A program made the position numbers and the translations under genes. The notes beneath the pieces were generated by a model. The model was not told the origin of the DNA. It saw only the letters and a program-made list of their open reading frames with translations, and did not search any database. Of a DNA stretch of 64,000 bases, positions 1 through 64,000 are shown in pieces. Source of the DNA: Candidatus Wolfebacteria bacterium (GTDB lineage Bacteria > Patescibacteriota > Minisyncoccia > UBA6257 > UBA9933). Numbering within the stretch: position 1 is the first letter of the stretch; each line of letters starts with the position of its first letter. Location of the stretch: positions 168,959 to 232,958 of the forward strand of contig JANLIR010000002.1 of NCBI GenBank assembly GCA_024654025.1, written 5' to 3'.

Positions 1-192
1 AAGCAGATTCAACCAAAGATAGTTATCCCTACTTTTTATAAGGTTCCCGGATTGAAAAGGAAAGCGGACGACATTAAAAAATTTTTGGAAGAAATAGACA
101 CCTCGAAAGTCGAAAAAACCGACAAGCTAGTCATAAAGAAAAAAGACATCGAGGAAATTAAGCCGACAAAAGTCGTTGTGCTGGCGATTTAA
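1..192 (+). CDS. 3' end of unidentified CDS entering from upstream (partial)
   Basis: Frame 1 is open from base 1 to TAA at 190-192 (...KPTKVVVLAI*). No recognisable motif. Confidence 0.35.
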   Translation, partial: KQIQPKIVIPTFYKVPGLKRKADDIKKFLEEIDTSKVEKTDKLVIKKKDIEEIKPTKVVVLAI

Positions 193-218
193 CTAGTTAG
201 TATTATTTACGTAAGTAT

Positions 219-527
219 ATGCGTTGGTTAAGTAAAATAAGGCATTCGAATGAAGAAAAAAAGAAAAAAGTGATTATTTTCTTGAGCGCGGTTTCAATGG
301 TGGTTGTCATTTTTTTCTGGATTTGGTATATGAGTTCCTATATTAAAGAGGTGGGAACTTCTAAAACGGATGAAGCTCGCGAAACGCCGTTTTGGCCGGT
401 TTTTAAAAACGGCGCAACGGTTATCATTCAATCGATCAAATATAAATTTAGCGAATTAACTTCCGATTTGTATTCAAAAATACCAAAAATCGGCGGCGAA
501 AGAGTCATTAATATACAGAATCAATAG
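219..527 (+). CDS. hypothetical small membrane protein
   Basis: ORF track. One hydrophobic helix ([20 protein letters not shown]). No family recognised. Confidence 0.4.
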
Positions 528-535
528 CGAAGCGT

Positions 536-3064
536 ATGAAAAAAAATAAATTACCGGAAAACAATCAAAGCAGCCCTCGCGTCGGCTCAGGAATCGAAAA
601 GCGAGAAATATCCGATGAACTTCAAGAGTCTTATCTTGATTACGCGATGTCGGTTATTGTTTCGCGCGCCTTGCCGGACGTCAGAGACGGCCTAAAGCCG
701 GTTCAGCGAAGAATTCTTTGGGCAATGTGGGAAAGCGGTCTTAGAGCGAGTGCCAAACATAGGAAATCCGCCTCAGTTATCGGAGACACATTAAAAAGCT
801 ATCATCCGCACGGCGATATTTCCGTGTACGACGCGTTGGTTAGGATGGCTCAGGATTTTTCTCTTCGCTACCCCTTAATTGACGGACAGGGTAATTTCGG
901 CAGCCAGGACGGAGATTCAGCAGCCGCTTATAGGTATACCGAGTGCCGTTTATCCAAAATAGCCGAAGAGCTTCTTGTTGATATAGAAAAGGATACGGTT
1001 AATTGGCTGGATAATTATGACGGCACAACCAAAGAGCCGGCGGTGCTTCCTTCCAAGCTCCCCCACCTTCTTTTGAACGGTTCTTCGGGTATCGCGGTGG
1101 GTATGGCGACCAGTATTCCTCCGCATAATCTTTCTGAAGTTATTGACGCCACTCTTCATTTAATTGATTCGCCCAAAGCCACAATCGAGGACTTGCTGAA
1201 ATTTATTCAAGGCCCTGATTTTCCGACTGGCGGTATTATTTACGATAAAAAATCCATAGCCGAAGCGTATTCTACGGGTCGAGGTTCTATACCGGTCAGG
1301 GCGGTGGCGGAAATCGAAGAAAGAAAAAAGGATAATTTCAATATAATAATCACCGAAATCCCCTATCAAGTTAACAAGTCCGAGCTTTTGATAAAAATGG
1401 CCGGCCTTGTTACCGATAAAAAAATTCAAGGCATAAAAGATCTGCGCGACGAAAGCGATCGCGACGGGTTAAGGATTGTCGTTGAGCTTAAAAACGACGT
1501 GCCCGCGCAAAAAATATTAAACCAGCTTTACAAGCACACCGACCTTCAAAAGAATTTTAATTTAAACACAATCGCGCTGGTCGGCGGGCTTCAGCCCCAG
1601 CTTCTTTCGCTGAAAGAATTTTTAGCCCAGTATATCGAACACAGAAAAGAAGTTGTTCGCCGAAGAGCTGAATTCGAGCTTCGCAAAGCCAAAGAGCGGG
1701 CGCATATTTTAGAGGGTCTTGCGAAAGCGCTTTCGGTTATCGATAAAGTCATCGAGACGATTAAAAAATCAAAAGACAAAGAAGAGGCGCGCAAAAATTT
1801 AGTTTCCCGTTTCAAGCTTACCGAAATTCAAGCCGAAGCGATTTTAGAAATGAAGCTCTCGACTTTGGCGGCGCTTGAAAGGCAGAAAATAGAAGACGAG
1901 CTCAAAGAAAAAAGAAAATTAATAAACGAACTGGAAATTCTTTTGAACAGCTCGCAGAAAATTTTAAAAGTCATAAAAGACGAACTTTCAGAAATCAAAA
2001 AAAATTACGGCGACGAAAGGCGCACTAAAATTGTCGCCGGCGGCCTCACGGAATTTAAAGAAGAAGATTTGATTACCGAAGAAGAAGTCGTTATCACTCT
2101 TTCTCAAAACGGATACATAAAAAGAGGAAGCCCCGATGTTTTTAGAAGCCAGCAAAGAGGAGGAAAGGGACTTATCGCTTCCGAAGTCGGCGAAGAAGAC
2201 GCATTGACGCATTTTATCGCGGCCAACAGCCACGACAATATTTTGTTTTTCACCGAACGCGGCCGGGTTTTCCAGACAAAAGTTTATGAAATCCCCTCAG
2301 CTTCCAGGCAAGCTAAAGGCAAAGTTATACAAAACTTTTTAGAAATTCCACCTGACGAAAAAGTCAGCGCCGTAGTCGCTTACGCGCCGACTAAAAATCA
2401 ACAACCGCCAACCCATAATTATTTAGTAATGGCCACTAAAAACGGAGTCATCAAAAAAACTCCGCTTCTGGAATTCGCCAATATCAGACGCACTGGAATT
2501 ATCGGCATCAATTTGCAAAAAGGAGATGTGCTTAATTGGGTTATGTCGTCTTCGGGTAAAGACGAAGTTTTAATAGTAACCGCCTTGGGACAGTCAATAA
2601 GATTTAAAGAAAGCCAATTGCGGTCTATGTCCCGAATTGCCACAGGCGTTAAGGCTATCAAGCTCAAAAAAGCCGCGCCCCGTAGCGAACAGGGTTCTGC
2701 TACTGGGGATGATTTTGTCGTTGGACTTGATATAATAAGCACAGAGTCGAAAGAAAAAATTTCTAAGCTAAAAGTTTTAATTGTTACGGAAAACGGTTTT
2801 TCTAAACAAACTTCGCTTGGCCAATACAAAGTTCAGAAGCGAAGCGGTAAGGGAATTAAAACCGCTAAGATTACTTCCAAAACCGGAAGAATTGTCAGCG
2901 CGCAAGTAATTTTCGAAGCGACAGAACTTTTGGCGATTTCTTCCAAAGGGCAGATTATTAAAACGCCTTTAAAAAAAATCAGAACCGCCGGTCGCGCCAC
3001 CTCCGGAGTAAAAATTATGACACTTAAAGGAGGCGACAAATTGGTAGGAGCGGTTACGCTGTAA
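536..3064 (+). CDS. gyrA: DNA gyrase subunit A
   Basis: N-terminal [30 protein letters not shown] and HPHGD motifs, active-site AAAYRYTE, C-terminal beta-pinwheel repeats. Confidence 0.97.
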
Positions 3065-3074
3065 AAATTAACTT

Positions 3075-4358
3075 ATGTATAATAATCGCCTAAAAATAGT
3101 TTTGTTCGGAGCCGGAGTTATTGCACTTATTTTAGTTGTTCTAAGTGTTTTTTGCGTAATTCCGATAACAAAAAATTGTTCAAAAACTTCCGTGTCCGGA
3201 AAATTAATTTTTTGGGGAGTTGACGATGTTTCCGCTTATCAAACCGTTATAGATAATTACAGCAAGTTTTATAATAGAAAAGTTCAAATTCAATACCAGC
3301 AAATCCCCGAAGCGGATTTTGAAAATACTTTTGTTCGGGCAGTGGCTAAAAATCAAGGGCCCGATATTTTAATGTTTCATAACTCCTGGCTTATAAAACA
3401 GGGCGATCTTTTAGCTCCGGCCACTGACGCGCAAATTTCTTTAGCAAATATTCGCCAGCTTTTCCCGCAGGTTGTTGAAAAAGATTTTACTTACCAAAGT
3501 AAGGTTTACGCGCTTCCTTTATATCTCGACACTCTCGCGCTTTTTTACAATAAAGATATTTTTAATGCTAACGCCGTTGTTTTTCCGCCGGCAAATTGGA
3601 GTGATTTTACGAATTTAGCAACGAGGCTTACGAAAAAACAAGCTAACGGCCAGATTTTACAATCCGGCGCGGCTATCGGCAGCTCTGATAAAAATATCGT
3701 AAACGCAACTGATGTTTTAAATACGTTAATGCTTCAATACGGTTCTTTAATAGTTGATCCATCTTTTATGCGAACTGATTTTAGCGGTAAAGCAACCAGC
3801 GCTTTTGATTTTTACACCGGCTTTGCCAAGCCAGCTAGCAGTAATTATGTTTGGAACCAAAATTTAGGAAACTCGTTTGATTTATTCAGCCAGGGGCAGG
3901 CGGCGATGATTTTCGGTTATGCTAACCAGATTTCATATCTCAAACAAAAAAATCCGCTTTTGAATTTCGAGGTGGCGTCTATGCCGCAGGCCGATCCTTC
4001 AAATCCTAAAAATTACGCCGCTTATTGGGGCTTGGCAGTTTCTTCTAAAAGCGCGAATTCCGAACTTGCCTGGAGTTTTATAAAATACCTGACAACTGAC
4101 CCGCAAAACTCTCTTACTTATCTTCAAGCGACAAAACGGCCGCCGGCTTTGAAAATTTTAATCAAACAATATCAGAATGATCCGGATTTAAATGTTTTTG
4201 CAAACCAAGCGCTTGCGGCAACTTCATGGTATCAGCCCGACTCTGACCAAACCAGCCAGATTTTTTCAAGCGCGGTCGAATCGGTTTTAAGCGGCCAGCT
4301 TACTTCTGGGCGCGCGCTGGAAAAAGCCGCTTCTCAAATAAATAATTTATTTAAATAA
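3075..4358 (+). CDS. extracellular solute-binding protein (ABC family 1-like), N-terminal membrane anchor
   Basis: N-terminal TM helix, then LIFWGV...GPDILMFHNSW...ALPLYLDTLALFYNKD, typical of sugar-type SBPs. No permease gene nearby. Confidence 0.6.
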   Translation: MYNNRLKIVLFGAGVIALILVVLSVFCVIPITKNCSKTSVSGKLIFWGVDDVSAYQTVIDNYSKFYNRKVQIQYQQIPEADFENTFVRAVAKNQGPDILMFHNSWLIKQGDLLAPATDAQISLANIRQLFPQVVEKDFTYQSKVYALPLYLDTLALFYNKDIFNANAVVFPPANWSDFTNLATRLTKKQANGQILQSGAAIGSSDKNIVNATDVLNTLMLQYGSLIVDPSFMRTDFSGKATSAFDFYTGFAKPASSNYVWNQNLGNSFDLFSQGQAAMIFGYANQISYLKQKNPLLNFEVASMPQADPSNPKNYAAYWGLAVSSKSANSELAWSFIKYLTTDPQNSLTYLQATKRPPALKILIKQYQNDPDLNVFANQALAATSWYQPDSDQTSQIFSSAVESVLSGQLTSGRALEKAASQINNLFK

Positions 4359-4363
4359 AATTT

Positions 4364-4702
4364 ATGAATATCGCATACGCTGCTCTAACTCCTTTAGTCC
4401 AATGCGGTCCCGGAACAGCCAAGCTCGAGTGCACTATTTGTGATCTATTTCAATTGGCTCAAAATATTTATAATTTTGTTATTGTTTTTGCGTTTGTTTT
4501 GGCTTTAGGAGCTTTGGTTTGGGCGGGGTTTAAAATAATGACTTCTGCCGGCGATCCGGGAAAATATAAAGACGCGGTTGGAAAAATCAGGACGATTTTA
4601 ATCGGCATAGCCATTCTGCTTTTAGCCGGGTTTGTGGTTGATTTAGTTTTGAAAGTCCTTGTCGGCGGCAGCTTGGGTCCGTGGAATAAATTGCCTTGCT
4701 AA
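4364..4702 (+). CDS. TrbC/VirB2-like (T4SS-pilin-like) small membrane protein, paralog 1
   Basis: Cys-rich N-terminus (QCGPG..LECTICD). Two TM helices flank the motif WAGFKIMTSAGDPGKYK. Confidence 0.55.
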   Translation: MNIAYAALTPLVQCGPGTAKLECTICDLFQLAQNIYNFVIVFAFVLALGALVWAGFKIMTSAGDPGKYKDAVGKIRTILIGIAILLLAGFVVDLVLKVLVGGSLGPWNKLPC

Positions 4703-4732
4703 AAAACCAAAAAAAATTTATTATAAATATTA

Positions 4733-5152
4733 ATGAAATCGCTTTTGTTTAAAATTTCTATAGTATCAGCGATAATTTTCGCGGTTTTTACCACGAGTAT
4801 TTTTGTAGAAAAAGTTTTGGCAGTGTCCGGTGGAGGGGTTAATACAGCGGCGCCGGGCGGCGGAGTTGATTCTGTTGGCGGCGGTAACGGACAGCTTTTT
4901 AATTATTTCGGATCCGGTTCGACTCTTGACAGTGTCCTTTCCAAAATAATCGATTATTTTATCGGTGTTTCGGTTTCAGTGGCTGTGATAATAGTTATCT
5001 ATGGAGCGTGGAAAATGATGACCGCGACAGGCGATCCTAAAAAATTCCAAGAAGGCCAAAAAACAGTTTTGTACGCCGCTATCGGGTTGTTGGTAATTTT
5101 ACTCGCAAGAGGGATTATCGGCGCGTTGTATGGGATAATACAAACGTTATAA
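4733..5152 (+). CDS. TrbC/VirB2-like (T4SS-pilin-like) small membrane protein, paralog 2
   Basis: Signal/TM helix, Gly-rich linker, motif YGAWKMMTATGDPKKFQ between two TM helices. Confidence 0.55.
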   Translation: MKSLLFKISIVSAIIFAVFTTSIFVEKVLAVSGGGVNTAAPGGGVDSVGGGNGQLFNYFGSGSTLDSVLSKIIDYFIGVSVSVAVIIVIYGAWKMMTATGDPKKFQEGQKTVLYAAIGLLVILLARGIIGALYGIIQTL

Positions 5153-5192
5153 TAAATATAAAGAAAAAGGTCGAGAATGAGAAATCAAAAAA

Positions 5193-5558
5193 ATGAAAAA
5201 AGTTTTACAAAAAATTATTTATTCAGGAGCGATTTTATCGCTCGTATTGCCGGTATTTTCGTTTGCCGCGATATTTACTCCGCCAGGCCAGGGGCAACCT
5301 GGAAATATTCCTATAACCGGCCTCTCTAATGTGTATGACACGCTAGATACGGTAGCTAATTATTTGTTGGGATTATTAATTGCTTTGGCGGTTGTTTTCA
5401 TTGTTTGGGGAGCGTTTCAGTTTTTAACTTCCGGTGGAGATGAAGCAAAAACAAAAGCGGCAAGAAATCATATTCTCTGGGCTCTTGTAGCTGTCGCGGT
5501 TGGGTTACTTGCTAAAGGGCTAGTTGCCGCGATAAGAGGAATCGCCGGAAACTTATAA
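5193..5558 (+). CDS. TrbC/VirB2-like (T4SS-pilin-like) small membrane protein, paralog 3
   Basis: Signal/TM helix, motif WGAFQFLTSGGDEAKTK between two TM helices. Confidence 0.55.
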   Translation: MKKVLQKIIYSGAILSLVLPVFSFAAIFTPPGQGQPGNIPITGLSNVYDTLDTVANYLLGLLIALAVVFIVWGAFQFLTSGGDEAKTKAARNHILWALVAVAVGLLAKGLVAAIRGIAGNL

Positions 5559-5580
5559 ATTTATTTTCAATGATTCAAAA

Positions 5581-5608
5581 AATATCCCGAGTGTCGGGAT
5601 ATTTTTTT
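5581..5608 (+). terminator. rho-independent terminator after the pilin-like genes
   Basis: AATATCCCGA gtg TCGGGATATT followed by a T-run. Confidence 0.7.
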
Positions 5609-5728
5609 ACTATTTTCATCCGTATTAATCCGTATGTATTTATAATTCGCACAAATCTGTTAGAAACAAAAAAATCCCCGCCTGCGGCCGAAGCCACAAG
5701 CGGGGTGTAAAAAACTAGTTAGTTCACG

Positions 5729-6679
5729 TCAATAAATCTTCAGGAGACCCGGTTGTCCCATGGCCACTTTTATTGGGCCGAGCGGGTTTCCGTTAGTTTT
5801 CCATTTCCAAAAGCCAACCGGTCCCGCTTTCCGTGTTTCGCCGGAGCCCTCGCCAATTATGATCTGGTAAGAGTTTTGGGCGTCAATCGTTATGATTGTC
5901 CCAATGGGCGGGGTCCATGAAGTCACCGCAACGCTCCCGGCCGGAATAAAAACACCATTTCGTCCTTCTTCCGGCGTGACCACGATTTCTTTGAGAACCG
6001 GCGCACTGGGCGCAACCCCCGCTTCCGCGTTAGATGGTTTCATGGTGAGAGTCGTCACGATGCCATTGTCGATTCCCTTTGCTGAGTTCCTTGCGAGCTC
6101 GGCTGTGCGGGGAAGAAACAATGAAATGACGATTGTTATGAAAATCATCGATGCGACAAACGTTATTGCCCTTCCGTTGAAGATGGAAGTGCCTCCGAAA
6201 AGCCGAGTTCCGATAAAGATGATAAAGGCCAAGAGCAGCAGCAACGGGATCAGCTCGGGTCGTTTATCTATCGGAATGATGATAAGCATCAGGGCGAATG
6301 ATAACTCGGCGAATAATACGTGCAGCGTCAGTCGAACATACCGCTCTCCAAACCCCACTGCTGTTCTTCGCCAGATCGCGTCGATTATTAACGCAATCGG
6401 CGCGGCCAGTAAAGAAAGCAAGATCGTGAAGAACGCCCAAACAAGTCCCGCAACCGAAATCCACATCGAGAATCCGAAAATTCCCAGAAGCAGGATTGGT
6501 ATGGGCAGAAGCATCATTACGATTGCGAGCCGCGAAAGCCCGACCCGATATACTTCAAAATCGGTTCTGTTATCGCCCCCAACAAGGGCAATGACCTCGG
6601 CGGCGTCCGCCGCGCCGGTGATGATTGTGTCGAGAATGAGCCGCAGCGTTAAGAGTATTTCACGAAGTGTTTCACGCAT
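5729..6679 (-). CDS. hypothetical polytopic membrane protein with soluble C-terminal domain (GC-rich cassette)
   Basis: Start moved to ATG at 6679, preceded by GGAGGctcctcATG. It overlaps the upstream stop by 8 nt. Several TM helices. Confidence 0.6.
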   Translation of the reverse strand: MRETLREILLTLRLILDTIITGAADAAEVIALVGGDNRTDFEVYRVGLSRLAIVMMLLPIPILLLGIFGFSMWISVAGLVWAFFTILLSLLAAPIALIIDAIWRRTAVGFGERYVRLTLHVLFAELSFALMLIIIPIDKRPELIPLLLLLAFIIFIGTRLFGGTSIFNGRAITFVASMIFITIVISLFLPRTAELARNSAKGIDNGIVTTLTMKPSNAEAGVAPSAPVLKEIVVTPEEGRNGVFIPAGSVAVTSWTPPIGTIITIDAQNSYQIIIGEGSGETRKAGPVGFWKWKTNGNPLGPIKVAMGQPGLLKIY

Positions 6680-7373
6680 GAGGAGCCTCCTTTCGATATT
6701 TGGCAGTCTTCCGGCCGCGTGCTGTGCGGCGGTTATTGAGCCATTCAGCCCAACGGTCGTTGAGGGGTTGAAGTTCTGAACCAATTACTCCAAATACTTC
6801 GTTGAGACGGATCCCAAACATTCTTAGCCACTGCATGACGATGTCGTGGTTGAGAAACTCGATTGCGCTGTCGAATTCTTGCGGAGGAAGTTCGCCGAGC
6901 CAGACGAAGAAGTTGATGGTATCTTCATCGGTCGTTTCCTTCCCTTCCTCGGATTCTTTAAGTATTAAAACCTTTCCGAGACAATCCACAAGAAGATTCT
7001 CTTCGCCAGGCCGGTAATTTCCTTCGTCAGAATAAAGCCGGGGCCGACAAAACTGCCGATCTTCCTGCCTCTTTCTGATGGTTTTTGCCGCGACTTTCTT
7101 CTTTTCATCTTCGGAAGATTCCATCTTCTGTAAAAAAACGAGAAGCTTGGCGCGGTAATGGTCACTCATCTTCGCCTGCACTTTTTTAGCCGTTTCTACG
7201 GCTGCCTTGCTCCCGACTTCGCGAATGACCTCGGCGGCAGCGGTTCTTGACCCCATCTTCATAAGCCCCCAGGCTTTTCTGAGGAGTTCAAAAACAGCAA
7301 TACCCCCTGCCGTTATCCCGAGTTCCTTTCCGACTTCGCCAGCGCTGAAATCAGCTTTCTTTTCCTCTGCCAT
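6672..7373 (-). CDS. hypothetical protein (GC-rich cassette, first gene)
   Basis: ORF preceded by aaAGGAGGacgccgaccATG. No family recognised. Confidence 0.55.
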   Translation of the reverse strand: MAEEKKADFSAGEVGKELGITAGGIAVFELLRKAWGLMKMGSRTAAAEVIREVGSKAAVETAKKVQAKMSDHYRAKLLVFLQKMESSEDEKKKVAAKTIRKRQEDRQFCRPRLYSDEGNYRPGEENLLVDCLGKVLILKESEEGKETTDEDTINFFVWLGELPPQEFDSAIEFLNHDIVMQWLRMFGIRLNEVFGVIGSELQPLNDRWAEWLNNRRTARGRKTAKYRKEAPHA

Positions 7374-7543
7374 GGTCGGCGTCCTCCTTTCAGGATTTAG
7401 ATAGTTTCACTACGGGGTTGACGTAAACTATTTATAAGAGCAAATTTTGGAATAGTTGCCTACCCCAAAATACTTTGATATAATACAATAAAATTATTTA
7501 AAAGTCAACTAATGATTTTGTTAAAAAATAACAGCTAATAATG

Positions 7544-7549
7544 TATAAT
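7544..7549 (+). promoter_or_regulatory. candidate -10 box (TATAAT) for tRNA-Leu
   Basis: TGTATAAT lies 15 nt upstream of the tRNA 5' end. The -35 is weak. Confidence 0.3.
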
Positions 7550-7564
7550 TTATTTGTTTAATAT

Positions 7565-7649
7565 GTCCTCGTGGCGGAAATGGAATACGCGCAGCGCTTA
7601 GGACGCTGTCCCGCAAGGGTTGTGGGTTCGACTCCCACCGAGGACACCA
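7565..7649 (+). tRNA. tRNA-Leu(UAG), CCA encoded
   Basis: Acceptor GTCCTCG/CGAGGAC. Anticodon arm CAGCG CTTAGGA CGCTG. Long variable arm (CCC gcaa GGG). T arm GTGGG TTCGACT CCCAC. Ends ACCA. Confidence 0.9.
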
Positions 7650-7650
7650 A

Positions 7651-7686
7651 ACTATAAATCCCTTCGAGACCGAAGGGATTTATAGT
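7651..7686 (+). terminator. perfect hairpin directly after tRNA-Leu
   Basis: ACTATAAATCCCTTCG aga CGAAGGGATTTATAGT. Confidence 0.6.
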
Positions 7687-7809
7687 TTATATATCACAAG
7701 GGAGGAGAAGGGTATTTAAAAAAGCAAACTGCTTTGCTTTTTTAAAACCCCGGCTCTGGAGGAGTAATTTTCCATGTTTATTTATGAACGAAAAATTACG
7801 GGGGAAGAG

Positions 7810-7831
7810 GACTCCCACCGAGGACACAAAA
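7810..7831 (+). repeat. direct repeat of the tRNA-Leu 3' end (att-like)
   Basis: GACTCCCACCGAGGACAC at 7810-7827 is identical to 7630-7647 of the tRNA. It abuts the 3' end of the recombinase gene. Confidence 0.8.
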
Positions 7832-8800
7832 TTATCCCCTTCTTCTTCCGTGAAATGTTTTGTGTATTTCTTTGAGTTCTTTATTTGTTAAATGCGTGTA
7901 AATTTGGGTTGTGGAAATATTGCTATGGCCTAAAAGTTCTTGCACAGACCTTAAATCCGCTCCTCCGATTAATAAATCAGTGGCAAAGCTATGCCGGAGC
8001 AAATGCGGGTGGATTTTTTGCGGTATCCCCGCTTTTCGGCCGTAAAAATCTATCAAGCGCTGAATTGCGCGAGGAATAATTCTCCCGATAACTTTCGGAT
8101 TTGCTTGCCCTGAGCTCATCGAGTCTGAGACTCTCAGAGTCGAATGACTTGTCGAACGGGTTGCTTTAGTTAAGCTTACAAACAGCGCTTCTTCGGCATC
8201 GGTTCGTTTTCCTAAATAATTTTTTATAGCTTTCTTGGCGGATTCGGATAAAAACACCACTCTTATTTTCCCGCCCTTGCCCCGCACGGAAATTTCTCCC
8301 CTATTCAAATCAAAATACCGGCTCAAAGAACATAATTCTGAAACGCGAAGCCCGGTTGAAAACAAAACTTCCAAAATCGCTTTGTCGCGAAGTCCTTTTA
8401 AATCGTTTGTTTTGGGCGCTGCCATAAGCCGTTCCAAATCCGAGTATTCCATTATATTGATTTGCCGGTTTGGAATTCTAGGAAGCTCGATTTTTTCCGA
8501 AGCTAAAACCCTGTAGTCGTTTTTCGCCAAAAATTTCAAAAAGTTTCTAAGCGCTATTATGTAGTAGCTTTGGGTTGTGCGTTTAAAGTTTTCTCCATCT
8601 CTGGGATTATGAAGCCGCGCCAGATAGATCCGAAAATCTCTTACGTTGTCAGCGGTGATATCGCCCTCGGATTTTATTTTGGCGAAATCAAAAAACTTCG
8701 TTAAATAGTGCTCATAATTTTCCCGCGTGTCTTTAGTCCTGCCTTTTTCAATCTCAAGATAATCAAGATAGTTTTTGAGGAGTTTGTTTATGTCAGCCAT
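7832..8800 (-). CDS. tyrosine recombinase (XerC/XerD-like integrase)
   Basis: Catalytic-domain motifs LFSTGLRVSEL, HPHLLRHSFATDLL, LLGHSNISTTQIYTH. Start placed at MADINK (8800). Carries a roughly 25-aa internal insertion. Confidence 0.85.
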   Translation of the reverse strand: MADINKLLKNYLDYLEIEKGRTKDTRENYEHYLTKFFDFAKIKSEGDITADNVRDFRIYLARLHNPRDGENFKRTTQSYYIIALRNFLKFLAKNDYRVLASEKIELPRIPNRQINIMEYSDLERLMAAPKTNDLKGLRDKAILEVLFSTGLRVSELCSLSRYFDLNRGEISVRGKGGKIRVVFLSESAKKAIKNYLGKRTDAEEALFVSLTKATRSTSHSTLRVSDSMSSGQANPKVIGRIIPRAIQRLIDFYGRKAGIPQKIHPHLLRHSFATDLLIGGADLRSVQELLGHSNISTTQIYTHLTNKELKEIHKTFHGRRRG

Positions 8801-8806
8801 AGCTTC

Positions 8807-8841
8807 GCAACCTGTAACTTGTAACAATTAACTTATAACAA
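8807..8841. repeat. 5 x 7-nt degenerate heptad array
   Basis: GCAACCT GTAACTT GTAACAA TTAACTT ATAACAA. Confidence 0.65.
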
Positions 8842-8865
8842 ATCAGTTTTAAATATTTCTCCCTC

Positions 8866-8900
8866 TAGTTACCAGTCACTGGTTACCAATCACTAGTTAG
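8866..8900. repeat. 5 x 7-nt degenerate heptad array
   Basis: TAGTTAC CAGTCAC TGGTTAC CAATCAC TAGTTAG. Confidence 0.65.
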
Positions 8901-9006
8901 ATAATACCATTGTTCTGTCGTAAAATAAATGGTTTTATAACATGTCTTATTAAAGCAGAGCATTTTTATTGACAAATAAACATTAAAATGATACCCTTTA
9001 AAAATC

Positions 9007-9273
9007 ATGTTAACCAAAACTCAAAAGAAAAGTTTGATTAAAGAACATGCTATTAACGAAAAAGACAGCGGTTCTATGGAAGTCCAAGTTGCTTTTTTAA
9101 CTAAGCAAATAAGCGAGCTTACCGGCCATCTTAAAAAAAATCCCAAGGACCATTCTTCCAGAAGGGGGTTGCTTCAAATGGTTGGCAAGAGAAAAAGATT
9201 TCTTGATTATCTTTCAACCAAAAGAAAATCTTCTTACGACAAGATTGTTAAAAAACTCGGACTTAAAAAATAA
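9007..9273 (+). CDS. rpsO: 30S ribosomal protein S15
   Basis: GSMEVQVAFLTKQISELTGHLKKNPKDHSSRRGLLQMVGKRKRFLDYL. Confidence 0.95.
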   Translation: MLTKTQKKSLIKEHAINEKDSGSMEVQVAFLTKQISELTGHLKKNPKDHSSRRGLLQMVGKRKRFLDYLSTKRKSSYDKIVKKLGLKK

Positions 9274-9281
9274 AATTCGGC

Positions 9282-9797
9282 ATGAGAAATAAAAATCAAA
9301 GAGTAGGCATTTTTATAGATGTCCAAAATCTCTATCATTCCGCTAAGCATCTTTACGGCGGCAAGGTAAATTACAGGGAGCTTATAAAAACTCTTGTTGA
9401 CGGCCGTCAGCTAATCAGGGCTTTGGGCTATGTAGTTAAAAGCGAAACCTCCGATAAATCAGCGCCTACCGGCGAGGCGTCGTTTTTTGAGGCTTTGGAA
9501 AAAGCAGGCGTGGAACTAAGAATGAAAGATATCCAGGTTTTTCCGGGAGGCGTTAAAAAAGCCAACTGGGACGTGGGTATGGCTGTTGACGCTCTGAGAA
9601 TGTCCAGTTTTTTGGATGTCATAATTTTAGTTACTGGCGACGGCGATTTTGAACCGCTTGTTGAATATATCCAGTGGGGCATGGGCAGGATTGTTGAAGT
9701 TGCCGCTTTCAGTTATAATACTTCATCGAAATTAAAAGAAGCGGCCGATCTTTTTATTAATTTAGAAAAAAATCCCAGAATAATGATAAAAAAATAA
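9282..9797 (+). CDS. NYN/LabA-like (PIN-like) domain protein
   Basis: RVGIFIDVQNLYHSA...ILVTGDGDFEPLV, the hallmark of NYN domain proteins. Confidence 0.8.
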   Translation: MRNKNQRVGIFIDVQNLYHSAKHLYGGKVNYRELIKTLVDGRQLIRALGYVVKSETSDKSAPTGEASFFEALEKAGVELRMKDIQVFPGGVKKANWDVGMAVDALRMSSFLDVIILVTGDGDFEPLVEYIQWGMGRIVEVAAFSYNTSSKLKEAADLFINLEKNPRIMIKK

Positions 9798-9798
9798 A

Positions 9799-11910
9799 AT
9801 GCTTGAATCCAAAGAATTTTCAATTGATTTTCAAGGGAAACCCTTGAGCTTAAAAGTTTCCAAAATTGCCGAGCAAGCCAACTCGGCTGTTTTAGGCCAG
9901 TACGGCGATACCGTGGTTCTAGTAACCGCCACGATGGGCGAAAAAGACCGCGATACGGATTATTTTCCTTTGGTAGTTGATTACGAAGAAAAATTTTATG
10001 CCGCCGGAAAAATTATCGGCAGCCGGTTTATTCGGCGCGAAGGCCGGCCTTCGGAAGAAGCTATTCTTTCCGGAAGAATGATTGACCGGGCGCTTCGGCC
10101 CTTTTTTAATTCACGGATGAGAAGAGATGTTCAAATTGTAATCACTATCCTTTCTTACGACGAAGAAAACGATCCGGATTTTATTTCGCTTCTCTCCGCT
10201 TCAACCGCCTTGGCAATTTCCGATATTCCGTGGAATGGCCCTGTTGCCGGAGTAAGATTGGCAAAAATGAAAGGCGGAAATTTAATGATTAATCCGACCA
10301 AGACGGAAATTAGCGGCAGTGAATTTTTATTCGAATCTTTTGTCGCCGGAAATGAAAGTAAAATAAATATGATAGAACTGGCGGCAAACGAAGTTTCCGA
10401 AAAAGAAGTTATTAGTTCATTTGAAACAGCCCAGGAAGAAATAAAAAAATTGATAAAATTCCAAAAAGAAATTATTCCCAAAATCAGCAAACCAAAAGCC
10501 GAAGTGCTTCTTGTTGAGCCGGATCCGAATTTAAAGCATAAAGTTCAGGAATTTTTAAAAAATAAATTAGAAAACGCAGTTTATGTTTCCGATAAAGCCC
10601 AGCAGCGCCATATTTTGCGAAAGTTAAAAGAAGATTTGAAAGAGCATTTGGTTTCTGAGGGGCTAATTCCGGAAGGAATTGATGCTATTGTAGAGGAAGA
10701 AATCGACGCGCTTATCCATAAAAATATTTTGGAAAAAGATATGAGGCCGGACTCTCGAAAACTCGATGAGGTCAGAGCGCTTTTCGGCCAAGTCGGTTTA
10801 TTTAAACGGCTTCACGGTTCCGCCTTGTTTTTTAGGGGTAGTACTCAATCGTTGGCAGTTACAACTTTAGCCGCTCCCGGACAGGAGCAAATGATAGAAA
10901 CAATGGAAGTTTCAGGGAAACGCAGATTTATGCTCCATTACAATTTTCCGCCTTATTCGGTTGGAGAAATAGGCAGACTGGGCGGACCGGGACGCCGAGA
11001 AGTCGGCCACGGCGCTTTGGCGGAAAAAGCCATAAGGTCAATAATCCCCTCAAAAGAGGAATTCCCTTATACTATCCGTGTTGTTTCAGAGATTTTGTCT
11101 TCAAACGGGTCATCTTCTATGGCAACTGTCTGCTCGTCGGTATTATCGCTAATGGATGCAGGTGTTCCTATTAAAAAGCCGGTGGCAGGCATTGCTATGG
11201 GAATTATTATGGGACAAGCGACAAGCGACAAGCGACAAGATTACAAAGTGCTGACCGATATTCAAGGCCCGGAAGATCACTACGGCGATATGGATTGTAA
11301 AGTTGCAGGCACAACCGACGGAATTACCGCCATACAAATGGACGTGAAAATTGACGGCGTTACCACCGAAATTTTAAATGACGTGTTAGTTCAAGCCAAA
11401 AAAGCCCGCCTTGAGATTTTGGAAGTTATGAAATCCGTTATTGATAAGCCTAGGGAAAAACTTTCAGAGTTCGCGCCAATTATTTTGACAATCAACATTA
11501 GTCCGGAAAGAATCGGCGAAGTTATCGGCCCGGGCGGAAAAATGATTAATATGATAATTAAAGACACCGGCGTTACGACAATAGATATCGAACAAACCGG
11601 AAAAGTTTTTGTTTCCGCCACTACTCCCGAACAAGCCCAAGCGGCGATTGGGTTCATCCAATCCTTAACAAAAGAATTCGAGGTCGGCGAAATTATTGAA
11701 GGCAAGATTATCAAACTTTTGGAATTTGGAGCCATTGTCGATTTGGGAGGCGGCAATGACGGAATGATTCACATTTCAGAAGTAAAAAGCGGATTTGTAA
11801 AAGATATTAATGAAGTTCTTAAATTGGGCGATGTTGTGAGGGCAAAAATTATAAAAGTTGAAAACGGAAAAATCGGACTTTCGATAAAAGCCTTGGCGGA
11901 ACAAAAATAG
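9799..11910 (+). CDS. pnp: polynucleotide phosphorylase
   Basis: Two RNase PH domains (GSALFFRGSTQ, SSNGSSSMATVC, DHYGDMDCKVAGT), then KH (GPGGKMINMI) and S1 (GAIVDLGGGNDGMIHISE). Confidence 0.97.
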   Translation: MLESKEFSIDFQGKPLSLKVSKIAEQANSAVLGQYGDTVVLVTATMGEKDRDTDYFPLVVDYEEKFYAAGKIIGSRFIRREGRPSEEAILSGRMIDRALRPFFNSRMRRDVQIVITILSYDEENDPDFISLLSASTALAISDIPWNGPVAGVRLAKMKGGNLMINPTKTEISGSEFLFESFVAGNESKINMIELAANEVSEKEVISSFETAQEEIKKLIKFQKEIIPKISKPKAEVLLVEPDPNLKHKVQEFLKNKLENAVYVSDKAQQRHILRKLKEDLKEHLVSEGLIPEGIDAIVEEEIDALIHKNILEKDMRPDSRKLDEVRALFGQVGLFKRLHGSALFFRGSTQSLAVTTLAAPGQEQMIETMEVSGKRRFMLHYNFPPYSVGEIGRLGGPGRREVGHGALAEKAIRSIIPSKEEFPYTIRVVSEILSSNGSSSMATVCSSVLSLMDAGVPIKKPVAGIAMGIIMGQATSDKRQDYKVLTDIQGPEDHYGDMDCKVAGTTDGITAIQMDVKIDGVTTEILNDVLVQAKKARLEILEVMKSVIDKPREKLSEFAPIILTINISPERIGEVIGPGGKMINMIIKDTGVTTIDIEQTGKVFVSATTPEQAQAAIGFIQSLTKEFEVGEIIEGKIIKLLEFGAIVDLGGGNDGMIHISEVKSGFVKDINEVLKLGDVVRAKIIKVENGKIGLSIKALAEQK
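11213..11240 (+). repeat. heptanucleotide tandem repeat inside pnp
   Basis: GACAAGC x3 (perfect) plus GACAAGA. Encodes QATSDKRQD. Confidence 0.85.
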
Positions 11911-11916
11911 AAAACA

Positions 11917-11945
11917 AAAAACTCGCCACTAGGCGAGTTTTTTAG
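11917..11945. terminator. bidirectional terminator hairpin between pnp and rpsT
   Basis: aaaaACTCGCC acta GGCGAGTttttt. Overlaps the last rpsT codons. Confidence 0.7.
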
Positions 11946-12183
11946 TTAAGCGAGACTTAAGCCGAGCCGCCTTATTTTTTGCTATTATCTTCACTTTCGC
12001 GGCCTTGTCTAATTTTTTATAAACGGTTTTTAGCTGCTCTCTTGCTTTTTCTTTGTCTTTGGCTTCAAGGAGATTTTTGTATTCCTTGAGAACTTTTCTT
12101 AAATCAATTTTTCTTTTCGCGTTTATTTTTCTTTTCCGCTCGCTTTGTCTTAAAGCTTTTTTTGCTGATTTTGTTCTTGGCAT
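11929..12183 (-). CDS. rpsT: 30S ribosomal protein S20
   Basis: MPRTKSAKKALRQSERKRKINAKRK... basic helical protein of typical S20 length. Confidence 0.9.
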   Translation of the reverse strand: MPRTKSAKKALRQSERKRKINAKRKIDLRKVLKEYKNLLEAKDKEKAREQLKTVYKKLDKAAKVKIIAKNKAARLKSRLTKKLA

Positions 12184-12338
12184 ATGAATTAAAATTTGTT
12201 TACGTTCGTTATCTTATTATATAAGAGATTAATTGTCAACGCGTCTTTTACCAAAACTTGTGCGGGGTAAAAGAAGGATAAAAAATGGCCAGAGCAAGGC
12301 TCCGGCCAACGGGCGTATTTCTTCTCGGCGTTTTAGGT

Positions 12339-12905
12339 TTATTGTCCGAATTCATCGGATATATAAACCGACATTTCTTGAAATGCTTTATCATACAAGT
12401 TACTGTTCGGGGCGGTGTCGTTTAGGATTTGTACGCACTGATTAAATGTCAGGTGAATATCGCGGCAAATTTTATTCTCCACTTCCTTCTTGACGCATCT
12501 GACCTTTTCACGGAATTCATAACATACATTCAATAATTTAAACAGCGTGTATAGTTTATCAAAGTCATCCCCCGCCTTTTCTTTCATTTTGGAAATTATT
12601 TTATCGCGGCTTTTGCAGGCGGAAATGGTTGATTCATCTCGCGGAGTAAGGTCAAAAAGCGTTTTCCAGTGCCAAAAATCCGAAGCGCGTTTTTCCATTA
12701 AGTCCCAAATAAGCAGTTTACGACCGAAATAAATATTTGCTCGGTAAATTTTGACCAATTGATCAAACTCAAGCGCGGCGATAAAATCTTGGGAGATAAT
12801 TTTTGTGTTGTGGAGCAGTGAAACCGCCAGTCCGAAGTCAAGTCCTTTAAAAGCCAATATTTCGATCGTGTCTTTCAGTTCTTGCGCCCTTTGGTTCTGG
12901 TCCAT
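12339..12905 (-). CDS. hypothetical protein (GC-richer cassette)
   Basis: ORF preceded by tGGGGGTGAatcATG. No family recognised. Confidence 0.5.
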   Translation of the reverse strand: MDQNQRAQELKDTIEILAFKGLDFGLAVSLLHNTKIISQDFIAALEFDQLVKIYRANIYFGRKLLIWDLMEKRASDFWHWKTLFDLTPRDESTISACKSRDKIISKMKEKAGDDFDKLYTLFKLLNVCYEFREKVRCVKKEVENKICRDIHLTFNQCVQILNDTAPNSNLYDKAFQEMSVYISDEFGQ

Positions 12906-13049
12906 GATTCACCCCCATAGGATTTCGCCATTTTTGGCGTGAAGAGTGTGCCGATTTAAATAAAAACTGATTACAAACTAAGTTAAAAACGCATTGCTGT
13001 CAATTTCCTTCCCTTTATACTTTTTGCTTTCTACTTTATACTATCCATA

Positions 13050-13628
13050 ATGATTTACTCTCTCTCTGGAAAGCTCACCGTAAAAACCAAACTTTTTATC
13101 ATTATTGAAACAAGTGGAATCGGCTTTAAAGTTTTTGTTTCGCGGCGGACAATTAATAAGCTTCCGAAAATAAATTCGAAAGCGAAAATTTTTTGCCATA
13201 CTTACGTCAAACAAGACGGAATCGAGCTTTACGGATTTTACGATAAAACCGAAATGGACGTTTTTGAAATGTTAACTTCAATTAGCGGCGTTGGTCCGAA
13301 AATGGCTTTAAAAATTTTATCGGTCATAAAACCGGAAGAATTAATGTCGGCCGTAAATAAAAACCGCGCCGATCTTCTTACAAAAATTTCCGGAGTCGGC
13401 AAAAAAACAGCCGAGCGGATAATTTTGGAATTAAAAGACAAAATAGCCGTTAAAGAAAGCGAAGAAATTATTTCTATGCTGGAAATCGATATTGACATTT
13501 CCGAAGCGCTCAAAAGAATGGGTTATAGGCAAAACGAAGTGAAGGAAGCCGTAAAAGCTATTTCTTCAAAAAGCGAAAAACCGGAAGAAAGAATAAGGGA
13601 AGCATTGAAATTTTTAAATAAAAGATAG
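13050..13628 (+). CDS. ruvA: Holliday junction DNA helicase RuvA
   Basis: N-terminal OB fold, HhH motifs (LTSISGVGPKMALKIL, LTKISGVGKKTAERIILELK), C-terminal domain III. Confidence 0.9.
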   Translation: MIYSLSGKLTVKTKLFIIIETSGIGFKVFVSRRTINKLPKINSKAKIFCHTYVKQDGIELYGFYDKTEMDVFEMLTSISGVGPKMALKILSVIKPEELMSAVNKNRADLLTKISGVGKKTAERIILELKDKIAVKESEEIISMLEIDIDISEALKRMGYRQNEVKEAVKAISSKSEKPEERIREALKFLNKR

Positions 13629-13635
13629 TTAAATT

Positions 13636-13780
13636 TATTCCCAATCAAATATATTCCCGCTACCGTTCAACCGCCCAGCGAGCGATTTCACTGGCGCCGC
13701 TTCTTCGCTCGGTCGCCACAGGCGACCACCGTGCCCGCTCAGTCGCGGAGCCGCGCTGTGAATATATTTGTTTGAGAATA
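13636..13780. mobile_element. MITE-like element or structured RNA: GC-rich core between 21-nt imperfect terminal inverted repeats
   Basis: TATTCCCAATCAAATATATTC (13636-13656) pairs with GAATATATTTGTTTGAGAATA (13760-13780), 19/21. The core contains GGTCGCC aca GGCGACC. Confidence 0.5.
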
Positions 13781-13790
13781 TCAAATAAAA

Positions 13791-15152
13791 ATGAATTTAG
13801 AAAAAATTTTAAATTTAGGAAGGAAAGTTATTCCAAAGCCTGTTTTTGAATTTTTTCAGCCAGCCTACCATTGGATGCTGGCTTTTTTAGGCGCTTTTCT
13901 TTACGGCTCTCCGTCAAAAAATATGATAATTATCGGAGTTACGGGCACAAAAGGCAAAACTACCACTTGCGATCTTATTGCTCAAATTTTAAATTCGTTC
14001 GGCTATAAAACCGCGCTTGTTACCACTGCCTTGGTGCGCATAGGAGACGAGGAGTGGAAAAACGAGCATAAACAAACAATGCTTGGCCGGTTTAAGCTCC
14101 AGAAATTTTTAAGCCAAGCCGACGAGTTAAAATGCCGGTACGCTGTTGTGGAGACATCTTCAGAAGGTATTTTGCAATACAGGCACCGGTTTATAGATTA
14201 TGATGTGGCGGTTTTTACCAATCTATTCCCTGAACACATAGAACGCCACGGCGGTTTTGAAAATTATAGAAACGCTAAAGTAAAATTATTCGAAAAACTG
14301 GCAAAAAAAGACAACGGAATAGGAATTTATAATTTAGATGATTCGGATGTTAATTATTTTTTGGAGCCCGGAATAAAAACAAAAATAGGATATACAATAA
14401 ATAACCAACGACCAACAACTATTAATCAAGAACTCATGGAATCTTTGCAGAAAATTATCGAAGTTAAAAATATTGAACAGGGACTAGACGGATCGAAATT
14501 TTCAATTAATGGCGAGAGATTCAAAACTCCCCTGATAGGAGAATTTAATGTGTACAATGCGGTAGCCGCTATTACTGTTGCGATATCCCAAGGTGTTCCG
14601 CTTAATAAAATAAAACCTATTATTAGCAGAGCAAAACAAACTCCCGGCAGATTGGAAAAAGTAGAAAACGAAAAAGGATTCACGGTCATTATTGATTACG
14701 CGCATGAACCGTTTAGTTTGGAATCGGTTTACAAAGCAGCCGCAAGTTACAAAGCGAAACCTAAAAGTTCTATGTTGTGCCTTTTGGGAGCCCAAGGCGG
14801 CGGACGAGACAGATGGAAGAGGCCGAAAATGGGAAGTATCGCCGCTCAATATTGCGATAAGATAATTTTAACAAATGAAGATCCTTACGACGAAAATCCA
14901 AATCAAATTTTAGACGATATCGAGGAAGGCGTTCGAGCTGGATTTCGCAACAATCCAAAAAAATTCGCAACCGTAAATAAAATTATAGATAGAAAAGAAG
15001 CAATCCAAAAAGCTGTTTCTCTTGCGAAAAAAGGCGATGTTGTGGTTTTAACCGGTAAAGGCGGAGAAACATTTATGTGTATTGAGAATAATAAAAAAAA
15101 TCTCTGGGATGAAAAAACGGTTGTTGAAGAGGTATTGAATAGTTTCTCATAA
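13791..15152 (+). CDS. Mur ligase family protein (MurE-like)
   Basis: GVTGTKGKTTT P-loop, DYAHEPFSLESV, TNEDPYDENP. Confidence 0.75.
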   Translation: MNLEKILNLGRKVIPKPVFEFFQPAYHWMLAFLGAFLYGSPSKNMIIIGVTGTKGKTTTCDLIAQILNSFGYKTALVTTALVRIGDEEWKNEHKQTMLGRFKLQKFLSQADELKCRYAVVETSSEGILQYRHRFIDYDVAVFTNLFPEHIERHGGFENYRNAKVKLFEKLAKKDNGIGIYNLDDSDVNYFLEPGIKTKIGYTINNQRPTTINQELMESLQKIIEVKNIEQGLDGSKFSINGERFKTPLIGEFNVYNAVAAITVAISQGVPLNKIKPIISRAKQTPGRLEKVENEKGFTVIIDYAHEPFSLESVYKAAASYKAKPKSSMLCLLGAQGGGRDRWKRPKMGSIAAQYCDKIILTNEDPYDENPNQILDDIEEGVRAGFRNNPKKFATVNKIIDRKEAIQKAVSLAKKGDVVVLTGKGGETFMCIENNKKNLWDEKTVVEEVLNSFS

Positions 15153-15217
15153 TGGTGTAGCTTTTTAAAAGTTTATTTGTCAGAAAAAAATCATATTACA
15201 TAGAGGAGGGGGTAGCG

Positions 15218-15718
15218 ATGGATAAGCAGATCTACTATGGGTTGCTGTCTCTTATTCCTATTTCGGGCATTGTTCTAGTTACTGTCACTGCAATTTTATT
15301 GATTGTAAAGTTGAGGGCGGTTAAGGGGCAAACGATAATAGTGCTTTTTATAATTGGAGTTGCTCTATGCGAGCTTCGGCCGCAAGAATTAAAAAACGTC
15401 ACGATTTTTTCTGAGTTGCCAGACAATCGTTATCAAATTGCCGGTCAAGTGCCAACAGTTAATTATGCGATAATTAGCTACAAGGGAAGAAATGGAATCG
15501 ATGTGGTAATGGTTAAGGATGTTCCGGGCGATTTAAAATTAGGCACGATTTTTGTCATTAAAAATGGGCAGGTGGAAATAGAGTGGCAACCGGAAGACCA
15601 ACAAGAGGAACAACAAAAAAAAGAACAAAAAGAAGAGACAGAGGAATATAGATTCGGTCCGTATGATTTTCGTATCAGGGCGGCCTCCAAAGATAAGGAG
15701 GCTGCTTTTTTTGCGTAA
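15218..15718 (+). CDS. hypothetical membrane-anchored protein (GC-richer cassette)
   Basis: GAGGAGGGGGtagcgATG RBS, two N-terminal TM helices, acidic/Gln-rich tail. Confidence 0.5.
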   Translation: MDKQIYYGLLSLIPISGIVLVTVTAILLIVKLRAVKGQTIIVLFIIGVALCELRPQELKNVTIFSELPDNRYQIAGQVPTVNYAIISYKGRNGIDVVMVKDVPGDLKLGTIFVIKNGQVEIEWQPEDQQEEQQKKEQKEETEEYRFGPYDFRIRAASKDKEAAFFA

Positions 15719-15723
15719 AAAAA

Positions 15724-15742
15724 GGTCCCTTATGCAGGGACC
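15724..15742. terminator. hairpin between convergent cassette genes
   Basis: GGTCCC ttatgca GGGACC. Confidence 0.55.
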
Positions 15743-16017
15743 ACCTCAACTCCTTTCTTTTCCGGGGGGTTTCTCCGAAAATATTCTTTGGCCTTGTCGC
15801 AGGCCGCGGCAAAAGCGGCCGGCGCGACAACGTAGTTGTGAGTGTCACGCGTGTGCGCGCCCGGCTTAAATCTCTCATTAAGACCGCCGGCTGTTACGAT
15901 ACGACGACCGAAGCGTGTCTTGTGACGGAAAGGTATAACAACCCCCTCTGTCCAGACCTGAACGATGTTTGGGTTGCCAAGCTTCTTTCCTGTTTCGAAA
16001 ACCCAGACATTCAGCAA
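15730..16017 (-). CDS. hypothetical protein (GC-rich cassette), TTG start
   Basis: gGAAGGAGGcgcaacTTG. 95 aa. No family recognised. Confidence 0.45.
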   Translation of the reverse strand: MLNVWVFETGKKLGNPNIVQVWTEGVVIPFRHKTRFGRRIVTAGGLNERFKPGAHTRDTHNYVVAPAAFAAACDKAKEYFRRNPPEKKGVEVVPA

Positions 16018-16031
16018 GTTGCGCCTCCTTC

Positions 16032-16214
16032 CTAATAGTGAAAGGTCAGGATCGACTTCATGAAAGCGGGATACCGAGAAGTCAGGATCACCATCATGAA
16101 GGCGAACACGGTCATGATCAGCATCCCTCTGAATATCGGCTGGAAAAACCTGCGAGTGAAGTGGTCATTCCGCTTCCTTTTGCTGTTGTGCTTCTGGTTC
16201 GTATAAATAAACAT
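16032..16214 (-). CDS. hypothetical small membrane protein (GC-rich cassette)
   Basis: GGGGGGTGAaaATG at 16214, one TM helix (GMLIMTVFAFMMVILT), 60 aa. Confidence 0.4.
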   Translation of the reverse strand: MFIYTNQKHNSKRKRNDHFTRRFFQPIFRGMLIMTVFAFMMVILTSRYPAFMKSILTFHY

Positions 16215-16303
16215 TTTCACCCCCCACAAAGATTTTTTACGATCTGGCTAAATAGTAGCATATTTTTTAAAGTTTGTAAAGAGGGGTAAAATAGCCCGTC
16301 TAT

Positions 16304-16687
16304 TCAGAGATTTATATTCTTGTAATGAGAAATGATGGGGTTATTAGTGTTGTTTAGGGTTATAGCAATTAAATCAATTCGCCACCCCATTTCCTTATTT
16401 ATTAAGCCTTGATTAGCGCCTGAATATAAAGAGGCGGTTCTGGCTACTTTTTTAAGCTTAGAAGCAGTTAATTGATCCTCGGGTTTTAGGTTGAAATTGG
16501 TAGATTGTTGGAGGGTTTTGACTTCTATAAAAACAAGAGTTTTGTCGTGGTCTTTAGCTATGATATCTATCTCTCCCCACGGCTTCCTATAATTCCGCTC
16601 AATAATCCGGTATCTATTGTTGATTAAGCACTCGCAAGCCAAATCTTCGCCTAATTGCCCAGTTTTTTGTTTATCTGTTGAATCCAT
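16304..16687 (-). CDS. YraN-family (UPF0102) endonuclease-like protein
   Basis: GQLGEDLACECL...YRKPWGEIDIIAKD...LVFIEVKT. Confidence 0.8.
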   Translation of the reverse strand: MDSTDKQKTGQLGEDLACECLINNRYRIIERNYRKPWGEIDIIAKDHDKTLVFIEVKTLQQSTNFNLKPEDQLTASKLKKVARTASLYSGANQGLINKEMGWRIDLIAITLNNTNNPIISHYKNINL

Positions 16688-16767
16688 CCAGTATTTTTGT
16701 TAGTATTTTATAAATGTTGCTCGGGTAAACATTATTTAAATTGTACCACGTGTAATACGATAAACAA

Positions 16768-17199
16768 ATGCAAACAAAAAAAATTACAGCAGAATATATT
16801 AGGGGCTTTATTGAGGGCGTGGGAACTTTTACTTTCACAACCTCGTCACGGGGTTTCAATAAAAAGGTTAAAATACCAACTTTTCAATTAAGAATGAATA
16901 TTCGAGATAAACGGTTAATTGAATTGATTAAAGGACATCTCGGACTTAAAAATAGGGTTTATATGTATCATTATCCGGGAACTGATGGCGCAAAACGAGG
17001 GCCACAAGCGATGTTAATAGTCCGAGAAATAGGTAATCTGAAAAATATAATCATCCCTTTCTTTTACGATAAGCTGGTTGGGTATAAAGCAGCCCAATTT
17101 AATAAGTGGCTTGAAAGAATAGGTAAAGACTCGGAAGTGCCAGAGGGATTTAAGATTCTATACCGTCTTCATAAATCCGGTTGGTTTTCAAAGAAATAG
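16768..17199 (+). CDS. free-standing LAGLIDADG homing endonuclease (single-motif type)
   Basis: AEYIRGFIEGVGTFTF is LAGLIDADG-like. 143 aa. Confidence 0.7.
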   Translation: MQTKKITAEYIRGFIEGVGTFTFTTSSRGFNKKVKIPTFQLRMNIRDKRLIELIKGHLGLKNRVYMYHYPGTDGAKRGPQAMLIVREIGNLKNIIIPFFYDKLVGYKAAQFNKWLERIGKDSEVPEGFKILYRLHKSGWFSKK

Positions 17200-17227
17200 C
17201 ATTAAAATGGTTTAGTAGGTAAAAATA

Positions 17228-17255
17228 CTAATTCGGCAATGGTCATTGCCGAATT
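17228..17255. repeat. 12-bp-stem palindrome
   Basis: AATTCGGCAATG gt CATTGCCGAATT. A related hairpin lies at 17450-17485 (AGTTCGGCAATCC ... GGATTGCCGAACT). Confidence 0.7.
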
Positions 17256-17483
17256 AAAATAGGGGTTTTGCCGAATTAAAATGTTGGGAATGTTTTACAA
17301 CCAACACTTTGAATCAAATTTTAAGGGTCTAAAGTGTCAAAAATGTTTATCAAGTTTTGATAAACAATCTTTTACGACAGATTAGCTTAAAATTGGGCTA
17401 AAAAGTGTTTATCAAGTTTTGGCAAACATTTTCGGAAAGTTTAGTAAATAGTTCGGCAATCCGTTATTTGATGGATTGCCGAA

Positions 17484-18137
17484 CTAATAGGACGCGAAAA
17501 TACCCTTTGCCCACCCCCGGATTTTTAAAGATAGCCCAACATTACAGATGTAGATTTCAAAAGTTCCATAAGGAAGGCCCTCTTTTTTGGATTTTGTGGC
17601 TCTTTTTACTGAGAGTTTGAAAAACTGCTTTAAAGGGATGCCGGAAATTTCCGACCAGTATTTTTCTGTTCCCCGATGATCAAGGTGGGGATAGATATAA
17701 ATATGCCCCCGGAATTTCTGTTCCGGAACCTCACAAACATCCCTAAAAAAGGCCATCATTAACCTAACTATATTCGGGTCGCTGTTTGAGAACCGGACAA
17801 GGCCTTTTTGGGTTTTCCCACACCCTGCCCAATACAAAACCGAGCCAATTAGCCAAAGCTCACTTCTAGTTATTTTCTTTACCTGCTTTTGCGCTTGGTC
17901 GATAAGGTTTTCTCGTGTAGCTGTTTCCCGAGCCAGTCTGGTTGCGCGTCTTTTTTCCACTACCGAAAGCTTTACGGCGCGCTTTGATAGCGTTTTCTCC
18001 TGGTCTTTAGTTAGCGCGATGTTGCGGACCCATAAGCTCGCGCTACTTTTTGAAACGTTTAAGTTTTTCGCGATCTCGTTCAGAGAGTAACCATAAGCTC
18101 GGAGTTCTCGCGCTTTTTGTTTTTCAGCCTGCTTCAT
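17484..18137 (-). CDS. HTH-domain protein with degenerate LAGLIDADG-like C-terminal domain
   Basis: N-terminal YSLNEIAKNLNVSKSSASLWVRNI (HTH). C-terminal LWLIGSVLYWAGCGKTQKGLVRFSNSDPNIVRLMMAFF resembles homing-endonuclease cores. Confidence 0.5.
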   Translation of the reverse strand: MKQAEKQKARELRAYGYSLNEIAKNLNVSKSSASLWVRNIALTKDQEKTLSKRAVKLSVVEKRRATRLARETATRENLIDQAQKQVKKITRSELWLIGSVLYWAGCGKTQKGLVRFSNSDPNIVRLMMAFFRDVCEVPEQKFRGHIYIYPHLDHRGTEKYWSEISGIPLKQFFKLSVKRATKSKKEGLPYGTFEIYICNVGLSLKIRGWAKGIFASY

Positions 18138-18218
18138 AATCGAACTGATGAAGATATTTACTATGCTGAATATAGCATACAGGTTCGATTATTACAATAA
18201 AAAGAAGTTTGATTTCTG

Positions 18219-18330
18219 TGCGCGTTGAGGGGATTGAACCCCCGACCTGTCGCCTAAGGCGACCGTTCTAACCAACTGCTCCGACGCTTCGGTCGGAGCC
18301 CCGACTTCGTATTAGCGAACGTCGGAGAGC
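18219..18330 (-). pseudogene. tRNA-like remnant or aberrant tRNA
   Basis: The minus strand has a normal D-loop/T arm/acceptor 3' strand (..AGTTGGTTAGAAC G GTCGC cttag GCGAC AGGTC GGGGG TTCAATC CCCTC AACGCGC A). The anticodon loop is only 5 nt and there is no matching 5' acceptor strand. It is preceded by interlocking hairpins GCTCTCCGAC/GTCGGGGC and GCTCCGAC/GTCGGAGC. Confidence 0.3.
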
Positions 18331-18339
18331 TAAAAATTG

Positions 18340-18568
18340 TGGACGCGCCCCGACTCGAACGGGGGACCTTCTCGGTGTCCCGCACAAAGTGGGTGCTATA
18401 GGATTCGAACCTATGACCTTCGCAGTGTAAATGCGACGCTCTAACCAACTGAGCTAAGCACCCACTTTAAGCGGGATTGCGATTTGTTTTTAAAAATTTT
18501 ATATCAAATTAAATTTTTAGACAAATCGGGAATAAACGAGACGCTCTAACCAACTGAGCTACGCGTCC
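18340..18568 (-). tRNA. interrupted tRNA-Val (outer gene); exons 18535-18568 and 18340-18379, 155-nt insert
   Basis: 5' half GGACGCG TA GCTC AGTTGGTTA GAGC G TCTCG TT. 3' half GACAC CGAGA AGGTC CCCCG TTCGAGT CGGGG CGCGTCC A. Joined, they form a perfect 74-nt cloverleaf. Confidence 0.6.
18390..18463 (-). tRNA. tRNA-Val(UAC), nested inside the interrupted tRNA-Val
   Basis: GGGTGCT TA GCTC AGTTGGTTA GAGC G TCGCA TTTACAC TGCGA AGGTC ATAGG TTCGAAT CCTAT AGCACCC A. No encoded CCA. Confidence 0.9.
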
Positions 18569-18569
18569 A

Positions 18570-19184
18570 CTATTTGATTTTATCGTCTCCATTGCTATTC
18601 TCTTTGCTTAACGCATTAAAGACTTTTTTCAGAGCGTATTCAAAAAATATAACTCCTATTATTAAAAGCGTCAAAAACAGGGCGGCTCGTTTTAAATCGT
18701 GTTTAAGAATATCGGTTTGGTGCGCAAAAAGGTATCCAAGAGAAATTAATAAAGTTGTCCAGACAGCTGCGGCGGTTGCGCTGTATTTCAAAAGTTTTTT
18801 AAGCGAAATTTTTGAATAGCCGGCGCAGACTAAAACTACTCTGTTTAAATTCCACGCGAACTTGGAAATAAAAATCCAAAAACCGCTTCTTTTTTCCAGT
18901 TTCCGCAAAATCGGCGCGGTGTTTTCGGTTGTAAAAAATAAAAATTTTTTCCGTCCGCTTTCAACCAATCTTTTACCCAAGCTCCAATAAAAAAGATCGC
19001 ACAAGATAACCCCGATAAAAGCCGTTATTAGCGAAGGGAAAAAACCGACAGCTCCGCTTCTTACCAATACTCCGGTCAGTACCAGAATAATTTCTCCCTC
19101 TATGAACATTCCTATAAATATGGCCAAGTACGCGAGTATTCGGTGAACTTCGGAGAGATTTAAAAACAAGGATTCAATATGCAT
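18570..19184 (-). CDS. DedA/SNARE-associated family membrane protein
   Basis: FIEGEIILVLTGVLV...ILCDLFYWSLGKRL and polytopic topology. Confidence 0.8.
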   Translation of the reverse strand: MHIESLFLNLSEVHRILAYLAIFIGMFIEGEIILVLTGVLVRSGAVGFFPSLITAFIGVILCDLFYWSLGKRLVESGRKKFLFFTTENTAPILRKLEKRSGFWIFISKFAWNLNRVVLVCAGYSKISLKKLLKYSATAAAVWTTLLISLGYLFAHQTDILKHDLKRAALFLTLLIIGVIFFEYALKKVFNALSKENSNGDDKIK

Positions 19185-19206
19185 CTCCTTATTATAGCAA
19201 AAAAAG

Positions 19207-19278
19207 TGCGAGTGGCAGGGATCGAACCTGCGACGGCCGTCTTATAAGGGCGGTGCTCTACCACTGAGCTACACTCGC
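19207..19278 (-). tRNA. tRNA-Ile(UAU)
   Basis: GCGAGTG TA GCTC AGTGGTA GAGC A CCGCC CTTATAA GACGG CCGTC GCAGG TTCGATC CCTGC CACTCGC A. One C-A mismatch in the anticodon stem. Confidence 0.75.
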
Positions 19279-19394
19279 AAATTATTTCATAACCAGCTGC
19301 CTGTCCGCCGCAGTCCGCCTATTGGCGGACGAAGGAGGAAGCTACACGCGCAAAGATAGCAATAAATATAGCAAAAACTTTTGTATAGTCAAAG

Positions 19395-20333
19395 CTACTT
19401 CAAAGTCGTAATCGGCCTGCTTTGGACAATATAAAATTTATTTTTTTCAAAAGCCCATTCAATGTCCTGCGGTTTTTTATAATGATTTTCTATATTTTGG
19501 CATATTTGTGCCAACTGTAAAATATATTTGTCGGCCAGTTTTTGTTTTTCTTGCTTGGCTTTCGGCACGATAGTTTCTTTAACTCCGCTTCCGTCTCGCA
19601 CAACCATCATTTCCTGCTTTGAAATGTTTGAGTCCAAAATATTTCTGTTTGTTTTGTGAATTACGTAAGTGTCAGGAGTGATTTTGCCCCCGACAATCGC
19701 TTCGCCCAATCCATACCCGGCCTCAATTACCATCTGGTCATAATCTTCGGTTACTGGGTGTACCGTAAAACAGATTCCGGAAATTTCCGATTGAATCATT
19801 TTCTGCACCACAACTGCCACTAAAACTTTTTGCTTATGAAGTTTTTTTTCAAACCGATAAAAAATCGCGCGTGGAGTAAATAGCGATGCCCAGCATTTTT
19901 TAACATTTTCCAAAAGATTTCCCTTTGAAGTATTTAAATAACTTTCCAATTCTCCGGCCCAGGAAGCGGTAGAAGAGTCCTCGGCTGTGGCTGAACTACG
20001 TACTGCCACATATTTTGTTTTCAGCTTGGCGAATTCAGTTAAAATTTCTTTGGCGATATCTTTGGGAAATTTAGCGTTTAAAATTAAGCTCCTGATTTCT
20101 TCAGAGACCTTTTCAATGGAGTTTATATCTTTGACTTTTACTTTGTGGAGCTGGGCTTCTATCTCAACGTCAATATCGGTTTCTTCCAAAAACCTATCAA
20201 AAGCCCCAGCCAAAACCACAAATCCGGGCGGCACCGGAATTCCGGATTTTATCATTTCGCCAAGCGAAGCTCCCTTGCCTCCGGCAATAGCAGCGTCTTT
20301 TTTTGAAAGTTTGTTAATTTTTTTAATAAACAT
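19395..20333 (-). CDS. PEP synthase/PPDK N-terminal ATP-grasp (nucleotide-binding) domain protein
   Basis: AGGKGASLGEM, VAVRSSATAEDS, QDIEWAFEKNKFYIVQSRPIT. Ends where full-length enzymes continue. Confidence 0.85.
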   Translation of the reverse strand: MFIKKINKLSKKDAAIAGGKGASLGEMIKSGIPVPPGFVVLAGAFDRFLEETDIDVEIEAQLHKVKVKDINSIEKVSEEIRSLILNAKFPKDIAKEILTEFAKLKTKYVAVRSSATAEDSSTASWAGELESYLNTSKGNLLENVKKCWASLFTPRAIFYRFEKKLHKQKVLVAVVVQKMIQSEISGICFTVHPVTEDYDQMVIEAGYGLGEAIVGGKITPDTYVIHKTNRNILDSNISKQEMMVVRDGSGVKETIVPKAKQEKQKLADKYILQLAQICQNIENHYKKPQDIEWAFEKNKFYIVQSRPITTLK

Positions 20334-20366
20334 AATCTACATTTTAACAGCCCAAACCGCTTATAT

Positions 20367-21965
20367 CTACCTTCCCAAATGCAAAACTTTTCTATGATGA
20401 GGATTTGATGTTTTTTGGGCTTGAACCGGAATTATCTTAAAATTATTTTTTGATTTTTTTATCACCGTCACCTTCCCGGAATTTGCGTCAACCTCAACCA
20501 GGTCGCCGTCTTTTAATGATTTTGTAGCTGTCTTTGCTCCGATAATGCATGGTGTTTTAAGTTCTCGAGCCACAATCGCCGCATGGCACAATAAACCTCC
20601 CTCATCGGTGACAACGGCGGAAGCTTTTTTTATTAAAGGCACAAAATCCGGCGTTGTCATAGAAGTAACTAAAACGTCTCCCTCTTCAAATTTTCCTTTT
20701 TCTGACCTTGGGTCAAAAATAATTTTAGCTTTTCCTTTGACCCTTCCTTTATATGCAGTAAACCCTTTTAGTATTTGATTTTTTGAGGTTTCTATCTTCT
20801 CGTGCCAGTCTTCTTTTTTGACGCCGGTCCATACTTTAATCGCGTTTCCGACTTGTTTTATGGTGGCTCCTTTTAATATTCTTTCTCTGACTATTTTTTT
20901 TGGATTATTTTTTCCCAAAAGACCCTCAATAATTTCTTTTTTGGAAAGAAGCCAAAAATCGTCCGCTTCTTCCAATTTCAATCTGTCTATAATTTCAAGG
21001 TAAAAATCCCAGCAGTGCACGAAGTAGTTATAATAATTTTCTTCATCGCAGTTGCGGTAGCCCATCATTTTTCTGAGCCAGAAAATATGTTTTGTTATTT
21101 TGGAATGTTTTTTTAGTTCGGATAAAATTTTCCCCACTATTTTTCGGCTCTTTTCTTCTTCATTATTTATTTTTCTTATTTCGGCTTCGGCATCGGTTTT
21201 TAAGTGTTTCAAAAACCGTTTGTCAATGTCCCCAAGCTTGTAATAATTGCCGTCGTGTTTAAAACTGCATCCGCCGAATTTATACCAATGGCCGAAAATA
21301 ATTTTTTTAATCTTTTTGTCCCGCCAGTTTTTTGAAGTCCTGTATATTTTTTGTATCTTAATTAATTTTTTCAAAAAATTCAGCCGCTCGGTCTTAACCA
21401 TTGAATTTATGCCCACAGATGAAAGAGTTTGCAGAATTTTTCCAACATCTTTTATTTTCAGCTCAGAAGAAAATTTGTCCAATTCTTTTTTGACTAGGCG
21501 GGGAAGAAGATTAACCAAGTCGTAGACGACGTAATAGCCGGCCAGCGCCCGGCGGTGATAATAACCGTGCTTTTCCAATATTTTTACCAGATCGCCGTTT
21601 GTCCTGCTTTTGTAAAAACCGGCACCTTTGGTAAATATTTGATCGGTTATTTTTTTAAAATCCGCGTAAGATTTGAAAAAATATTTTTCCAGCCTGCTGA
21701 AATAATTTTTATCTTTCAGTAAATCGCCGGCGACTCCTTCCAGAAATTCGTCTTCAATTTTACTGTCCCAATAAATAAAAAATTCCCTGGGATTGCCCGA
21801 TCTGGTAGAAACGTATTTAACCCAATTGCCGTAATTTCTTTTATAAGGATCTCCTTTCCAATTTAAAATAGTTACTTTTAAAGTTTCTTCTTCAGAAAGA
21901 ATATCCAGTACTCTGACCATTTTTTCAATGTTATCCGGATTGGAAAAGGGTTTATACCTGCTCAT
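20367..21965 (-). CDS. RPH/PEP-synthase-like protein: unknown helical N-terminal region plus C-terminal phosphohistidine swivel domain
   Basis: C-terminal VLVTSMTTPDFVPLIKKASAVVTDEGGLLCHAAIVARELKTPCIIG (PEP-utilizer mobile domain). DDFWLLSKKEI resembles the DIF(Y/F)L..EEL segment of RPH-like enzymes. Confidence 0.75.
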   Translation of the reverse strand: MSRYKPFSNPDNIEKMVRVLDILSEEETLKVTILNWKGDPYKRNYGNWVKYVSTRSGNPREFFIYWDSKIEDEFLEGVAGDLLKDKNYFSRLEKYFFKSYADFKKITDQIFTKGAGFYKSRTNGDLVKILEKHGYYHRRALAGYYVVYDLVNLLPRLVKKELDKFSSELKIKDVGKILQTLSSVGINSMVKTERLNFLKKLIKIQKIYRTSKNWRDKKIKKIIFGHWYKFGGCSFKHDGNYYKLGDIDKRFLKHLKTDAEAEIRKINNEEEKSRKIVGKILSELKKHSKITKHIFWLRKMMGYRNCDEENYYNYFVHCWDFYLEIIDRLKLEEADDFWLLSKKEIIEGLLGKNNPKKIVRERILKGATIKQVGNAIKVWTGVKKEDWHEKIETSKNQILKGFTAYKGRVKGKAKIIFDPRSEKGKFEEGDVLVTSMTTPDFVPLIKKASAVVTDEGGLLCHAAIVARELKTPCIIGAKTATKSLKDGDLVEVDANSGKVTVIKKSKNNFKIIPVQAQKTSNPHHRKVLHLGR

Positions 21966-22285
21966 TTCAAAATTTTTACGATTCCTTTGTTTAAGTCCAT
22001 TTCAACCCTGTCGCCGTCTTTTAAAATTTTCGTGGCGTTTTTCGTACCCACAATACAAGGAATGCCGAATTCCCGAGCTATAATTGCAGGATGAGAGGTG
22101 ATTCCTCCTCTATCTGTGATTATGGCAGCCGCTTTTATGATAATTGCCGCGAAAGAAGGATTGGTTAATTCCGCAACTAAAATTTCCCCTTCTTTAAAAT
22201 TTTTAAAATCCTTGGGATTTTTAATGATTTTTACTCTGCCCTTGGCTTTCCCTTTGTTTGCAACGATCCCTTTTATTTCTTTCAT
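21962..22285 (-). CDS. stand-alone PEP-utilizer mobile (phosphohistidine swivel) domain protein
   Basis: ILVAELTNPSFAAIIIKAAAIITDRGGITSHPAIIAREFGIPCIVG. 107 aa. ATGA overlaps at both ends. Confidence 0.8.
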   Translation of the reverse strand: MKEIKGIVANKGKAKGRVKIIKNPKDFKNFKEGEILVAELTNPSFAAIIIKAAAIITDRGGITSHPAIIAREFGIPCIVGTKNATKILKDGDRVEMDLNKGIVKILK

Positions 22286-23346
22286 AAATTGTAAATTTTT
22301 TTCAAGTATGCCACCCCTACGTATTTCTCATACTCCTTTTTATTTTTCGGATAGGACATTTTTATAAAACCTGTTTTTAAGCGCTTATCTTTTATTTTTT
22401 TAACCATTTCTTTATCCGGACGCCAATTTAAGCCAGCCAAATTAAATAATCCCCTTAATTCATAAGCTTGCTGTTCTAAAAATTTCAATTTTGTTTTTTC
22501 AAAATTATATCCCTTTGCCTCAAGATAAATTTCTCCGGTTTTCTCCGCTATTTGCCGGATTAATTTTTCAATTTTAAGGCCAGTCGCTGGTTTTCCGTTC
22601 AACAAAACCAAATATTTAAACAATTTTTTGGCATAGTCCTTATCCGCTAAAATATGAGTAGTTACAAAACGCATTTTGAGTCTTGTGTCTTTGTATAAAA
22701 CCAAAATCATTATTTTTTTAAATTTAAAATTTTTTAATTTAGGCCACAGCTCTTTAGGAAACAAATCAAGGTAATTCTTTATAAGCAGAGAATGATTTTT
22801 ATATTTGTAAGGACCTTCGTTAAAATAACCATATTCGGTTGAATAATCGTTGTAAAGCGCGTGGTTATACATCGCTAAAATACCGCTTAATTTAGATATA
22901 TTTGCCTTTTCTTTTTCGCCGGCAACTTTCAATTTTAGGATAATTCTGCTGATTTCTTCTTTTGTTCTTAAAACACAACTTTTTTCATTAAATAGATTTT
23001 TATCTTTGCTTATCCAAAGCATGTACTTTATGAAAAAGTCAAAAATAGTTTTTGCTTTTTCTTTGTCATAATTAAAATAAGCGCCCATATTCACAAGCGT
23101 ATAAAATATATATTTTATGGAGCCATAATTAGAAAGGTTCGCTAAAATTTTCTTTTGGGATATTTTTTTGCTTTCAATTATCTTAATGGCGGAATAAATT
23201 TTATCCATCCAAAGTTTGAAATATAAAGGATAAAATTTAAAGGCATTGAATGGCAGATGAGATGCCGGGTCGTGATCGCCGAAAGTAAAATCCTTTACGG
23301 CATCAGAATAATCCCGTATCCATTTATTTGGATTCCAATTATTCAT
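22282..23346 (-). CDS. hypothetical protein (operon member)
   Basis: 354-aa Lys/Tyr-rich ORF, translationally coupled on both sides. No family recognised. Confidence 0.55.
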   Translation of the reverse strand: MNNWNPNKWIRDYSDAVKDFTFGDHDPASHLPFNAFKFYPLYFKLWMDKIYSAIKIIESKKISQKKILANLSNYGSIKYIFYTLVNMGAYFNYDKEKAKTIFDFFIKYMLWISKDKNLFNEKSCVLRTKEEISRIILKLKVAGEKEKANISKLSGILAMYNHALYNDYSTEYGYFNEGPYKYKNHSLLIKNYLDLFPKELWPKLKNFKFKKIMILVLYKDTRLKMRFVTTHILADKDYAKKLFKYLVLLNGKPATGLKIEKLIRQIAEKTGEIYLEAKGYNFEKTKLKFLEQQAYELRGLFNLAGLNWRPDKEMVKKIKDKRLKTGFIKMSYPKNKKEYEKYVGVAYLKKIYNL

Positions 23347-24196
23347 TTTGTTCTTCTATTTTTACCTCAAATTCTTTTCCGCGCCATACAATTTTTATTT
23401 GATCTCCGCCGATTGTTATGGTCGCGCCTTCCGTGGTGTCTGTAAGCTTTTCATCAGAAATTTCCTTAAAACTTTTAGGAGAAACTTCTCCCGTGATCAG
23501 TTTCAAAATAGCCGCGTCTAAATCCCAGCGGTGGGAAACAGCGCCAATGACCACAGGCCTTTCAGGGAAATATTTTTTTGCAAATTCATGAAGCCTGTCT
23601 AATCCAAATAAGTACTCTTCCGCTACGGTTTCCGGATTTGGACCCTCTGATCCTTCTATGTTTTCTCCTTTGGTATGAGACCATTCTTCAAAAGCTCCTT
23701 CTTCGTTATCGCCATATTTTTTGTCCAAATAATCGTAATATTCAAAATTGTCTTTTTTAGCGTCCCAACGGCGGTCAAATGAAAGTTCTTTAACAAAAAG
23801 AGGAAAATCAACCACTATTTTTTTGTTTTTATTTTCGTCGCTCTCAACTATTTCAATGATTTTTTTAATTGCGGATGAAATTGATCCGGTTTTTCCTGCT
23901 TGGTTTAAAATTTCCTCTTTGATTAAAACCAACACGGTTTCATCGTTTTCATACAACGTTTTCAATCCTTCGCCTGCCGCAATGGCCGTTGATTTGGTTC
24001 TTGCGAGCTCTGTGGCCCCTCCAATATAAATTAAAGCTCTATCAGGAGCGTTATCTATAATTTCTTTTATTTCCCTAGCTTTTTGTTCCTTGGCTTTTTC
24101 AACGCCTTTTTCGCTAAGCCCGGGATGAGTTTGCGATTCCGGGTTTTTCTCATCCGGCTTATCCGAATGTCTTAAAATAAAAAACTTCTTTTCCAT
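23339..24196 (-). CDS. histidine phosphatase superfamily (PGAM-like) protein
   Basis: FILRHSDK (RHG-type motif), GLSEKG, ARTKSTAIA, GAVSHRWD (second His). Confidence 0.6.
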   Translation of the reverse strand: MEKKFFILRHSDKPDEKNPESQTHPGLSEKGVEKAKEQKAREIKEIIDNAPDRALIYIGGATELARTKSTAIAAGEGLKTLYENDETVLVLIKEEILNQAGKTGSISSAIKKIIEIVESDENKNKKIVVDFPLFVKELSFDRRWDAKKDNFEYYDYLDKKYGDNEEGAFEEWSHTKGENIEGSEGPNPETVAEEYLFGLDRLHEFAKKYFPERPVVIGAVSHRWDLDAAILKLITGEVSPKSFKEISDEKLTDTTEGATITIGGDQIKIVWRGKEFEVKIEEQNE

Positions 24197-24230
24197 TGAT
24201 AAAATTATACAGAAATCCGGCGGTTAATAA

Positions 24231-24255
24231 AACAGGTCGCCTGAGGCGACCTGTT
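24231..24255 (-). terminator. ftsH terminator
   Basis: AACAGGTCGCC tga GGCGACCTGTT with a T-rich tail on the minus strand. Confidence 0.75.
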
Positions 24256-24266
24256 TGGCTGGCAGA

Positions 24267-26102
24267 TTAAATCGTCAAAGGTTTTAATCTAAATCCTTTT
24301 ATTAGCTTATCAAATTCTTCTCTTTCTATGGTTTCTTCAGACATTAGTTTTTTGGCAATAGCTTCCAAAACGTTTTTTCGCGAAGTGATTATTTTTTTGG
24401 CAGCCGTATAAGCGTGTTCAATAAATTTTTTTACTTCTTCGTCTATTTGCGTGGCCACTTTTTCCGAATAATTTTTTTCAGTGGCAATTTCTCTGCCCAA
24501 GAAAATCAACTCCTGCGTTTTGCCAAAAGTAATAGGCCCCAATTTTTCGCTCATTCCGAATTTTGTGACCAAACGTCTGGCTAATTCTGAAGCCATCTGC
24601 AAATCATTAGAAGCTCCGGTGGAAACATCTTTAAACATTATTTCTTCAGCTGAAAATCCGCCCATCATCACTGCTAAGTCGCTGATAAATTGCGTTTTTG
24701 TTTTTAAATGGACGTCTTCAGTAGGAAGTTTTAAAGTATATCCGCCTGCGTGTCCCCGCGCGACAACGGAAACTTTGTGCACTGGATCAGTGTTTTTTAA
24801 ACTCGCGGCGATTAAAGCGTGGCCTGCTTCGTGATAAGCGGTTATCTCTTTTTCTTTTTGGCTTAATACCCGGCTCCGTCTTTCGGGACCGAGCAGAACT
24901 TTTTCAATTGATTCGTAAAGGGCGTTTTGGGTGATTTCCTTTTCGCCTTTTCGGGCTGTTAAAATTGCGGCTTCGTTCAACATATTTTCTAAATCAGCGC
25001 CGGAAAATCCGGGCGTTCTGACGGCTATTTGTCTTAACACAACGGTTGGCGAAAGCGGTTTGCTCCGGCTGTGAATTTTCAAAATCGCTTCTCTGTCGTT
25101 AATGTCGGGCAGATCAAGAATAACTCTTCTATCAAATCTGCCTGGCCTAAGAAGCGCGGAATCCAAAACATCGGGTCTATTTGTGGCTGCCAAAACAATA
25201 ACATTCGTTTCGTTGTCAAAGCCGTCCATTTCAACCAAAATTTGGTTTAGAGTCTGTTCTCTTTCATCGTGGCCGCCGCCTAGTCCAGCGCCTCTTTCGC
25301 GGCCCACCGCGTCTATCTCATCTATAAATAATATTGCCGGAGATGCTCTTTTGGCTGTGGCAAAGGCGTCCCGAGTTCTTGAGGCTCCCACGCCTACAAA
25401 CATTTCCACAAATTCCGAAGCGGAAATATGGAAAAATGGCACTTCGGCCTCGCCCGCAACCGCCCGCGCCAGCAAGGTTTTGCCTGTTCCGGGCGAGCCT
25501 AGAAGCAAAACGCCTTTTGGAATTTTTGCCCCTATTTCAAGGTATTTTTTTGGATTTTTAAGAAAATCAACAACTTCCATCAATTCTTGTTTGGCTTCTT
25601 TTAGGCCAGCTACGTCGGAAAAGGTAATTTTATTTTTAAAAGACGAAAAAAGTTTGATATTCGCGCGGCCGAAAGTAAAGGCTTGATTCATTCCAGTTTT
25701 GGCCTGCCGGAATGTCATCCAAAAAAATGCTCCTATTAATATAATAGGAAGAAGAATAGGAATTAAAATACCAAGCCAGTATTTCCAGCCTGATTGTTCT
25801 TGGATTTCTAAAGAAACTTTTTGAAGCGCTACTGGGTCAACTCCGTAATTTTTTAGGGTTTCGCTTAATCCGGATTCGGCTTCTTTTTTGGAAACCGCTT
25901 TTTGGTTGTTTTTGAGGTCAATATTCAGGTCATTCCCCAGCACGGCGATTTTGGAAACCTCGCCGCTGTTAATTTTGGTTGCCAATTGGTCCAGAGAAAG
26001 CGTCTGGGTTTTTTCCTGGCCGGTATAAAAAGCTGAAAATAAGAACGCCAGTGCCAAAAGCGAAAAAATTATTCCTAAGATGTTTTTTGTGAGAAGTTTC
26101 AT
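24267..26102 (-). CDS. ftsH: ATP-dependent zinc metalloprotease FtsH
   Basis: Walker A GSPGTGKT, DEIDA, second region of homology, HEAGHAL zinc site. Start placed at MKLLTKN. Confidence 0.95.
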   Translation of the reverse strand: MKLLTKNILGIIFSLLALAFLFSAFYTGQEKTQTLSLDQLATKINSGEVSKIAVLGNDLNIDLKNNQKAVSKKEAESGLSETLKNYGVDPVALQKVSLEIQEQSGWKYWLGILIPILLPIILIGAFFWMTFRQAKTGMNQAFTFGRANIKLFSSFKNKITFSDVAGLKEAKQELMEVVDFLKNPKKYLEIGAKIPKGVLLLGSPGTGKTLLARAVAGEAEVPFFHISASEFVEMFVGVGASRTRDAFATAKRASPAILFIDEIDAVGRERGAGLGGGHDEREQTLNQILVEMDGFDNETNVIVLAATNRPDVLDSALLRPGRFDRRVILDLPDINDREAILKIHSRSKPLSPTVVLRQIAVRTPGFSGADLENMLNEAAILTARKGEKEITQNALYESIEKVLLGPERRSRVLSQKEKEITAYHEAGHALIAASLKNTDPVHKVSVVARGHAGGYTLKLPTEDVHLKTKTQFISDLAVMMGGFSAEEIMFKDVSTGASNDLQMASELARRLVTKFGMSEKLGPITFGKTQELIFLGREIATEKNYSEKVATQIDEEVKKFIEHAYTAAKKIITSRKNVLEAIAKKLMSEETIEREEFDKLIKGFRLKPLTI

Positions 26103-26251
26103 AAGTGTAAAATTAAAACAAAAGTAAAGTATATTAAGAATATTATCATACACTCCCCAAGATTAAAATCAAATTAAAGATATTTTTTATAAAAACAGGG
26201 GAGTCGCTTACGCGGCTCCCCGTCTCCGTTCGGCCGAAAGGAGATTCAGGT

Positions 26252-26506
26252 TCAGGTTACAGAAGGCTTTTTAAGGGGAGGCCTTACTTCGTCCACGACC
26301 TGGGCAAAGGCGGACGAGATCTGATGTTCCTCGGCGCCCACGCGAAAAATGAAGAAATCCCCCAAAGCATTTCTTTTTATCGCGTGAGCACCCACCTCTT
26401 TACCAGCGAACGCTCCCATGTAAATATTTTTCTTGACCCTGGGATTGTTGCTGATACGAATTCTGATTGTGCTCCCTCCCGTGAGTAATGCAATCGCTCT
26501 CTCCAT
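26252..26506 (-). CDS. hypothetical small protein (GC-rich cassette)
   Basis: Start moved to MERAIA (26506), preceded by cAGGGAGGaatctgggcATG. Followed by two GC hairpins (26197-26250). Confidence 0.45.
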   Translation of the reverse strand: MERAIALLTGGSTIRIRISNNPRVKKNIYMGAFAGKEVGAHAIKRNALGDFFIFRVGAEEHQISSAFAQVVDEVRPPLKKPSVT

Positions 26507-26660
26507 GCCCAGATTCCTCCCTGATTTCCTGATTTGGGTTCGTTGCGAATTTCGCCGAAAATCTCTAGCTATTTTACCGCTGTCACCTCCTTTCGATAAG
26601 ATAAGTGCAGATTTCATTATGCCAGAAATTAAATAAAAAGCAACCCCCTAAGGAAAATGA

Positions 26661-27524
26661 TTACGGGATTTTAAAAATTTTTATATTTTCTCCGTTTGCC
26701 TCAATTTTTATCAACCCGTCTTTATCGGTTCTGAAAATTTTAGATTCAACAGAGGCAAGCCGGTTTAAAATTTCTTTTGTCGGATGGCCGTAAGAATTTT
26801 TCCCCACCTCTATTATTGAGATTTTTGGATCAACAGCTTTTAAAAATTCTTCACTGGTTGAAAATTTCGATCCGTGATGGCCGACTTTTAAAATATCAAC
26901 GCTAAGATCGTATTTTCCAAGTAAGTGATTTTCGGTTTTAAAACCGATATCGCCGGTAAAAAGAATTTTAACCATCCGGCTTTCTAAAATTGAAACCAGC
27001 GCCGTTTCGTTTAATGTTTTAGTTGTTTTGGGCAAATTATTTTTTTCCGGCCAGATGAAATTCATGCGGTTGTTCAAATATTTTATTTTGTCTCCGGCCG
27101 ACAAGACAATTATCGGAACATTATTATTTTTTAAAATTTTCAAAAGTTCTGGCCAAGTATTTCCTCTGCCGTTCAGGCCGTTGAAAATAAACGCGCCTAT
27201 CCGGTATCTTTTAGCGACGTCAATTAAGCCGGTGAAATGATCGGCTTCGGCATGGGACAAAATAATCAGATCAATATAGTGATCGGTTGATGGTAAAGAT
27301 TTTGAAAGTTCCGTTAATATTTTTGAGTTCGGTCCGCCGTCCATCAAAATTTTTACATTGCCCGGAAGCACAACCAATTCGCTGTCGCCCTGGCCGACAT
27401 TTAAAAAATACGCTTGAAGATTTTTATGTCCGCCGTCAAATATTATCGAGTTCCAGATAAAAAAGTCAAAAATTATTAAAGCAGAGATGAAAATTTTTAT
27501 CTTGAAGTTCATATTGAAGTTCAT
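26661..27524 (-). CDS. ComEC C-terminal metallo-beta-lactamase domain protein
   Basis: VGQGDSELVV, ILSHAEADHFTGL, VGHHGS. Confidence 0.8.
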   Translation of the reverse strand: MNFNMNFKIKIFISALIIFDFFIWNSIIFDGGHKNLQAYFLNVGQGDSELVVLPGNVKILMDGGPNSKILTELSKSLPSTDHYIDLIILSHAEADHFTGLIDVAKRYRIGAFIFNGLNGRGNTWPELLKILKNNNVPIIVLSAGDKIKYLNNRMNFIWPEKNNLPKTTKTLNETALVSILESRMVKILFTGDIGFKTENHLLGKYDLSVDILKVGHHGSKFSTSEEFLKAVDPKISIIEVGKNSYGHPTKEILNRLASVESKIFRTDKDGLIKIEANGENIKIFKIP

Positions 27525-28987
27525 ATTGCGAAATTATGCCGAGGTTGATTAAGCCGGCGCTGAACTTTTCTTTTAATATAGACGACGAATAAAATTAAAA
27601 GAGTGTAATAAATGATTATTCCTAGCGCGCCAAAAGAGATTTTTAAAGGCACTGCGATTTTCCCAAAAAAATTTATTATTGCCAGTTCGTAATACAAAAA
27701 TAAATGAAGGAACCAGCCTAAAATTTGCGACAGAGAATAAGAAAAAAACCCGATAAATCCGGTAAAAAATCCGACGCCCATCGTAAAAGGAATAAGCCAT
27801 AATATTAAAACATTCGCCAATATCGAAAGAAGAGAAAATTTTCCAAAAGAAGAAATAAGAATTGGCAAAACCGCCAGCTGGGCCGAAGCGGTTGATATTA
27901 AAATTTCTTTCCACTGGGCAATTTCTTTTCCCAGTTTCAAAAAATCTTTAATCGCCGGAGAAAGATAAGCAATTCCCATTAAAGCCAAAAAAGAAAGTTG
28001 GAACCCAATATCAAAAGCCAAAATTTTCGGGTTTTGTAAAATCATCAAAAAAGCGGAAACGCTCATCGCGTTTCGAAACGAATAAATCCGGCCGATTTGT
28101 TTTCCTAAAAGCGCAACCGAACCCATAATCGCGGCTCTCGCGACCGAAGCTTCGGCGCCGGTCATCAGCACAAACCCCAAAATAATTATCAGCGTCATTG
28201 CAAAAGCGATGTTTTTTCTAAAATAGAACGCGAATAAAAAAGCGGCCGTGGAAACTATAACGGTTATGTTGTATCCCGAAAGCGCCACAATGTGCGTTGT
28301 CCCGGAATTACTCATCGCATCTTTTAAATTTTTGGAAAATTCCGACCGTTCTCCTAATGTTAGTCCCGAAGCCAAAGCCGCTTCTTCTTGAGGTAAAATT
28401 TTTTGGAGCGCTAAAACAAATTTTTCTTTAAATGAAAACAAGACGGATTTTATTTTCGATCCTTGGTTCGTCTTTATTAAACTCGTTTTCGGATAAACGG
28501 AAACAGCCGATATTTCGTTTTTAGCCAAATAGTTCGCGTAAGAGCCCTCCGGTTTTTTAATTATTCCTTCGAAATTTAATTTATCGCCATAATTGAACTC
28601 AGGATAGGGTTTTAAAGTTATTAAAATTTTTCCTTTATAGGGCGCTTGCAGGGCAACCGCAATTTTTTGGCTCGCCCCTCTTTGCGGATAGTCGCTGACA
28701 ATGCCTAAAAAACTTATTTTCTTGTCAAAGGGAGCGAAAAAACCTTTTTGCATTTGGAAATTTACCCAAAAATAATACAAAGCTCCGGCAACGATAATCA
28801 AAGAAAGAAACGAAAGTTTTTTGAAATCAATTTTCGGTTTTAGATGAAAATAATGAAGCGTCAAAATTAAAGCCGCCAACAAAGCGGTTATAAGAATAAT
28901 TATTAAAAATTTTAAATTCAAACTGGCAAGTAAAACTCCAACGAGAAAAAAGAATATGGAATAAAAAGCGATGTCGTGGATTCTCAT
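27521..28987 (-). CDS. comEC: ComEC/Rec2 competence channel (membrane part)
   Basis: Polytopic. GTTHIVALSGYNITV and GAEASVARAAIMG motifs. 4-nt overlap with the MBL ORF. Confidence 0.8.
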   Translation of the reverse strand: MRIHDIAFYSIFFFLVGVLLASLNLKFLIIILITALLAALILTLHYFHLKPKIDFKKLSFLSLIIVAGALYYFWVNFQMQKGFFAPFDKKISFLGIVSDYPQRGASQKIAVALQAPYKGKILITLKPYPEFNYGDKLNFEGIIKKPEGSYANYLAKNEISAVSVYPKTSLIKTNQGSKIKSVLFSFKEKFVLALQKILPQEEAALASGLTLGERSEFSKNLKDAMSNSGTTHIVALSGYNITVIVSTAAFLFAFYFRKNIAFAMTLIIILGFVLMTGAEASVARAAIMGSVALLGKQIGRIYSFRNAMSVSAFLMILQNPKILAFDIGFQLSFLALMGIAYLSPAIKDFLKLGKEIAQWKEILISTASAQLAVLPILISSFGKFSLLSILANVLILWLIPFTMGVGFFTGFIGFFSYSLSQILGWFLHLFLYYELAIINFFGKIAVPLKISFGALGIIIYYTLLILFVVYIKRKVQRRLNQPRHNFAI

Positions 28988-29505
28988 TAAAATTCAATAC
29001 CGGCACGAGCTGATTTTTTGTTTTTTTGGAAAGGATGTTTTATTTCTTTCATTTCCGTTACAAGGTCCGCGATCCTGATTAAGGATTTAGGCGCGTTTCT
29101 GCCAGTCAGTATAAGATCTGTTTTTTCCGGAAGGAATTTAATAATTTTTAAAACAGCAGAAGCTTTAAGGAGTTTTAAATCAACCGCGTTATTTATCTCG
29201 TCCAAAATTATTAAATCGTATTTTTTTGAAGCGATTGATTTTTTCGCCAGTTGCAAGCCCTCCTGGGCCGATGCTCGGTGTTTTTTAAAAGGGAGCTTGT
29301 CGCCGAGGATTTTAACGAATCCTTTGCCGGTTTTAATTATCCGGAGATTTTTTATTTTTTTGGCGAATTTATCTTCGCCGGAAATCCAAGGCCCTTTTAT
29401 AAATTGTATTACTAAAACTTTTTTCCCCTGTCCCAATGCCCGAATTGCTTGGCCCAAAGCGGCGGTAGTTTTTCCTTTTCCGTTTCCCGTAAAGACAATA
29501 ATCAT
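28987..29505 (-). CDS. ATP:cob(I)alamin adenosyltransferase (CobO/BtuR family)
   Basis: MIIVFTGNGKGKTTAALGQAIRALGQGKKVLVIQFIKG...ILDEIN. Confidence 0.8.
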   Translation of the reverse strand: MIIVFTGNGKGKTTAALGQAIRALGQGKKVLVIQFIKGPWISGEDKFAKKIKNLRIIKTGKGFVKILGDKLPFKKHRASAQEGLQLAKKSIASKKYDLIILDEINNAVDLKLLKASAVLKIIKFLPEKTDLILTGRNAPKSLIRIADLVTEMKEIKHPFQKNKKSARAGIEF

Positions 29506-29552
29506 ATATATTGTATTTAATCATAAAATTAAGGCTCTATCTACGCCTATTG

Positions 29553-29690
29553 CCCCGCACTAAAACAGAAATATTAACTCTTGTTTTGAGAAAAGCTAAG
29601 TATTAAGGATGAAATTTTATATAGAAAATTGGGTCTATTTTTTAAAACGTAGTACGAGTTATTTCATTTAATTTCTGTTTAGTGACGGGA
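29553..29690. repeat. inverted-repeat element with CCCCGCAC-type arms
   Basis: CCCCGCACTAAAACAGAAAT (29553-29572) against ATTTCTGTTTAGTGACGGGA (29671-29690). Imperfect, with about 98 nt between arms. Confidence 0.5.
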
Positions 29691-29803
29691 CTGCGCCCAC
29701 CCCACTTTTAAAGCACCCAAAAAGTAGGGATGGGCTTGCATTCTTTTGTTTTTTCATTTAGACTATTTTTCGTGCCTAAGTGCACTTTTTTATTAATAAT
29801 AAA

Positions 29804-30562
29804 ATGGATACTGAAGTAAAAAATTCAAAAACAGAAGAAATTGCCGAAGAAATAGCCGAAACTTCGCCGGAGGGCGTTGATTTTGAGGTGCTTAAAGAAA
29901 TGGCTGAAGCCGGAATTATGTACGGCCATAAAAAAACCCGAACCGTGCCGAAGTTCAAGCAGTATATATTTATGACTCGAAACGGCATTGAAATTATTGA
30001 TTTGGCCAAGACAGCTAAAGCCATAGAAAAAGCCGCCGAGTTTCTAAACGAGCAAATTAAAAACAAAAAAACCGTTCTTTTGGTAGCTACTCAACCAGCC
30101 GCGTGGGAAGCTGTCCAGTCGATGGCTAAAAAATTCAGTTTGCCGATGATAAAAAATAAGTGGATTGGCGGGCTAATCACCAATTTCAAAGTTATTTACT
30201 CGCGATTGGAATATTATAGGAAAATCGGCCAGGGCATGGAAAAAGGCGAATACGAAAAATATACCAAAAAAGAAAGAACGGTAATAAATAAGAACGCTGA
30301 AAGAATGGGTAGAATGTTTGAAGGTTTAGAACGATTGGAAAATACGCCAGATGCTTTGTTTATTATAGACACTTCTCTTAAAAACCATATGACGGCCGTA
30401 AAAGAGGCAAGAATAAAAGAACTTCCGATTGTTGCCATTATCGACAGCGACGATAACCCCGAGCTTATTGATTATCCCATCCCGGCCAACGATCATTCAA
30501 AAAACAGTATTGAATGGATTATAAATCGGATTATAATGAAAGTCAGCGAAGAAAATTCGTAA
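29804..30562 (+). CDS. rpsB: 30S ribosomal protein S2
   Basis: GIMYGHKKTRTVPKFKQYIF..RNGIEIIDL, LLVATQ, IIDSDDNPELIDYPIPANDHS. Start placed at MDTEVK. Confidence 0.93.
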   Translation: MDTEVKNSKTEEIAEEIAETSPEGVDFEVLKEMAEAGIMYGHKKTRTVPKFKQYIFMTRNGIEIIDLAKTAKAIEKAAEFLNEQIKNKKTVLLVATQPAAWEAVQSMAKKFSLPMIKNKWIGGLITNFKVIYSRLEYYRKIGQGMEKGEYEKYTKKERTVINKNAERMGRMFEGLERLENTPDALFIIDTSLKNHMTAVKEARIKELPIVAIIDSDDNPELIDYPIPANDHSKNSIEWIINRIIMKVSEENS

Positions 30563-30563
30563 A

Positions 30564-31004
30564 ATGGTTAATTCAATCCAACAATTAAGAGACATCACCG
30601 GCGCGGGAGTGATGGAGTGCAAACGCGCTTTAGAAGAGGCCGACAACGATTTGGAAAAAGCCAAGGCCATAATTTTTGAAAAAGGATTGGTCAAGGCGGA
30701 CAAAAAAAGCGAGCGTTCAACCGGTTCCGGAATTTTGGAAACTTACGTTCACAACGGAAGAGTCGCGGTTCTTTTGAAGCTTTTGTGCGAAACCGACTTT
30801 GTTGCCAGAAATGATTTGTTTAAAGAATTAGCGCACCAAATTGCCATGCATATAGCCGCGATGAACCCTGAAAACATAGACGAGTTGCTTAAACAGAATT
30901 TTATAATGAACGAAGAAATTACCGTGGAAGATCTTATCAAACAAAGCATCGCCAAACTTGGCGAAAATATGAAACTTGAAAAATTCTGCCGCTACGAATT
31001 ATAG
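30564..31004 (+). CDS. tsf: elongation factor Ts (short form)
   Basis: IQQLRDITGAGVMECKRALEEADNDLEKA, ETDFVARND. Confidence 0.9.
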   Translation: MVNSIQQLRDITGAGVMECKRALEEADNDLEKAKAIIFEKGLVKADKKSERSTGSGILETYVHNGRVAVLLKLLCETDFVARNDLFKELAHQIAMHIAAMNPENIDELLKQNFIMNEEITVEDLIKQSIAKLGENMKLEKFCRYEL

Positions 31005-31034
31005 TTCTCATATTGTATAATTAAAATTGTGAAT

Positions 31035-31478
31035 ATGACTATTAGTTTTGTTTTCGAAATCATATTGATGGCGAGCTTGGGGGCCATGATTTATCTTGTG
31101 GCTCGGGCTGTGCCGCGCGTAAACGACACGGTTTTGGACGAAGGTTCGATAAATAAAGGACTTGGAGAAAGATTCGGTAAATTTATCGATTCTCTTCCTA
31201 TAGAAAAAGCGGACCTGACAATCAGCCGCATTTTGGAGAGGGCGTTAAGAAATTTGAAATTATTGGTAATGAGAGTTGATAACAAGTTAAGCCAGCATTT
31301 GACGAAATTTAAGGCCAAGATTATGAATGGCGAACAAAACGGCAAAAAGCCCACGCTGTTTTCAGTTTCAAACGAGGATAAAGAAAATGGAAATAATTCT
31401 GATATTTCTCCAGCCGAAGAATTATTGAAAGAAACTTCTGATCTTGAAAAAAATAAAAAAGAAGCGGAGGATATATAA
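31035..31478 (+). CDS. hypothetical membrane-anchored protein
   Basis: One N-terminal TM helix. No family recognised. Confidence 0.4.
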   Translation: MTISFVFEIILMASLGAMIYLVARAVPRVNDTVLDEGSINKGLGERFGKFIDSLPIEKADLTISRILERALRNLKLLVMRVDNKLSQHLTKFKAKIMNGEQNGKKPTLFSVSNEDKENGNNSDISPAEELLKETSDLEKNKKEAEDI

Positions 31479-31483
31479 AACTT

Positions 31484-31567
31484 GCGCAGGTGGCGGAGTG
31501 GTCAATCGCAACAGACTGTAAATCTGTCGCCCTTGTGGCTACGGGGGTTCGAATCCCTCCCTGCGCA
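31484..31567 (+). tRNA. tRNA-Tyr(GUA)
   Basis: GCGCAGG TG GCGG AGTGGTCAA TCGC A ACAGA CTGTAAA TCTGT, long V arm, GGGGG TTCGAAT CCCTC CCTGCGC A. Confidence 0.9.
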
Positions 31568-31579
31568 CACTTTTTTGTC

Positions 31580-31760
31580 GCCGAAGTAGCTCAGTGGCAG
31601 AGCAACTGTTTTGCGTCAGCCCCGTTAGATATGCCGGGATAGCTCAGTGGTAGAGCAACTGTTTTGTAAACAGTAGGTCGTCGGTTCGAATCCGACTCTC
31701 GGCTCTCTCGGTGTATCTAACGGGGTAAATAGGTCGCGAGTTCGAATCTCGCCTTCGGCT
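31580..31760 (+). tRNA. Thr-like tRNA shell interrupted by a complete tRNA-Thr (outer gene; possibly a pseudogene)
   Basis: 5' part GCCGAAG TA GCTC AGTGGCA GAGC A ACTGT TTTG... 3' part ...TAAAT AGGTC GCGAG TTCGAAT CTCGC CTTCGGC T. The acceptor pairs perfectly. The 3' anticodon-stem strand is missing. Confidence 0.45.
31633..31704 (+). tRNA. tRNA-Thr(UGU), nested
   Basis: GCCGGGA TA GCTC AGTGGTA GAGC A ACTGT TTTGTAA ACAGT AGGTC GTCGG TTCGAAT CCGAC TCTCGGC T. Confidence 0.9.
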
Positions 31761-31770
31761 CTAGACAAAA

Positions 31771-31842
31771 GCCAGAGTAGTTCAGTGGTAGAACGCTTTC
31801 TTGGTAAGAAAGAGGTCGGGAGTCCGATTCTCCCCTCTGGCT
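31771..31842 (+). tRNA. tRNA-Thr(GGU)
   Basis: GCCAGAG TA GTTC AGTGGTA GAAC G CTTTC TTGGTAA GAAAG AGGTC GGGAG TCCGATT CTCCC CTCTGGC T. The T loop reads TCCGATT rather than TTCGAxx. Confidence 0.85.
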
Positions 31843-31919
31843 CAAAATTAACTTTTAACAAGCAATTCGTAACCAGTAACGGATATTTTTATAAAAACTT
31901 GAAAAGTTACGGATTCTGC

Positions 31920-31954
31920 GTTATAAGTTAATAGTTACAAGTTACTAGTTAATA
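31920..31954. repeat. 5 x 7-nt heptad array just upstream of rpmG
   Basis: GTTATAA GTTAATA GTTACAA GTTACTA GTTAATA. Confidence 0.75.
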
Positions 31955-31960
31955 ATTATT

Positions 31961-32131
31961 ATGGCTAAAACAAAAGCAAAAACCCAGTTAATTCGGCTAC
32001 GCTGTCAAATCTGCAAGAGGATTAATTATTACAGCAAGAAAAACAAAGGGTCAGCTGAAAAAAAAATTGAGTTAAAAAAATATTGCAAGTGGTGCCAAAA
32101 ATCCATAGTTCATAAAGAAGCCAAAAAATAA
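31961..32131 (+). CDS. rpmG: 50S ribosomal protein L33
   Basis: Hand translation: MAKTKAKTQLIRLRCQICKRINYYSKKNKGSAEKKIELKKYCKWCQKSIVHKEAKK*. CxxC...CxxC zinc ribbon. Below the ORF-track size cutoff. Confidence 0.9.
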   Translation: MAKTKAKTQLIRLRCQICKRINYYSKKNKGSAEKKIELKKYCKWCQKSIVHKEAKK

Positions 32132-32141
32132 TTTTGGCTTT

Positions 32142-32212
32142 GGGAGCTTAGTTAAGTGGCATAATAGTTGTCTCCAAAACAACGGTCGGGGGTTCGATTC
32201 CCTCAGCTCCCG
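32142..32212 (+). tRNA. tRNA-Trp(CCA)
   Basis: GGGAGCT TA GTTA AGTGGCA TAAT A GTTGT CTCCAAA ACAAC GGTC GGGGG TTCGATT CCCTC AGCTCCC G. Confidence 0.9.
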
Positions 32213-32281
32213 CGAAATATTCGATAAAAATCTCGTATTTTGTCAATTGATAGCCCACCCTTTTTTTGCTATACTTCCGAC

Positions 32282-32406
32282 GGAGCTCTGGTAGTGATTC
32301 TCGGATCAAATTATTTGCGAGGGGAGGATAAAAGTGCTTTAACTTCATTGTTAGGGTTGAATCCGCCCACCTGGCACTAGCCGGGATAATCCAACACCAG
32401 GGCTCC
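32282..32406 (+). ncRNA. candidate structured RNA, possibly SRP (4.5S-like) RNA
   Basis: An 11-bp closing helix GGAGCTCTGGT / ACCAGGGCTCC, plus GATT/AATC and CTCGG/CCGGG helices. The 5' (GCUCUGGU..UUCUC) and 3' (GCCGGGAU...CAGGGCUCC) strands resemble E. coli 4.5S. I could not recognise the apical GGAA/AGCA motif. Confidence 0.3.
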
Positions 32407-32570
32407 TTTTGCGCTTACGCTAACACGATACTAATATACTAATTTTACTAATGATACGAATTGGATACGAATTCGTATTTATTAGTATCATTCGAATGCA
32501 TTCGTCCTTCGACTTACTCAGGACGACCCTGAGTCGGTCGAATGGGTCGTATATTGGTATCACAATCACA

Positions 32571-33815
32571 ATGAGGCGTTTCTATTTTGATTACGCTGCT
32601 ACTACTCCGATTGACCCAGAGGTTTTAAAAGAAATAAATTCTAATTTAAGGAATAATTTTGGCAATCCCGGATCGCTCAATTTTTTCGGGCAAGCCGCAA
32701 TGGCAATGGTTGATAAATCGCGCGAAAAAATCGCCAACGCAATCAACGCTGATTTTCGGGAAATAATTTTTACCGGATCCGCGACGGAGGCAAACAATCT
32801 CGCACTCAGAGGAATACTAAAAAACGCCCGCCTGCGCCAAGGCTTCGGCGGGCAGGTAAAAACTAAAAGCAAAAAACCGAGAATAATTGTTTCAGCTATT
32901 GAACACGAATCTATTTTAGAAACTGCTAGAGATTTATCCGCCAGAGGCGGATCCGCCTTTGGCGGAGAAAAAGAAGGCGTGGAAATTATTTATTTGCCGG
33001 TTGATAAAAACGGCGTTGTGGATTTAAAGAAGTTAGAGAACGCATTGAACGAAAGAACGATTTTGGTTTCAATAATGTACGCGAACAACGAAACCGGAGT
33101 CATACAACCAATAGCAGAAATCGCCGAAATTATAAAAAAATTCAAAGAAAAAAAATACCCTAAACCCTACACCCTAAACCCTACACCCTATTTTCACACC
33201 GACGCTGTCCAGGCGTTCCAATTTCTGGATTGCAATATTAAAAACTTAGGGGTAGATTTAATGACTTTATCGGCTCATAAAATTTACGGACCAAAAGGAA
33301 TTGGCGCGTTATACGTACGCAACTCACAACTCACAACCTACAACTTACAACCAATAATTACTGGAGGAAAACAAGAATTTGGATTAAGATCCGGCACTGA
33401 AAACGTTGCCATGATAGCTGGTTTCGCCAAAGCAATTGAATTGGCAAATGAGAAACGGGAAAAAGAGAAAAAAAGAATTTTTTTGCTGGCGCAATATTTT
33501 TTTAAAGAAATAAAAAAGATTGTTCCGAGCGCCCAACTAAACGCAGGGAAGGCCAAGCGGCTGCCTAATATTTTAAATATCGCTTTCTCGGGTTATGACG
33601 CGGAGAGTTTGCTGATAAAATTTGACCTTAACGGCACTGCTGTTTCCCGAGGCTCGGCGTGTATGGCGCGTTCGTCTCAGTCGTCTTATGTATTAAAAGA
33701 AATGGGACTAAGTGAAAGCGAGCAGCGCTCCAGTTTGCGGTTTAGCTTCGGCAGATTTACAACAAAAGAAGAAATGTCTAAAGCCTTGAAAATTATAAAA
33801 AAAACATTAAAATAG
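32571..33815 (+). CDS. cysteine desulfurase (IscS/NifS family)
   Basis: YFDYAATTP, FTGSATEANN, SAHKIYGPKGIGALYVR (PLP Lys), RSGTENV, SRGSACM (active Cys). Start placed at MRRFYF. Confidence 0.9.
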   Translation: MRRFYFDYAATTPIDPEVLKEINSNLRNNFGNPGSLNFFGQAAMAMVDKSREKIANAINADFREIIFTGSATEANNLALRGILKNARLRQGFGGQVKTKSKKPRIIVSAIEHESILETARDLSARGGSAFGGEKEGVEIIYLPVDKNGVVDLKKLENALNERTILVSIMYANNETGVIQPIAEIAEIIKKFKEKKYPKPYTLNPTPYFHTDAVQAFQFLDCNIKNLGVDLMTLSAHKIYGPKGIGALYVRNSQLTTYNLQPIITGGKQEFGLRSGTENVAMIAGFAKAIELANEKREKEKKRIFLLAQYFFKEIKKIVPSAQLNAGKAKRLPNILNIAFSGYDAESLLIKFDLNGTAVSRGSACMARSSQSSYVLKEMGLSESEQRSSLRFSFGRFTTKEEMSKALKIIKKTLK

Positions 33816-33978
33816 ACCAAAATAATTCACTATAAGTTTGAAGGTTTTACCAAATGGAAAAGAACTCTCTTTTGAGATAACATTAGAAGAGAGGCCAAAC
33901 AATTAATAAGTAAATTAAAAAACTGGAGAATTGAAAGCTTCAAGTATTTCAGTCTTTTAGTATTTTAGTTTTTATAAT

Positions 33979-36651
33979 ATGGATCAATTTCATAGATTTA
34001 CAATTAAAGCTCAGGAAGCGCTTCAGAGAGCGCAGGACTTGGCTGTCCGGGAAAACCACGGCGAACTTAAAGCAATCCACCTGCTCGCTTCGTTAATCGA
34101 AGACGAGCAATCTTTGGTAAAACCCGTAATTTTGAAATCAGGAATAAATCTCGAAGCTTTGACTAACGAAGTTAGCGAAGAAATAAAAAAACAGCCTAAA
34201 ATTTTATCGCGCGGCGGAGTGGGCCAGCTTTATTTATCCCAAGAATTAATGATTATTTTGGACAAGGCCGCTAAAATCGCCCAGCAGCAAAGAGACGAAT
34301 TTGTTTCTTGCGAGCACATGCTTTTGGGAATTTTAGATTTTGAAGGATCAAGCGCGGGAAAAATTTTATCCAAATTTGGCCTCCAGCGCGACACTGCTTT
34401 AAGAATTTTAGCGCAGCTTAGGGGGTCAATGAGAATAACCGACGAAACCCCAGAAACAAAATTCCAGGTTTTAGAAAAATATGCCATTAATCTTACCGAA
34501 TCTGCGCGCCAGGGAAAACTTGATCCGGTTATCGGCCGCGAGGAAGAACTAAAGAGGCTCATCCAGGTTCTTAGCCGGAGAACAAAAAATAATCCTGTTT
34601 TAATAGGAGAATCGGGCGTCGGAAAAACTGCCATTGTCGAAGGATTGGCGCAAAGAATCATTGCCGGAGACGTTCCCGAGCCTCTAAAAGGCAAGGAAAT
34701 TATAATGCTTGATCTCGGATCTCTTATAGCCGGCACGAAATTCAGAGGCGAGTTTGAAGACCGATTAAAAGCCTTTATTAAAGAAGTTCAAAACTCAGCA
34801 GGAAAAATTATTCTTTTTATTGATGAAATTCACATGATTGTGGGAGCCGGTTCAGCGGAAGGCGCGGTTGATGCTTCTAATTTATTAAAACCGGCTCTGT
34901 CTCGGGGAGAGCTTCACGCAATCGGCGCGACAACCACTACCGAATACCGACGCTATATTGAAAAAGACGCGGCGCTCGAAAGAAGATTCCAGCCCATCAT
35001 TGTTGAAGAGCCTTCAATTGACGACAGCATTTCCATATTAAGAGGGCTCAAAGAAAAATACGAAGTTCATCACGGCATTAGAATCAGCGACGAAGCAATT
35101 ATTGCCGCCGTTAATTTGTCGGCGCGTTATATTACCGACAGATTTTTACCCGATAAAGCGGTTGATTTAATAGACGAGGCTGGTTCGGCAAGGAGGCTCG
35201 AAACCGAAAGCTTGCCGGGAGAAATCGATAAAATCAGGCACGAAATTTTACGCTTGGAAATAGAAAAATCCGCCCTTCAAACAGAGAGCGCGAGCAAATC
35301 AAAAGACCGTTTGAAAGAAATAGAAAAAGAACTCAGCGCCTTAAAAGAAAAAAACGACGAATTGTCGGCAAAGTGGCACGCTGAAAAAATAACTTTCGAA
35401 GAATTCCATAATCTTAGAAAGCGCATAGAAACTTTAAAGCGCGAAGCGGAAATGGCCGAGCGGGAAGGCAATTTGGAAAAAGTCGCTAAAATTCTTTACG
35501 GCGAATTGCCTCAAGCGGAAAAAGAAGAGAAAATTTTTGAAAAGAAATTTATGGTCGCTGAAAGAAAAACAGACATTAAAAACAAAAAGGGCAAGGATAA
35601 ATTTATAAAAGAAGCGGTTGACGAAGAAGATATTGCCCGCGTTGTTTCCAACTGGACAGGAATTCCTGTTTCAAAAATGCTTGAAAGCGAAGCGCAAAAA
35701 TTAAGCCGCATTGAAGAAGTTTTATCCAAAAGAGTTGTCGGTCAGGAGCAGGCTATAAAAGCTGTGGCCAATGCTTTGAGGCGCGCCAGAACCGGATTAA
35801 CCGAAGAACAGCGGCCTTTGGGGAGCTTTATGTTTTTGGGTCCGACAGGAGTCGGAAAAACAGAATTAGTAAGGGCGCTTTCGGAATTTATGTTTAACGA
35901 CGAAAAATCGCTTGTAAGAGTGGACATGTCCGAATATATGGAAAGGCATTCTGTTTCTCGGTTGATTGGTTCTCCTCCGGGCTATGTCGGTTATGAAGAG
36001 GGTGGCCGTTTAACCGATTCTATCCGGCACAAGCCGTACAGCTTGATTTTATTTGATGAAATCGAGAAGGCTCATCCCGATGTTTTTAATATCCTTTTGC
36101 AAATTTTTGATGACGGCCGATTGACCGACGGCAAGGGGAAAACCGTTAATTTCAAAAATAGCATAATAATTTTGACTTCAAATGTCGGCAGCGAATATTT
36201 CCAGGAAATTTCCCGCCTCGGTTTTGAGGTTCCGGGCAAAAAAGTGCAATCGGAGGCTAGTGAAAAAGCCGAACTTTTCAAGGAAAAGGTATTGGAAAAA
36301 CTTAAAGAAAATTTCCGACCGGAATTTTTGAACCGCTTAGACGAAATCGTCGTTTTTAATTCTCTGGGCTCGCAAGAGATTGAAAAAATAGTGGAAATTC
36401 AGCTTGAACAGGTCAGAAAAAGGCTGGCGAAAAGAAATCTTAATATCGTAATAGATGAGTCGGTTAAAAAATACATAACCCAAGAAGGATTTGATCCGGA
36501 TTTCGGCGCAAGGCCGATAAAAAGAATGATTCAAAAAGCAATTTTGGATCAATTGGCGGACCAGCTTATAAAAGGAAAATTCGAGAATGTTAAAAAAATT
36601 AAAATCAGCTTCAAAAACTCTCATCTTTCCATTGTTCCCGCCCGCGGTTAA
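33979..36651 (+). CDS. clpB: chaperone ClpB (AAA+ disaggregase)
   Basis: Clp-N repeats, two Walker A sites ([16 protein letters not shown]), long coiled-coil M domain, C-terminal GARPIKR. Confidence 0.95.
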
Positions 36652-37342
36652 AGCCGCGGTATTCGGAGCGCTGCTTTTTTGGATAAGCGCTCAAAGGAGT
36701 TTTTTAATCCTCCTTCTTTTTTTAGCAGCTGCTTTTTATTTTTATTTCCGCAAACTTTTGGAGTGGCGGAAGTTTTTTTATGCGTTTCTGGTTTTGATTT
36801 TCTATTCTTTAATCGTAATTAATTTTTTTAACAATCAGTTTTTTTCTGTCGTTTCTTCGATTTTTTTCGCCGCGCTTTTTTTTATGATTTTGGGAATAAA
36901 AAATTTCGTTTTTATAGACAGAGAAACAATTTTTAATTTTTTGTACTGGATTCTTTATTTTGTCGCTTCAATTGTTTTTTTTGCCAGCGACAAAACGGGC
37001 ACTCTCAATCTTTTGGGTTATTCTATTTTAACTTTTTTTGTTTTTTATATTTTATCCAAGGAGTCTCTTGATTTTCTTTATTCCGAAATATCTGTCAAAA
37101 AAAGGCGGCTGTTGGCCTTTGGCGTTTCTTTTATAACCATTCAAGCGGCCCACATAATCCGCTGGTTGCCTCTCGGATTTTTAAATTCCGCCGTAATGGC
37201 GGCTCTTCTTATTATTGTATTGGAGGATTTAATATCTTATCATTTAAAAGGAGCCCTCAACCGCCAGATAATCATAAAAAATGCTGTTGTTTTACTGGTT
37301 ATGGTGTTTTTAATTTTTTTGGCGGTTAGATTTCAAATCTAA
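36587..37342 (+). CDS. hypothetical polytopic membrane protein
   Basis: Phe/Leu-rich multi-TM ORF. The start is uncertain and overlaps the clpB end. Confidence 0.45.
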
Positions 37343-37350
37343 CTTATTGC

Positions 37351-38127
37351 ATGGCTAAAGTTTTTGCCGTTTGTAATCAAAAAGGCGGGGTAGCTAAGAC
37401 AACTACTAGCGTCAATTTATCAGCTTATTTGTCGCTCATGGGGAAAAAGGTTTTGCTTATTGATTTTGATCCTCAAGCGAACGCCACCGCCAGCTTAGGC
37501 CACTTGGCCAAAGAAGACCAAGCCGGAATTTATCACGGCATTTTAGGTTACTCTTCGCCGGAAGAAATAATTCTTCCGACCGCGCTTTTTAACCATCATC
37601 TAATCCCTGCTAGCCAAGGATTAGCAGGCGCCCTTATTGAGCTGGTTGACCAGCCGGAAAGGGAATCATTTTTAAGAAAATTTATAAACAGAATCCGCCA
37701 TTTGTATGATTATATATTTGTCGATCTTCCACCGTCCTTGAGTTTGCTTACCTTAAACGGCCTGGTTGCTTCTGATGAGGTTTTAATCCCCATTCAGTGC
37801 GAGTACTTGAGTTTGGAAGGGCTTGGCCAGCTTTTGGAAACAGTCAATATGATAAACAGGAATTTAGGCAAAAATATAAAAATTGCCGGCGCTGTTTTAA
37901 CAATGTACGACAAAAATAGGGAATTGAATCGTGAGGTTGCGCAAAATATCAGAACTTATTTTCCCCACACTGTTTTCAAAAGCGAGATACCTCGCTGTGA
38001 TGCTTTGGCTGAGGCGCCGAGTTTCGGCAGGCCTGTTGTTTTATATGACCCTAAAGCCGCCGGCGCTCAAGCTTACGAAAAATTAGCAAGGGAAATTATT
38101 GAATTGGAGAAAGGAATAATCGAATAA
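37351..38127 (+). CDS. parA: chromosome partitioning ATPase ParA/Soj
   Basis: Deviant Walker A NQKGGVAKTTT, IDFDPQANAT, FVDLPPS. Confidence 0.92.
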   Translation: MAKVFAVCNQKGGVAKTTTSVNLSAYLSLMGKKVLLIDFDPQANATASLGHLAKEDQAGIYHGILGYSSPEEIILPTALFNHHLIPASQGLAGALIELVDQPERESFLRKFINRIRHLYDYIFVDLPPSLSLLTLNGLVASDEVLIPIQCEYLSLEGLGQLLETVNMINRNLGKNIKIAGAVLTMYDKNRELNREVAQNIRTYFPHTVFKSEIPRCDALAEAPSFGRPVVLYDPKAAGAQAYEKLAREIIELEKGIIE

Positions 38128-38131
38128 ATAT

Positions 38132-39208
38132 ATGTTAGGCAAAGGTTTAGAATCTTTAATACCAAAAAAATCTCAAAACGACGATTCGTCGAGTGGTTCT
38201 TTTGATGATCAGAAAACAGATTCTCCGGTTGGCGGAGGTGTTGGGTTTAAAATAGAAAACAAAATAAAAGATATTTCCTTTAGCGAAAAAGAAGAAGAAA
38301 GAAAAGAACTTTTTCAAAAATCGCAAGAAAAAGATCAAGAACAAATTGTAAAACCAGGCAAACACCACCAGGAAGCGATTTTTCATATAGAAACCGAAAA
38401 AATAAAATCTAATCCGCACCAACCGCGAAAACATTTTGACGAGGAATCGTTAAAAGAATTAGCGGATTCAATCCGTGAATTCGGAATTATCCAGCCGCTT
38501 ATAGTTTCTAAAATTGAAAAAGAAACCGATTTTGGCACAGAGGTTGAGTATCAGCTCATTGCCGGAGAACGTCGTTTGATGGCTGCTAAACTTGTGGGCC
38601 TTGAAAGAGTGCCAGTTGTTATAAGAAGATTTTCTCAAAAAGCCGAAGGGCTTGAAGTGGCAATTGTGGAAAATCTTCAGCGAGCTGACCTTAATTCTAT
38701 TGAGGTGGCGCGCGCTTACGCTAAACTTCAAGACGAATTCGGTTTGACTCAAAGAGAAGTCGCCGCTCGAATGGGAAAGAGCCGTGAAACAATCGCCAAC
38801 ACATTACGACTTTTAAATTTGCCAAGCGAAATTCAAGACGCTTTGGCGGATAATAAAATAAACGAAAGCCAGGCGAGGATGCTTTTGGTGGTTGATGATC
38901 ATATAGCGCAGAAAAAACTTTTTGAGGAACTTTTGAACAAGGGTTTAACAGTTCGAGAACTTCGCTCTCGCATTAGGCGTGCCAAGCCGAATTCAGAAAG
39001 CCAAAAAGAAGAAGCCGGCGGTTTTCAAGACGAAGAAACTCACCAGCTTGAAGAAAGATTGGAACAAACGCTCGGCACGCGGGTGAAAATAGACAAGAAA
39101 AATACGTCAGCTGGCGGAGGCGGAAAAATTGTTATATCTTTTTATTCTCCGGAAGAGCTTTATGGTATCGTAAAAAAACTTAATCCGACAGATGAAAATT
39201 TCCAATGA
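38132..39208 (+). CDS. parB: chromosome partitioning protein ParB/Spo0J with long low-complexity N-terminus
   Basis: IKSNPHQPRK, GIIQPLIV, LIAGERRLMAAK, HTH TQREVAARMGKSRETIANTLRLL. Confidence 0.9.
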   Translation: MLGKGLESLIPKKSQNDDSSSGSFDDQKTDSPVGGGVGFKIENKIKDISFSEKEEERKELFQKSQEKDQEQIVKPGKHHQEAIFHIETEKIKSNPHQPRKHFDEESLKELADSIREFGIIQPLIVSKIEKETDFGTEVEYQLIAGERRLMAAKLVGLERVPVVIRRFSQKAEGLEVAIVENLQRADLNSIEVARAYAKLQDEFGLTQREVAARMGKSRETIANTLRLLNLPSEIQDALADNKINESQARMLLVVDDHIAQKKLFEELLNKGLTVRELRSRIRRAKPNSESQKEEAGGFQDEETHQLEERLEQTLGTRVKIDKKNTSAGGGGKIVISFYSPEELYGIVKKLNPTDENFQ

Positions 39209-40925
39209 ACATATTTCTAAAATTCTTCGAGAGATAGCGGTGTATTTGGAAATGCAAAATGTTCCATTTAAGCCGCGCGCGTACGAAAAAACCGCCATCG
39301 CGGTTGCCGACCTTTCCGAAGATTTGCACGCCCTTTATGAGAAGGGCGGCATTAAAGCTATCGAAGAAATCGAGGGTGTAGGCGTTTCCATTGCCGAGAA
39401 AATTGAAGAAATAATAAAAACCGGATATTTAAAATATTACGACCAGCTGAAGAAAAAAACTCCGGTTGACGTGAGTTCTTTAATGTCAGTTGAGGGTCTT
39501 GGGCCCAAAAAAATCAAAAAACTTTACCAAGAGTTGAAAATTACAAATGTTGAGGAATTGGAAAGATCGGCAAGAGCCGGAAAAATCAGAAGTTTGGAGG
39601 GATTTGGCGAAAAAACCGAGGAAAATATTTTAAAAAGTTTGGAATTTTTACGGCAAGCAGGCGGCAGATTTATTCTGGGCTATATAATGCCCGATATCAG
39701 GAAAATCGAAAGCGATTTAAAAAAATTAAAAGAAGTTAAAAAAATCATTGTTGCCGGTTCAGTCCGCCGCAGAAAAGAAACAATAGGTGATGTTGATATT
39801 TTGATTGTTTCTAGCAAGCCCGCTCCGGTTATGGATTTCTTTGTGAATATGCCAAATGTCGCCAGAGTCGTGACTCACGGAAGCACTAAGTCGGCCGTAA
39901 AACTGAAAAACGGGCTTGATGTTGATGTCTGTGTTGTAGCGGAGAAATCCTACGGCGCGGCTTTAAATTATTTTACCGGCTCTAAATACCACAACATCGC
40001 TTTACGGGAAATCGCGATCAAGTATGGGTTTAATCTAAATGAATACGGGTTGTTTAAAGGTAAGAAAACAATTACTGGGAAAACCGAAGAAGAGATTTAT
40101 AAAAAATTAGGGCTTGATTATATTGAGCCGGAAATGCGTGAAAACGAAGGGGAAATTGAGCTCTCTAGCGAACATAAACTTCCTAAATTGATTGGCTATA
40201 ATGATTTGCAAGGGGATTTGCAGATTCAAACTAATTGGACTGACGGTTCAAACACAATAGAAGAATACGCAGAAGTTGCGATTAAAAAAGGATTGAAATA
40301 TATCGTTATAACTGATCATACAAAAAGGTTGGCAATGACTGGCGGACTTGACGAGAAAAAACTTTTAAAGCAAATCGCTGAAATAGGAAAAATTAATGAA
40401 AAGTTATCAGCTAAGGGCTACAAGTTTAAAATTCTTGCCGGCAGCGAGGTGGATATTTTGAAAGACGGAACTTTAGATTTAAAAGATGAGGCTTTAAAAA
40501 AACTTGATGTTTGCGGGACCGCAATCCATTCTTATTTTAATTTACCAAAAGAAGAACAGACAAAAAGAATAATTCGCGCCATGGAAAATCCGCACGTTGA
40601 TATAATTTTTCATCCCACCGGAAGAATTATTAATCGTCGACCAGCTTATGAGGTCGATATTGACGAGATAATTAAAGCCGCCAAAAGAACCAACACGGTT
40701 TTAGAAATTGACGCATTTCCGGACAGATTGGATTTGAAAGACGACTATATTAGAAAATGTGTGTTTGCCGGAGTGAAATTAGCCATTGATAGCGACGCGC
40801 ACTTGGTCAGCCATATGGATTTTCTGGAATTCGGCATAGCCCAAGCTCGCCGCGGCTGGGCCACTAAAGACGATATTATAAACACAAGGCCGGTAGAAGC
40901 AATGCTTAAATTATTAAAGAAATAA
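39192..40925 (+). CDS. polX: family X DNA polymerase with C-terminal PHP domain
   Basis: HhH motifs (IEGVGVSIAEKI, VEGLGPKKIKKL), GSVRRRKETIGDVDIL nucleotidyltransferase motif, PHP domain (ITDHT..., DSDAH). Confidence 0.9.
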   Translation: MKISNEHISKILREIAVYLEMQNVPFKPRAYEKTAIAVADLSEDLHALYEKGGIKAIEEIEGVGVSIAEKIEEIIKTGYLKYYDQLKKKTPVDVSSLMSVEGLGPKKIKKLYQELKITNVEELERSARAGKIRSLEGFGEKTEENILKSLEFLRQAGGRFILGYIMPDIRKIESDLKKLKEVKKIIVAGSVRRRKETIGDVDILIVSSKPAPVMDFFVNMPNVARVVTHGSTKSAVKLKNGLDVDVCVVAEKSYGAALNYFTGSKYHNIALREIAIKYGFNLNEYGLFKGKKTITGKTEEEIYKKLGLDYIEPEMRENEGEIELSSEHKLPKLIGYNDLQGDLQIQTNWTDGSNTIEEYAEVAIKKGLKYIVITDHTKRLAMTGGLDEKKLLKQIAEIGKINEKLSAKGYKFKILAGSEVDILKDGTLDLKDEALKKLDVCGTAIHSYFNLPKEEQTKRIIRAMENPHVDIIFHPTGRIINRRPAYEVDIDEIIKAAKRTNTVLEIDAFPDRLDLKDDYIRKCVFAGVKLAIDSDAHLVSHMDFLEFGIAQARRGWATKDDIINTRPVEAMLKLLKK

Positions 40926-40935
40926 ACGCGTGCTT

Positions 40936-40968
40936 GCCCCGCACCAAAACAAGTGTTGGTGCGGGGGC
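40936..40968 (+). terminator. polX terminator hairpin (CCCCGCAC family)
   Basis: CCCCGCACCAA aacaagtg TTGGTGCGGGG. Confidence 0.6.
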
Positions 40969-41005
40969 CATTGGAGAAAATGCTAAAAATGTTAAAATAA
41001 AAAAC

Positions 41006-41509
41006 ATGAGAGAAATTTCAGCCGGGATTATTATTTATAGAATAACGGCCCAAGGGCCGAAATTTTTGCTTCTTTACCACGGCAATAATTATTGGAATTT
41101 TCCCAAGGGGAAATTAGAAGTGGCGGAAAGAAGTTTCCAAGCGGCTTTAAGAGAAATAAAAGAAGAAACCGGATTAGTAAGGGGCGATCTCAATTTTAGT
41201 GATTATTTTAAAACCAAAGAGAACTTTTATTTTTACAGAAAAATTGGAGAAAAGAAAATGAAGGTTTTTAAAAATATCACTTTTTATCTTGCCGAGACCC
41301 AAAAAAAACAAATAAAAATTTCCGAAAAAAAAGAGGGCGAACCGCACGAAGGATTTGCGTGGGTTACCTTTCCGGAAGCGATGAAAGTTTTAACAAAAAA
41401 CAAAGACAGCCGGAGAATTTTAACGCAAGCGTATAATTTTTTAAGAAAAAGTAAATCTTCACACGCGCCATCTGATAGAATTGACACCGGTAAGCCCAAA
41501 ATGGTATAA
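41006..41509 (+). CDS. NUDIX hydrolase
   Basis: Nudix box GKLEVAERSFQAALREIKEETGL. Start placed at MREISAG. Confidence 0.8.
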   Translation: MREISAGIIIYRITAQGPKFLLLYHGNNYWNFPKGKLEVAERSFQAALREIKEETGLVRGDLNFSDYFKTKENFYFYRKIGEKKMKVFKNITFYLAETQKKQIKISEKKEGEPHEGFAWVTFPEAMKVLTKNKDSRRILTQAYNFLRKSKSSHAPSDRIDTGKPKMV

Positions 41510-41601
41510 AAGTTTTAGAACTTAAACTTTTTTATATATACGAATAAGATAAAGGCAGTATGCCGCGAACCTTTAATTAACCGATCTTAAGGAGGTGACC
41601 G

Positions 41602-41784
41602 ATGAAAGCAGAACAGATTTCTCGTGTAAACGGAATGCTTCGCCGGCATCGAAAAGTCGTGTGCGTGCTTTGCGGGCAAACTCCGAGAGGCGAAGTCGTA
41701 AAGCGTAAGAAGAAGGACGAGGGAACGTGTTTCCCGGCGCAATGCGGGAAGGTTTTATACTCTCCGGTGCTTCCGCTCCAGTAA
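41602..41784 (+). CDS. hypothetical small zinc-ribbon-like protein (GC-rich cassette)
   Basis: tAAGGAGGTGAccgATG. CVLCG...CFPAQCG (4 Cys). 60 aa. Confidence 0.45.
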   Translation: MKAEQISRVNGMLRRHRKVVCVLCGQTPRGEVVKRKKKDEGTCFPAQCGKVLYSPVLPLQ

Positions 41785-41818
41785 CTTTAGAACGGACAAG
41801 CGAAACGCTATTTAAAAA

Positions 41819-41842
41819 GGCCACCCCCGAAAGAGGGTGGCC
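41819..41842. terminator. bidirectional terminator hairpin
   Basis: GGCCACCC ccgaaaga GGGTGGCC between the small ORF and rplT. Confidence 0.7.
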
Positions 41843-41847
41843 ACAGT

Positions 41848-42192
41848 TTATTTTATTTTTTTCACAATCTTTTCAAAAACTTTTGGTTCGTTTTGCGCTA
41901 AGTCAGCCAAGATTTTTCTGTCTATCAATATATTAGCTTTTTTGAGTCCGGCAATAAGCTTGCTGTAAGTTAAGCCGTGGGTTCTTGAGGCGGCGTTTAT
42001 CTGGGTTAGCCACAGGGACCGGTAGTCTCTTTTCTTTTCTTTTCTTCCTCGAAAAGCGTGCGTCCAAGCATGAAGCAAGGCTTCTTTGGCTGCCCGCTCT
42101 TTTGATTTTCTGCCCCATTTAAAACCCTTGGTGTATTTGAGCAGTTTTTCTCTTTTCTTATGCGCTGTTTTCCCTCGTTTTACTCGGGTCAT
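41848..42192 (-). CDS. rplT: 50S ribosomal protein L20
   Basis: MTRVKRGKTAHKKREKLLKYTKGFKWGRK... Confidence 0.95.
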   Translation of the reverse strand: MTRVKRGKTAHKKREKLLKYTKGFKWGRKSKERAAKEALLHAWTHAFRGRKEKKRDYRSLWLTQINAASRTHGLTYSKLIAGLKKANILIDRKILADLAQNEPKVFEKIVKKIK

Positions 42193-42206
42193 ATTTTATT
42201 TGGTTT

Positions 42207-42371
42207 TTATCTGGCTTGCATTATTTTTTCACCGTAAACCGACCGCATGCCCTTTCTTCTTTTTCTCTGGGTAGTGCTCTTCTTAGCTCGAAAATGCCCT
42301 TGGCCCATGGCTCTGCGCAGTATTTTTCCCGTTCCGGTTATTTTTATTCTGCTTGTAAAACTTTTTTTCAT
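42207..42371 (-). CDS. rpmI: 50S ribosomal protein L35
   Basis: Hand translation: MKKSFTSRIKITGTGKILRRAMGQGHFRAKKSTTQRKRRKGMRSVYGEKIMQAR*. ATGA overlap with the infC stop. Below the ORF-track cutoff. Confidence 0.9.
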   Translation of the reverse strand: MKKSFTSRIKITGTGKILRRAMGQGHFRAKKSTTQRKRRKGMRSVYGEKIMQAR

Positions 42372-42874
42372 TTTTTTGTGATTTGTACGGATAATCCTCG
42401 TCCTCCGATTTTCGGGTCAGAAGTTTTTTTGTGTTCAATCGTTATTAATTTCAAAAAAACATCTAATTTTTTATACGCCAAATCTTTAAACATTTTTTCC
42501 CTGCCCCTCATAACAACCGTCACGTCAACCTTATTGTCTTTTTCTAAAAAGTCGTTTGCTCGTCTCGCCTTGACGTTCATATCGTTTATCGCTTCTTTCA
42601 TGCTGATTTTAACTTGTTTTAATTCTCCGATTTTCTGGGCAGCGTATTGTTTTTTCAACTCTTTTTCTTTCTGGTAGCGGAATTTGTCATAGCTCATTAT
42701 TCTGGCAACCGGCGGCTTGGCGGTTGGCGCGATTTCTATCAAATCAAAACCTCTTTCTAGAGACAATTTTAATGCCACGCTTGTCGGCATTAGTCCCAAG
42801 TTTTCGCCTTTTTCATCAATGACTCTTAATTCAGGCGCTGTTATTTGATTGTTTATTCTTGTCTGTATATTAAT
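42368..42874 (-). CDS. infC: translation initiation factor IF-3 (probable ATT start)
   Basis: INNQITAPELRVIDEKGENLGLM, DLIEIAPTAKPPVARIMSYDKFRYQ. The ORF-track N-terminus runs into the tmRNA, so an in-frame ATT at 42874 is proposed (inference). Confidence 0.85.
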   Translation of the reverse strand: MNIQTRINNQITAPELRVIDEKGENLGLMPTSVALKLSLERGFDLIEIAPTAKPPVARIMSYDKFRYQKEKELKKQYAAQKIGELKQVKISMKEAINDMNVKARRANDFLEKDNKVDVTVVMRGREKMFKDLAYKKLDVFLKLITIEHKKTSDPKIGGRGLSVQITKK

Positions 42875-42890
42875 TTTTTGTTTTTTATAG

Positions 42891-43206
42891 TGGAAGCGGA
42901 GGGATTGAACCCTCGTCCGCAAATTTTTTTAAAAAAAATCTACAAGCTTAGTTCGTGAGAACAATTTTGCTCCTTATTCTCGTTTCGGATATCGGAGCGT
43001 TTCTCCGAAACAATCCCAATTTATTACACCAGCTAATCCCTTATTGGGAGTCAGAGGCTGATGGCTTAAGCTTTAACCGATTGGTTTAGGCGAAAGCGAA
43101 TGCCGGTTTATTGGCAATTATTTGTTGGTTCGTTGATTAGCGAGGTGACGCGCCATCCTCGGCCTGCATTTTTTTAAGAACAATCTGCGTCGAAACTTAC
43201 ACTCCC
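42891..43206 (-). ncRNA. ssrA: tmRNA (ssrA), predicted tag ANKPAFAFA
   Basis: 5' GGGAGTGTAAGTTTCGACGCAG pairs with 3' ...GGACGAGGGTTCAATCCCTCCGCTTCCA, giving acceptor GGGAGTG/CGCTTCC with G3-U70. PK1-like GCAGGCCGAGG..CCTCGC. Tag ORF GCC AAT AAA CCG GCA TTC GCT TTC GCC TAA. Confidence 0.8.
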
Positions 43207-43649
43207 TTGAATTTAGCCGTTCTCATTTCTTTTTCTACGTCTCTTTTCTTGATCACTTCTCTTTTGTCAGATTTCTTCCGGATTCGCCCAAGACCGAATT
43301 CTATTTTAATCCGGCCCGAAGCGTTTTTAGTATAAACTTTTAAAGGCACCAAAGTCAAGCCTTTTTCATGAGTTTTGCCTATCAGAGTATTGATTTCCGC
43401 GCGTTTCAAAAGCAGCCGTCGAGTTCGTTTAGAATCATAATTTTCCGGCATGTTTTTGGGCTGGTAAGGAGGAACATCGGCGTTAATCAGCCAAGCTTGG
43501 TTTTCTTTTGTTACGACGTATGACCCGGACAAATTAATTCTGCCGCTTTTTATTGATTTTACTTCAAATCCGAGCAGTTCAATGCCGGCCTCGTATTTAT
43601 CGAGGATATCATAATCGAAATATGCGCGTTTATTTTCGGCTAAAGCCAT
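43197..43649 (-). CDS. smpB: SsrA-binding protein SmpB
   Basis: NKRAYFDYDILDKYEAGIELLGFEVKS..., KGLTLVPLKVY. Confidence 0.93.
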   Translation of the reverse strand: MALAENKRAYFDYDILDKYEAGIELLGFEVKSIKSGRINLSGSYVVTKENQAWLINADVPPYQPKNMPENYDSKRTRRLLLKRAEINTLIGKTHEKGLTLVPLKVYTKNASGRIKIEFGLGRIRKKSDKREVIKKRDVEKEMRTAKFKGV

Positions 43650-43689
43650 GAGTTTAGTATAAAGTATTAGGCGGTAAGTATAAAGAAAA

Positions 43690-43717
43690 TAAAAAAACAG
43701 GGAGCATTTCTGCTCCC
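43690..43717 (-). terminator. terminator of the 79-aa cassette gene
   Basis: GGGAGCA gaaa TGCTCCC followed by a T7 run on the minus strand. Confidence 0.7.
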
Positions 43718-43738
43718 CTTTGGAGAAACCGGCTTACT

Positions 43739-43978
43739 TTAATAAGGTGGTTTGGCTGAAGCTTTCCTTCCGTTTGTAACCACGTCTTCCCATTTGGCAT
43801 CAGTTTCCATGATCGCTTCGACCAGTTTGTTGCGACTCATCTCGGTCGGGAACGGCCACGGTTTGCGGTAGTGTTTGCGCCACCTTTTTTTGGCCTTGTC
43901 CTTTTCCGGCCCTTCCGACATAAGAAGTTCAATCGTCATTGCCTCGTCATATTGCTTGGGAGTCAGTTTCGGTCGCAT
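43739..43978 (-). CDS. hypothetical small protein (GC-richer cassette)
   Basis: gAAAGGAGGcgctcaaATG. 79 aa, basic and Trp-rich. No family recognised. Confidence 0.5.
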   Translation of the reverse strand: MRPKLTPKQYDEAMTIELLMSEGPEKDKAKKRWRKHYRKPWPFPTEMSRNKLVEAIMETDAKWEDVVTNGRKASAKPPY

Positions 43979-44099
43979 TTGAGCGCCTCCTTTCGGAAAC
44001 TTTTGGAAATTGTAATATGTAGCTGTTATAACTATTTAAGACAATGCGGGTTGTGTCAAGGCTTTAAATTCGTCTCATTTTGCTTTAAACTGATTTTTA

Positions 44100-45722
44100 A
44101 TGATAAAAGAAAGAATCAAGAAAATTATCAAAGACGCTGTTGGAGAGGAAGCCGAGATTTTTGTACCGGAAAATGAAAAATTCGGACATTACTCGACTAA
44201 TGTTGCTTTGAGATTGGCAAAAGAAAAAAGCAAAAAACCGATGGCGATTGCGGAGGACATAAAAGATAAAATATTATCCTTCGATAAACTCAGGACCTTC
44301 GGTAAAATCGAAATTGCTTCGCCAGGATTTATCAATTTTTGGATTTCAGAAAAAACTTTACAAAACGAATTAAAAGAAATTTTAAAAAAGAAAAATTCTT
44401 ATGGTAAAGCGTCAAGTGTCAAGCGTAAAATGGGAAGCATTCAAGTAGAGTTTATTTCCGCCAATCCGACCGGACCTTTAACAATCGGAAACGGAAGAGG
44501 CGGGTTTTTTGGAGATGTTTTGGCGAATATTTTGAAATTTTCCGGAAATAAAATTATCAAAGAGTATTATGTTAACGACGCTAAAAACAGCACGCAAATA
44601 AGGGAATTGGGTAAAACCGGGCTTGGTCTGGGGGAAACTTATTTAACTCCCGGATTAAAAAAAATAATCAAAAAATTAAAGTCGAAGATTAGTAATGTAA
44701 TCCTTCGTTGCGCTCAGGATGCTCCGCAAAGCGTCGCAGGCGAAGTCGGCTATTTGTTGGCAGGCGAAATAAATAAACAAAACAAGAAATTTGTTGAGAA
44801 AGTTTTAAAAATCAAATTCGACAAATGGTTTTCCGAAGAATCTTTGTATAAAAGCGGAGCGGTAAAAAAACTTTTAAGCGATTTGAAGAAGAAAAATTTA
44901 GTTTATGAAAAAGAAGGCGCCTCGTGGTTTAAAGCAAAACAATTTGGCGACACCGAGGACCGCGTGCTTATAAGAAGTTCGGGCGAGCCGACTTATATTG
45001 TGCCTGACCTTGCTTATCACGCGGATAAATTTAAAAAAAGAAAATTTTCTAAAGCCATTGATGTTTGGGGAGCGGATCATCATGGCTATATTCCTCGGCT
45101 CAAAGCCGGATTAAAATCGCTTGGAATTTCCGAAGACCGGTTGAAGATTGTTATTGCTCAGATGGTTCGGCTTGTTAAAAATGGCCAGGAATACAAAATG
45201 TCCAAAAGAAAAGGAGATTACGTGACAATGGAGGATTTAATAAAAGAAGTTGGGCTCGACGCGGCAAGATTTTTCTTTTTAATGAGCGCGCCGGACACTC
45301 ATATGAATTTTGACCTTGATCTGGCAAAAGAGCGTTCAATGAAAAATCCAGTTTATTACGCGCAGTACGCGGCAGTTAGGGCGAACAGTATTCTGCAAAA
45401 AAATAAAAAACTTAAAAACTTAAAAACTAAAAGCAACCCAAATTTAAATTTATTAAGTACGAAAGAGGATGTAAATTTAATGAAAATACTGGCGAGATTT
45501 CCGGAAATTGTCGAAGAAGCGGCCCAAAATTACAACCCGCAAATTTTAGTCAGATATTCAATTGACCTGGCAAGGCAATTTCACAATTTTTACGAGAAAG
45601 AACATGTCATAGGCGAGCGGGCGGATTTGATGTCGGCGCGATTAGAACTTATAAAAGCCACCAAAATAATTTTTGAAATTTTGTTCAAGCTTTTGGGGAT
45701 TAGCTATTCAAGAAAGATGTAA
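44100..45722 (+). CDS. argS: arginine--tRNA ligase
   Basis: Class I signatures ISANPTGPLTIGNGRGG (HIGH-like) and KMSKRKG. C-terminal anticodon-binding domain. Confidence 0.93.
   Translation: MIKERIKKIIKDAVGEEAEIFVPENEKFGHYSTNVALRLAKEKSKKPMAIAEDIKDKILSFDKLRTFGKIEIASPGFINFWISEKTLQNELKEILKKKNSYGKASSVKRKMGSIQVEFISANPTGPLTIGNGRGGFFGDVLANILKFSGNKIIKEYYVNDAKNSTQIRELGKTGLGLGETYLTPGLKKIIKKLKSKISNVILRCAQDAPQSVAGEVGYLLAGEINKQNKKFVEKVLKIKFDKWFSEESLYKSGAVKKLLSDLKKKNLVYEKEGASWFKAKQFGDTEDRVLIRSSGEPTYIVPDLAYHADKFKKRKFSKAIDVWGADHHGYIPRLKAGLKSLGISEDRLKIVIAQMVRLVKNGQEYKMSKRKGDYVTMEDLIKEVGLDAARFFFLMSAPDTHMNFDLDLAKERSMKNPVYYAQYAAVRANSILQKNKKLKNLKTKSNPNLNLLSTKEDVNLMKILARFPEIVEEAAQNYNPQILVRYSIDLARQFHNFYEKEHVIGERADLMSARLELIKATKIIFEILFKLLGISYSRKM
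44404..44438 (+). repeat. 5 x 7-nt heptad array inside argS
   Basis: GTAAAGC GTCAAGT GTCAAGC GTAAAAT GGGAAGC. Encodes GKASSVKRKMGS. Confidence 0.65.
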
Positions 45723-45814
45723 TATTAACATTTTAAGTTTCTCCCTAGTCTTCGGACACTATGTCTTGTTTTTATTGTTTGAGATTTTTTAAGTTTTAGT
45801 TTATATAATTATGT

Positions 45815-46654
45815 ATGCAAGCTATCAACGGGAAAGAAATTGCCCAAAAAATAATAGAAAATTTAAAAAATAAGCCAAAACCGGAAAAAATTTTGGCGGT
45901 AATTAAAGTTGGCGAAAACCCGGCATCAGAAAGTTTTATAAAGCAAAAAGAAAAAGTCGCCAAAGAATTGAAGGTGGATTTTCGGCTTTACGATCTTAAT
46001 GAGAATATCTCGCAAGATGATTTGAGAAAAGAAGTTGTTAAACTCGCTAATTTAAAAAAAGTAGGCGGAATAATTATTCAACTTCCTTTGCCAAAGCACA
46101 TAAATAATCAATACGTTTTAAACGTGATTCCGCGCGAAAAAGACATTGATGTTTTGGGCGAGCGATCTTTGGGCGCATTTTACGCCGGCCGTAATCCGGT
46201 TTTGCCGCCTTCAGTTGCCACAGTTGAAGAATTGTTGCGAGCTACAAGCTACAAGTTGCAAGTTGTAAAAGTTGCCGTTGTCGGTCTTGGCCAATTAGTG
46301 GGCAAACCAATTGCGGTGTGGCTGATAAAAAAATGTAAAGAACTTTATTTATTGGACCAAGGAAGCGACTTGGGAATATTAAAACAGGCGGATTTAGTGA
46401 TTTTAGGGGTTGGTAAAGCGGAAATTATAAGGCCGGATATGTTAAAGGAAAGCGCTTCAGTTATAGATTTCGGTTATGAAAGAAGCGAAGGACAAACAGG
46501 CGCTATTTCGGGAGATTTTGACGCCTCAGCGTTATTGGCTAGTGGCTATTCATTAATGACTGGGTTTTATACCCGTACTCCCGGCGGTACCGGTCCTGTG
46601 CTGGTGGCGAAAATTTTCGAAAACTTTTATACTTTGAACAATGAAAATGAATAG
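45815..46654 (+). CDS. folD: bifunctional methylenetetrahydrofolate dehydrogenase/cyclohydrolase
   Basis: VGENPASESFIKQKEK, GIIIQLPLP, DIDVLG, VVGLGQLVGKP, TPGGTGPV. Confidence 0.9.
   Translation: MQAINGKEIAQKIIENLKNKPKPEKILAVIKVGENPASESFIKQKEKVAKELKVDFRLYDLNENISQDDLRKEVVKLANLKKVGGIIIQLPLPKHINNQYVLNVIPREKDIDVLGERSLGAFYAGRNPVLPPSVATVEELLRATSYKLQVVKVAVVGLGQLVGKPIAVWLIKKCKELYLLDQGSDLGILKQADLVILGVGKAEIIRPDMLKESASVIDFGYERSEGQTGAISGDFDASALLASGYSLMTGFYTRTPGGTGPVLVAKIFENFYTLNNENE
46234..46268 (+). repeat. 5 x 7-nt heptad array inside folD
   Basis: GTTGCGA GCTACAA GCTACAA GTTGCAA GTTGTAA. Confidence 0.65.
46532..46561 (+). repeat. 30-nt repeat, copy 1 (in frame in folD)
   Basis: TTATTGGCTAGTGGCTATTCAttAATGACT. 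28/30 identical to 51390-51419. Confidence 0.85.
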
Positions 46655-47558
46655 GAAGGTGGTGGTTATTTTTATATTGCTAGTGGTAGTAATAGTCGCG
46701 GTTTTTTCGTTGAGGTTCCAGCGAACATTTTTTGTTTTCTCCAGCGGCAACGGAAATAAGGACGCTAGCGAGGGCATTAATTTTTTAGTTCTCGGAAAAA
46801 CCGGCAAAGTAATCGGCTGGAACTTCGCGCCCGATTTGGCTGATTCGATTTTTTTGGTCAATTATGTCCCAAAAATCGGGGTGGTCAATTTGATATCATT
46901 GCCGCGAGATCTTTACGTCAATATTGGCAATGAGCAATTCAAATTGAATGAAATTATCAAGAGAAACAAGATAAATGAATTCTTAAAAGGCAATTTAGTT
47001 GAAATGACAGGAATAAAAACTGACCGCTATGTCGTAATCGACGTTGATTTTGTAAAACAGGTTGTCGATGATTTGGGCGGTATTGAAGTGAATTTGCCGT
47101 CGCCCGCGATTGATTGGGCGAGCGGATATACAATGCCGACCGGCAACCGCCATTTGACCGGAGAAGACGTTGTTTGGCTGGTCAGAAACCGGTATTCTTC
47201 CGAGGGTGATTTTTTCAGGGAGAAAAACCAGCACGCTGTCATAAAATCAATTTTCGAAAAATATAAAAATTTAGGATATTTTGAAAAAGCCAAATTCGTT
47301 TTTAAAGCATTGCCCTTGCTCGCTCAGCTTGAGGGCAATATAAACGTGCAGGAATTTTTAACACCGGCATTTAATGTGAGCAATTTAAGATTCAACGATA
47401 TTGTTTTTGATTTTTCCACGGAGATTCTTCAAAGTTCCGGAGTGGTCGTGCCTGTCGGGACATCAAGCACTTCAACCGCGTATATATTGGTTCCTCGAGC
47501 CGGGCAAAACAATTACAGCGAATTAAAAGATTTCATCCAAAGCAAAATAGAGCGCTAA
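46641..47558 (+). CDS. LytR-CpsA-Psr (LCP) family protein
   Basis: N-terminal TM anchor. NFLVLG...DSIFLVNY...ISLPRDLYV...VVIDVDFVKQVVDDLGGIEV. Confidence 0.85.
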   Translation: MKMNRKVVVIFILLVVVIVAVFSLRFQRTFFVFSSGNGNKDASEGINFLVLGKTGKVIGWNFAPDLADSIFLVNYVPKIGVVNLISLPRDLYVNIGNEQFKLNEIIKRNKINEFLKGNLVEMTGIKTDRYVVIDVDFVKQVVDDLGGIEVNLPSPAIDWASGYTMPTGNRHLTGEDVVWLVRNRYSSEGDFFREKNQHAVIKSIFEKYKNLGYFEKAKFVFKALPLLAQLEGNINVQEFLTPAFNVSNLRFNDIVFDFSTEILQSSGVVVPVGTSSTSTAYILVPRAGQNNYSELKDFIQSKIER

Positions 47559-47560
47559 AA

Positions 47561-47595
47561 CAGGGTTTAGGGTATAGCCACTAGGGTTTAGTGGA
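47561..47595. repeat. 5 x 7-nt heptad array between the LCP gene and pth
   Basis: CAGGGTT TAGGGTA TAGCCAC TAGGGTT TAGTGGA. Overlaps the last pth codons. Confidence 0.6.
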
Positions 47596-48130
47596 AAATT
47601 TCTCGGGAAGCTTTTTCAAAAACAGAACTTATTTTTTTCAGGTCTTCGTTGGAAATTTTTCTAAGTACGAGGTCTCCGGCTTTTTTCCTGCCTCTTAATT
47701 TAACAAGTAATCCTGTTTTTGTACCGTTTATTCCTATTCTTAACCGCCAGAATTTTTGAGTCTTTAACGCATGAATAATAGATTCTACTCCTTTGTGTCC
47801 CGCGCTTGACCGATTAAATTGTAATTTGTATTTTCCCAGTTCAATATCTGCGTCATCGTGGATTATTAAAATTTGTTCCGGTCTAATAGCGCTTTTTTGG
47901 GAAAAATATTTAATCGCCTCCGAAACCGCTTTGCCGGACTCGTTCATAAAAACCGATGATTTAATAATAACAACTTCGCCTTCTTTGAAGTATTCGAAAT
48001 TTTTACTTCTTTTCCATTGGACTCCCGTTTTATTGTTTAGAAAATCGGCAAATAAAAAACCAACATTGTGAAAAGTTTTTTCGTATTCTTTGTCGGGATT
48101 TCCCAATCCGATTGTTAATTTGACATTCAT
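47588..48130 (-). CDS. pth: peptidyl-tRNA hydrolase
   Basis: LTIGLGNPDKEYEKTFHNVGF, IIHDDADIELGK, SSAGHKG. Confidence 0.92.
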   Translation of the reverse strand: MNVKLTIGLGNPDKEYEKTFHNVGFLFADFLNNKTGVQWKRSKNFEYFKEGEVVIIKSSVFMNESGKAVSEAIKYFSQKSAIRPEQILIIHDDADIELGKYKLQFNRSSAGHKGVESIIHALKTQKFWRLRIGINGTKTGLLVKLRGRKKAGDLVLRKISNEDLKKISSVFEKASREIFH

Positions 48131-48189
48131 ATCTCCTAATATTAGAATGTAAGCGACATTTTTTCAATTTACCCCTATTTTTAAAAAAC

Positions 48190-48738
48190 ATGAAATCATT
48201 CCTCCTCGCCTTAAAAGAAATATTGGAAATTGTTTTAATCGCTGTTTTGGCGGTCGGTGGAGTTCGGTATTTCCTTATCCAGCCATTTTTAGTCAATGGC
48301 TCCAGCATGGAACCTAATTTTGAAAGCGGAGATTATATTCTCATAAATGAAATATCATACCGTTTTCGCGAGCCTCAAAGAGGCGAAGTTATTGTTTTTC
48401 ATTATCCTAATAACGAAAAGACATATTTCATAAAAAGAGTAATAGGTCTTCCCCAGGAGCGCGTAGTTATTAAAAACGGTGAAGTAAAGATATTTAACAG
48501 CTCTAACGCCAAAGGGTTTGTTATTAAAGAAAGTTACCTGCCATCGATAGAAAAAACTAGCGGTGATATAGACAAGACTCTAGGAAGTGATGAGTATTTT
48601 GTTATGGGAGATAACAGAGGCTTTAGTTTTGATTCCCGACAATGGGGCACTCTTAAAAAAGGCGAAATAGTCGGTATTGCGTGGTTAAGATTATGGCCGC
48701 TTGATAAGGCCAAAGCTTTTGAAAGTCCGGCTTATTAA
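48190..48738 (+). CDS. lepB: signal peptidase I
   Basis: NGSSMEPNF (catalytic Ser), FIKRVIGLPQE (Lys box), YFVMGDNRGFSFDSR. Confidence 0.9.
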   Translation: MKSFLLALKEILEIVLIAVLAVGGVRYFLIQPFLVNGSSMEPNFESGDYILINEISYRFREPQRGEVIVFHYPNNEKTYFIKRVIGLPQERVVIKNGEVKIFNSSNAKGFVIKESYLPSIEKTSGDIDKTLGSDEYFVMGDNRGFSFDSRQWGTLKKGEIVGIAWLRLWPLDKAKAFESPAY

Positions 48739-48742
48739 ATAA

Positions 48743-50074
48743 ATGTCAAAAACTTCCAAAAAAGAAAACAAAAAAGAAAAAAGGGTGAAAAAGGTCAGAC
48801 AACTTCCCCAATCTCCAAAAGGAATGCACGATATATTGCCTGAGGACCAGCCTCTTTGGGAAAGAATCAGAAACAAAGCAAGAAGCATTGCCGGTCTTTA
48901 TAGTTTTTCTCGAATCGACACCCACATCGTGGAGAAAGCCGAAATTTTTGAGCGCGGCGTTGGCCAAGAATCGGAGATTGTCCAAAAGCAAATGTTTTAT
49001 ATAAAAACCCCTGCCCGCTCGGCAGGCGGGAAAGACGACGATAAGCTGGCTTTGCAGCCCGAAGGCACCGCTTCGGTAATGAGATCATATTTTGAAAACG
49101 GTTTAAGTCGCATGGGTCAGCCTGTCAAGCTTTATTACGAAGCGCCAATGTTCCGTTACGAACAGCCGCAGCAAGCGAGGTTTAGGCAGTTTTACCAATT
49201 TGGGATAGAAATTTTAGGCGGCGAGAGCGAACCGGCTTATGACGCTCAAGCCATGCTTATTCCTTATAAAATATTGGAAAGTTTAAAAGTAAAAAATATC
49301 ACCATTAAAATAAATAGCATCGGTTGCCATAATTGCCGCGGCAATTTTTTGAAAAAACTCCAGCAGTATTATAAAAGACATCAAAAAGATACTTGCAAAG
49401 ATTGCGAAAAAAGAATCAGCTCTAATCCGATGCGCCTCTTGGATTGTAAAAACGAAAAATGCCAGCCCATTAAAGCCGGAGCGCCGGTAATTTTGGATTT
49501 TTTATGCAGCCAGTGCAAAGCGCATTTTAAAAAAGTTATGGAATTCGCCGATGAATTAAAATTGCCTTATGTAATCGACCATCTTTTGGTTCGAGGCCTT
49601 GATTATTACAACCGCACGGTGTTCGAAATTTTCAGTGAAAAAGCTCCGTTCGCTTTGGTAGCCGGAGGAAGATACGATTATTTGTCGGAAATGCTCGGGC
49701 AAGGGAGAATCGCCGCTGTGGGAAGCAGTATTGGTTTAAACAGGGTTGCGGGAGTTTTAAAAGAGGAGGTGAAAGGGGTTTTAAGGAGCCAGCCGAAAGT
49801 TTTTTTGATTCATCTTGGCGATGCGGCAAAAAAGAAAGGCCTTAGTTTAATCCAAAAACTAGTAGAAGAAGGGATAAGTATCGGAGAGTCTTTCGGCAGG
49901 GAATCATTAAAGTCCCAGCTTCGGATGGCTGACAAGGAAAAAGCGCTTTTAGCGTTAATTATCGGGCAAAAAGAAGTTTTTGAAGAAAGCGTGATTGTCC
50001 GCGATATGACTAGCGGCGTTCAGGAAACGATTCCTTTAACCAAAATTATCGAGGACATTAAAAAGAGAACATAA
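48743..50074 (+). CDS. hisS: histidine--tRNA ligase
   Basis: PKGMHDILPED, LQPEGTAS, FRYEQPQQARFRQFYQFG (motif 2), GGRYD (motif 3), C-terminal anticodon-binding domain. Confidence 0.93.
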   Translation: MSKTSKKENKKEKRVKKVRQLPQSPKGMHDILPEDQPLWERIRNKARSIAGLYSFSRIDTHIVEKAEIFERGVGQESEIVQKQMFYIKTPARSAGGKDDDKLALQPEGTASVMRSYFENGLSRMGQPVKLYYEAPMFRYEQPQQARFRQFYQFGIEILGGESEPAYDAQAMLIPYKILESLKVKNITIKINSIGCHNCRGNFLKKLQQYYKRHQKDTCKDCEKRISSNPMRLLDCKNEKCQPIKAGAPVILDFLCSQCKAHFKKVMEFADELKLPYVIDHLLVRGLDYYNRTVFEIFSEKAPFALVAGGRYDYLSEMLGQGRIAAVGSSIGLNRVAGVLKEEVKGVLRSQPKVFLIHLGDAAKKKGLSLIQKLVEEGISIGESFGRESLKSQLRMADKEKALLALIIGQKEVFEESVIVRDMTSGVQETIPLTKIIEDIKKRT

Positions 50075-50078
50075 GTTT

Positions 50079-50489
50079 ATGGAGTGCGTTTTTTGCAAAA
50101 TAATCAATAAGGAGATAGGGTCGGAGATTGTTTATGAGGATGAAAATGCAGTTGGTGTTTTGGATATTCATCCTCGTTCGCCCGGCCACGTTATGGCGCT
50201 TCCAAAATTTCACTCCGAAAATATTTTGGATTTGCCCGATGGGGAAATAGCGGGAGTTTTTTTGGCTGTTAAAAAAATAACGGGTATTTTGAAAAAAACT
50301 TTTAACCCTGACGGATTTACCATAGGCATTAATCACGGCAAAGCCAGCGGACAGGCAGTTGATCATCTTCATATTCATATAATGCCTAGATGGCATGGCG
50401 ACGGAGGTGGTTCTATTCATAACGTAGTTAATAATCCTACGGAAAATTCTTTAGGAGAAATCGCCAGTAAAATACGAAAAAATAGTTGA
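50079..50489 (+). CDS. HIT family (histidine triad) protein
   Basis: CVFCKII...GQAVDHLHIHIMPR. Confidence 0.88.
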   Translation: MECVFCKIINKEIGSEIVYEDENAVGVLDIHPRSPGHVMALPKFHSENILDLPDGEIAGVFLAVKKITGILKKTFNPDGFTIGINHGKASGQAVDHLHIHIMPRWHGDGGGSIHNVVNNPTENSLGEIASKIRKNS

Positions 50490-50550
50490 TTGATTTTTTG
50501 TTTGACATAATTTTTTTTATCTGCTAATTTTATCATCATTAACTAATTAA

Positions 50551-50585
50551 TTATAAGCTATCGGCTATCCACTATGGCTATTTCA
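50551..50585. repeat. heptad array overlapping the rpsU start codon
   Basis: TTATAAG CTATCGG CTATCCA CTATGGC TATTTCA. The ATG is at 50574. Confidence 0.55.
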
Positions 50586-50789
50586 GTAAAAAGAAGAGAA
50601 GGGGAATCGGCAAGCTCGTTTTTGTACCGGTTCACCAAAAAAATGCAGCAAAGCGGAGTTTTGCGCGAAGCCAAAAAAAGAAGGTTTACGCATAGAAATA
50701 TAAATAAAAACAAAAGGAAGGCCTCGGCTTTGTATAAGTCCCAAAAAATGAAGGAAGTTTTGGCCGCGAAAAAACTGGGGAAGTTTTAG
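50574..50789 (+). CDS. rpsU: 30S ribosomal protein S21
   Basis: VKRREGESASSFLYRFTKKMQQSGVLREAKKRRF. Confidence 0.85.
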   Translation: MAISVKRREGESASSFLYRFTKKMQQSGVLREAKKRRFTHRNINKNKRKASALYKSQKMKEVLAAKKLGKF

Positions 50790-50919
50790 TAGTATCGCGA
50801 AGCCCTTGGGCGAAGCTTATATCGCGCCGAAGGCGCATTTATCAATAAATATCGACAAGGATACTTATAGATATATGTGGATATTTGCTCGCTAACACTC
50901 GCGATATTAATTTTGAATT

Positions 50920-51378
50920 ATGCTTCTCAACAAATTAAACGAGGATTTAAAAATAGCGCTCAAAGGAAGGGATAGTTTCAAAACCGGTGTAATTCGGATG
51001 GTTTTGGCTTCGGTTAAAAACAAGGAAATAGAAAAAAGAGGTAAGGGTCAGGAGCCAGTCTTGGCCGAAGAAGAACTGGTCGATTTGTTGATGAAAGAAG
51101 CGAAAAAAAGAAAAGAATCCGCCGATATTTATAAACAAGGAAATAGAAATGATCTGGCGCAAAAAGAAGAAGAAGAATTTGAATTTATTAAAAATTATTT
51201 GCCCGAGCAGCTAGGCGAGGAAGAAATAGAAAAAATTGTTAAAGTTGCTATAGAAAAAACCAACGCCAAAGAAATTAAAGACATAGGGCGCGTTATGGCC
51301 GAAGCCATGAAAGAATTAAAAGGCAAAGCCCAGCCGGGCGCAGTTAGCGAAATAATTAAAAAACTGCTAACCAATTAA
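50920..51378 (+). CDS. GatB/YqeY domain protein
   Basis: LNEDLKIALKGRD...VLASVKNKEIE...IKNYLPEQL... Confidence 0.8.
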   Translation: MLLNKLNEDLKIALKGRDSFKTGVIRMVLASVKNKEIEKRGKGQEPVLAEEELVDLLMKEAKKRKESADIYKQGNRNDLAQKEEEEFEFIKNYLPEQLGEEEIEKIVKVAIEKTNAKEIKDIGRVMAEAMKELKGKAQPGAVSEIIKKLLTN

Positions 51379-51389
51379 TTTTTAAAACC

Positions 51390-51419
51390 TTATTGGCTAG
51401 TGGCTATTCACAAATGACT
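51390..51419 (+). repeat. 30-nt repeat, copy 2 (at the rpiB 5' end)
   Basis: TTATTGGCTAGTGGCTATTCAcaAATGACT. Confidence 0.85.
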
Positions 51420-51851
51420 ATTTTTATAGGCGCGGATCATCGGGGGTTTAAAATAAAGGAGGCGTTGAAGCCGTATTTGAAAGAATTGGGGCTTGAAGTT
51501 GTTGATTTAGGAAACGACCATTTTGATGAAAATGATGATTATCCGGATTTTGCTAACGCGGTGGCGGGAAAAGTTTCTAAAAATCCCGAAACCGACAAAG
51601 GAATTTTAATTTGCGGTTCGGGAATCGGAATGAGCATCGCGGCAAATAAATTCGAAAACGTTCGCGCCGCCCAAGCAGATAAAATTGAAGAAGCGATATT
51701 GTCAAGAAAAGATAATGACGCTAATGTTTTGTCTCTTTCGGGGAACTCTCTTTCGGAGCAAGAGATAAAAGAAATAGTGAGGGCTTGGCTTGAAACCCCG
51801 TTTTCTAAAGAAGAAAGGCATGAAAGAAGAATAAAAAAAATAATCCCTTAA
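51414..51851 (+). CDS. rpiB: ribose-5-phosphate isomerase B
   Basis: MTIFIGADHRGF, ILICGSGIGMSIAANK. The ORF track offers an alternative TTG start at 51393. Confidence 0.88.
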   Translation: MTIFIGADHRGFKIKEALKPYLKELGLEVVDLGNDHFDENDDYPDFANAVAGKVSKNPETDKGILICGSGIGMSIAANKFENVRAAQADKIEEAILSRKDNDANVLSLSGNSLSEQEIKEIVRAWLETPFSKEERHERRIKKIIP

Positions 51852-51858
51852 ACTGGGA

Positions 51859-52869
51859 TTATTTTTTTAGTCCGGTTGCTTTTTTTACCTCCTCTAGTTT
51901 TTTGTTCGCAATCGCCTCCGCTTTTTTATTTCCAACTGCCATTAATTTTTCTATTTTCCTGATATTTTTGGAAAGCAGATTTTTCTTTTTCTGAAATACC
52001 ATAAAATAATCGATTATCACGTTTGATAAATCTTTTTTAAATTGGCCGTAAGATTTATTTTCGTATTTTTTTTCAATTTTCTTCATCGGCAAACCGCTCA
52101 AGTTTTTGTAAATTCTGAGCAGATTGGAAATCGCCGGTTTTGATTCGGGCAGGTATTTTATTTCTTTTCCGGAATCGGTCACAGCCCGTTTTATTTTCTC
52201 CGTCATAATCTGCGGCGAGTCGTCTAAAAATAAACATCCTTCGGGCATTGATTTGGACATTTTTTTATTTGGGTTGTCCAAGCTCATTATTTTCGGTGTC
52301 TCGGTTAAAAGCGGTTTTGGTTCAATAAAGACCTTGCCGCCTGCCCGCCCGTCTGGCGGGAATTTTTTATTGAATTTTCGCGCCAATGTTCTCGTTAATT
52401 CCAAGTGCTGGAGTTGGTCTTCGCCAACAGGAACAAATTCGGCGTCGTAAAGCAAAATATCAGAGGCCATTAAAACCGGATAATCAAATAACCCGACATT
52501 TATATTTTCTCGCTGGTGTTCGGATTTATCTTTGAACTGCGTCATTCTTTTTAATTCTCCAAACGGCGTAACGGTGTTTAAAATCCAGGCGGTTTCGCTG
52601 TGAGCCGGTATTTTCGACTGGATAAAGATTGTCGATTTTTCGGCGTTTAGTCCCGCTGAAAGATAATCAAGAACCAAATTCAAAACTTGCCCCGGTTTTT
52701 CTTTCGGGTCGTAACTTTCGGTTATAGAATGAAGGTCGGCAACAAAAAAGTAGCATTTGTATCGGCCTGAATTTTGCAGGTCAACAAAATTTTTTAAAGC
52801 CCCTAAATAATTTCCTATGTGAAGTTTCCCTGTCGGCTGGATTCCTGAAATTAAAATCGGTTTGGACAT
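51859..52869 (-). CDS. trpS: tryptophan--tRNA ligase
   Basis: SGIQPTGKLHIGNYLG (HIGH), KMSKS. Confidence 0.93.
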   Translation of the reverse strand: MSKPILISGIQPTGKLHIGNYLGALKNFVDLQNSGRYKCYFFVADLHSITESYDPKEKPGQVLNLVLDYLSAGLNAEKSTIFIQSKIPAHSETAWILNTVTPFGELKRMTQFKDKSEHQRENINVGLFDYPVLMASDILLYDAEFVPVGEDQLQHLELTRTLARKFNKKFPPDGRAGGKVFIEPKPLLTETPKIMSLDNPNKKMSKSMPEGCLFLDDSPQIMTEKIKRAVTDSGKEIKYLPESKPAISNLLRIYKNLSGLPMKKIEKKYENKSYGQFKKDLSNVIIDYFMVFQKKKNLLSKNIRKIEKLMAVGNKKAEAIANKKLEEVKKATGLKK

Positions 52870-52873
52870 AAGT

Positions 52874-54706
52874 TTAAACCTCTATTACTACAGGCAGCAC
52901 CATCGGCCGCCTTTTTGTTTTATTATACAAAAATTGGCCGATTTGATCACGTATCAATGATTTTAAATAATCCGACTCAATTGCTTGGCGTTTTGGCATT
53001 CTGGTAACGATGCCTTTTATTTTATTTCTAAGTTCTTCTATCAGTTCTTTATTTTCATTGAGATAAATAAATCCTCGCGATATAATGTCCGGATTTTTCA
53101 AAAACCTCCCGCTTTTTCGGTCCAATGTGGCGATAATCACAACCATGCCTTCTTGGGCCAGAAGCCGCCGGTCGCGCATAACTATTTCTCCGACATCGCC
53201 GACACCTAATCCGTCAACCATTATGTAAAATGCCGGCACGGCTTCCTCTGTTGCTTTTGCGTGGTTTTTTGTAAATTTCACGATTTGGCCGTTGTCCACG
53301 AGCAGAGTGTTTTCTTTTGGCAAGCCGACTTCCTGCGCCAACTCAGCATTGATGGATCGCATAAAATAATTGCCATGGATCGGCAAATAATAATTCGGTT
53401 TTACCAGTTTGATGATTTGTTTTAATTCATCGCCGGTTGCGTGTCCCGAAGCATGGAGGTCTACAATTTTCGAATGGTAAACTTTGGCGCCTTGCCTGGT
53501 TAAATTATCTTTAAGCGATTGGACTTGTCGCTCGTTTCCCGGAATAACCGAAGAAGAAAAAATAACCGTGTCTCCAGGCTTAATTTGCAATTGACGGTGC
53601 TCTCCCGTAACAACTTTCATTAAGCTGGCGCTTGGTTCTCCTTGGGCGCCGGTGGATAATACCAAAATTTTATCGTCTTTATATTTATGCAATTCATCCA
53701 AGGAGAGAAGAGTCCCTTTTTTAATTTTTATATATCCAAGATTTTGGGATATCTGAATATTTGTTTTCATTGATAGGCCGGAAATAAAAACTTTACGGTC
53801 GTATTTCTCGGCTATTTTTATTATTTCAGCTAAGCGGGTGAGCATTGACGCGAATGTCCCGATAATTAACCGTCCTTTTGTTTTTTTAAAAATATCTTCT
53901 ATATTTTTTTCCACCAATTTTTCAGACGCTGATAATCCCGGCACTTCGGCGTTGGTGCTTTCTAAAAATAAAGTGTGGATTCCTTTTTGGGAAACCCATT
54001 TAAACTCATCAAGTCCAAGGGTATTTCCTTTTTCGTCGTAATCAAATTTAACGTCCGTGCAGTAAACAAAATTTCCAACAGGGGTTTTTATTAAGGCGCT
54101 TACGATGTCGGGAATGCTATGGATAATCCCGAAAAATTCTATTTCAATATTGTCGGATATTTTAATTATGTCGTGGTTTTTAATTACTTCAAAATAAAGC
54201 TTCGGCGAATTAGAAAAATCTTCCTGGCGTTTTAAAATTATCGCTTTTGTCAGAGCGGTCGTGTAAATAACGGGGTTGCCTAATTTTTCCATTATGTAAG
54301 GGATAGCGCCGATATGGTCATAGTGGGCATGAGTGATTATGAGAGCTTTAATTTTACGTTTATTGATTTCCAGATATTCCACGTTTGGGATTATATAATC
54401 AATGCCAGGCGTGTCTTCTTCCGGAAACTGCAGTCCCGCGTCAATAATAACAATCTCATTTTTATATTCAAAAAAGCTCATATTGCGGCCGATTTCTTCA
54501 AGACCGCCGAGCGCGGCAAATCGCACCGTATTTTCCTTTTCCGCCTCATCCTCTTTTTTATTGGGCATCTCGATAAAGTCTTCCGGGTCGTCAACAATTT
54601 TACGTTTCATGGGTTGAAACCTTTGTTTTATTGTTCCGCGGCTGTTTTCCTGCCTGTTTAGCGGAGTTCTTATATCGGATGGTTTGTTTGTTCTTTTTCT
54701 GATCAT
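52874..54706 (-). CDS. rnj: ribonuclease J
   Basis: MBL motif ITHAHYDHIG, beta-CASP, LHASGHA. The N-terminal basic extension makes the exact start uncertain. Confidence 0.92.
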   Translation of the reverse strand: MIRKRTNKPSDIRTPLNRQENSRGTIKQRFQPMKRKIVDDPEDFIEMPNKKEDEAEKENTVRFAALGGLEEIGRNMSFFEYKNEIVIIDAGLQFPEEDTPGIDYIIPNVEYLEINKRKIKALIITHAHYDHIGAIPYIMEKLGNPVIYTTALTKAIILKRQEDFSNSPKLYFEVIKNHDIIKISDNIEIEFFGIIHSIPDIVSALIKTPVGNFVYCTDVKFDYDEKGNTLGLDEFKWVSQKGIHTLFLESTNAEVPGLSASEKLVEKNIEDIFKKTKGRLIIGTFASMLTRLAEIIKIAEKYDRKVFISGLSMKTNIQISQNLGYIKIKKGTLLSLDELHKYKDDKILVLSTGAQGEPSASLMKVVTGEHRQLQIKPGDTVIFSSSVIPGNERQVQSLKDNLTRQGAKVYHSKIVDLHASGHATGDELKQIIKLVKPNYYLPIHGNYFMRSINAELAQEVGLPKENTLLVDNGQIVKFTKNHAKATEEAVPAFYIMVDGLGVGDVGEIVMRDRRLLAQEGMVVIIATLDRKSGRFLKNPDIISRGFIYLNENKELIEELRNKIKGIVTRMPKRQAIESDYLKSLIRDQIGQFLYNKTKRRPMVLPVVIEV

Positions 54707-54787
54707 TTTGTTATTACAACTTCGATTATTTTTTGGGTTAATTCTCGAAATTGATGATTAATTAATATTTTTTTACTTTCATTTATG

Positions 54788-54871
54788 TGGGCGAGAGAGG
54801 ATTTGAACCTCCACAACCTTACGGTTACATGGCCCTGAACCATGCGCGTCTGCCGATTCCGCCACTCGCCC
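54788..54871 (-). tRNA. tRNA-Leu(CAG)
   Basis: GGGCGAG TG GCGG..., anticodon arm CATGG TTCAGGG CCATG, long V arm, GGAGG TTCAAAT CCTCT CTCGCCC A. Confidence 0.9.
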
Positions 54872-54949
54872 AAATTTACAAAAGGTGCGGGGTGAACCGT
54901 ATGCGGTTGCCAGTTTCACTACCTGCCTTTTTGTTGTTTGCTGGTGGCG

Positions 54950-55876
54950 CTATCTAAATAAGTTTTTTGGGTTAAAAAACTGAATATGTTTCTCCGGATA
55001 TCTTAAAAATTCAAATTTTTTTGGGTTTTTTATAAAAGCTTGATACAACGGCGTTTTGAAAATCTTTTTTGGCTTAACGATTTTAAAGTTAATCTGGTTT
55101 TTATAATTAGGATTTTTTTCTAATAGGAACGATGCTGATTTATGCGGATTTAACTGATTTATACGGATATTTTTCTTAATTTTTTTGTTATTGGTTATAA
55201 GTTGTCGGTTATTAGTTATATAGTAGGCGGCTCCGCGGTGTTTTTTAAAAAAACTATAATCCGATTTAAAATTTGTCGCCTGGATATTGGATAATACCAG
55301 CGGCTCGCTCCCAATATTTATGCTGACATGGCCGAATCCCGGAGGCACAATAACCTTTTCTCCTGTCCCGGCTTTTATTAAATAAATTCTAGCGTTTTTT
55401 CCAAAATGACCTACAGAATGATTTATTTGAGGACTTATTTCTTGAAAAAGAAAAAGCGCTTTTCCTTTTATAACTTCGTATATTTCCGGGTAGGTTGTTT
55501 TTGTTTGCGGTTTATTCGGGTGAGCGTGGCCGATTGTTTTTACGAATTCTTCGCCTAAAAATCCAGGATTGATAACGGTTATGTCGTAGGTCGCGTTGTT
55601 CTTTTTAAAAACCAAACCATCCTTTTTTAATTTGACGCTTCGATACATCAAATAAAGGTTTTTTATTTTGGTTTTGCTAGCGGGATCTTTTAAAAACCTT
55701 TTTGCTTCGCCCAAAGTCCTTTTTTGGACGGGCAATGAGGAGGCGTCTTTTGACAATAACAACTTACCATCTTTTATTGATATTGGCAAGCCCCGTAACT
55801 TAAAAACACCGGTCTTTTTATGACGCGCATTTGAGAGCTTAATATTATTTTTGAAATTGAGTTTACTTTTTGCCAT
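54950..55876 (-). CDS. cupin-type glucose-6-phosphate isomerase-like protein
   Basis: TIGHAHPNKPQTKTTYPEIYEV (TxGHxH...ExY) and VPPGFGHVSIN (PPxxxHxxxN), as in archaeal cupin PGIs. Confidence 0.65.
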   Translation of the reverse strand: MAKSKLNFKNNIKLSNARHKKTGVFKLRGLPISIKDGKLLLSKDASSLPVQKRTLGEAKRFLKDPASKTKIKNLYLMYRSVKLKKDGLVFKKNNATYDITVINPGFLGEEFVKTIGHAHPNKPQTKTTYPEIYEVIKGKALFLFQEISPQINHSVGHFGKNARIYLIKAGTGEKVIVPPGFGHVSINIGSEPLVLSNIQATNFKSDYSFFKKHRGAAYYITNNRQLITNNKKIKKNIRINQLNPHKSASFLLEKNPNYKNQINFKIVKPKKIFKTPLYQAFIKNPKKFEFLRYPEKHIQFFNPKNLFR

Positions 55877-56002
55877 ATATAGTAATATTTAAAAAGCAGC
55901 TATGCGCGTTTTGTGTTTTTAAGTTACGGGGCAAGCCGCTCGCCGCGGATAAATTTTCAATTTTTAATTTTACAACTTTCATTGAATTTTTAATTGGGAA
56001 AT

Positions 56003-57661
56003 TTATTTAAACACTCTTTCTGTTTTGACATACCAGTCTTTGATATTTTCTAATCGGCTGCTTGGTAAGGGGAGTATTTTTTCTTCAAATCCGTTTAAGG
56101 ATTTGCTTTGGATATAAATGTAAGGAGGTGAGAAAAGGAAAATAACCGGCTGGTCATTTTTTATCAGCGACTGCGCTTGCAGCATTTTTTCTCTCCGAGC
56201 GTCGGCGTTAAAGTCGGCTCTTATGGAATTAATCAGAAAATCGACGTCTTTATTTTCATAAAGCGACAAATTAAGGCCGGGATGGAATTTTTGGCTTGAA
56301 TGCCAAAAAGAAAATAAATCAGGATTTTTGCCGTAGATGTTTCCGAATAAAATCATTTCGTAGTCTCTTGGCTTTATAATATCGGGGAAAATTTCGTCAC
56401 TCGGCTTTATATCAAGATTTATTTTCACCCCAATTTTTTGCCAATCCTCCTGAATTATTTTCGCGGAGTCGGTTAAAAAGGGGATTTCTGGGGTAGTCAG
56501 CGAAAATTCAAGACGGGCGTTTTTCTCGCTGTTTTGCCTTATGCCGTCGGATGAAACTTGCCATCCACTTGCCTCCAATAAGTTTTTTGCTCTATCGGGC
56601 GAAAACTCGTTTTGTTGTTTGAAAAAATTTTCGCTGTAACCGCTAATTCCCGGCACGAGCGGTCCGATTAAAGGAATAGCCATTCCTTTAAAAACATCTT
56701 TTATGATTCTCTCCCGGTCAGTCGCTAAATCGAGGGCTTTGCGCACGTTTATGTCGCTCAAAATAGGATTAACGCTTTGGTTGAAAAAAATTCCGTAATA
56801 ACGGGGCATGTTTATAGCCTCAATTTTATGGGGAATAGTTATCTTGTCCAAATTGTTGTAGGAAACGGCTCCGAGGCCGCTGATTAAACCGCCGTTAAAA
56901 GCGTTAAGCGCGTCTTTTTCGCTGGTATAAAATTTAAAAGTGAATTTATTTAAATACGGTTTTTGGTTGAAATAAGTTTCATTTCTCACGAGTTCATAAT
57001 CAGTGATAAATCCATCCCGCCGTTTTTTTAAATCGGAAAATTTAAAAGGGCCGCTGCCCACAGGAGCGATTAAATTGTAATCGGAGAGGCGGATATTGGA
57101 AAACGGGATGTCGCCAAAAATGTGTTTGGGTATTGGCCGGAGATTTATTAATGTGTTTTCAAAAAAGACATAAGGCGCGCTTAAAATTAATTTTATTTCT
57201 CTGGAACTGACCCTTTCTGTTTTTACTCCCTGCCAGTCGGGAAATAATGAGGAATTGGCGTCCTGGTCCTGAATGGCTTTGATTGTAAAAATAATGTCGT
57301 CGGAGGTTATGGGACTGCCATCTTGCCAATTAATATCGCCTTTTATTCTTAATTTCCAAACCTTGCCGTTGTTCTCAATGCCTATATCGCCATCTTTTAA
57401 ATCGTTGATACTCGCGAAGGTTAGCTCAATAATATCCGAATCAACCTCGTTTGCGGCAATAACCGGATTTATAAAAACCGGCTGGCCGACCTTGCCTTCG
57501 GTGTATCCGCCGCCCGCCACCGGTCGAAGAACCGTGGCGGCTCTTACGAAATTAGCGCTTAAATAAATTCCCGCGATTACAAAAAGCGCCAATGAGCTAA
57601 AAAAGGCCATGCGTTCTTTTTTTGAAAAAGCGTTTAAGATTTGGCGGATTTTAAAATTCAA
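56003..57661 (-). CDS. ABC transporter substrate-binding protein, family 5 (peptide/nickel type)
   Basis: N-terminal anchor. Overall SBP_bac_5 pattern (WQDGSPITSDDIIFT, GSGPFKF..., PVIFLFSP). Confidence 0.8.
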   Translation of the reverse strand: MNFKIRQILNAFSKKERMAFFSSLALFVIAGIYLSANFVRAATVLRPVAGGGYTEGKVGQPVFINPVIAANEVDSDIIELTFASINDLKDGDIGIENNGKVWKLRIKGDINWQDGSPITSDDIIFTIKAIQDQDANSSLFPDWQGVKTERVSSREIKLILSAPYVFFENTLINLRPIPKHIFGDIPFSNIRLSDYNLIAPVGSGPFKFSDLKKRRDGFITDYELVRNETYFNQKPYLNKFTFKFYTSEKDALNAFNGGLISGLGAVSYNNLDKITIPHKIEAINMPRYYGIFFNQSVNPILSDINVRKALDLATDRERIIKDVFKGMAIPLIGPLVPGISGYSENFFKQQNEFSPDRAKNLLEASGWQVSSDGIRQNSEKNARLEFSLTTPEIPFLTDSAKIIQEDWQKIGVKINLDIKPSDEIFPDIIKPRDYEMILFGNIYGKNPDLFSFWHSSQKFHPGLNLSLYENKDVDFLINSIRADFNADARREKMLQAQSLIKNDQPVIFLFSPPYIYIQSKSLNGFEEKILPLPSSRLENIKDWYVKTERVFK

Positions 57662-57664
57662 GGT

Positions 57665-57874
57665 TTAAAATAAGTTGATTAAAGACAAGGCGGCGAAAAT
57701 AACCGTTAAAACTACGGTGGCTATAAAAATTATTTTTTCGAATCCCCGTCGGGTTTGGTAATAAGAGCTTTCGCTTCCCCCAAAAACTCCCGAAAGGCCA
57801 GAAGATCTTTCCTGAAGTAAAATCAAAATAATCAATATTATCGAAATTATTATTTGAGCAATGGAAAACAACAT
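57665..57874 (-). CDS. secG: preprotein translocase subunit SecG
   Basis: IILIILILLQERSSGLSGVFGG. Two TM helices, 69 aa. Confidence 0.85.
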   Translation of the reverse strand: MLFSIAQIIISIILIILILLQERSSGLSGVFGGSESSYYQTRRGFEKIIFIATVVLTVIFAALSLINLF

Positions 57875-57883
57875 GATTTAATT

Positions 57884-58014
57884 ACAAATCCTAAATTCTA
57901 AGCACTAAACTCTAAACAAATTCAAATCACCAAAATCCAAAATTCAAAACGTTTAGAATTTAAAACATTTGAATTTTGATATTGTTTAGGATTTAGATAT
58001 TAGGATTTAGAGTT
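57884..58014. repeat. AT-rich imperfect long palindrome built from heptads
   Basis: Left arm AATCCTA AATTCTA AGCACTA AACTCTA... Centre AAAACGTTT near 57950. Right arm ...TTTAGGATTTAGATATTAGGATTTAGAG. Confidence 0.5.
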
Positions 58015-58380
58015 TTATTCCTTGTAAAGCCGTTTTGCGGAAAAATGAACTAAAAGATTGATAACGCTTATTAGTATCGTAGCATAAAGAAGCGGCGTTA
58101 GTCCAGATATTGTAATGTCAGTTGAAAAATAGTCAAGGATGTAGAGAGTAAGCGTGTTAACAATAATAATCCCCAATCCAAGAGTTATAAAGATTATCGG
58201 CGTAAAAATCAATTTTAAAATCGGTCTGATAAACATATTTATCAAAGTGAATATCAGTGTCGCGCTGGCAAGTCCATAAAGGCTGGCGCTGATACTGAAT
58301 CCGGAAATAAAATATTTAGCCGCCAAAAGCGCCAACACATTGGAAAAAAAGGAAAATATAAATTTTGAGATAATCCGCAT
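58015..58380 (-). CDS. 4-TM membrane protein (phage holin 4 / DUF360-like)
   Basis: FIRPILKLIFTPIIFITLGL. Four TM helices, 121 aa. Confidence 0.55.
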   Translation of the reverse strand: MRIISKFIFSFFSNVLALLAAKYFISGFSISASLYGLASATLIFTLINMFIRPILKLIFTPIIFITLGLGIIIVNTLTLYILDYFSTDITISGLTPLLYATILISVINLLVHFSAKRLYKE

Positions 58381-58508
58381 TTTATTATTTTATCACATTA
58401 TCCCGGGTGTGGAAAAACCATATTTTGAATGGCGGGGGTTTATGCTATAATTATTTAAAGTGAAAAAGGTCGAAATTCTTAGTTAAAATGAATAACGATT
58501 AAATTTTT

Positions 58509-59192
58509 ATGTGGATTCAGAGTTTGACCGAAGCGACTGTGAGCTCGCTCAGAACTTCTTGGGGTCAGGTTTATAATTTTGTGCCGGCTTTAATAGGCGC
58601 GCTTGTGATATTGGTAATTGGCTTAATCGTCGCGGCTGTTTTGGGTTCTCTAGTCGAAAGGCTTTTCAGGTCCATTAAACTCGACGAATTGCTTAGAAAG
58701 CTTGGCCTAGCAACTTATGTAGAAAGAGCCGGCCTTCGAATGGATTCCGGAAAGTTCTTCGGCGAGATTGTTTATTGGTTCTTTGTAATTGTTGTTGTTT
58801 TGGCGATTTCCAATATTTTGGGGCTCCAAGTATTTTCAGCTTTCTTAACTCAGGTCCTTTTGTATTTGCCTAACATCGTTGTCGCTGCTTTGATTATGTT
58901 GGCCACTTTAGCTGTAGCCAAGTTTTTAAAGGCAGCTGTAAAGGCGTCGGCTCTTAGCGCCAGATTTCATGCGGCGAAATTCTTGGGAACCTTTGTTTGG
59001 TGGGTTGTCGCGATTTTCGGTTTTGTCACCGCTTTGTCCCAATTGGGAATAAACATCTTTATTTTCCAGGTTTTGATTTATGGTTTTGTCGCCATGTTTG
59101 CAATTGCCGGCGGCGTTGCTTTTGGCTTGGGAGGCAAAGATTACGCTTCGCACCTTGTCGATAGATTTAAGCAAGAAACAGAAGGAAGATAA
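58509..59192 (+). CDS. membrane protein with repeated TM-helix motif (mechanosensitive-channel-like N-terminal repeats)
   Basis: Repeated pattern LIGALVILVIGLIVA...LG... This is a weak family call. Confidence 0.4.
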   Translation: MWIQSLTEATVSSLRTSWGQVYNFVPALIGALVILVIGLIVAAVLGSLVERLFRSIKLDELLRKLGLATYVERAGLRMDSGKFFGEIVYWFFVIVVVLAISNILGLQVFSAFLTQVLLYLPNIVVAALIMLATLAVAKFLKAAVKASALSARFHAAKFLGTFVWWVVAIFGFVTALSQLGINIFIFQVLIYGFVAMFAIAGGVAFGLGGKDYASHLVDRFKQETEGR

Positions 59193-59193
59193 A

Positions 59194-59228
59194 TATTGGC
59201 GATTAGTGATTAGCCACTAGTAGGGATA
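59194..59228. repeat. 5 x 7-nt heptad array
   Basis: TATTGGC GATTAGT GATTAGC CACTAGT AGGGATA. Confidence 0.6.
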
Positions 59229-59235
59229 AAATAAC

Positions 59236-59261
59236 AAAAGGCGCCTGTTCGGCGCCTTTTT
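59236..59261 (+). terminator. rho-independent terminator
   Basis: aaaaGGCGCC tgttc GGCGCCttttt. Confidence 0.8.
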
Positions 59262-59312
59262 AGTTTGAGGTGAATAATTGAATTTAGTTTCAGTAGTGTT
59301 AAAATAACGAGG

Positions 59313-61427
59313 ATGGCTAATAAAAAAAATAAGAAGAATAAAAAAAACGCAAAATCTTTATCAAACGAGGAGTCGGAAAACGGAGAAAAACAATTTAGGC
59401 TTCACCCGGATACTAAAAAAAGCGTGTTTGCCATAGGTTTTTTGGCATTAGCGCTTATTTTAATTTTAGCGAGATTCGGAAACGCCGGCCCGGTCGGCGA
59501 TTACGCGTATAATTTTTTTAACTGGCTTTTTGGCGTGGGTTATTTTCTTCTGCCGCTCATTTTTATAATAATGGCAGTTGTTTTTTTGACTTCAGAAAGG
59601 AGAAGAATTTTCGGAGTTACTTTTGTTGGCGCTATTGTTTTTGTTTTGTCGAGTTTGGGGCTGATAGATATTTTTTATTCCGATAAAGCCGGAATTTTTG
59701 GCTGGGTAGTCGGCTCTATTGAGTCGTTGTTTGGCCGGGTTGCTTCGATAATTGTTGTTATCGCGATGATAGTCGCGTCATTTTTAATAACTTTGAATTT
59801 GCCTATAAAGATAAGAAGAAAGCCCAAAGAGTCTATTTTAGAATCAGAAGTTAGCTGGCAAGAGGAAAACGGGGAAACTAAACGGCCAGATGAAAAAAGA
59901 GAAGAAGATATTCAAGGGGAAGAAACAGAAGAAATAGAACCGAAAGTGGAAGTAAAAGAAAGGTTTACTTTGCCTTTTTCTAGGCCTGCCAAAATCCAAA
60001 CCAGCCGGGCGCCCGCTAATTACGTTTTCCCGCCCCTGGATTTATTAAAGTCTTCTGTTGAAAAACCAACCCCCGGCGATCTTCGCGCTAACGCAAATAT
60101 TATTAAAAGAACTTTGGACAGCTTTGGCATTCCGGTGGAAATGGGGGAAATAAATGTCGGCCCCAAGGTAACGCGTTACACGTTAAAGCCTGCCGAAGGC
60201 GTGAAGCTTGCCCGGATAACCGCTTTGTCTTCCGATTTGTCTATGGCTTTAGCCGCGCATCCTATAAGAATAGAAGCGCCGATCCCTGGAAAATCATTGG
60301 TTGGCATTGAGGTTCCCAATAAAGCCGCTTCAATTGTCCGATTGGGGAGTTTGATGGCGTATCCGGAGTTTTCCGCAGCCGGGTCTCTGGGTTTCGCGCT
60401 CGGCCGAGACGTCACTGGCGAGCCGATTTTTGCCAGCCTAGAAAAAATGCCTCATATGCTTGTTGCCGGTTCAACCGGAAGCGGCAAAAGCGTTTCCATT
60501 CACTCGCTTTTAATATCCCTTTTATACAAAAATTCTCCTGATAATCTAAAAATGATTTTAATCGACCCCAAACGTGTTGAACTCACGGCTTATTCGGGAA
60601 TTCCGCATTTGATAGCTCCCGTGGTGACCGAATCTAAAAAATCTTTAGGTGTTTTCAAATGGGCGCTCAGAGAAATGGATGGCCGCTATGAAATACTGGA
60701 AAGCGCCGGTTCGCGCGATATTAAAAGTTATAATAAAAAAAATCCAGATAGCCCTCTGCCTTTCATTATTATAGTAATTGACGAGTTAGCCGATTTAATG
60801 AGCACATACGGACGGGAAGTTGAAGGCTCTGTTGTCCGGTTGGCGCAAATGGCGAGAGCCACGGGTATTCATTTAATTCTAGCTACCCAGAGGCCGTCAG
60901 TAGAAGTTATTACCGGACTCATAAAAGCTAATATTACGACTCGAGTCGCTTTGCAAGTTGCCAGCCAAATAGATTCCAGGACGATTTTGGACAGTTCCGG
61001 CGCTGAAAAGCTTTTAGGCGGCGGCGACATGCTTTATATTACCAGCGATCTTTCCAAGCCAAGAAGAATTCAAGGCGCCTATGTTTCCGAGGAAGAAATA
61101 AATAAAGTTACTCAGTTTATAAGAGAAAACAACGGCGATTATGTTTATGAAAACGCGCCTACTTTTGAGAATGGTTTGCCGTCAGGCGCGATGACGGCTG
61201 ATAGTTTATTTGATGGATTTGAAAACGACAACGACGATGAATTGCTTGAGGAAGCGATAGCCGTTGTAACGGAGGCTCAAAAAGCGTCAGCGTCCTTACT
61301 TCAAAGACGTTTGAAAGTAGGTTATGCTAGAGCTGCCCGGCTTTTGGATATAATGGAAGCTAAAGGCATTATCGGCCCGGGCGATGGAGCAAAACCTCGG
61401 GAAGTTTATGTAAAAAGAGAAATTTAA
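59313..61427 (+). CDS. ftsK: DNA translocase FtsK
   Basis: N-terminal TM helices, Walker A GSTGSGKS, IVIDELADLM, C-terminal gamma domain (LLQRRLKVGYARAARLLD). Confidence 0.93.
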   Translation: MANKKNKKNKKNAKSLSNEESENGEKQFRLHPDTKKSVFAIGFLALALILILARFGNAGPVGDYAYNFFNWLFGVGYFLLPLIFIIMAVVFLTSERRRIFGVTFVGAIVFVLSSLGLIDIFYSDKAGIFGWVVGSIESLFGRVASIIVVIAMIVASFLITLNLPIKIRRKPKESILESEVSWQEENGETKRPDEKREEDIQGEETEEIEPKVEVKERFTLPFSRPAKIQTSRAPANYVFPPLDLLKSSVEKPTPGDLRANANIIKRTLDSFGIPVEMGEINVGPKVTRYTLKPAEGVKLARITALSSDLSMALAAHPIRIEAPIPGKSLVGIEVPNKAASIVRLGSLMAYPEFSAAGSLGFALGRDVTGEPIFASLEKMPHMLVAGSTGSGKSVSIHSLLISLLYKNSPDNLKMILIDPKRVELTAYSGIPHLIAPVVTESKKSLGVFKWALREMDGRYEILESAGSRDIKSYNKKNPDSPLPFIIIVIDELADLMSTYGREVEGSVVRLAQMARATGIHLILATQRPSVEVITGLIKANITTRVALQVASQIDSRTILDSSGAEKLLGGGDMLYITSDLSKPRRIQGAYVSEEEINKVTQFIRENNGDYVYENAPTFENGLPSGAMTADSLFDGFENDNDDELLEEAIAVVTEAQKASASLLQRRLKVGYARAARLLDIMEAKGIIGPGDGAKPREVYVKREI

Positions 61428-61438
61428 TTACGTTTGAA

Positions 61439-62092
61439 ATGGAACAAAGCGTTTTTCCTAAAAGTTTTAAAGAGGAAGTTGAGGAAGCCATGGCGTTGAA
61501 AGGTATGAATGTGCTGAAATTGTCAGAAGCCACAAATATTCCAGAACACTATCTTACGGCGCTTGTCAGCCACCAGTCAAAGAATCTTCCGCCGCCGCCT
61601 TATACAAGAGGATATATTTTAAAGATGGCGGAGGTTTTGAATTTGGACGGCGGTTCTTTGTGGCAGTCATATAGCAAAACTTTAATTTCTAAAACCTCCG
61701 GCAGCGAAGATATTTTACCGTTTAATAGATTTGCCTTAAAGCCGGTAAGCAAAGCGAAAATAGCAGTTGGAATAGTGGTGCTATTTGCTATAATTTATTT
61801 TGGGTGGCGAGCGGGCGGATTTTTTGGAACGCCGGCGATAGAAATAACTAATCCGGCAACTGATAATTTTATTATAAAAGATCCGATTATAAATTTAACC
61901 GGGAAAATAAATCCGCAGGACAAGCTGACAATAAACGGCGAAGAAGTAACTACTGACGGAAAGGGATATTTTGAAAAATATTGGGATTTTCATTTTGGTC
62001 CGGATAACATAACCGCGAAATTGGAATTTAAAGTTAAAAGATTATTAGGCAAAGAAGTCGTAGTTGATAGGCAAATAATTTTTCGGCCGTAA
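61439..62092 (+). CDS. HTH-domain, single-TM protein (RodZ-like)
   Basis: N-terminal HTH-like LKLSEATNIPEHYLTALV, central TM helix, C-terminal beta-rich domain. Confidence 0.5.
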   Translation: MEQSVFPKSFKEEVEEAMALKGMNVLKLSEATNIPEHYLTALVSHQSKNLPPPPYTRGYILKMAEVLNLDGGSLWQSYSKTLISKTSGSEDILPFNRFALKPVSKAKIAVGIVVLFAIIYFGWRAGGFFGTPAIEITNPATDNFIIKDPIINLTGKINPQDKLTINGEEVTTDGKGYFEKYWDFHFGPDNITAKLEFKVKRLLGKEVVVDRQIIFRP

Positions 62093-62227
62093 ACCCCGCA
62101 CCTTTTATGGATATATTTTTTTCGAAGCGGCAAAATGGGGTAAAATTTAATCACTTAAAAATAAATATTTGGAAATTTGAATGCTATAATGCTAAGTAAG
62201 CTTCGCAATCCATAAAAGGTGCGGGGT
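62093..62227. repeat. 20-bp perfect inverted repeat pair bracketing the recA upstream region
   Basis: ACCCCGCACCTTTTATGGAT (62093-62112) against ATCCATAAAAGGTGCGGGGT (62208-62227). Confidence 0.85.
62182..62190 (+). promoter_or_regulatory. candidate extended -10 (TGCTATAAT) for recA
   Basis: TGcTATAAT lies 45 nt upstream of the recA ATG, inside the inverted-repeat element. Confidence 0.35.
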
Positions 62228-62234
62228 AAATAAT

Positions 62235-63257
62235 ATGACAAAAAAAGAAGACAAAAAAACTGCCGTCAGTTCGAAAGACATAGACGAACTTTTGGAATCT
62301 CTTCAGGGTAAATTTGGCGAAGGGGCGATAATGAAACTCGGAGACGCCAAAAAAGTAAATGTTTCGGTTGTGCCGACAGGCTCGTTTTCGCTGGACTTGG
62401 CTTTGGGCGTAGGCGGTTTTCCCAGAGGAAGAATCGTGGAGATTTTCGGGCCGGAATCATCGGGCAAAACCACGTTGGCTTTGCATGCCGTAGCTGAAGC
62501 GCAGAAAAAAGGAGGCAGAGCGGCTTTTATTGACGCCGAACACGCAATGGATCCTGACTACGCCAAACGTTTGGGAGTAAAAATAAACGACCTTTTAATA
62601 TCACAGCCAGACAGCGGAGAAGAAGCGCTTAATATTTTGGAAAATTTGGTGCGTTCGGGGATTATAGATATTGTCGTTATTGATTCGGTTGCGGCGCTTA
62701 CGCCTAAAGCGGAGATAGAAGGGGAAATGGAACAGCAGTCAATCGGCCTTCAAGCGCGGCTGATGTCCAAAGCGCTTCGAAAAGTCACGGCTTTGGCGCA
62801 CAATACCAACACTTTGATAATTTTTATAAACCAGCTTCGGGAAAAAATCGGAATTATGTTTGGCAATCCCGAAACAACCCCCGGCGGACGGGCTCTAAAA
62901 TTTTACGCTTCGGTTAGAATTGATATCAGGCGTATCGCCCAGATAAAAAAAGGCGATGAAGCTGTGGGAAACCGCGTTACCGCTAAAGTGGTAAAAAATA
63001 AAGTTGCCGCGCCGTTTAAAAAGGCGGAATTTGATATTTTATTCGGCCAAGGGATTTCTTACGAGGGCGATGTTTTGACCGCCGCAATCAAATACAGTGC
63101 GATTACAAAATCCGGAAATACTTATATATTTGACGGAGAAAAATTAGGTGTTGGGTTTGACGCCTCCCGTGAAAAACTCAAAGAAGACAAAAAACTTGTG
63201 GAAGAAATTAAAAAGAAAATTTTAGCATTAATTTCTTCTCAAAACGCCGCCAAATAA
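62235..63257 (+). CDS. recA: recombinase RecA
   Basis: [44 protein letters not shown]. Confidence 0.97.
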
Positions 63258-63291
63258 TTTTTAACAACTGTAATTGCGGTTTTGAAATTTA

Positions 63292-64000
63292 TGCGTTTCA
63301 TCGCGGATTTTCATATTCACTCCAAATACTCCCGAGCGACCAGTAAGGATATGATTTTGGAAGAGCTTGACCGCTGGGCTGATGACAAAGGGATTTTGGT
63401 TATGGGAACCGGAGATTTTACGCACCCGGTGTGGATTAATGAAATTAAAACCAAGCTTGAATCTGCGGAGCACGGGCTTTATAAACTTAAAAAAGAACTA
63501 AAACTTCCCACTATAAAAGGAACCTTCAGCGACACGCGTTTTATTTTAACCGCGGAAATTTCCGGAATTTACAGCCGCGGAGGGAAAACAAGAAGGATTC
63601 ATAACATACTTTTTTCTCCAAGCATTGAAGTCGTAGAGAACATCAACAGCGCTCTCTCGGCAATCGGAAATTTAAAATCCGATGGCAGGCCAATTTTGGG
63701 CTTAGACAGTGAAAAGCTGGCGGAAATTGTTTTTGGCATAGATGAAAACGTTGTTATTATTCCGGCGCATGCCTGGACCCCGTGGTTTTCAATATTTGGG
63801 TCAATGTCCGGGTTTGATTCTATAGAAGAATGTTTTGGCAAATACGCGGATAAAATTTTCGCAATTGAAACCGGGCTCTCAAGCGACCCGGCAATGAATT
63901 GGCGGTTGTCCAAGCTCGATAAAATTGCTTTGATTTCCAATTCAGACTCGCATTCTTTGCAAAAAATTGGCAGGGAAGCGAATGTATTAGATACGGAATT
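63292..64000 (+). CDS. PHP-domain protein, EndoQ/TIGR00375-like (partial, runs off the window)
   Basis: Hand translation: MRFIADFHIHSKYSRATSKDM...IIPAHAWTPWFSIFG...NSDSHS. Open to the end of the window, so it is absent from the ORF track. Confidence 0.65.

What the first reader, a model, noticed from the sequence alone, without database searches (positions are those of the whole stretch)
13636..13780. 145-nt element: GC-rich core between 21-nt terminal inverted repeats in the ruvA / Mur ligase spacer
The arms TATTCCCAATCAAATATATTC and GAATATATTTGTTTGAGAATA pair at 19 of 21 positions. The roughly 100-nt core is strikingly GC-rich for this genome. It contains GGTCGCC aca GGCGACC, CGAGCG/CGCTCG pairing, and internal direct similarity (ACCGT..CCGC.CAG twice).

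It could be a MITE, a structured ncRNA, or a leader for the Mur ligase gene. I do not recognise it as any known RNA family.
Basis: seen in the sequence. Interest (0 to 1): 0.5.

Follow-up and report, generated by a model that had tools for sequence, protein, structure and literature searches.

The report
Dispersed structured GC-rich repeat in CPR bacteria
The 145-base element is real and is one copy of an apparently undescribed family of GC-rich, strongly folded repeats scattered between genes of ultra-small groundwater (CPR) bacteria. It behaves like a small mobile element, and its function is unknown.

Summary
There are 21-nt arms pairing at 19/21 positions, a ~65% GC core in a ~37% GC genome, and no Rfam 15 match.

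The element is not a Mur-ligase leader. It sits in a ruvA/Mur junction that is normally tight or overlapping. Most Wolfebacteria relatives lack it, including one with 87% Mur identity. Close relatives carry it in either orientation, with a 17-nt or a ~150-nt central domain.

One metagenome pattern scan found about 58 more copies at unrelated intergenic sites. Up to 4 lie on one 70-kb Yanofskybacteria-like contig.

All copies share one architecture, read on the window's minus strand:
- a closing stem that differs in sequence between copies but always pairs;
- a long irregular helix with tandem G·A pairs;
- a variable apical hairpin or domain;
- a hairpin with the invariant loop UCGCUGG.

Covariation is strong: score 0.68, against 0.18 for shuffles and about 0.10 for slid controls. 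G·U and G·A asymmetry shows that only one strand folds.

No ORF, promoter, terminator, partner gene or orientation bias was found.

Best reading: a non-autonomous, MITE-like mobile element whose folded single strand (RNA or ssDNA) is the functional unit. The main rival is a multi-copy structured ncRNA gene family.

The parts
13636..13780 (-). Whole element (145 nt). A short-P3 member of the family; the folded strand is the minus strand.
   Evidence: Covariance model R1 matches window 13642-13774 on the minus strand at 121 bits, E = 2.7e-27. It is the only copy in the 64-kb window. Sequence.
13760..13780 (-). P1 5' arm (UAUUCUCAAACAAAUAUAUUC), part of the closing stem.
   Evidence: Pairs with 13636-13656 at 19/21 positions. 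Across 37 distinct copies, 14 of 15 P1 pairs change on both sides and 95.9% of cells are paired.
13636..13656 (-). P1 3' arm (GAAUAUAUUUGAUUGGGAAUA).
13753..13756 (-). Conserved junction GCGC, 3' of the P1 5' arm.
   Evidence: Invariant in alignment A2. Parsed in 39 unique copies.
13746..13752 (-). P2 5' strand (GGCUCCG).
   Evidence: Pairs with 13693-13699. The outer three pairs covary (GC/CG/UA/AU types). The inner part is irregular.
13693..13699 (-). P2 3' strand (CGGCGCC).
13738..13745 (-). P2' 5' strand (CGACUGAG): C-G, tandem G·A/A·G, C-G, U-A, tandem G·A/A·G, G-C.
   Evidence: The central two pairs and the closing pair covary between copies, and the G·A positions are conserved.
13700..13707 (-). 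P2' 3' strand (CGAAGAAG).
13728..13737 (-). Conserved internal-loop strand CGGGCACGGU.
   Evidence: Near-invariant across all copies, including the divergent L090 and L112 types.
13711..13727 (-). P3 apical hairpin (GGUCGCC-UGU-GGCGACC), the variable module.
   Evidence: Sequence and length vary between copies (14-31 nt) while the base pairs are kept. In L129, L014, L093, L103 and L090 it is replaced by a 142-151 nt branched domain.
13708..13710 (-). Conserved GAG, 3' of P3.
   Evidence: Invariant.
13688..13692 (-). Conserved AGUGA, 5' of P4. It probably extends P4 through G-C, U-A and a tandem G·A with GAAC on the other side.
   Evidence: Invariant in the copies found, but it was part of the search pattern, so its conservation is not independent evidence. 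It is absent from the L090/L112 type.
13669..13687 (-). P4 hairpin: 6-bp stem (AAUCGC/GCGGUU) with the 7-nt loop UCGCUGG (13675-13681).
   Evidence: 5 of 6 stem pairs covary. The loop occurs only as UCGCUGG or UCGCCGG in every copy, including the divergent types that the search pattern did not select.
13660..13668 (-). Conserved GAACGGUAG junction, 3' of P4.
   Evidence: Partly imposed by the search pattern.
13050..13628 (+). ruvA (context; upstream flanking gene).
   Evidence: ORF. Pfam RuvA_N/HHH_5/RuvA_C on the orthologues.
13791..15152 (+). Mur ligase, MurE-like (context; downstream flanking gene).
   Evidence: ORF. 100% identical to P0001, named UDP-N-acetylmuramyl-tripeptide synthetase, Candidatus Wolfebacteria.

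Best explanation
The element is one copy of a dispersed, non-coding, non-autonomous repeat family found in Parcubacteria-type CPR bacteria (Wolfebacteria- and Yanofskybacteria-like).

**Fold.** Its unit is a single strand, here the minus strand. It folds into a three-way junction with these parts:
- a long closing stem, P1;
- an irregular G·A-rich helix, P2/P2', capped by a swappable apical module, P3;
- a hairpin, P4, with the invariant loop UCGCUGG.

**Shown.**
- The fold is conserved and strand-specific.
- Copies lie at unrelated intergenic sites.
- Copies are gained or lost at tight gene junctions.
- They flip orientation in place.
- They exchange core or P3 modules between copies.

**Inferred.** The family spreads or persists as a selfish, MITE-like element. 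A trans-acting factor encoded elsewhere would recognise the conserved core, and P1 only has to pair. Whether the folded species is RNA or single-stranded DNA is not settled.

**At this locus.** The copy is an old insertion after ruvA codon ~190 and supplies ruvA's stop codon. It was later inverted in some lineages. In this genome its long P3 domain was replaced by a 17-nt hairpin.
For: **Family and copy number.** A 19-base pattern taken from the P4 region hit 72 metagenome stretches. About 58 of them carry the full architecture. Contig OBEQ011399297.1 (70 kb) has 4 copies; L103, L112 and L144 have 2 each.

**Structure.** On a MAFFT alignment not fitted to any structure (16 sequences):
- 75% of cells are paired, against 52% for shuffles and 32-46% for slid controls;
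- the covariation score is 0.61, against 0.18 and about 0.10;
- 0 of 500 shuffles reach the observed values.

On the model-fitted alignment of 37 sequences, the score is 0.68 against 0.18 and about 0.10.

**Strand.** There are 64 G·U against 22 A·C. About 200 G·A juxtapositions would be C·U/U·C on the other strand.

**Gain and loss.**
- ruvA/mur is tight or overlapping in L001, L003, L005, L006, L008, L010, L012, L013 and L081.
- S41-peptidase/L9 is filled in L139 but has only a 6-20 nt gap in three relatives.

**Inversion and module swapping**:

| Copy | Strand | P3 form |
|---|---|---|
| window | - | short |
| L129 | - | long |
| L093 | - | long |
| L090 | - | long |
| L014 | + | long |
| L094 | + | short |

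The window and L129 have about 100% identical Mur.

**Element and host trees disagree.** The L094 core is 90-94% identical to the window's although mur third codon positions are only 51% identical. Its sister L093 is only 69-80% identical to L094.

**Arms travel with the element.** The GCAGATATGGATAT-type arms occur at loci with unrelated neighbouring genes.

**Non-coding and without its own signals.**
- P3 lengths are not multiples of 3.
- The ORF peptide has no homologue.
- Flanks show no promoter or U-tract enrichment.
- Orientation is unbiased against flanking genes (about 10:11) and against GC skew (11:14).
Against: - No mobilising gene was found. There is no recurrent neighbour and no kb-scale 'autonomous' version. 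The one Y1 transposase seen in a related genome has different hairpins, and those loci have no copy.
- No clear target-site duplication.
- Classical MITEs keep their terminal repeats and let the interior drift. Here it is the reverse.
- The copy at ruvA/mur has persisted while synonymous sites saturated. The arms show compensatory changes at the same locus. This could equally mean host-level selection for a functional RNA.
- Only one copy lies in this 64-kb window.
- 640 kb of other Parcubacteria loci gave almost no hits.
- The search pattern biases the sample towards one subtype.
Confidence: 0.5

Rival explanations
1. A multi-copy family of host-useful structured small RNAs, for example the RNA part of an RNP. 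In this reading the long, perfectly paired P1 is a processing stem, RNase III-like, that releases the ~100-nt core. The invariant loops (CGGGCAyrGU, UCGCUGG) would be protein or RNA contact sites.
For: - RNA-like anatomy: a three-way junction, tandem sheared-type G·A motifs flanked by covarying Watson-Crick pairs, and G·U wobbles on one strand only.
- The long P3 domain has its own covarying Y-shaped fold. Its invariant loop UCCAGCG is complementary to the P4 loop UCGCUGG, a candidate kissing loop.
- The core is far more conserved than synonymous sites of the neighbouring gene.
- The copy has been kept for a long time at one locus in streamlined genomes, with compensatory changes in the arms.
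Against: - No promoter-like or terminator-like enrichment next to the element.
- Half the copies are antisense to the surrounding operon.
- Presence or absence varies among close relatives, and the element is lacking from most Parcubacteria sampled. That is unusual for a needed RNA.
- Copy number varies from 1 to 4 or more per 60-70 kb.
- The one natural variant of the P4 loop (L014, UCGCCGG) is not compensated in the P3 loop.
Confidence: 0.27
2. A cis-acting element of the ruvA-mur transcript. It could be a leader or attenuator for the Mur ligase gene, or an intercistronic terminator, stabiliser or RNase III site, as described for REP/BIME, ERIC or Correia repeats.
For: - It lies 8 nt after the ruvA stop and 10 nt before the mur ATG, with no room for a separate promoter. 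It must therefore be co-transcribed if the two genes form an operon.
- Either strand forms a 21-bp stem.
- Copies elsewhere are typically 5-35 nt from gene ends.
Against: - The conserved, G·A/G·U-dependent fold is on the strand antisense to ruvA/mur here and sense in L014 and L094.
- Most relatives have no spacer at all.
- The same core sits between unrelated gene pairs in tandem, convergent and divergent arrangements.
- A gene-specific leader is therefore excluded. A generic by-product effect on mRNA processing is not excluded.
Confidence: 0.08
3. An invertible DNA switch (inverton). The 21-bp inverted repeats would be recombination sites, and flipping the core would change expression of the downstream gene.
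For: Both orientations occur at the same site in close relatives, at least twice independently. L093 and L094 share 90% Mur identity; the window and L014 share 88%.
Against: - The arms differ between copies, so no common invertase site exists.
- No promoter is evident in the GC-rich core.
- All 8 contigs of the L014 lineage, from different samples, have one orientation. The window and L129 share the other.
- There is no adjacent invertase. The XerC-like gene about 5 kb upstream is also present in relatives without the element.
- Recurrent flips are expected for any segment between inverted repeats.
Confidence: 0.05

Closest known systems
Bacterial MITEs and palindromic intergenic repeats of reduced or AT-rich genomes: Rickettsia palindromic elements, ERIC, Neisseria Correia elements, BOX/RUP (own knowledge; reviewed in PMC10969869 and PMC3184786)
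   Same: - 100-300 nt, non-coding and multi-copy.
- Mostly intergenic, close to gene ends, and in both orientations.
- Presence or absence varies between close relatives.
- Size variants arise from internal modules.
- Predicted to fold into a long hairpin-like structure.
- GC-rich islands in an AT-rich, reduced genome.
   Different: - In those families the terminal repeats or the whole sequence are conserved between copies. Here the termini are free to vary and a strand-specific internal core is nearly invariant.
- The core has a branched fold with tandem G·A motifs and covariation typical of structured RNAs.
- No target-site duplication and no parent IS were found.
REP/REPIN elements mobilised by RAYT (Y1 HUH) transposases, and IS200/IS605-derived PATEs
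   Same: - Folded single strands are the substrate.
- Non-autonomous, intergenic, and mobilised in trans by a single-copy gene.
- A GTAG tetranucleotide occurs in the conserved 3' junction (GAACGGUAG). This is a resemblance only.
   Different: - REPs are 20-40 nt simple hairpins, and REPINs are pairs of them. The architecture here is different.
- No RAYT or TnpA lies next to any copy.
- The RAYT-like gene seen in a related genome carries unrelated hairpins and no copy of this element.
- No strand bias relative to GC skew.
Candidate structured ncRNA motifs found by comparative genomics (Rfam-type families of unknown function)
   Same: - A conserved multi-helix fold with many compensatory changes.
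- Invariant loop nucleotides.
- A variable-length apical domain.
- A GC-rich island in an AT-rich intergenic region.
   Different: - No match to any of the 4227 Rfam 15 families, even at E <= 10.
- No promoter or terminator signature.
- Insertion polymorphism and random orientation, which such motifs usually lack.
Mobile GC clusters and double-hairpin elements of yeast, fungal and sponge mitochondrial genomes (own knowledge; PMC2800124 for sponges)
   Same: Short GC-rich hairpin-forming elements that invade AT-rich intergenic spacers of a small genome, with unknown mobilising machinery.
   Different: - Organellar, much shorter (30-60 nt) and simple hairpins.
- No conserved branched core.

Membership tests
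Any Rfam 15 RNA family | Covariance-model match at or near the gathering score | tested here: not met
   No hit on the element at gathering thresholds. None at E <= 10 on window 13500-13900. None for the long forms in L014, L093 and L090.
Classical MITE | Terminal inverted repeats conserved among copies (the transposase binding sites) | tested here: not met
   The arms of 40 or more copies share no consensus; only complementarity is kept. Arms are shared only within subfamilies.
Classical MITE | Multi-copy, dispersed, non-coding, under about 300 bp | tested here: met
   About 58 copies at unrelated loci, 126-279 nt. P3 lengths break any reading frame. No protein homologue.
Classical MITE | Target-site duplication of fixed length | tested here: inconclusive
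   Flanks are AT-rich. Many copies end ...GC|GA with RA on the other side, but no consistent duplication is seen. Empty and filled sites differ by more than the element.
Classical MITE | A related autonomous IS with the same ends | tested here: inconclusive
   No copy has a kb-scale insert between the core halves and no transposase is adjacent. Whole genomes could not be searched.
REP/REPIN-RAYT | Short REP hairpins flanking a Y1 (RAYT) gene and dispersed as singlets or inverted pairs | tested here: not met
   The architecture differs. The only Y1_Tnp gene seen (L169) is flanked by CTTGGAAGCTCAACTTCCAAG hairpins, and those loci have no copy of this element.
Riboswitch or leader of the Mur ligase gene | On the sense strand upstream of the gene, and conserved together with it | tested here: not met
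   The folded strand is antisense here. The element is absent from most ruvA-mur relatives. It is present between unrelated genes.
Inverton (phase-variable invertible promoter) | Both orientations within one population; common inverted-repeat sites; an invertase | tested here: inconclusive
   Orientation differs between lineages but is uniform across 8 contigs of one lineage. The arms are not conserved. Read-level data were not available.
Retron msr/msd | Flanking a1/a2 repeats plus an adjacent reverse transcriptase gene | tested here: not met
   The flanking genes are ruvA and mur here, and housekeeping genes elsewhere. No RT lies next to any copy.
TIGR arrays (Tas-associated guide arrays, reported in parasitic bacteria; PMC12045711) | Tandem units of 8-12-nt edge and loop repeats with ~9-nt spacers, next to a Nop-domain gene | tested here: not met
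   Copies are single and dispersed, not tandem arrays, and there is no recurrent neighbouring gene. Array description.
Hammerhead or other small self-cleaving ribozymes | Conserved catalytic core (for example CUGANGA...GAAA...UH around a three-way junction) | tested here: not met
   GUGA-[P4]-GAAC resembles the stem-II side only. No ribozyme model matched at E <= 10. Cleavage itself cannot be tested here.

The most novel reading that the evidence does not exclude
The family is a new class of structured RNA confined to some CPR bacteria. Its conserved three-way-junction core, with tandem G·A motifs and a possible P3-P4 kissing loop, would be catalytic or would form an RNP. It would also drive or depend on the element's own mobility. 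In short, an RNA-centred mobile element with no protein gene of its own, rather than a decayed transposon.
Probability: 0.25. Interest if true: 0.8.

Novelty: new variant of a known kind. Interest (0 to 1): 0.62.

Why it matters
CPR/Patescibacteria genomes are tiny and tightly packed, and few non-coding elements have been described in them. Here a repeat of 130-280 nt is wedged into gene junctions that are otherwise overlapping. Its core is kept almost unchanged across Wolfebacteria- and Yanofskybacteria-like hosts, and it is strand-specific and structurally constrained.

If it is selfish, it shows active mobile DNA or RNA and gene conversion in streamlined episymbiont genomes. It would also point to an unidentified mobilising enzyme that reads a folded core rather than terminal repeats.

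If it is a functional RNA, it is a new structured RNA class with more than 50 members, ready for biochemical study.

In practice, the covariance model lets such copies be annotated. That would stop spurious ORF calls and wrong start codons, such as the 10-codon 5' extension of the mur gene call in L094.

Tried and rejected
- **Rfam.** Gathering and E <= 10 searches on the short and long forms found nothing.
- **Other copies in the window.** None. The GGTCGCC-N3-GGCGACC matches at 18248 and 24235 are a tRNA-like anticodon arm and a terminator-like hairpin, not copies.
- **MFE strand comparison to pick the strand.** Inconsistent between copies. G·U/A·C and G·A counts on covarying helices replaced it.
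- **Viral contigs.** 0 hits.
- **Protein search with the 49-aa ORF that spans the element.** No homologue. Coding is also excluded by the P3 length variation.
- **Partner gene.** Neighbouring proteins cluster only by orthologous locus. There is no long insert version. A Y1 transposase in a related genome is unrelated.
- **Promoter or terminator in the flanks.** No enrichment.
- **Orientation against gene direction or GC skew.** No bias.
- **Walking along the window's own 248-kb contig to count copies.** Two exact-protein look-ups failed.
- **Literature.** Four full-text searches gave no description of such an element in CPR. TIGR arrays were considered and rejected.
- **Retron, attC, hammerhead and SRP/6S/RNase P resemblances.** Each was considered and dropped, either for lack of the defining partner or because no model matched.

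Full report

Yes. Window 13636-13780 lies between the ruvA stop (13628) and the ATG of a MurE-like Mur ligase (13791).

- The two 21-nt arms are complementary at 19 of 21 positions. No shuffle of the window produced such a match.
- GC content reaches 65% inside the element and 27-41% beside it.
- The GGTCGCC-aca-GGCGACC hairpin is at 13711-13727.
- Either strand folds much better than dinucleotide shuffles (z = -5.3 and -5.4).
- Rfam 15 has no match at gathering thresholds, nor at E <= 10.
- The 64-kb window holds no second copy.

**2. The host and the locus**

The Mur ligase is 100% identical to a protein annotated from a Candidatus Wolfebacteria MAG. The best genome relatives are Wolfebacteria and other Parcubacteria.

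In most relatives that keep ruvA next to mur, the two genes are separated by 0-30 nt or overlap (L001, L003, L005, L006, L008, L010, L012, L013). A relative with 87% Mur identity (L081) also has ruvA's stop overlapping the mur ATG. The element is therefore an insertion into a normally tight junction.

It is present at this site in a small subclade only:

| Copy | Strand of the conserved fold | Length and form |
|---|---|---|
| window | minus | 145 nt, short |
| L129 | minus | 279 nt, arms identical to the window's |
| L093 | minus | 269 nt |
| L090 | minus | 270 nt, very divergent sequence and different arms |
| L014 and L082-L089 | plus | 273 nt |
| L094 | plus | 149 nt |

Mur identities give three groups: {window = L129, L014, L081}, {L093, L094} and L090. 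Three things follow:
- orientation changed at least twice;
- the central domain changed length at least twice;
- L081 lost the element or never had it.

In all filled genomes ruvA ends ...AAAAGATAR, or ...GCGATGA in L093, whatever the element's orientation. In L081 ruvA reads on to a stop overlapping mur. This fits one old insertion followed by flips in place.

**3. A family, not a singleton**

The five versions share conserved blocks. I used one block as a 19-specified-base pattern. It hit nothing in viral contigs and 72 stretches in metagenome contigs.

About 14 of the 72 are chance matches in coding DNA, for example a ligA-like gene. The other ~58 have the whole architecture.

- Several contigs hold more than one copy. 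OBEQ011399297.1 (70 kb) has four; Ga0209515_10000707, L103, L112 and L144 have two each.
- The four-copy contig is Yanofskybacteria-like, judged by its S41 peptidase. The family therefore spans different Parcubacteria lineages.
- 640 kb of Mur-ligase neighbourhoods from 80 other Parcubacteria gave essentially no hit. The family is patchy.

A second locus shows the same polymorphism. The element fills the S41-peptidase/ribosomal-protein-L9 junction in L139. Relatives at 86%, 77% and 76% identity have a 6-20 nt gap there.

**4. Anatomy**

Read on the window's minus strand, every copy parses as follows:

1. 5' arm
2. nn-GCGC
3. S5a (7 nt)
4. S5b (8 nt)
5. CGGGCAyGGU
6. P3
7. GAG
8. S3a (8 nt)
9. 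S3b (7 nt)
10. AGUGA
11. 6-nt stem, UCGCUGG loop, 6-nt stem
12. GAACGGUAG
13. Cnn and the 3' arm

The helices are:

- **P1** is formed by the arms, 15-25 bp. Sequences are unrelated between subfamilies but always complementary.
- **P2** pairs S5a with S3b.
- **P2'** pairs S5b with S3a. It has eight positions: two tandem G·A/A·G motifs flank two Watson-Crick pairs that covary, and the closing pair switches between G-C and A-U. Examples:
  - CGACUGAG/CGAAGGAG
  - CGACCGAG/CGAGGGAG
  - CGAACGAG/CGAGUGAG
  - GGAGUGAA/UGAGCGAC
- **P3** is a hairpin of 14-31 nt with changing sequence, or a 142-151 nt branched domain.
- **P4** is a 6-bp covarying stem with an invariant 7-nt loop. It is probably extended through a tandem G·A by GUGA/GAAC.

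Covariation was counted on two alignments:

| Alignment | Cells paired | Shuffled | Slid | Covariation score | Shuffled | Slid |
|---|---|---|---|---|---|---|
| MAFFT, not fitted to structure, 16 sequences | 75% | 52% | 32-46% | 0.61 | 0.18 | ~0.10 |
| Model-fitted, 37 distinct copies | 76.5% | 50.3% | 30-44% | 0.68 | 0.18 | ~0.10 |

In the MAFFT alignment 29 of 41 pairs change on both sides, and 0 of 500 shuffles reach the observed values on four of the five measures (2 of 500 reach the count of pairs changed on both sides). In the 37-sequence alignment P1 is 96% paired, with all four Watson-Crick types at most positions.

The nearest-neighbour MFE for the window copy prefers a different local pairing. 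It gives -65.6 kcal/mol, against -52.7 for the covariation model and -60.9 when extra pairs are allowed.

**5. Which strand folds?**

MFE comparison of the two strands gave no consistent answer. Pair types in the covarying helices do. On the window-minus orientation there are 64 G·U against 22 A·C. About 200 G·A juxtapositions at fixed places would be pyrimidine-pyrimidine mismatches on the complement.

The functional fold therefore belongs to one strand. In this window that strand is antisense to ruvA and mur; in L014 and L094 it is sense.

**6. The long P3 domain**

The ~150-nt domain occurs only inside family members among the loci held. It is conserved from L014/L093/L103/L129 to the divergent L090, as a Y-shaped fold with 24 covarying pairs.

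One of its hairpins has the invariant loop UCCAGCG. Its CCAGCG is the exact complement of CGCUGG in the invariant P4 loop. This is a candidate kissing interaction, and it is an inference. The only natural P4-loop variant in a long form (L014, UCGCCGG) is not compensated.

In short forms the same P4 loop can instead pair with the adjacent CCAGUGA, as the MFE fold predicts.

The window and L129 are identical except for P3. The window's GGUCGCC-UGU-GGCGACC resembles the P3 of other short copies such as L142, not a remnant of L129's domain. The module was therefore swapped, most simply by gene conversion through the conserved flanks.

**7. Evolutionary behaviour**

Core identity does not follow the host:

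| Comparison | mur third-codon-position identity | Core identity |
|---|---|---|
| window vs L094 | 51% | 90-94% |
| L093 vs L094 | 86% | 69-80% |

- The arms at the same locus differ by compensatory changes:
  - window: CUCAAAC/GAUUGGG
  - L094: CUCGCUC/GAGCGAG
  - L014: CGCGAGC/GAUCGCG
- Subfamilies share arms at loci whose neighbouring genes are unrelated. The arms therefore travel with the element.
- Copies are intergenic, usually 5-35 nt from the flanking genes. They lie between tandem, convergent and divergent gene pairs.
- Copies are sense or antisense to tandem neighbours about equally, roughly 10:11. There is also no relation to local GC skew, 11:14.
- Neighbours are ordinary housekeeping genes: RNase J, AtpA, RecO, L9, a copper ATPase.

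**8. What was not found**

- No conserved ORF. P3 lengths break the frame, and the 49-aa ORF has no homologue.
- No enrichment of -10-like hexamers upstream, and no U-tracts downstream.
- No recurrent neighbouring gene.
- No copy with a gene-sized insert.
- No clear target-site duplication.
- A Y1 (IS200/RAYT-type) transposase seen in a related Yanofskybacteria-like contig is flanked by its own, unrelated hairpins. Those contigs have no copy of this element.
- Literature searches found no description of such an element in CPR bacteria. TIGR arrays, reported from parasitic bacteria, are tandem 8-12-nt repeats next to a Nop-domain gene and do not fit.

**9. Interpretation**

Shown: a conserved, strand-specific, covarying fold; multi-copy dispersal; gain or loss at tight junctions; flips in place; exchange of modules between copies.

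The most economical inferred reading is a non-autonomous, MITE-like element. Its conserved core would be what a trans-acting factor recognises, and P1 only has to pair. Selection among copies for continued propagation, together with gene conversion, would explain an invariant core beside free-running arms.

I put this at about 0.5. The main rival, at about 0.27, is a multi-copy structured RNA that is useful to the host and released from longer transcripts by cleavage in P1.
- Favouring it: the RNA-like anatomy, the long persistence at one locus, and the compensatory arm changes.
- Weakening it: random orientation, missing transcription signals, and the patchy distribution.

A Mur-specific leader is excluded. 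A generic effect on operon mRNA and an inverton remain minor possibilities. Whether the folded species is RNA or single-stranded DNA cannot be decided from sequence. Tandem G·A pairs, G·T/G·U wobbles and the frequent C-GAA-G triloops in P3 are stable in both.

**10. Novelty and score**

By behaviour, the element belongs with bacterial palindromic and MITE-like intergenic repeats such as RPE, ERIC and Correia. It inverts their usual pattern: variable termini, and a conserved branched core with RNA-type motifs. It matches no Rfam family.

I rate it a new variant of a known kind, with interest 0.62.

Noticed in passing
window 18219-18388 (minus strand), next to tRNA-Val at 18389-18463: A GC-rich tRNA-like stretch. 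Rfam tRNA scores 22 bits (E = 0.03, below threshold) at 18219-18281, and more tRNA-half-like sequence follows. ARAGORN finds no gene there, with or without introns. It may be a degenerate, split or otherwise unusual tRNA.
   Followed up: partly
window 18533-18571 and 31580-31613: Fragments that look like 5' halves of tRNAs. They are 87-88% identical to parts of the neighbouring tRNA-Val and tRNA-Thr genes, and lie beside intact tRNA genes.
   Followed up: no
window ~15700-16250: About 500 nt at 47-62% GC in a ~40% GC genome. It holds only short overlapping ORFs on both strands and has no Rfam match at E <= 1. It may be another structured non-coding region.
   Followed up: partly
L169:18400-19200 (and L170), Yanofskybacteria-like contigs: A Y1_Tnp (PF01797) gene is flanked by copies of the hairpin CTTGGAAGCTCAACTTCCAAG and also contains one. 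This is a REP/RAYT-like arrangement in a CPR genome. It is unrelated in sequence to the element studied.
   Followed up: partly
L094:1626-1658: The public gene call for the Mur ligase (P0006, 463 aa) starts inside the element, about 10 codons upstream of the conserved ATG. In L093 a 91-aa ORF is called across the element. Both are annotation artefacts caused by the repeat.
   Followed up: yes
L103:4873-5399 and L112:3817-4121: Two family members sit head-to-head, 5' ends facing, 48-117 nt apart. In L112 one of the two is of the divergent L090-like type, which lacks the GUGA/GAAC motif.
   Followed up: partly
L136:589-688 (also L158): A 100-nt mini-version keeps P1, P2 and P4 but lacks P2', the CGGGCAyGGU loop and P3. 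Its arms are like those of L122/L147. It is an internal deletion derivative.
   Followed up: partly
window ~16750-17250 (by synteny with L082:12493-12978): A free-standing LAGLIDADG homing-endonuclease ORF is conserved downstream of the YraN-like gene in all close relatives. Inverted repeats lie nearby at window 17340-17432.
   Followed up: no

What the first reader, a model, noticed from the sequence alone, without database searches (positions are those of the whole stretch)
15218..16214. Convergent pair of GC-rich orphan cassettes between the Mur ligase and yraN
The plus-strand 166-aa membrane-anchored protein has RBS GAGGAGGGGG. The minus-strand pair is a 60-aa single-TM peptide (GGGGGGTGAaaATG) followed 15 nt later by a 95-aa protein (GGAAGGAGGcgcaacTTG). 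The two transcription units converge on a shared hairpin GGTCCC ttatgca GGGACC.

The region is visibly GC-rich and has no recognisable homology. A small membrane peptide paired with a small soluble protein is reminiscent of toxin/immunity or phage-derived modules. That is speculation.
Basis: partly seen in the sequence, partly recalled or inferred. Interest (0 to 1): 0.5.

Follow-up and report, generated by a model that had tools for sequence, protein, structure and literature searches.

The report
Recombination-shuffled small two-gene operon in Wolfebacteria
The three small ORFs are real genes, and the GC-rich pair is a self-contained operon for a tiny membrane peptide plus a small basic protein whose two halves are swapped between related Wolfebacteria strains; its function is unknown.

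Summary
The ORFs, ribosome-binding sites and hairpin are at the stated coordinates. Two details are wrong. Only the minus-strand pair is GC-rich, and each converging unit has its own terminator rather than a shared hairpin.

Comparative data show both minus-strand ORFs are coding (dN/dS 0.1-0.2). The plus-strand ORFs at 15838-16289 are antisense artefacts.

The pair is an autonomous operon. It runs from a conserved sigma-70-type promoter through gene A (a 60-aa basic single-pass membrane peptide) and a 14-nt spacer with an SD. Gene B follows (95 aa, basic, soluble, TTG start), and its stop codon lies in the terminator loop.

The family occurs only in a narrow Candidatus Wolfebacteria clade, always between yraN and a Mur ligase. 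No known family, fold, phage or plasmid matches.

The locus is a recombination mosaic. Three near-identical strains (flanks about 99.5%) carry three different A/B allele combinations (cassette dS 0.46, flanks 0.012). Other lineages combine two or three A types with three unrelated B types.

Elevated GC3 fits import or biased gene conversion.

My best functional guess is a toxin-antitoxin-like or conflict module (about 0.3). A hok-like 5'-3' mRNA fold-back is predicted in some alleles only.

The 166-aa gene is a separate, variably present membrane protein.

The parts
15203..15212 (+). Shine-Dalgarno GAGGAGGGGG of the 166-aa gene
   Evidence: Read directly. It lies 5 nt upstream of the ATG at 15218.
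15218..15718 (+). 166-aa membrane-anchored protein gene: two N-terminal hydrophobic segments, a beta-rich domain of about 70 aa, and an acidic/lysine-rich variable tail. GC content is ordinary. It is annotated in GenBank as hypothetical protein MCR4275312.1 (Candidatus Wolfebacteria).
   Evidence: ORF. Six relatives are 60-85% identical and conserved over residues 1-125 only. The DUF3006 match is weak and below threshold (E 0.002, 18.6 bits against a cut-off of 32.3; 4 of 7 family members match). The gene is absent from L001/L009, L003 and L008.
15680..15712 (+). Intrinsic terminator of the 166-aa gene: 9-bp stem GCGGCCTCC/GGAGGCTGC, 8-nt loop, T7. It lies inside the 3' end of the ORF. The TAA stop (15716-15718) comes after the T-tract.
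   Evidence: sequence. The hairpin is conserved as DNA in relatives, while the encoded C-termini differ.
15717..15742 (-). Intrinsic terminator of the minus-strand operon: hairpin GGTCCC-tgcataa-GGGACC (15742->15724) followed by U7 (15723->15717). The stop codon of gene B sits in the loop.
   Evidence: An equivalent hairpin plus T-run is present in L001, L003, L008, L010 and L011.
15730..16017 (-). Gene B (type B1): 95-aa soluble basic protein (pI 10.2) with a TTG start. The model shows four beta strands, a strongly conserved loop R-x-K-x-G-A-x-x-R-D-x-H-N-Y, and a C-terminal helix.
   Evidence: dN/dS is 0.10-0.22 in this frame; the antisense frames have stops in relatives. Relatives are listed. 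The AlphaFold models have pLDDT 67. There is no family, PDB or viral fold match.
15764..15786 (-). 3' partner (GAAUAUUUUCGGAGAAACCCCCC, within the end of gene B) of a predicted long-range helix that would cover the SD and AUG of gene A.
   Evidence: The pairing is predicted with probability 0.91 in the window and 0.81 in L003, and is absent in L010, L005, L006, L007 and L015.
16018..16031 (-). 14-nt intercistronic spacer. Together with the G of the gene A stop codon at 16032 it carries the SD GGAAGGAGG of gene B. It is one of three conserved 'joints' where alleles switch.
   Evidence: Homology to L005 runs through this SD and the TTG start and then breaks. The allele switch between L016 and the window falls here.
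16032..16214 (-). Gene A (type A1): 60-aa strongly basic (pI 11.4) single-pass membrane peptide. It has a basic N-terminus of about 25 aa, a transmembrane segment at about residues 24-48, and a conserved tail RYPAFMKSILTFHY. GC3 is 0.75.
   Evidence: The frame is open in all relatives, with in-frame indels of 21 nt in L003 and of 12 codons in L011. dN/dS is 0.10-0.47. There is no family match. Neither this exact protein nor the 95-aa one is among about 15 billion predicted proteins, which suggests that neither gene was called in the source record.
16209..16225 (-). SD (GGGGGG) and AUG region of gene A. This is the 5' partner of the predicted fold-back helix.
16252..16280 (-). Sigma-70-type promoter of the small operon: TTTACA, 17 nt, TACTAT, with TG upstream of the -10 hexamer.
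   Evidence: Most of the block CTTTACAAACTTTAAAAAATATGCTA is identical in the window, L001 and L003/L004. A related promoter is retained in L005 and L006, and TTTACA-N17-TATAAT precedes the pair in L007. It is unique within the window.
15822..16262 (.). Recombinant (hyper-divergent) tract relative to the near-identical strain L010.
   Evidence: 72 of the 84 differences over 3 kb fall here. The two genes are 86% identical here, against 99.0-99.6% in the flanks. Informative sites fall in blocks (runs test p < 1e-4), and a 104-nt stretch is identical to the distant lineage L001.

Best explanation
The region holds two independent, convergent transcription units in a variable zone of a Candidatus Wolfebacteria chromosome, between a Mur ligase gene and yraN.

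Unit 1 (plus strand) is an ordinary-composition gene for a 166-aa membrane-anchored protein with its own terminator. It is present in some related lineages and absent in others.

Unit 2 (minus strand, the GC-rich part) is an autonomous bicistronic operon. It consists of a conserved sigma-70-type promoter and gene A, a 44-63-aa very basic single-pass membrane peptide. A spacer of about 10-20 nt with a strong SD follows. Then comes gene B, a 66-97-aa basic cytosolic protein that usually starts at TTG or GTG, and an intrinsic terminator.

Shown: both genes are under purifying selection. The operon occupies the same chromosomal slot in every related lineage sampled that spans the slot. Its two cistrons are exchanged independently between lineages by homologous recombination at three conserved joints: the promoter, the intercistronic SD and the terminator. 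As a result, old divergent alleles, and even unrelated B genes, sit on nearly identical backgrounds.

Inferred:
- The high GC3 is a consequence of this traffic, either import from GC-richer alleles or GC-biased gene conversion.
- Functionally, the operon most likely acts as a toxin-antitoxin-like or conflict module (addiction, exclusion or strain discrimination). In this reading A is the membrane-acting effector and B an interchangeable cytosolic partner.
- In A1-B1 alleles, translation of A may be restrained by pairing of its SD/AUG with the 3' end of the mRNA, as in hok mRNA.

My confidence is about 0.85 for the anatomy and the recombination history, about 0.3 for the conflict-module function, and about 0.3 for the fold-back.
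For: Coding:
- dN/dS is 0.10-0.22 for B1 and 0.10-0.47 for A1 in the minus frames.
- Differences concentrate at third codon positions (7/4/21 and 24/19/46 by position).
- Indels are in frame.
- Antisense frames carry stops in relatives.

Operon signals:
- The promoter is conserved and unique in the window.
- The terminator has a U-tract on the minus strand only.
- The same layout recurs in 11 loci, with a spacer of about 10-20 nt and a non-ATG start for B in 9 of 11.

Narrow family: an exhaustive HMM search of 1.84 billion representative proteins found only three proteins at E <= 0.001, and one of those is a repeat protein I dismissed. Contig scans found a handful of syntenic loci.

Recombination:
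- Window versus L010: dS is 0.011-0.013 in the flanks and 0.46 in the cassette.
- Window versus L001: the flanks are 76-83% identical and the cassette 89-92%, with a 104-nt identical run.
- L016/L017 carry the L010-like A allele with the window-like B allele. L010 and L016 come from replicate samples labelled with the same site code (Hain H41).

Combinatorial shuffling: the combinations A1B1, A1B2, A2B1, A2B2, A2B3 and A3B1' are all seen.

Composition:
- GC3 is 0.75 for A1 and 0.57 for B1, against 0.395 +/- 0.053 in the window.
- A positive link between recombination and GC content in bacteria is reported in PMC4450053.

Fold-back:
- The mRNA fold has z = -3.3.
- The SD region's best duplex partner is the 3' end of B, ranking 1st of 70-87 windows in 6 of 7 A1 loci. 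The z-score is about -3 in the window and in L003, which use different sequences.
- 84% of cells are paired, against 41-61% for slid controls. One pair varies AU/GU/GC, and two of the six sequences break it.
- The hok 5'-3' interaction that blocks translation is described in PMC9841398.
Against: Against a function as a cognate toxin/antitoxin pair:
- Any A type occurs with any B type.
- Both products are basic (pI 9.5-11.8).
- Every lineage sampled that spans the slot carries a module there, whereas toxin-antitoxin modules are usually patchy.
- No match to Pfam, NCBIfam, PHROGs or PADLOC.
- No antisense promoter was detected inside the cassette.

Against the fold-back:
- It is absent or improbable in L010, L005, L006, L007 and L015.
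- Covariation rests on six related sequences. Shuffles reach the observed covariation score in 12 of 500 trials.
- C-runs pairing with G-rich SD sequences are easy to obtain by chance.

Other weaknesses:
- All sequences are metagenome assemblies, so some mosaics could be assembly chimeras of co-occurring strains. That would still imply polymorphism at this site.
- The B1 fold model is of only moderate confidence (pLDDT 67), and its most conserved loop is the least confident part.
- There are no expression data.
Confidence: 0.5

Rival explanations
1. The operon encodes ordinary lineage-specific accessory proteins, for example a small membrane regulator plus a small nucleic-acid-binding protein. 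It merely lies in a recombination hot spot. Allele shuffling and high GC3 would then be neutral by-products (biased gene conversion), not signs of conflict.
For: - A module is present at the same slot in every related lineage that spans it.
- Purifying selection is similar to that on the flanking genes: dN/dS is 0.1-0.2 for the pair, against 0.09-0.26 for yraN and the Mur ligase.
- A second divergent patch lies nearby in the 217-aa gene, which suggests a recombination-prone neighbourhood.
- A general link between recombination and GC content is reported in PMC4450053.
Against: - A housekeeping function is hard to reconcile with replacement of B by unrelated proteins (B2, and the B3 zinc ribbon) and of A1 by A2 or A3.
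- It is also hard to reconcile with the restriction of the family to a handful of genomes among 1.84 billion representative proteins.
- Three mosaic states occur among strains with about 99.5% identical flanks, which suggests the variants are maintained.
Confidence: 0.3
2. The cassette is a mobile-element or phage remnant: a moron-like unit with its own promoter and terminator, brought in from a GC-richer donor.
For: - It has an autonomous promoter and terminator, and GC3 far above the genome.
- MITE-like palindromic insertions lie immediately upstream of the promoter in L005, L008 and L015.
- Homing-endonuclease-like genes lie next to yraN.
Against: - No relative was found in 50,697 phage genomes, IMG/VR contigs, 72,556 plasmids or viral structure models.
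- No integrase, flanking repeats or paralogues lie nearby.
- The chromosomal position is fixed inside a conserved core-gene neighbourhood: PNPase, S15, S20, RuvA, Mur ligase, yraN.
Confidence: 0.1
3. The mosaic pattern is an assembly artefact: chimeric contigs built from co-occurring strains, with no recombination in vivo.
For: - All loci are metagenome assemblies.
- L010, L015 and L016 come from samples labelled with the same site code (Hain H41).
Against: - The same mosaic is recovered independently in different samples and assemblers (L016 from ENA, L017 from Logan; L001, L002 and L009).
- The window shares a 104-nt identical stretch with a lineage whose flanks are only 76-83% identical.
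- Even if contigs were chimeric, several divergent alleles must coexist at this one site.
Confidence: 0.05
4. The GC-rich patch is not protein-coding on the minus strand. It would be a structured RNA, or the plus-strand ORFs at 15838-16289 would be the real genes.
For: - The minus-strand transcript folds better than shuffled sequences (z = -3.3).
- Plus-strand ORFs of 65 and 106 aa are open in the window.
- One gene caller fused the antisense frame into a 263-aa product (P0009).
Against: - No Rfam family matches, even at E <= 10.
- The plus-strand frames carry 1-3 stops in relatives and have dN/dS of 1.1-1.8.
- The minus frames show third-position-biased substitution and in-frame indels.
Confidence: 0.02
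5. Targeted hypermutation, for example by a diversity-generating retroelement, produces the local divergence.
For: Differences between near-identical strains are extremely localised.
Against: - The differences are mostly synonymous (dN/dS 0.16-0.20, dS 0.46) and extend over two genes plus the promoter.
- The variant segments are shared with other lineages in blocks.
- No second copy that could serve as a template exists within the window.
Confidence: 0.01

Closest known systems
hok/sok-type (type I) toxin-antitoxin loci
   Same: - A peptide of at most about 60 aa with a single transmembrane segment.
- A compact autonomous unit with a structured mRNA.
- In several alleles a predicted 5'-3' long-range pairing covers the SD and AUG. 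This resembles the tac/fbi interaction that keeps full-length hok mRNA untranslatable (PMC9841398).
   Different: - No antisense RNA promoter was found.
- A second protein-coding cistron follows on the same mRNA.
- There is no sequence similarity to Hok or any Pfam family of small toxins.
- The fold-back is not present in all alleles.
- Toxicity is untested.
GhoT/GhoS (type V) toxin-antitoxin system
   Same: From my own knowledge, GhoT is a membrane peptide of about 57 aa and GhoS a soluble protein of about 98 aa, which act as toxin and antitoxin. Papers on the system were found. The sizes match A (60 aa) and B (95 aa).
   Different: - The gene order is reversed; from my own knowledge, ghoS precedes ghoT.
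- Neither the Pfam scans nor the PDB sequence and fold searches returned a GhoS or GhoT match.
- B is replaced by unrelated proteins in some lineages.
- RNase activity is untested.
Type II toxin-antitoxin operons with 'mix and match' partner shuffling
   Same: - Two small genes a few nucleotides apart, under one promoter.
- Atypical composition and exchange between lineages.
- Independent assortment of upstream and downstream gene families. Shuffling of toxin and antitoxin families is an established property of type II systems (own knowledge).
   Different: - The upstream gene is a membrane peptide, not a DNA-binding acidic antitoxin.
- Both products are basic.
- No TA or defence family matches.
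- The locus is fixed in position and present in every lineage sampled that spans the slot.
Polymorphic chromosomal loci kept diverse by recombination and frequency-dependent selection, such as pherotype and bacteriocin/immunity loci like comCD, agr and blp (own knowledge)
   Same: - Highly divergent alleles on near-identical flanks.
- Mosaic structure.
- Alleles shared across lineage boundaries.
- Coexistence of alleles in samples labelled with the same site code.
   Different: - No signal or leader peptide, no transporter, kinase or processing gene nearby.
- B has no export signal.
- The selection regime was not measured.
DUF3006 (Pfam PF11213), for the 166-aa protein only
   Same: There is weak similarity over residues 82-141, at E <= 0.1 in 4 of 7 family members.
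   Different: The score of 18.6 bits is below the gathering threshold of 32.3. The protein also has two N-terminal hydrophobic segments and a low-complexity tail.

Membership tests
Type I toxin-antitoxin (hok/sok-like) | Small hydrophobic toxin peptide (usually under 60 aa) with a transmembrane segment | tested here: met
   A1 is 60 aa. Its best 19-residue hydropathy window scores 2.16, at residues 27-45.
Type I toxin-antitoxin (hok/sok-like) | Antisense or divergent small RNA antitoxin with its own promoter, overlapping the toxin mRNA | tested here: not met
   The consensus promoter scan found no plus-strand promoter-like site between 15750 and 16290. No Rfam sRNA matches. The scan is crude, so this is weak negative evidence.
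Type I toxin-antitoxin (hok/sok-like) | Toxin mRNA held translationally inert by structure that sequesters the SD (5'-3' interaction) | tested here: inconclusive
   The pairing is predicted with probability 0.91 in the window, 0.81 in L003 and 0.43-0.47 in three further alleles. It is about 0 in five loci. Covariation is weak.
Type I toxin-antitoxin (hok/sok-like) | Toxicity of the peptide on expression | not testable with these tools
   This needs expression in a surrogate host.
Type V toxin-antitoxin (GhoT/GhoS) | Sequence or fold relationship to GhoT and GhoS | tested here: not met
Type V toxin-antitoxin (GhoT/GhoS) | Antitoxin is an RNase that cleaves the toxin mRNA | not testable with these tools
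   This is a biochemical assay.
Type II toxin-antitoxin | Membership of a known toxin or antitoxin domain family | tested here: not met
   No hits in Pfam, NCBIfam, PHROGs or PADLOC for A1, B1 or B2. PHROGs and NCBIfam were run on A1 and B1 only.
Type II toxin-antitoxin | Two small adjacent co-transcribed genes | tested here: met
   There is a 14-nt spacer, one promoter and one terminator, and the layout is conserved in 11 loci.
Diversity-generating retroelement target | Variation concentrated at non-synonymous sites, with a template repeat and a reverse transcriptase nearby | tested here: not met
   The differences are mostly synonymous (dN/dS 0.16-0.20). No second copy exists in the window. 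The window was not scanned specifically for a reverse transcriptase.
Phage or plasmid gene (moron) | Relatives encoded on phages, plasmids or viral contigs | tested here: not met
   No match for B1 in phage genomes, plasmids, IMG/VR or BFVD. B2 and B3 give only E >= 0.1 against phage genomes, and B2 has no IMG/VR match.
DUF3006 (PF11213), 166-aa protein | Score at or above Pfam's gathering threshold | tested here: not met
   The score is 18.6 bits against 32.3. 4 of 7 relatives match at E <= 0.1.
Known structured RNA (Rfam) | Match to a covariance model at the gathering score | tested here: not met
   There are no hits in 15100-16400 apart from terminator-like fragments at E > 0.5.

The most novel reading that the evidence does not exclude
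The A/B operon is a new kind of strain-discrimination or addiction locus of episymbiotic Wolfebacteria. A membrane-peptide effector would be gated by a hok-like 5'-3' mRNA fold-back but partnered with interchangeable protein cistrons instead of an antisense RNA. The locus would be organised as a fixed 'expression site' with three conserved recombination joints, and its alleles would be kept diverse by balancing selection within a single groundwater population.
Probability: 0.15. Interest if true: 0.75.

Novelty: new variant of a known kind. Interest (0 to 1): 0.45.

Why it matters
Candidate Phyla Radiation (Patescibacteria) genomes are small, and a large share of their genes have no known function. 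This locus has two features that make it approachable.

- It is unannotated in the source genome. Neither exact small protein is among about 15 billion predicted proteins.
- Its evolutionary behaviour is unusually easy to read. Three allele combinations sit on about 99.5% identical backgrounds, and six A/B combinations occur across lineages.

If the module mediates toxicity/immunity or strain discrimination, it would be one of the few such systems defined in this group. The existing groundwater time-series metagenomes could serve as a natural experiment on balancing selection.

The result also shows that a local GC excess in an AT-rich genome can mark a recombination hot spot rather than an RNA gene or a foreign island.

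Tried and rejected
1. Structured RNA. Rfam gave only terminator-like fragments, at gathering thresholds over the whole window and at E <= 10 over 15100-16400.
2. Plus-strand ORFs as the real genes. Rejected because of stops in relatives and dN/dS > 1.
3. Known protein families. Pfam, NCBIfam, PHROGs and PADLOC gave nothing for A1 or B1. B3 has a sub-threshold zinc ribbon, and the 166-aa protein a sub-threshold DUF3006 match.
4. Remote homology. The exhaustive profile search found only the same narrow family, one 88-aa distant relative (P0011) and a repeat protein that I dismissed.
5. Fold recognition.
   - Two AlphaFold runs gave pLDDT of about 67.
   - Foldseek against PDB found nothing at E < 0.8.
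   - BFVD gave nothing, and the afdb50 library was unavailable.
7. Phage or plasmid origin. No matches.
8. Paralogues or a template copy within the window. None.
9. Homing-endonuclease co-conversion from the adjacent LAGLIDADG gene. I rejected this because yraN, which lies between that gene and the cassette, is not converted: it is 99.5% identical to L010, while donor-like lineages are only 83% identical there.
10. DGR-type hypermutation. Rejected on the substitution pattern.
11. The fold-back as a universal feature. Rejected, because it is absent in five of eleven loci.
12. A literature search for a prior description of a hypervariable small-protein locus in Patescibacteria found nothing relevant.
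Full report
**What is in the sequence**

The window has about 40% GC. The 166-aa ORF is identical to GenBank MCR4275312.1, a hypothetical protein of a Candidatus Wolfebacteria MAG.

- the 166-aa ORF at 15218-15718 (+), preceded by GAGGAGGGGG;
- a 60-aa ORF at 16032-16214 (-);
- a 95-aa ORF at 15730-16017 (-) with a TTG start, 14 nt downstream of the 60-aa ORF and preceded by GGAAGGAGG;
- the hairpin GGTCCC..GGGACC at 15724-15742.

Three details need correcting.
- Only the minus-strand pair is GC-rich. GC is 53% and 46%, and GC3 is 0.57 and 0.75. Fifty-six long ORFs of the window average GC3 0.395 +/- 0.053, with a maximum of 0.587. The 166-aa gene is 40% GC.
- The two units do not share a hairpin. 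GGTCCC..GGGACC has its U-run only on the minus strand. The 166-aa gene has its own terminator at 15680-15712.
- yraN lies on the same strand as the small pair, directly upstream of it.

**Are the small ORFs genes?**

A word-indexed search, an exhaustive HMM search and contig scans recovered relatives of the 95-aa protein. They occur in a handful of syntenic Wolfebacteria loci (L001/2/9, L003/4, L008, L010, L011-13, L014, L016/17) and on one short unrelated contig (L007).

In the minus frame, dN/dS is 0.10-0.22 for the 95-aa gene and 0.10-0.47 for the 60-aa gene. Differences are concentrated at third codon positions. The 60-aa gene carries in-frame indels in L003 and L011.

The plus-strand ORFs at 15838-16035 and 15969-16289 are open in the window. 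They carry 1-3 stops in relatives and have dN/dS of 1.1-1.8. Rfam finds no RNA family here.

Neither exact small protein is among about 15 billion predicted proteins. This suggests that the two genes were not called in the source record.

**Anatomy of the minus-strand unit**

A promoter (TTTACA, 17 nt, TACTAT, with an upstream TG) lies at 16280-16252. Most of its core is identical in the window, L001 and L003/L004. A related promoter is retained in L005 and L006, and it is unique within the window.

The order is promoter, gene A, a 14-nt spacer with an SD, gene B, and a terminator whose loop contains B's stop codon.

- **Gene A** is very basic (pI 10.4-11.8). It has an N-terminus of about 25 residues rich in Lys and Arg, one transmembrane segment and a short tail.
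- **Gene B** is soluble and basic (pI 10.2). The AlphaFold models have pLDDT of about 67. They show four beta strands, a poorly modelled but highly conserved loop (R-x-K-x-G-A-x-x-R-D-x-H-N-Y) and a C-terminal helix.

No family, solved structure or viral model matches.

**The locus is a recombination mosaic**

Against L010, a near-identical strain, 72 of the 84 differences over 3 kb fall between about 15822 and 16262. The Mur ligase, the 166-aa gene and yraN are 99.0-99.6% identical, while the two small genes are 86% identical. dS is 0.011-0.013 in the flanks and 0.46 in the cassette, with dN/dS of 0.16-0.20.

Against L001, the flanks are only 76-83% identical but the cassette is 89-92% identical. 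It includes a 104-nt stretch of complete identity. Informative sites fall in blocks (runs test p < 1e-4).

A third pair of contigs, L016 and L017, has the same flanks. They carry the L010-like A allele joined to the window-like B allele, with the switch at the intercistronic SD. L010 and L016 come from replicate samples labelled with the same site code (Hain H41). The pattern indicates imported old alleles under purifying selection, not hypermutation.

**Combinatorial partners**

| Locus | Gene A | Gene B |
|---|---|---|
| Window, L010, L001, L008, L003, L011, L016 | A1 (48-60 aa) | B1 (94-97 aa) |
| L005 | A1 (61 aa from the conserved ATG; listed as 63 from an upstream GTG) | B2 (68 aa, unrelated to B1) |
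| L015 | A2 (47 aa) | B2 (74 aa) |
| L014 | A2 (44 aa) | B1 (94 aa) |
| L006 | A2 (45 aa) | B3 (66 aa, sub-threshold zinc ribbon) |
| L007 | A3 (94 aa, at least one hydrophobic segment plus a Cys4 motif) | B1-like (88 aa) |

In L005, homology to the window runs through the promoter, A1, the SD and even the TTG start of the second gene. It then breaks and resumes at the terminator. A2 shares only the architecture and 20-33% identity with A1.

Across the 11 loci examined the spacer is about 10-20 nt, and B starts with TTG or GTG in 9 of 11. The promoter, the SD spacer and the terminator therefore act as conserved joints for independent exchange of the two cistrons.

**Composition**

The excess GC sits mainly at third codon positions. 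It is shared by all alleles, and by the other locally divergent gene nearby, the 217-aa ORF (GC3 0.47). Two explanations fit: repeated import from GC-richer alleles, or GC-biased gene conversion. A general positive link between recombination and GC content in bacteria has been reported (PMC4450053). I could not polarise the substitutions, so this remains inference.

**A possible hok-like fold-back**

The predicted transcript (16245->15716) folds better than shuffled sequences (z = -3.3). Its minimum-energy structure pairs the SD/AUG of gene A (16225-16209) with codons near the end of gene B (15786-15764).
- The 3' end of B is the best duplex partner of the SD region in 6 of 7 A1 loci, ranking first of 70-87 windows.
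- The z-score is about -3 in the window and in L003, which use different sequences.
- On a six-sequence alignment, 84% of cells are paired, against 41-61% for slid controls. One pair varies AU/GU/GC, and two of the six sequences break it.
- Partition-function support is 0.91 and 0.81 in the window and L003, 0.43-0.47 in three alleles, and about 0 in L010, L005, L006, L007 and L015.

The analogy is the 5'-3' interaction that keeps hok mRNA untranslatable (PMC9841398). I treat this as a lead, not a finding.

**The 166-aa gene**

It belongs to a small family conserved over residues 1-125. The protein has two hydrophobic segments followed by a beta-rich domain with a sub-threshold DUF3006 match. 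Its tail is variable because it is translated through the terminator hairpin. In the window, the stop codon (15716-15718) lies after the T-tract.

The gene is present in the window, L005, L006, L010, L011, L014, L015 and L016. It is absent in L003 and L008, and replaced by a 35-aa hydrophobic ORF in L001. It assorts independently of the A/B types and has ordinary composition, so I regard it as a separate gene.

**Interpretation**

Shown:
- three real genes in two convergent units;
- an autonomous A-B operon at a fixed slot;
- a narrow taxonomic range;
- purifying selection;
- mosaic recombination and combinatorial exchange.

Inferred:
- a conflict-type function (toxin-antitoxin-like, exclusion or strain discrimination), at about 0.3;
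- restraint of A translation by the fold-back, at about 0.3;
- GC excess as a consequence of recombination.

The main rival is an accessory small-protein operon in a neutral recombination hot spot, also at about 0.3. Phage origin, an RNA gene, plus-strand genes, a DGR and assembly artefact are each unlikely, for the reasons given under the rival explanations.

**Novelty**

The protein families are new, and the locus was apparently not annotated in the source genome. The kind of evolutionary behaviour is known from polymorphic conflict loci. I therefore rate it as a new variant of a known kind, of moderate interest.

Noticed in passing
window 17484-18137 (-), especially 17600-18000: The 217-aa ORF has an N-terminal HTH and a LAGLIDADG-like motif by eye; Pfam gave only weak HTH hits. 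It is a second hyper-divergent patch between near-identical strains, with about 48 differences to L016 in 400 nt, against about 0.5% in the flanks. Its GC is elevated (0.45; GC3 0.47).
   Followed up: partly
window 16768-17199 (+): A free-standing LAGLIDADG homing-endonuclease gene (Pfam E 8e-9) lies divergent from yraN. It is conserved in synteny in all related loci that extend that far. Co-conversion from it does not explain the cassette mosaic, because yraN between them is not converted.
   Followed up: partly
window 15680-15718 (+): The stop codon of the 166-aa gene (15716-15718) lies downstream of the T-tract of its own terminator (15706-15712). Transcripts terminated there would lack a stop codon and could be tmRNA substrates. 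Relatives have C-termini of very different length read through the same hairpin.
   Followed up: partly
window 62094-62226 and 54874-54892; L005 about 2500-2680; L015 about 1990-2110; L008 about 3610-3710: A MITE-like palindromic element has terminal inverted repeats CCCCGCACCTTTT(G/A)TGGAT. One full copy of about 133 nt lies in the window, and one arm lies next to tRNA-Leu. The same element is inserted immediately upstream of the cassette promoter's -35 hexamer in L005 and L015 (possible TTTAC target duplication). A different palindrome occupies that site in L008.
   Followed up: partly
L001 6357-6464 (-) (also L002, L009): In lineages that lack the 166-aa gene, the same position downstream of the Mur ligase holds a 35-aa hydrophobic, probably single-pass ORF (MGKIAIAGAAVFAVIFVISWWLSKNKRMTKKTEGR). 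It has a similar upstream region and its own terminator.
   Followed up: no
window 19206-19278 (-): ARAGORN calls a tRNA-Ile with anticodon TAT (UAU). From my own knowledge this is an uncommon way for bacteria to read AUA.
   Followed up: no
window 5729-7373: This is another GC-rich stretch (0.50-0.52; GC3 up to 0.59), with long overlapping ORFs on both strands (5729-6784 -, 5892-6779 +, 6672-7373 -). The coding strand was not resolved.
   Followed up: no
window 42888-43206 (-): A tmRNA gene (Rfam 126 bits) with tag peptide ANKPAFAFA.
   Followed up: no
L007 1-1150: This is the most distant relative of the 95-aa protein (88 aa, 46% identity). It sits on a short unrelated contig behind a TTTACA-N17-TATAAT promoter. 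Upstream of it is a 94-aa membrane protein with a C-terminal CxxC..CxC motif, 14 nt away. The peptide-plus-B1 pairing therefore extends beyond the yraN slot.
   Followed up: partly

What the first reader, a model, noticed from the sequence alone, without database searches (positions are those of the whole stretch)
16768..18137. Two free-standing homing-endonuclease-like genes with operator-like palindromes, directly beside the aberrant tRNA cluster
A 143-aa single-motif LAGLIDADG protein and a 217-aa protein (HTH plus a degenerate LAGLIDADG-like domain) converge on a spacer. The spacer contains two strong hairpins sharing TTCGGCAAT (17228-17255 and 17450-17485). It also contains a duplicated 16-mer TGTTTATCAAGTTTTG (17344-17359 and 17406-17421), which is itself part of the palindrome TGTTTATCAA..TTGATAAACA.

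Neither gene sits inside an intron or intein. Their position next to the interrupted tRNA-Val and the tRNA-like remnant suggests they may have promoted the local rearrangements.
Basis: partly seen in the sequence, partly recalled or inferred. Interest (0 to 1): 0.5.

Follow-up and report, generated by a model that had tools for sequence, protein, structure and literature searches.

The report
Two parked homing-endonuclease-type genes
Two unrelated homing-endonuclease-like genes lie back to back in a Wolfebacteria genome because each family has its own fixed site, one inside a conserved array of parS-like DNA boxes next to yraN and the other beside a tRNA gene, and both copies here have lost their catalytic residue.

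Summary

- **ORF1 (143 aa)** is a true LAGLIDADG_1 protein. Its family lies next to yraN in 69 of 86 loci. It is followed, and often preceded, by a box-rich non-coding region I call R.
- **The pairing is incidental.** The two genes are neighbours only in this clade.
- **The spacer is R, not a private operator.** Its motifs are enriched 14-20x after ORF1-family genes. R-like sequence persists in a relative lacking ORF2 and in yraN loci lacking ORF1; one carries seven near-perfect parS sites.
- **Both window copies lack the catalytic glutamate** yet show dN/dS of 0.12-0.24.
- **The neighbouring split tRNA** is a tRNA-Val(UAC) cut in its anticodon by an insert carrying another tRNA-Val(UAC).

Endonuclease activity and the function of R are inferred, not shown.

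The parts
16304..16687 (-). yraN (UPF0102 nuclease-like gene), the conserved divergent neighbour of ORF1-family genes
   Evidence: Pfam UPF0102, E = 1.2e-22. Adjacent and divergent to ORF1-family genes in 69 of 86 loci.
16742..16767 (.). Upstream cis-elements of ORF1: the 16-bp imperfect palindrome TGTACCACGTGTAATA, followed by the class-1 box CGATAAACA that runs up to the ATG
   Evidence: Read from the sequence. AAAC lies within 0-3 nt of the ATG in 26 of 56 non-redundant loci. A 16/17-bp TGT..ACA palindrome lies upstream in 20 of 56.
16768..17199 (+). ORF1: 143-aa single-domain LAGLIDADG_1 protein. Its motif reads YIRGFIEGVGTF, with the catalytic Glu replaced by Val
   Evidence: Pfam 36.7 bits. 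PDB match 4lq0, E = 2e-10. 117 of 142 family members keep Glu. dN/dS 0.12-0.13.
17229..17256 (.). Hairpin 1: inverted pair of class-2 boxes (TTCGGCAAT / ATTGCCGAA). A third direct copy of TTGCCGAATTAAAAT follows at 17268
   Evidence: -15 kcal/mol, z -5.1. Flagged as terminator-like on the minus strand only. ATTGCCG.A boxes are enriched 14x after ORF1 genes.
17291..17428 (.). Core of the box region R: the 16-mer TGTTTTACAACCAACA (17291-17306) and two 23-bp palindromes of TGTTTATCAA half-sites (17344-17366 and 17406-17428)
   Evidence: Exact repeats. About 90% conserved in L001, L004, L086 and L137. Class-1 boxes TGTTT..C[AG] occur at 8.6 per kb against 0.43 per kb background. TGTTT-N13-AAACA is a preferred geometry in this clade.
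17449..17486 (.). Hairpin 2: second inverted pair of class-2 boxes, overlapping the ORF2 stop codon
   Evidence: -23 kcal/mol (minus strand) and -27 kcal/mol (plus strand), z -8.5. The boxes are invariant and the inner stem varies among relatives.
17484..18137 (-). ORF2: 217-aa protein with an N-terminal HTH, a long helix and a C-terminal LAGLIDADG-like domain. Its motif reads LIGSVLYWAGCGK; the family consensus is YWAEGxK
18162..18197 (-). Putative ORF2 promoter (TTGTAA, 17 nt, TATATT). The palindrome TATGCTATATTCAGCATA (18179-18162) overlaps the -10 element
   Evidence: Consensus scan. The sequence is conserved in L137, L001 and L004. Function is inferred.
18219..18336 (-). Broken tRNA-Val(UAC) copy. 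Its 3' part (18281-18219) is orthologous to the single tRNA-Val next to ORF2 in L137. Its D-arm is interrupted by a roughly 50-nt insert and its anticodon loop is shortened
   Evidence: Rfam tRNA 22.2 bits, below threshold. Alignment to L137 and L001.
18340..18568 (-). Outer tRNA-Val(UAC), with halves at 18568-18533 and 18377-18340. It is split between anticodon nt 35 and 36 by a 155-nt insert (18532-18378) that carries the intact tRNA-Val(UAC) at 18463-18389
   Evidence: The joined halves fold as a perfect tRNA-Val(UAC). The inner tRNA scores 77.5 bits. The insert plus junction is 98% identical to L086.

Best explanation
The locus holds two unrelated, free-standing homing-endonuclease-type genes. 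Each occupies the insertion site typical of its own family, and the sites happen to be adjacent in this Wolfebacteria lineage.

**ORF1.** It belongs to a Patescibacteria family of single-domain LAGLIDADG_1 proteins, of the kind that act as homodimers. The family is lodged inside a conserved array of short DNA boxes (R) next to yraN.

**ORF2.** It belongs to a very large, unnamed family with an N-terminal HTH and a predicted LAGLIDADG-like domain. The family is lodged 27-122 bp from a specific tRNA gene, which in Patescibacteria is tRNA-Val(UAC).

**Inferred mechanism for intact family members.**
- A dimer cuts a conserved, roughly palindromic DNA target.
- For ORF2 the target would be the anticodon arm of the tRNA gene. 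For ORF1 it would be a parS-like box or the yraN-R junction.
- Repair from a gene-carrying allele then copies the gene, and the linked tRNA allele, into that place.

**The window copies.** Both have lost the catalytic glutamate but remain under purifying selection. They most likely act now only as sequence-specific DNA binders.

**The spacer.** Its palindromes and hairpins are R itself. R is an origin-proximal array of boxes resembling parS half-sites, and it exists independently of both genes. It is best read as a protein-binding, centromere-type element. Its two strong terminal hairpins probably also stop the converging transcripts.

**Shown:** the family anchors, the conservation, the residue losses and the selection.

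**Inferred:** cleavage, the targets, and which protein binds R.
For: **ORF1 identity.** Pfam LAGLIDADG_1 above cut-off, and matches to solved enzymes.

**ORF1 anchors.**
- yraN is adjacent in 69 of 86 loci.
- Class-1 boxes are enriched 20x and class-2 boxes 14x in the 450 bp after ORF1. 46 of 54 loci qualify.
- Boxes abut the ATG and follow the stop codon.

**ORF1 mobility.**
- ORF1 is 48% identical to L001 but 91% to L004, while Mur ligase is 88% and 70% and ORF2 is 79% and 71%.
- yraN loci without ORF1 exist.

**ORF2 anchor.**
- A tRNA lies within 250 bp in 72 of 80 species genomes.
- It lies upstream at a median of 72.5 bp in 66 of 80: Val(UAC) 40, Gly(UCC) 18, Met(CAU) 4.
- Phage homologues sit in tRNA arrays directly after tRNA-Gly(UCC) and tRNA-Val(UAC).

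**Selfish-element signs for ORF2.**
- Split or truncated copies in L045, L051, L056, L057 and L085.
- Absent from the close relative L086.
- tRNA-Val fragments beside ORF2 in L015, L023 and L028, and beside the ORF2-less tRNA-Val of L086.
- Tandem-fused family members fit a dimeric working unit.

**Catalytic residue.** Glu is kept in 117 of 142 ORF1-family and 180 of 189 ORF2-family members, but lost in the window copies.

**Selection.** dN/dS is 0.12-0.24, against 0.05-0.18 for five of the six neighbouring genes.

**R is independent of both genes.**
- It is retained in L086, which lacks ORF2.
- R-like sequence lies upstream of yraN in L169-L171, which lack ORF1. L171 has seven parS sites with two or fewer mismatches at a 48-bp period.

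**Chromosomal setting.** The window encodes ParA and ParB 20 kb away and GyrA at its start. It has no canonical parS with three or fewer mismatches.

**tRNA break.** It lies exactly at the centre of the palindromic anticodon arm.
Against: - No cleavage has been shown for either family.
- The model's strand order (alpha-beta-alpha-beta) fits the canonical alpha-beta-beta-alpha-beta-beta-alpha fold only if the first hairpin is very short.
- ORF2 keeps its tRNA neighbour, and its orientation class, across whole clades. This also fits a vertically inherited host gene with a tRNA-related function.
- Purifying selection on catalytically dead copies argues for a host function rather than pure selfishness.
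- The window's palindromes are 23 bp (8+7+8). They are not 16-bp parS sites, so ParB binding is not obvious.
- L004 keeps the Glu in ORF2 yet sits next to a tRNA-Val with the putatively sensitive CTCG/CGAG stem.
Confidence: 0.6

Rival explanations
1. ORF2-family proteins are domesticated DNA-binding regulators comparable to WhiA. They control or insulate the adjacent tRNA gene or operon, and are not mobile endonucleases. The tRNA linkage would be functional synteny.
For: - N-terminal HTH.
- A conserved palindrome lies over the gene's own -10 element.
- Orientation classes follow clades.
- dN/dS is 0.23 in a clade that lost the Glu before it diverged.
Against: - 95% of the family keeps the Glu of YWAEGxK, and FSNSDP is conserved, as expected of an enzyme.
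- Homologues lie inside phage tRNA arrays.
- Pseudogenes occur, and the gene is absent from a close relative.
- The partner tRNA differs by subfamily: Val, Gly, Met, Glu or Asn.
Confidence: 0.2
2. R is the binding array of ORF1 itself. ORF1 would be a domesticated LAGLIDADG protein that recognises the TGTTT..C boxes. It would autoregulate through the box at its ATG, and serve R in some function such as partition, nucleoid organisation or a programmed break.
For: - ORF1 and R travel together even where yraN is not adjacent.
- Boxes abut the ATG and the stop codon.
- GACAAACA-N4-TGTTTGTC palindromes have the 4-bp-centre geometry of homodimeric LAGLIDADG targets: 16 sites in 15 loci against 2 in 355 kb.
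- Box variants change with lineage, as ORF1 does.
- ORF1 is constrained without its catalytic residue.
Against: - R-like arrays exist without ORF1 in L169-L171. In L171 the boxes are canonical parS, the ParB site.
- Box orientation and spacing differ between lineages (N4 tail-to-tail, N6 or N13 head-to-head). This fits poorly with one fixed dimer geometry.
- 82% of the family keeps the catalytic Glu.
Confidence: 0.25
3. R is the chromosomal replication origin (oriC), or a structured non-coding RNA gene.
For: - Clustered short boxes occur in both orientations. TGTTTCACA is one mismatch from the relaxed DnaA box TTWTNCACA (consensus from my own knowledge).
- Some loci carry TGTGGATTA or TGTGGAAAC. 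DnaA-like boxes are enriched 3.4x.
- gyrA and parAB are nearby.
- For the RNA reading: stable hairpins and high sequence conservation.
Against: - GC skew does not switch sign at R in the way an origin requires. It is positive to the left and negative to the right, and it follows gene strand.
- The genes converge on R.
- No dnaA or dnaN lies next to R in any locus.
- No Rfam family matches.
- Box number, order and orientation vary freely between lineages, unlike a structured RNA.
Confidence: 0.1
4. The hairpins are simply intrinsic terminators of the two converging genes, and the 16-mer repeat is a chance duplication.
For: - Each hairpin lies within 30 nt of a stop codon and is very stable.
- Hairpin 1 is flagged as terminator-like on the minus strand.
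Against: - Neither hairpin is followed by a U-tract on the sense strand of its gene.
- The shared TTCGGCAAT arms also occur as direct repeats, and in dozens of distant loci.
- The repeat region is more conserved than the genes.
Confidence: 0.15

Closest known systems
Homodimeric single-motif LAGLIDADG homing endonucleases (I-CreI, I-MsoI, I-CeuI; Pfam LAGLIDADG_1). Also the LAGLIDADG genes in rRNA insertion sequences of CPR bacteria (PMC11270868)
   Same: ORF1 has the same domain and size class. Most family members keep the catalytic Glu. Incongruent alleles suggest mobility.
   Different: ORF1 is free-standing rather than intron-borne. It sits between yraN and a parS-like box array, not in rRNA. 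The window copy has Val in place of the catalytic Glu.
Phage T4 SegB, a free-standing GIY-YIG homing endonuclease inside the T4 tRNA gene cluster (PMC2330249)
   Same: ORF2-family genes also sit inside or beside tRNA gene clusters, including two phage tRNA arrays. The proposed mechanism matches: cutting tRNA-region DNA and co-converting the flanking tRNA genes.
   Different: The protein fold is unrelated (HTH plus LAGLIDADG-like, not GIY-YIG). The family is mostly chromosomal, in three bacterial phyla. Each subfamily is tied to one tRNA identity. No cleavage has been shown.
WhiA, a bacterial transcription factor built from degenerate LAGLIDADG domains and an HTH
   Different: WhiA has two LAGLIDADG domains and a C-terminal HTH, whereas ORF2 has one domain and an N-terminal HTH. 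There is no sequence similarity. 95% of the ORF2 family keeps the Glu.
ParB-parS chromosomal centromeres, and iterated plasmid centromeres such as F sopC (tandem repeats, each with a 16-bp palindrome)
   Same: R boxes are variants of the parS half-site TGTTTCAC. L171 carries seven near-perfect parS sites at a 48-bp period. parAB lies 20 kb away.
   Different: The window's palindromes are 23 bp, not 16 bp. The array also carries unrelated class-2 boxes (ATTGCCGNA). Binding by ParB is untested.
Group I introns in Patescibacteria tRNA genes, inserted at anticodon position 35/36 (PMC13011429)
   Same: The outer tRNA-Val is interrupted at exactly 35/36.
   Different: The 155-nt insert is too short for a group I intron (184-894 nt in that paper) and matches no intron model. 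It carries a complete tRNA gene. That paper does not mention tRNA-Val.

Membership tests
LAGLIDADG_1 homing endonucleases (ORF1) | Match to the family profile above the curated threshold, and to solved members | tested here: met
   PF00961 scores 36.7 bits against a cut-off of 23.1. 4lq0 E = 2e-10, 4efj 8e-10.
LAGLIDADG_1 homing endonucleases (ORF1) | Acidic catalytic residue at the end of the LAGLIDADG helix | tested here: not met
   The window copy reads FIEGVGTF, with Val. 117 of 142 family members have Glu.
LAGLIDADG_1 homing endonucleases (ORF1) | Site-specific double-strand cleavage of a 14-40 bp target | not testable with these tools
   Needs a biochemical assay.
Mobile homing endonuclease gene (behaviour), ORF1 | Present or absent at an otherwise conserved site, with a gene history differing from its neighbours | tested here: met
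   yraN loci with an R-like region but no ORF1: L169-L171. ORF1 is 48% and 91% identical to L001 and L004, while Mur ligase is 88% and 70%.
LAGLIDADG fold (ORF2 C-terminal domain) | Sequence-profile similarity to any LAGLIDADG family | tested here: not met
   Pfam, NCBIfam, PHROGs, PDB profile search and hhalign against the ORF1 family gave only HTH hits or nothing.
LAGLIDADG fold (ORF2 C-terminal domain) | Structural similarity to solved LAGLIDADG domains | tested here: inconclusive
LAGLIDADG fold (ORF2 C-terminal domain) | Conserved acidic residue closing the first helix | tested here: not met
   The window copy reads YWAGCGK. The family consensus is YWAEGxK, with Glu in 180 of 189 members.
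Mobile homing endonuclease gene (behaviour), ORF2 | Fixed position beside a highly conserved target, patchy presence, and decaying copies | tested here: met
   A tRNA lies within 250 bp in 72 of 80 loci. The gene is absent from L086, whose VTT gene is 92% identical. Split copies occur in L045, L051, L056, L057 and L085. Phage copies lie in tRNA arrays.
WhiA-type regulators (ORF2) | Two degenerate LAGLIDADG domains followed by a C-terminal HTH | tested here: not met
   One domain, with the HTH at the N-terminus.
ParB-parS centromere (region R) | 16-bp palindrome matching TGTTNCACGTGAAACA | tested here: not met
   No site with three or fewer mismatches anywhere in the window. Related R regions do have them: 15 sites in 5 of 54 loci against 2 in 355 kb background, and 7 in L171.
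ParB-parS centromere (region R) | Cognate ParB encoded, and an origin-proximal position | tested here: met
   ParA at 37351-38127, ParB at 38132-39208 and GyrA at 536-3064. The origin itself was not located.
ParB-parS centromere (region R) | ParB binds and spreads from the site | not testable with these tools
   Needs ChIP or EMSA.
Intrinsic terminators (hairpins 1 and 2) | G+C-rich stem followed by a U-tract on the transcribed strand | tested here: inconclusive
   The stems are strong. Only hairpin 1 on the minus strand passes the scan. There is no U-tract after either hairpin on its gene's sense strand.

The most novel reading that the evidence does not exclude
ORF2 may represent a previously unrecognised, very large family of dimeric HTH plus LAGLIDADG-like homing endonucleases, about 4,900 clusters at 50% identity. 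Their natural targets would be the palindromic anticodon arms of specific tRNA genes: Val-UAC, Gly-UCC and Met-CAU. They would spread linked, cleavage-resistant tRNA alleles across Patescibacteria, Actinomycetota, Chloroflexota and jumbo-phage tRNA arrays. In parallel, the ORF1 family would be a homing endonuclease whose niche is the chromosomal parS or centromere array. Both would exploit ultra-conserved non-protein DNA. The nested tRNA-Val in this window would then be a repair scar of such a cut.
Probability: 0.3. Interest if true: 0.8.

Novelty: new variant of a known kind. Interest (0 to 1): 0.6.

Why it matters
- **New source of rare-cutting enzymes.** If the ORF2 family cuts tRNA genes, it is a large untapped source of enzymes with natural, highly conserved targets.
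- **tRNA gene evolution.** It would be a driver of tRNA gene-cluster evolution, duplication and allele replacement in bacteria and phages. So far this is known essentially from T4 SegB.
- **A candidate centromere for CPR bacteria.** The box region next to yraN is a conserved cis-element. It may be the centromere of bacteria whose chromosome biology is almost unknown. It offers concrete sites to test with ParB or with the LAGLIDADG protein.
- **Entry point for studying domestication.** Both catalytically dead copies are under purifying selection. This allows study of how homing endonucleases become DNA-binding host factors.
- **Annotation.** Thousands of 'hypothetical protein' or 'predicted transcriptional regulator' entries could be renamed.

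Tried and rejected
- **The two proteins as a functional pair or heterodimer: rejected.** They are adjacent only in the window clade and show no profile similarity.
- **The spacer as a known RNA: rejected.** No Rfam hit at E <= 1.
- **oriC at the spacer: not supported.** GC skew and gene orientation argue against it, and no dnaA or dnaN is a conserved neighbour.
- **ORF2 as a transposase or integrase accessory: rejected.** Only the HTH resembles the Sleeping Beauty or IS630 HTH, E about 2e-3. There is no catalytic transposase domain.
- **The nested tRNA as a group I intron or as integrase-type att duplication: rejected.**
  - No intron model matches, and 155 nt is too short.
  - Both halves of the same tRNA flank the insert. 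An intact tRNA plus a displaced 3' remnant would be expected from integration.
- **'Immune' tRNA alleles: suggestive only.**
  - Only 4 of 44 ORF2-linked tRNA-Val genes have TCG..CGA anticodon stems, against 17 of 22 unlinked ones.
  - The two sets come from different lineages, and L004 is a counter-example. I do not rely on this.
- **Searches that could not be completed.**
  - The Foldseek afdb50 library was unavailable.
  - The first alignment was too diverse for the locus search.
Full report
**1. What is in the window**

The window comes from a Candidatus Wolfebacteria metagenome-assembled genome. The 217-aa protein is 100% identical to NUV83_00970, on a 248,723-bp contig.

All sequence features in the finding are present at the stated coordinates:
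- ORF1 lies at 16768-17199 (+), 143 aa. ORF2 lies at 17484-18137 (-), 217 aa. They converge on a 284-bp spacer.
- Two stable hairpins lie at 17229-17256 (-15 kcal/mol) and 17449-17486 (-23 to -27 kcal/mol). All their arms contain TTCGGCAAT.
- The exact 16-mer repeat lies at 17344 and 17406. The first copy forms a perfect 23-bp palindrome.
- No intron or other Rfam model matches the region.

**2. ORF1**

ORF1 is a genuine single-domain LAGLIDADG_1 protein:
- It scores 36.7 bits against Pfam, above the cut-off of 23.1.
- It matches solved LAGLIDADG enzymes down to E = 2e-10.

Its motif reads YIRGFIEGVGTF, so the catalytic acid is replaced by Val. 117 of 142 family members keep Glu.

Eighty metagenomic loci and the close relatives show that the family has a fixed address:
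- yraN (UPF0102) is the divergent neighbour in 69 of 86 loci.
- The 450 bp after the stop codon form a non-coding, box-rich region, which I call R.

**3. ORF2**

Only the N-terminal HTH is recognised by Pfam, NCBIfam, PHROGs and PDB sequence searches.

The fold evidence is as follows:
- An AlphaFold model built on 23 homologues has pLDDT 89.
- Foldseek against the PDB and hhalign against the ORF1 family give nothing.

The fold assignment is therefore probable, not secure.

Other family features:
- The consensus is LYWAEGxK...FSNSDP. Glu is kept in 180 of 189 members, but the window clade has Gly.
- The family is large, with 4,896 clusters at 50% identity at E <= 1e-10.
- Some members are 396-576 aa proteins with two or three full-length matches. 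I read these as tandem fusions, which would suit a dimeric working unit.

**4. ORF2's address is a tRNA gene**

Among 80 species-representative genome loci:
- 72 have a tRNA gene within 250 bp.
- 66 have one upstream of the start, at 27-122 bp (median 72.5 bp).
- The upstream tRNA is Val(UAC) in 40 loci (either orientation, Patescibacteria), Gly(UCC) in 18 (Actinomycetota), Met(CAU) in 4 (Anaerolineae) and Glu(UUC) in 2.

The only two viral homologues found lie inside phage tRNA arrays of 19 and 22 genes. They sit directly after tRNA-Gly(UCC) and tRNA-Val(UAC).

Other signs of a selfish element:
- Split or truncated copies occur in L045, L051, L056, L057 and L085.
- The close relative L086 lacks ORF2 at this position, although its VTT protein is 92% identical.

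This is the behaviour of a free-standing homing endonuclease gene. The nearest precedent is T4 SegB, which sits in the T4 tRNA cluster (PMC2330249), but the protein type is different.

**5. The two genes are not a pair**

ORF1 and ORF2 are adjacent only in the window, its close relatives L001-L006, and the fragment L137. They are not adjacent in 79 other ORF2 loci, nor in 79 other ORF1 loci.

The ancestral order appears to be yraN, then R, then one or more tRNAs. ORF1 is lodged at the yraN side of R. ORF2 is lodged at the tRNA side.

**6. The spacer is R, a conserved element in its own right**

Conservation:
- Its core is about 90% identical between the window, L001 and L004, while the flanking genes are 75-82% identical at the nucleotide level.
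- It is retained in L086, which has no ORF2.

Motif enrichment across 54 non-redundant ORF1 loci:
- Class-1 boxes TGTTT..C[AG] occur at 8.6 per kb in R, against 0.43 per kb elsewhere (20x).
- Class-2 boxes ATTGCCG.A are enriched 14x.
The TGTTTATCAA repeats are class-1 boxes.

Box arrangements:
- Preferred arrangements are lineage-specific:
  - AAACA-N4-TGTTT, with 16 sites in 15 loci against 2 in 355 kb.
  - TGTTT-N6-AAACA, a parS-like 16-mer.
  - TGTTT-N13-AAACA, the window's 23-mer.
- AAAC lies within 0-3 nt of the ORF1 start codon in 26 of 56 loci. A box follows the stop codon within 25 nt in 33 of 56.

Independence from ORF1:
- Three of four sampled yraN loci without ORF1 still have an R-like region upstream of yraN.
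- One of them, L171, carries seven copies of the canonical parS palindrome TGTTTCACGTGAAACA, with two or fewer mismatches, at a 48-bp period.

Chromosomal setting:
- The window encodes ParA and ParB at 37.4-39.2 kb and GyrA at 0.5-3.1 kb.
- It contains no canonical parS with three or fewer mismatches.
- GC skew follows gene strand and does not switch at R as an origin would.

I therefore read R as an origin-proximal, parS-related protein-binding array. It is not an operator belonging to the two genes. This reading is an inference. Binding by ORF1 itself is a serious rival.

**7. State of the window copies**

Both copies lack the catalytic Glu. For ORF2 the loss is shared by P0001-P0005, so it predates their divergence.

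Selection since then:

| Gene | dN/dS |
|---|---|
| ORF1 | 0.12-0.13 |
| ORF2 | 0.23-0.24 |
| yraN, Mur ligase, PPDK_N, and VTT against L086, L001 and L004 | 0.05-0.18 |

The VTT comparison against the near-identical fragment L137 gives 1.15. There dS is only 0.013 over 114 codons, so that value is not informative.

The two proteins are thus still under purifying selection, most simply as DNA binders.

ORF1 also shows allele incongruence. It is 48% identical to L001 and 91% to L004, while Mur ligase is 88% and 70% identical. This indicates replacement by a foreign allele at the same site.

**8. The tRNA cluster**

- The 'interrupted tRNA' is a tRNA-Val(UAC). Joining 18568-18533 to 18377-18340 gives a perfect tRNA.
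- The 155-nt insert lies between anticodon nucleotides 35 and 36. This is the centre of the palindromic anticodon arm. The insert carries the intact tRNA-Val(UAC) at 18463-18389.
- The 'remnant' at 18219-18281 is the 3' part of a third, broken copy. That copy is the orthologue of the single tRNA-Val next to ORF2 in L137, which is 95% identical at the nucleotide level.
- The intact copy has a CGCA/TGCG anticodon stem. The broken copies have CTCG/CGAG stems.
- L086 carries the same intact tRNA with the same 3' junction.
- Other ORF2 loci also carry tRNA-Val fragments. In L015 a 21-nt repeat of the tRNA 3' end follows ORF2 directly. Fragments also occur in L023 and L028.

These are compatible with repair scars after cuts in tRNA-Val genes. 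The nested arrangement is unique to this genome. The resident ORF2 is catalytically dead, so it is not the likely culprit.

**9. Comparison with what is known**

The accessible literature covers three related topics:
- LAGLIDADG genes inside CPR rRNA insertions (PMC11270868).
- Group I introns at position 35/36 of Patescibacteria tRNA genes (PMC13011429).
- SegB in T4 (PMC2330249).

My searches found no description of a tRNA-linked HTH plus LAGLIDADG-like family. They also found none of a LAGLIDADG gene in a parS-like array next to yraN. The library is incomplete, so this is absence of evidence only.

**10. Verdict**

Both genes are homing-endonuclease-type genes, and ORF2 is linked to tRNA-Val.
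- It needs three corrections. The genes are independent. The palindromes belong to a conserved host element. These copies are inactive.
- ORF1 is a new member of a known kind.
- The ORF2 family, and the genomic niches of both families, are new variants of a known kind.

Noticed in passing
window 18219-18568 (-): Three tRNA-Val(UAC) copies lie in 350 bp. One is split at anticodon nt 35/36 by a 155-nt insert. One is intact and lies inside that insert. One is broken, with a D-arm insertion and a shortened anticodon loop. The inner tRNA is flanked by the inverted repeats CCCGCTTAAAG / CTTTGTGCGGG, which extend its acceptor stem.
   Followed up: partly
L171 2138-2492 (upstream of yraN, no ORF1): Seven near-perfect canonical parS palindromes (TGTTTCACGTGAAACA) lie at a 48-bp period, followed by single TGTTTCACA boxes. 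The layout resembles the iterated centromere of a plasmid.
   Followed up: partly
L166 4001-4618 and L167 4001-4633 (IMG/VR contigs of 253 kb and 25 kb): Phage homologues of ORF2 (29-31% identity) sit inside tRNA arrays of 19 and 22 genes. They lie directly after tRNA-Gly(UCC) and tRNA-Val(UAC).
   Followed up: partly
tRNA-Val(UAC) genes in loci L001-L172: tRNA-Val genes next to ORF2 have very diverse anticodon stems: 33 different arms in 44 genes, and only 4 with TCG..CGA. Among tRNA-Val genes not next to ORF2, 17 of 22 share TCG..CGA. The comparison is confounded by lineage.
   Followed up: partly
Proteins P0315, P0323, P0324, P0325, P0327: ORF2-family members of 396-576 aa contain two or three full-length matches to the family profile. 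They look like tandem fusions, possibly single-chain versions of a dimer.
   Followed up: no
L086 700-1860: In this close relative the ORF2 position is occupied by a 212-aa predicted membrane protein of unknown origin. There is also a pseudo-tRNA with an insertion in its T-arm.
   Followed up: no
window 19206-19278 (-): A tRNA-Ile with anticodon UAU, conserved at the same position in the relatives (L001, L004, L086). It suggests AUA is decoded without lysidine.
   Followed up: no
ORF1-family loci, R regions (for example L104, L109, L138, L150, L164, L169, L170): A third conserved motif recurs in R in many lineages, roughly GTGTAGGTTTTAYGCGG..ATCGGGTTTT. It is neither a class-1 nor a class-2 box, and its role is unknown.
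   Followed up: no
L170 and L172: In yraN loci without ORF1, yraN is followed on the same strand by a gene of about 150 aa with unknown function, a dksA/traR-type zinc-finger gene and a comM/yifB-like Mg-chelatase gene. In ORF1 loci the same dksA-like and comM-like genes lie beyond R, on the ORF1 strand. This implies an inversion of yraN relative to them.
   Followed up: no
window 39192-40925 (+): A PolX-type gene (DNA polymerase beta thumb and HHH_8 domains) lies immediately after parAB.
   Followed up: no
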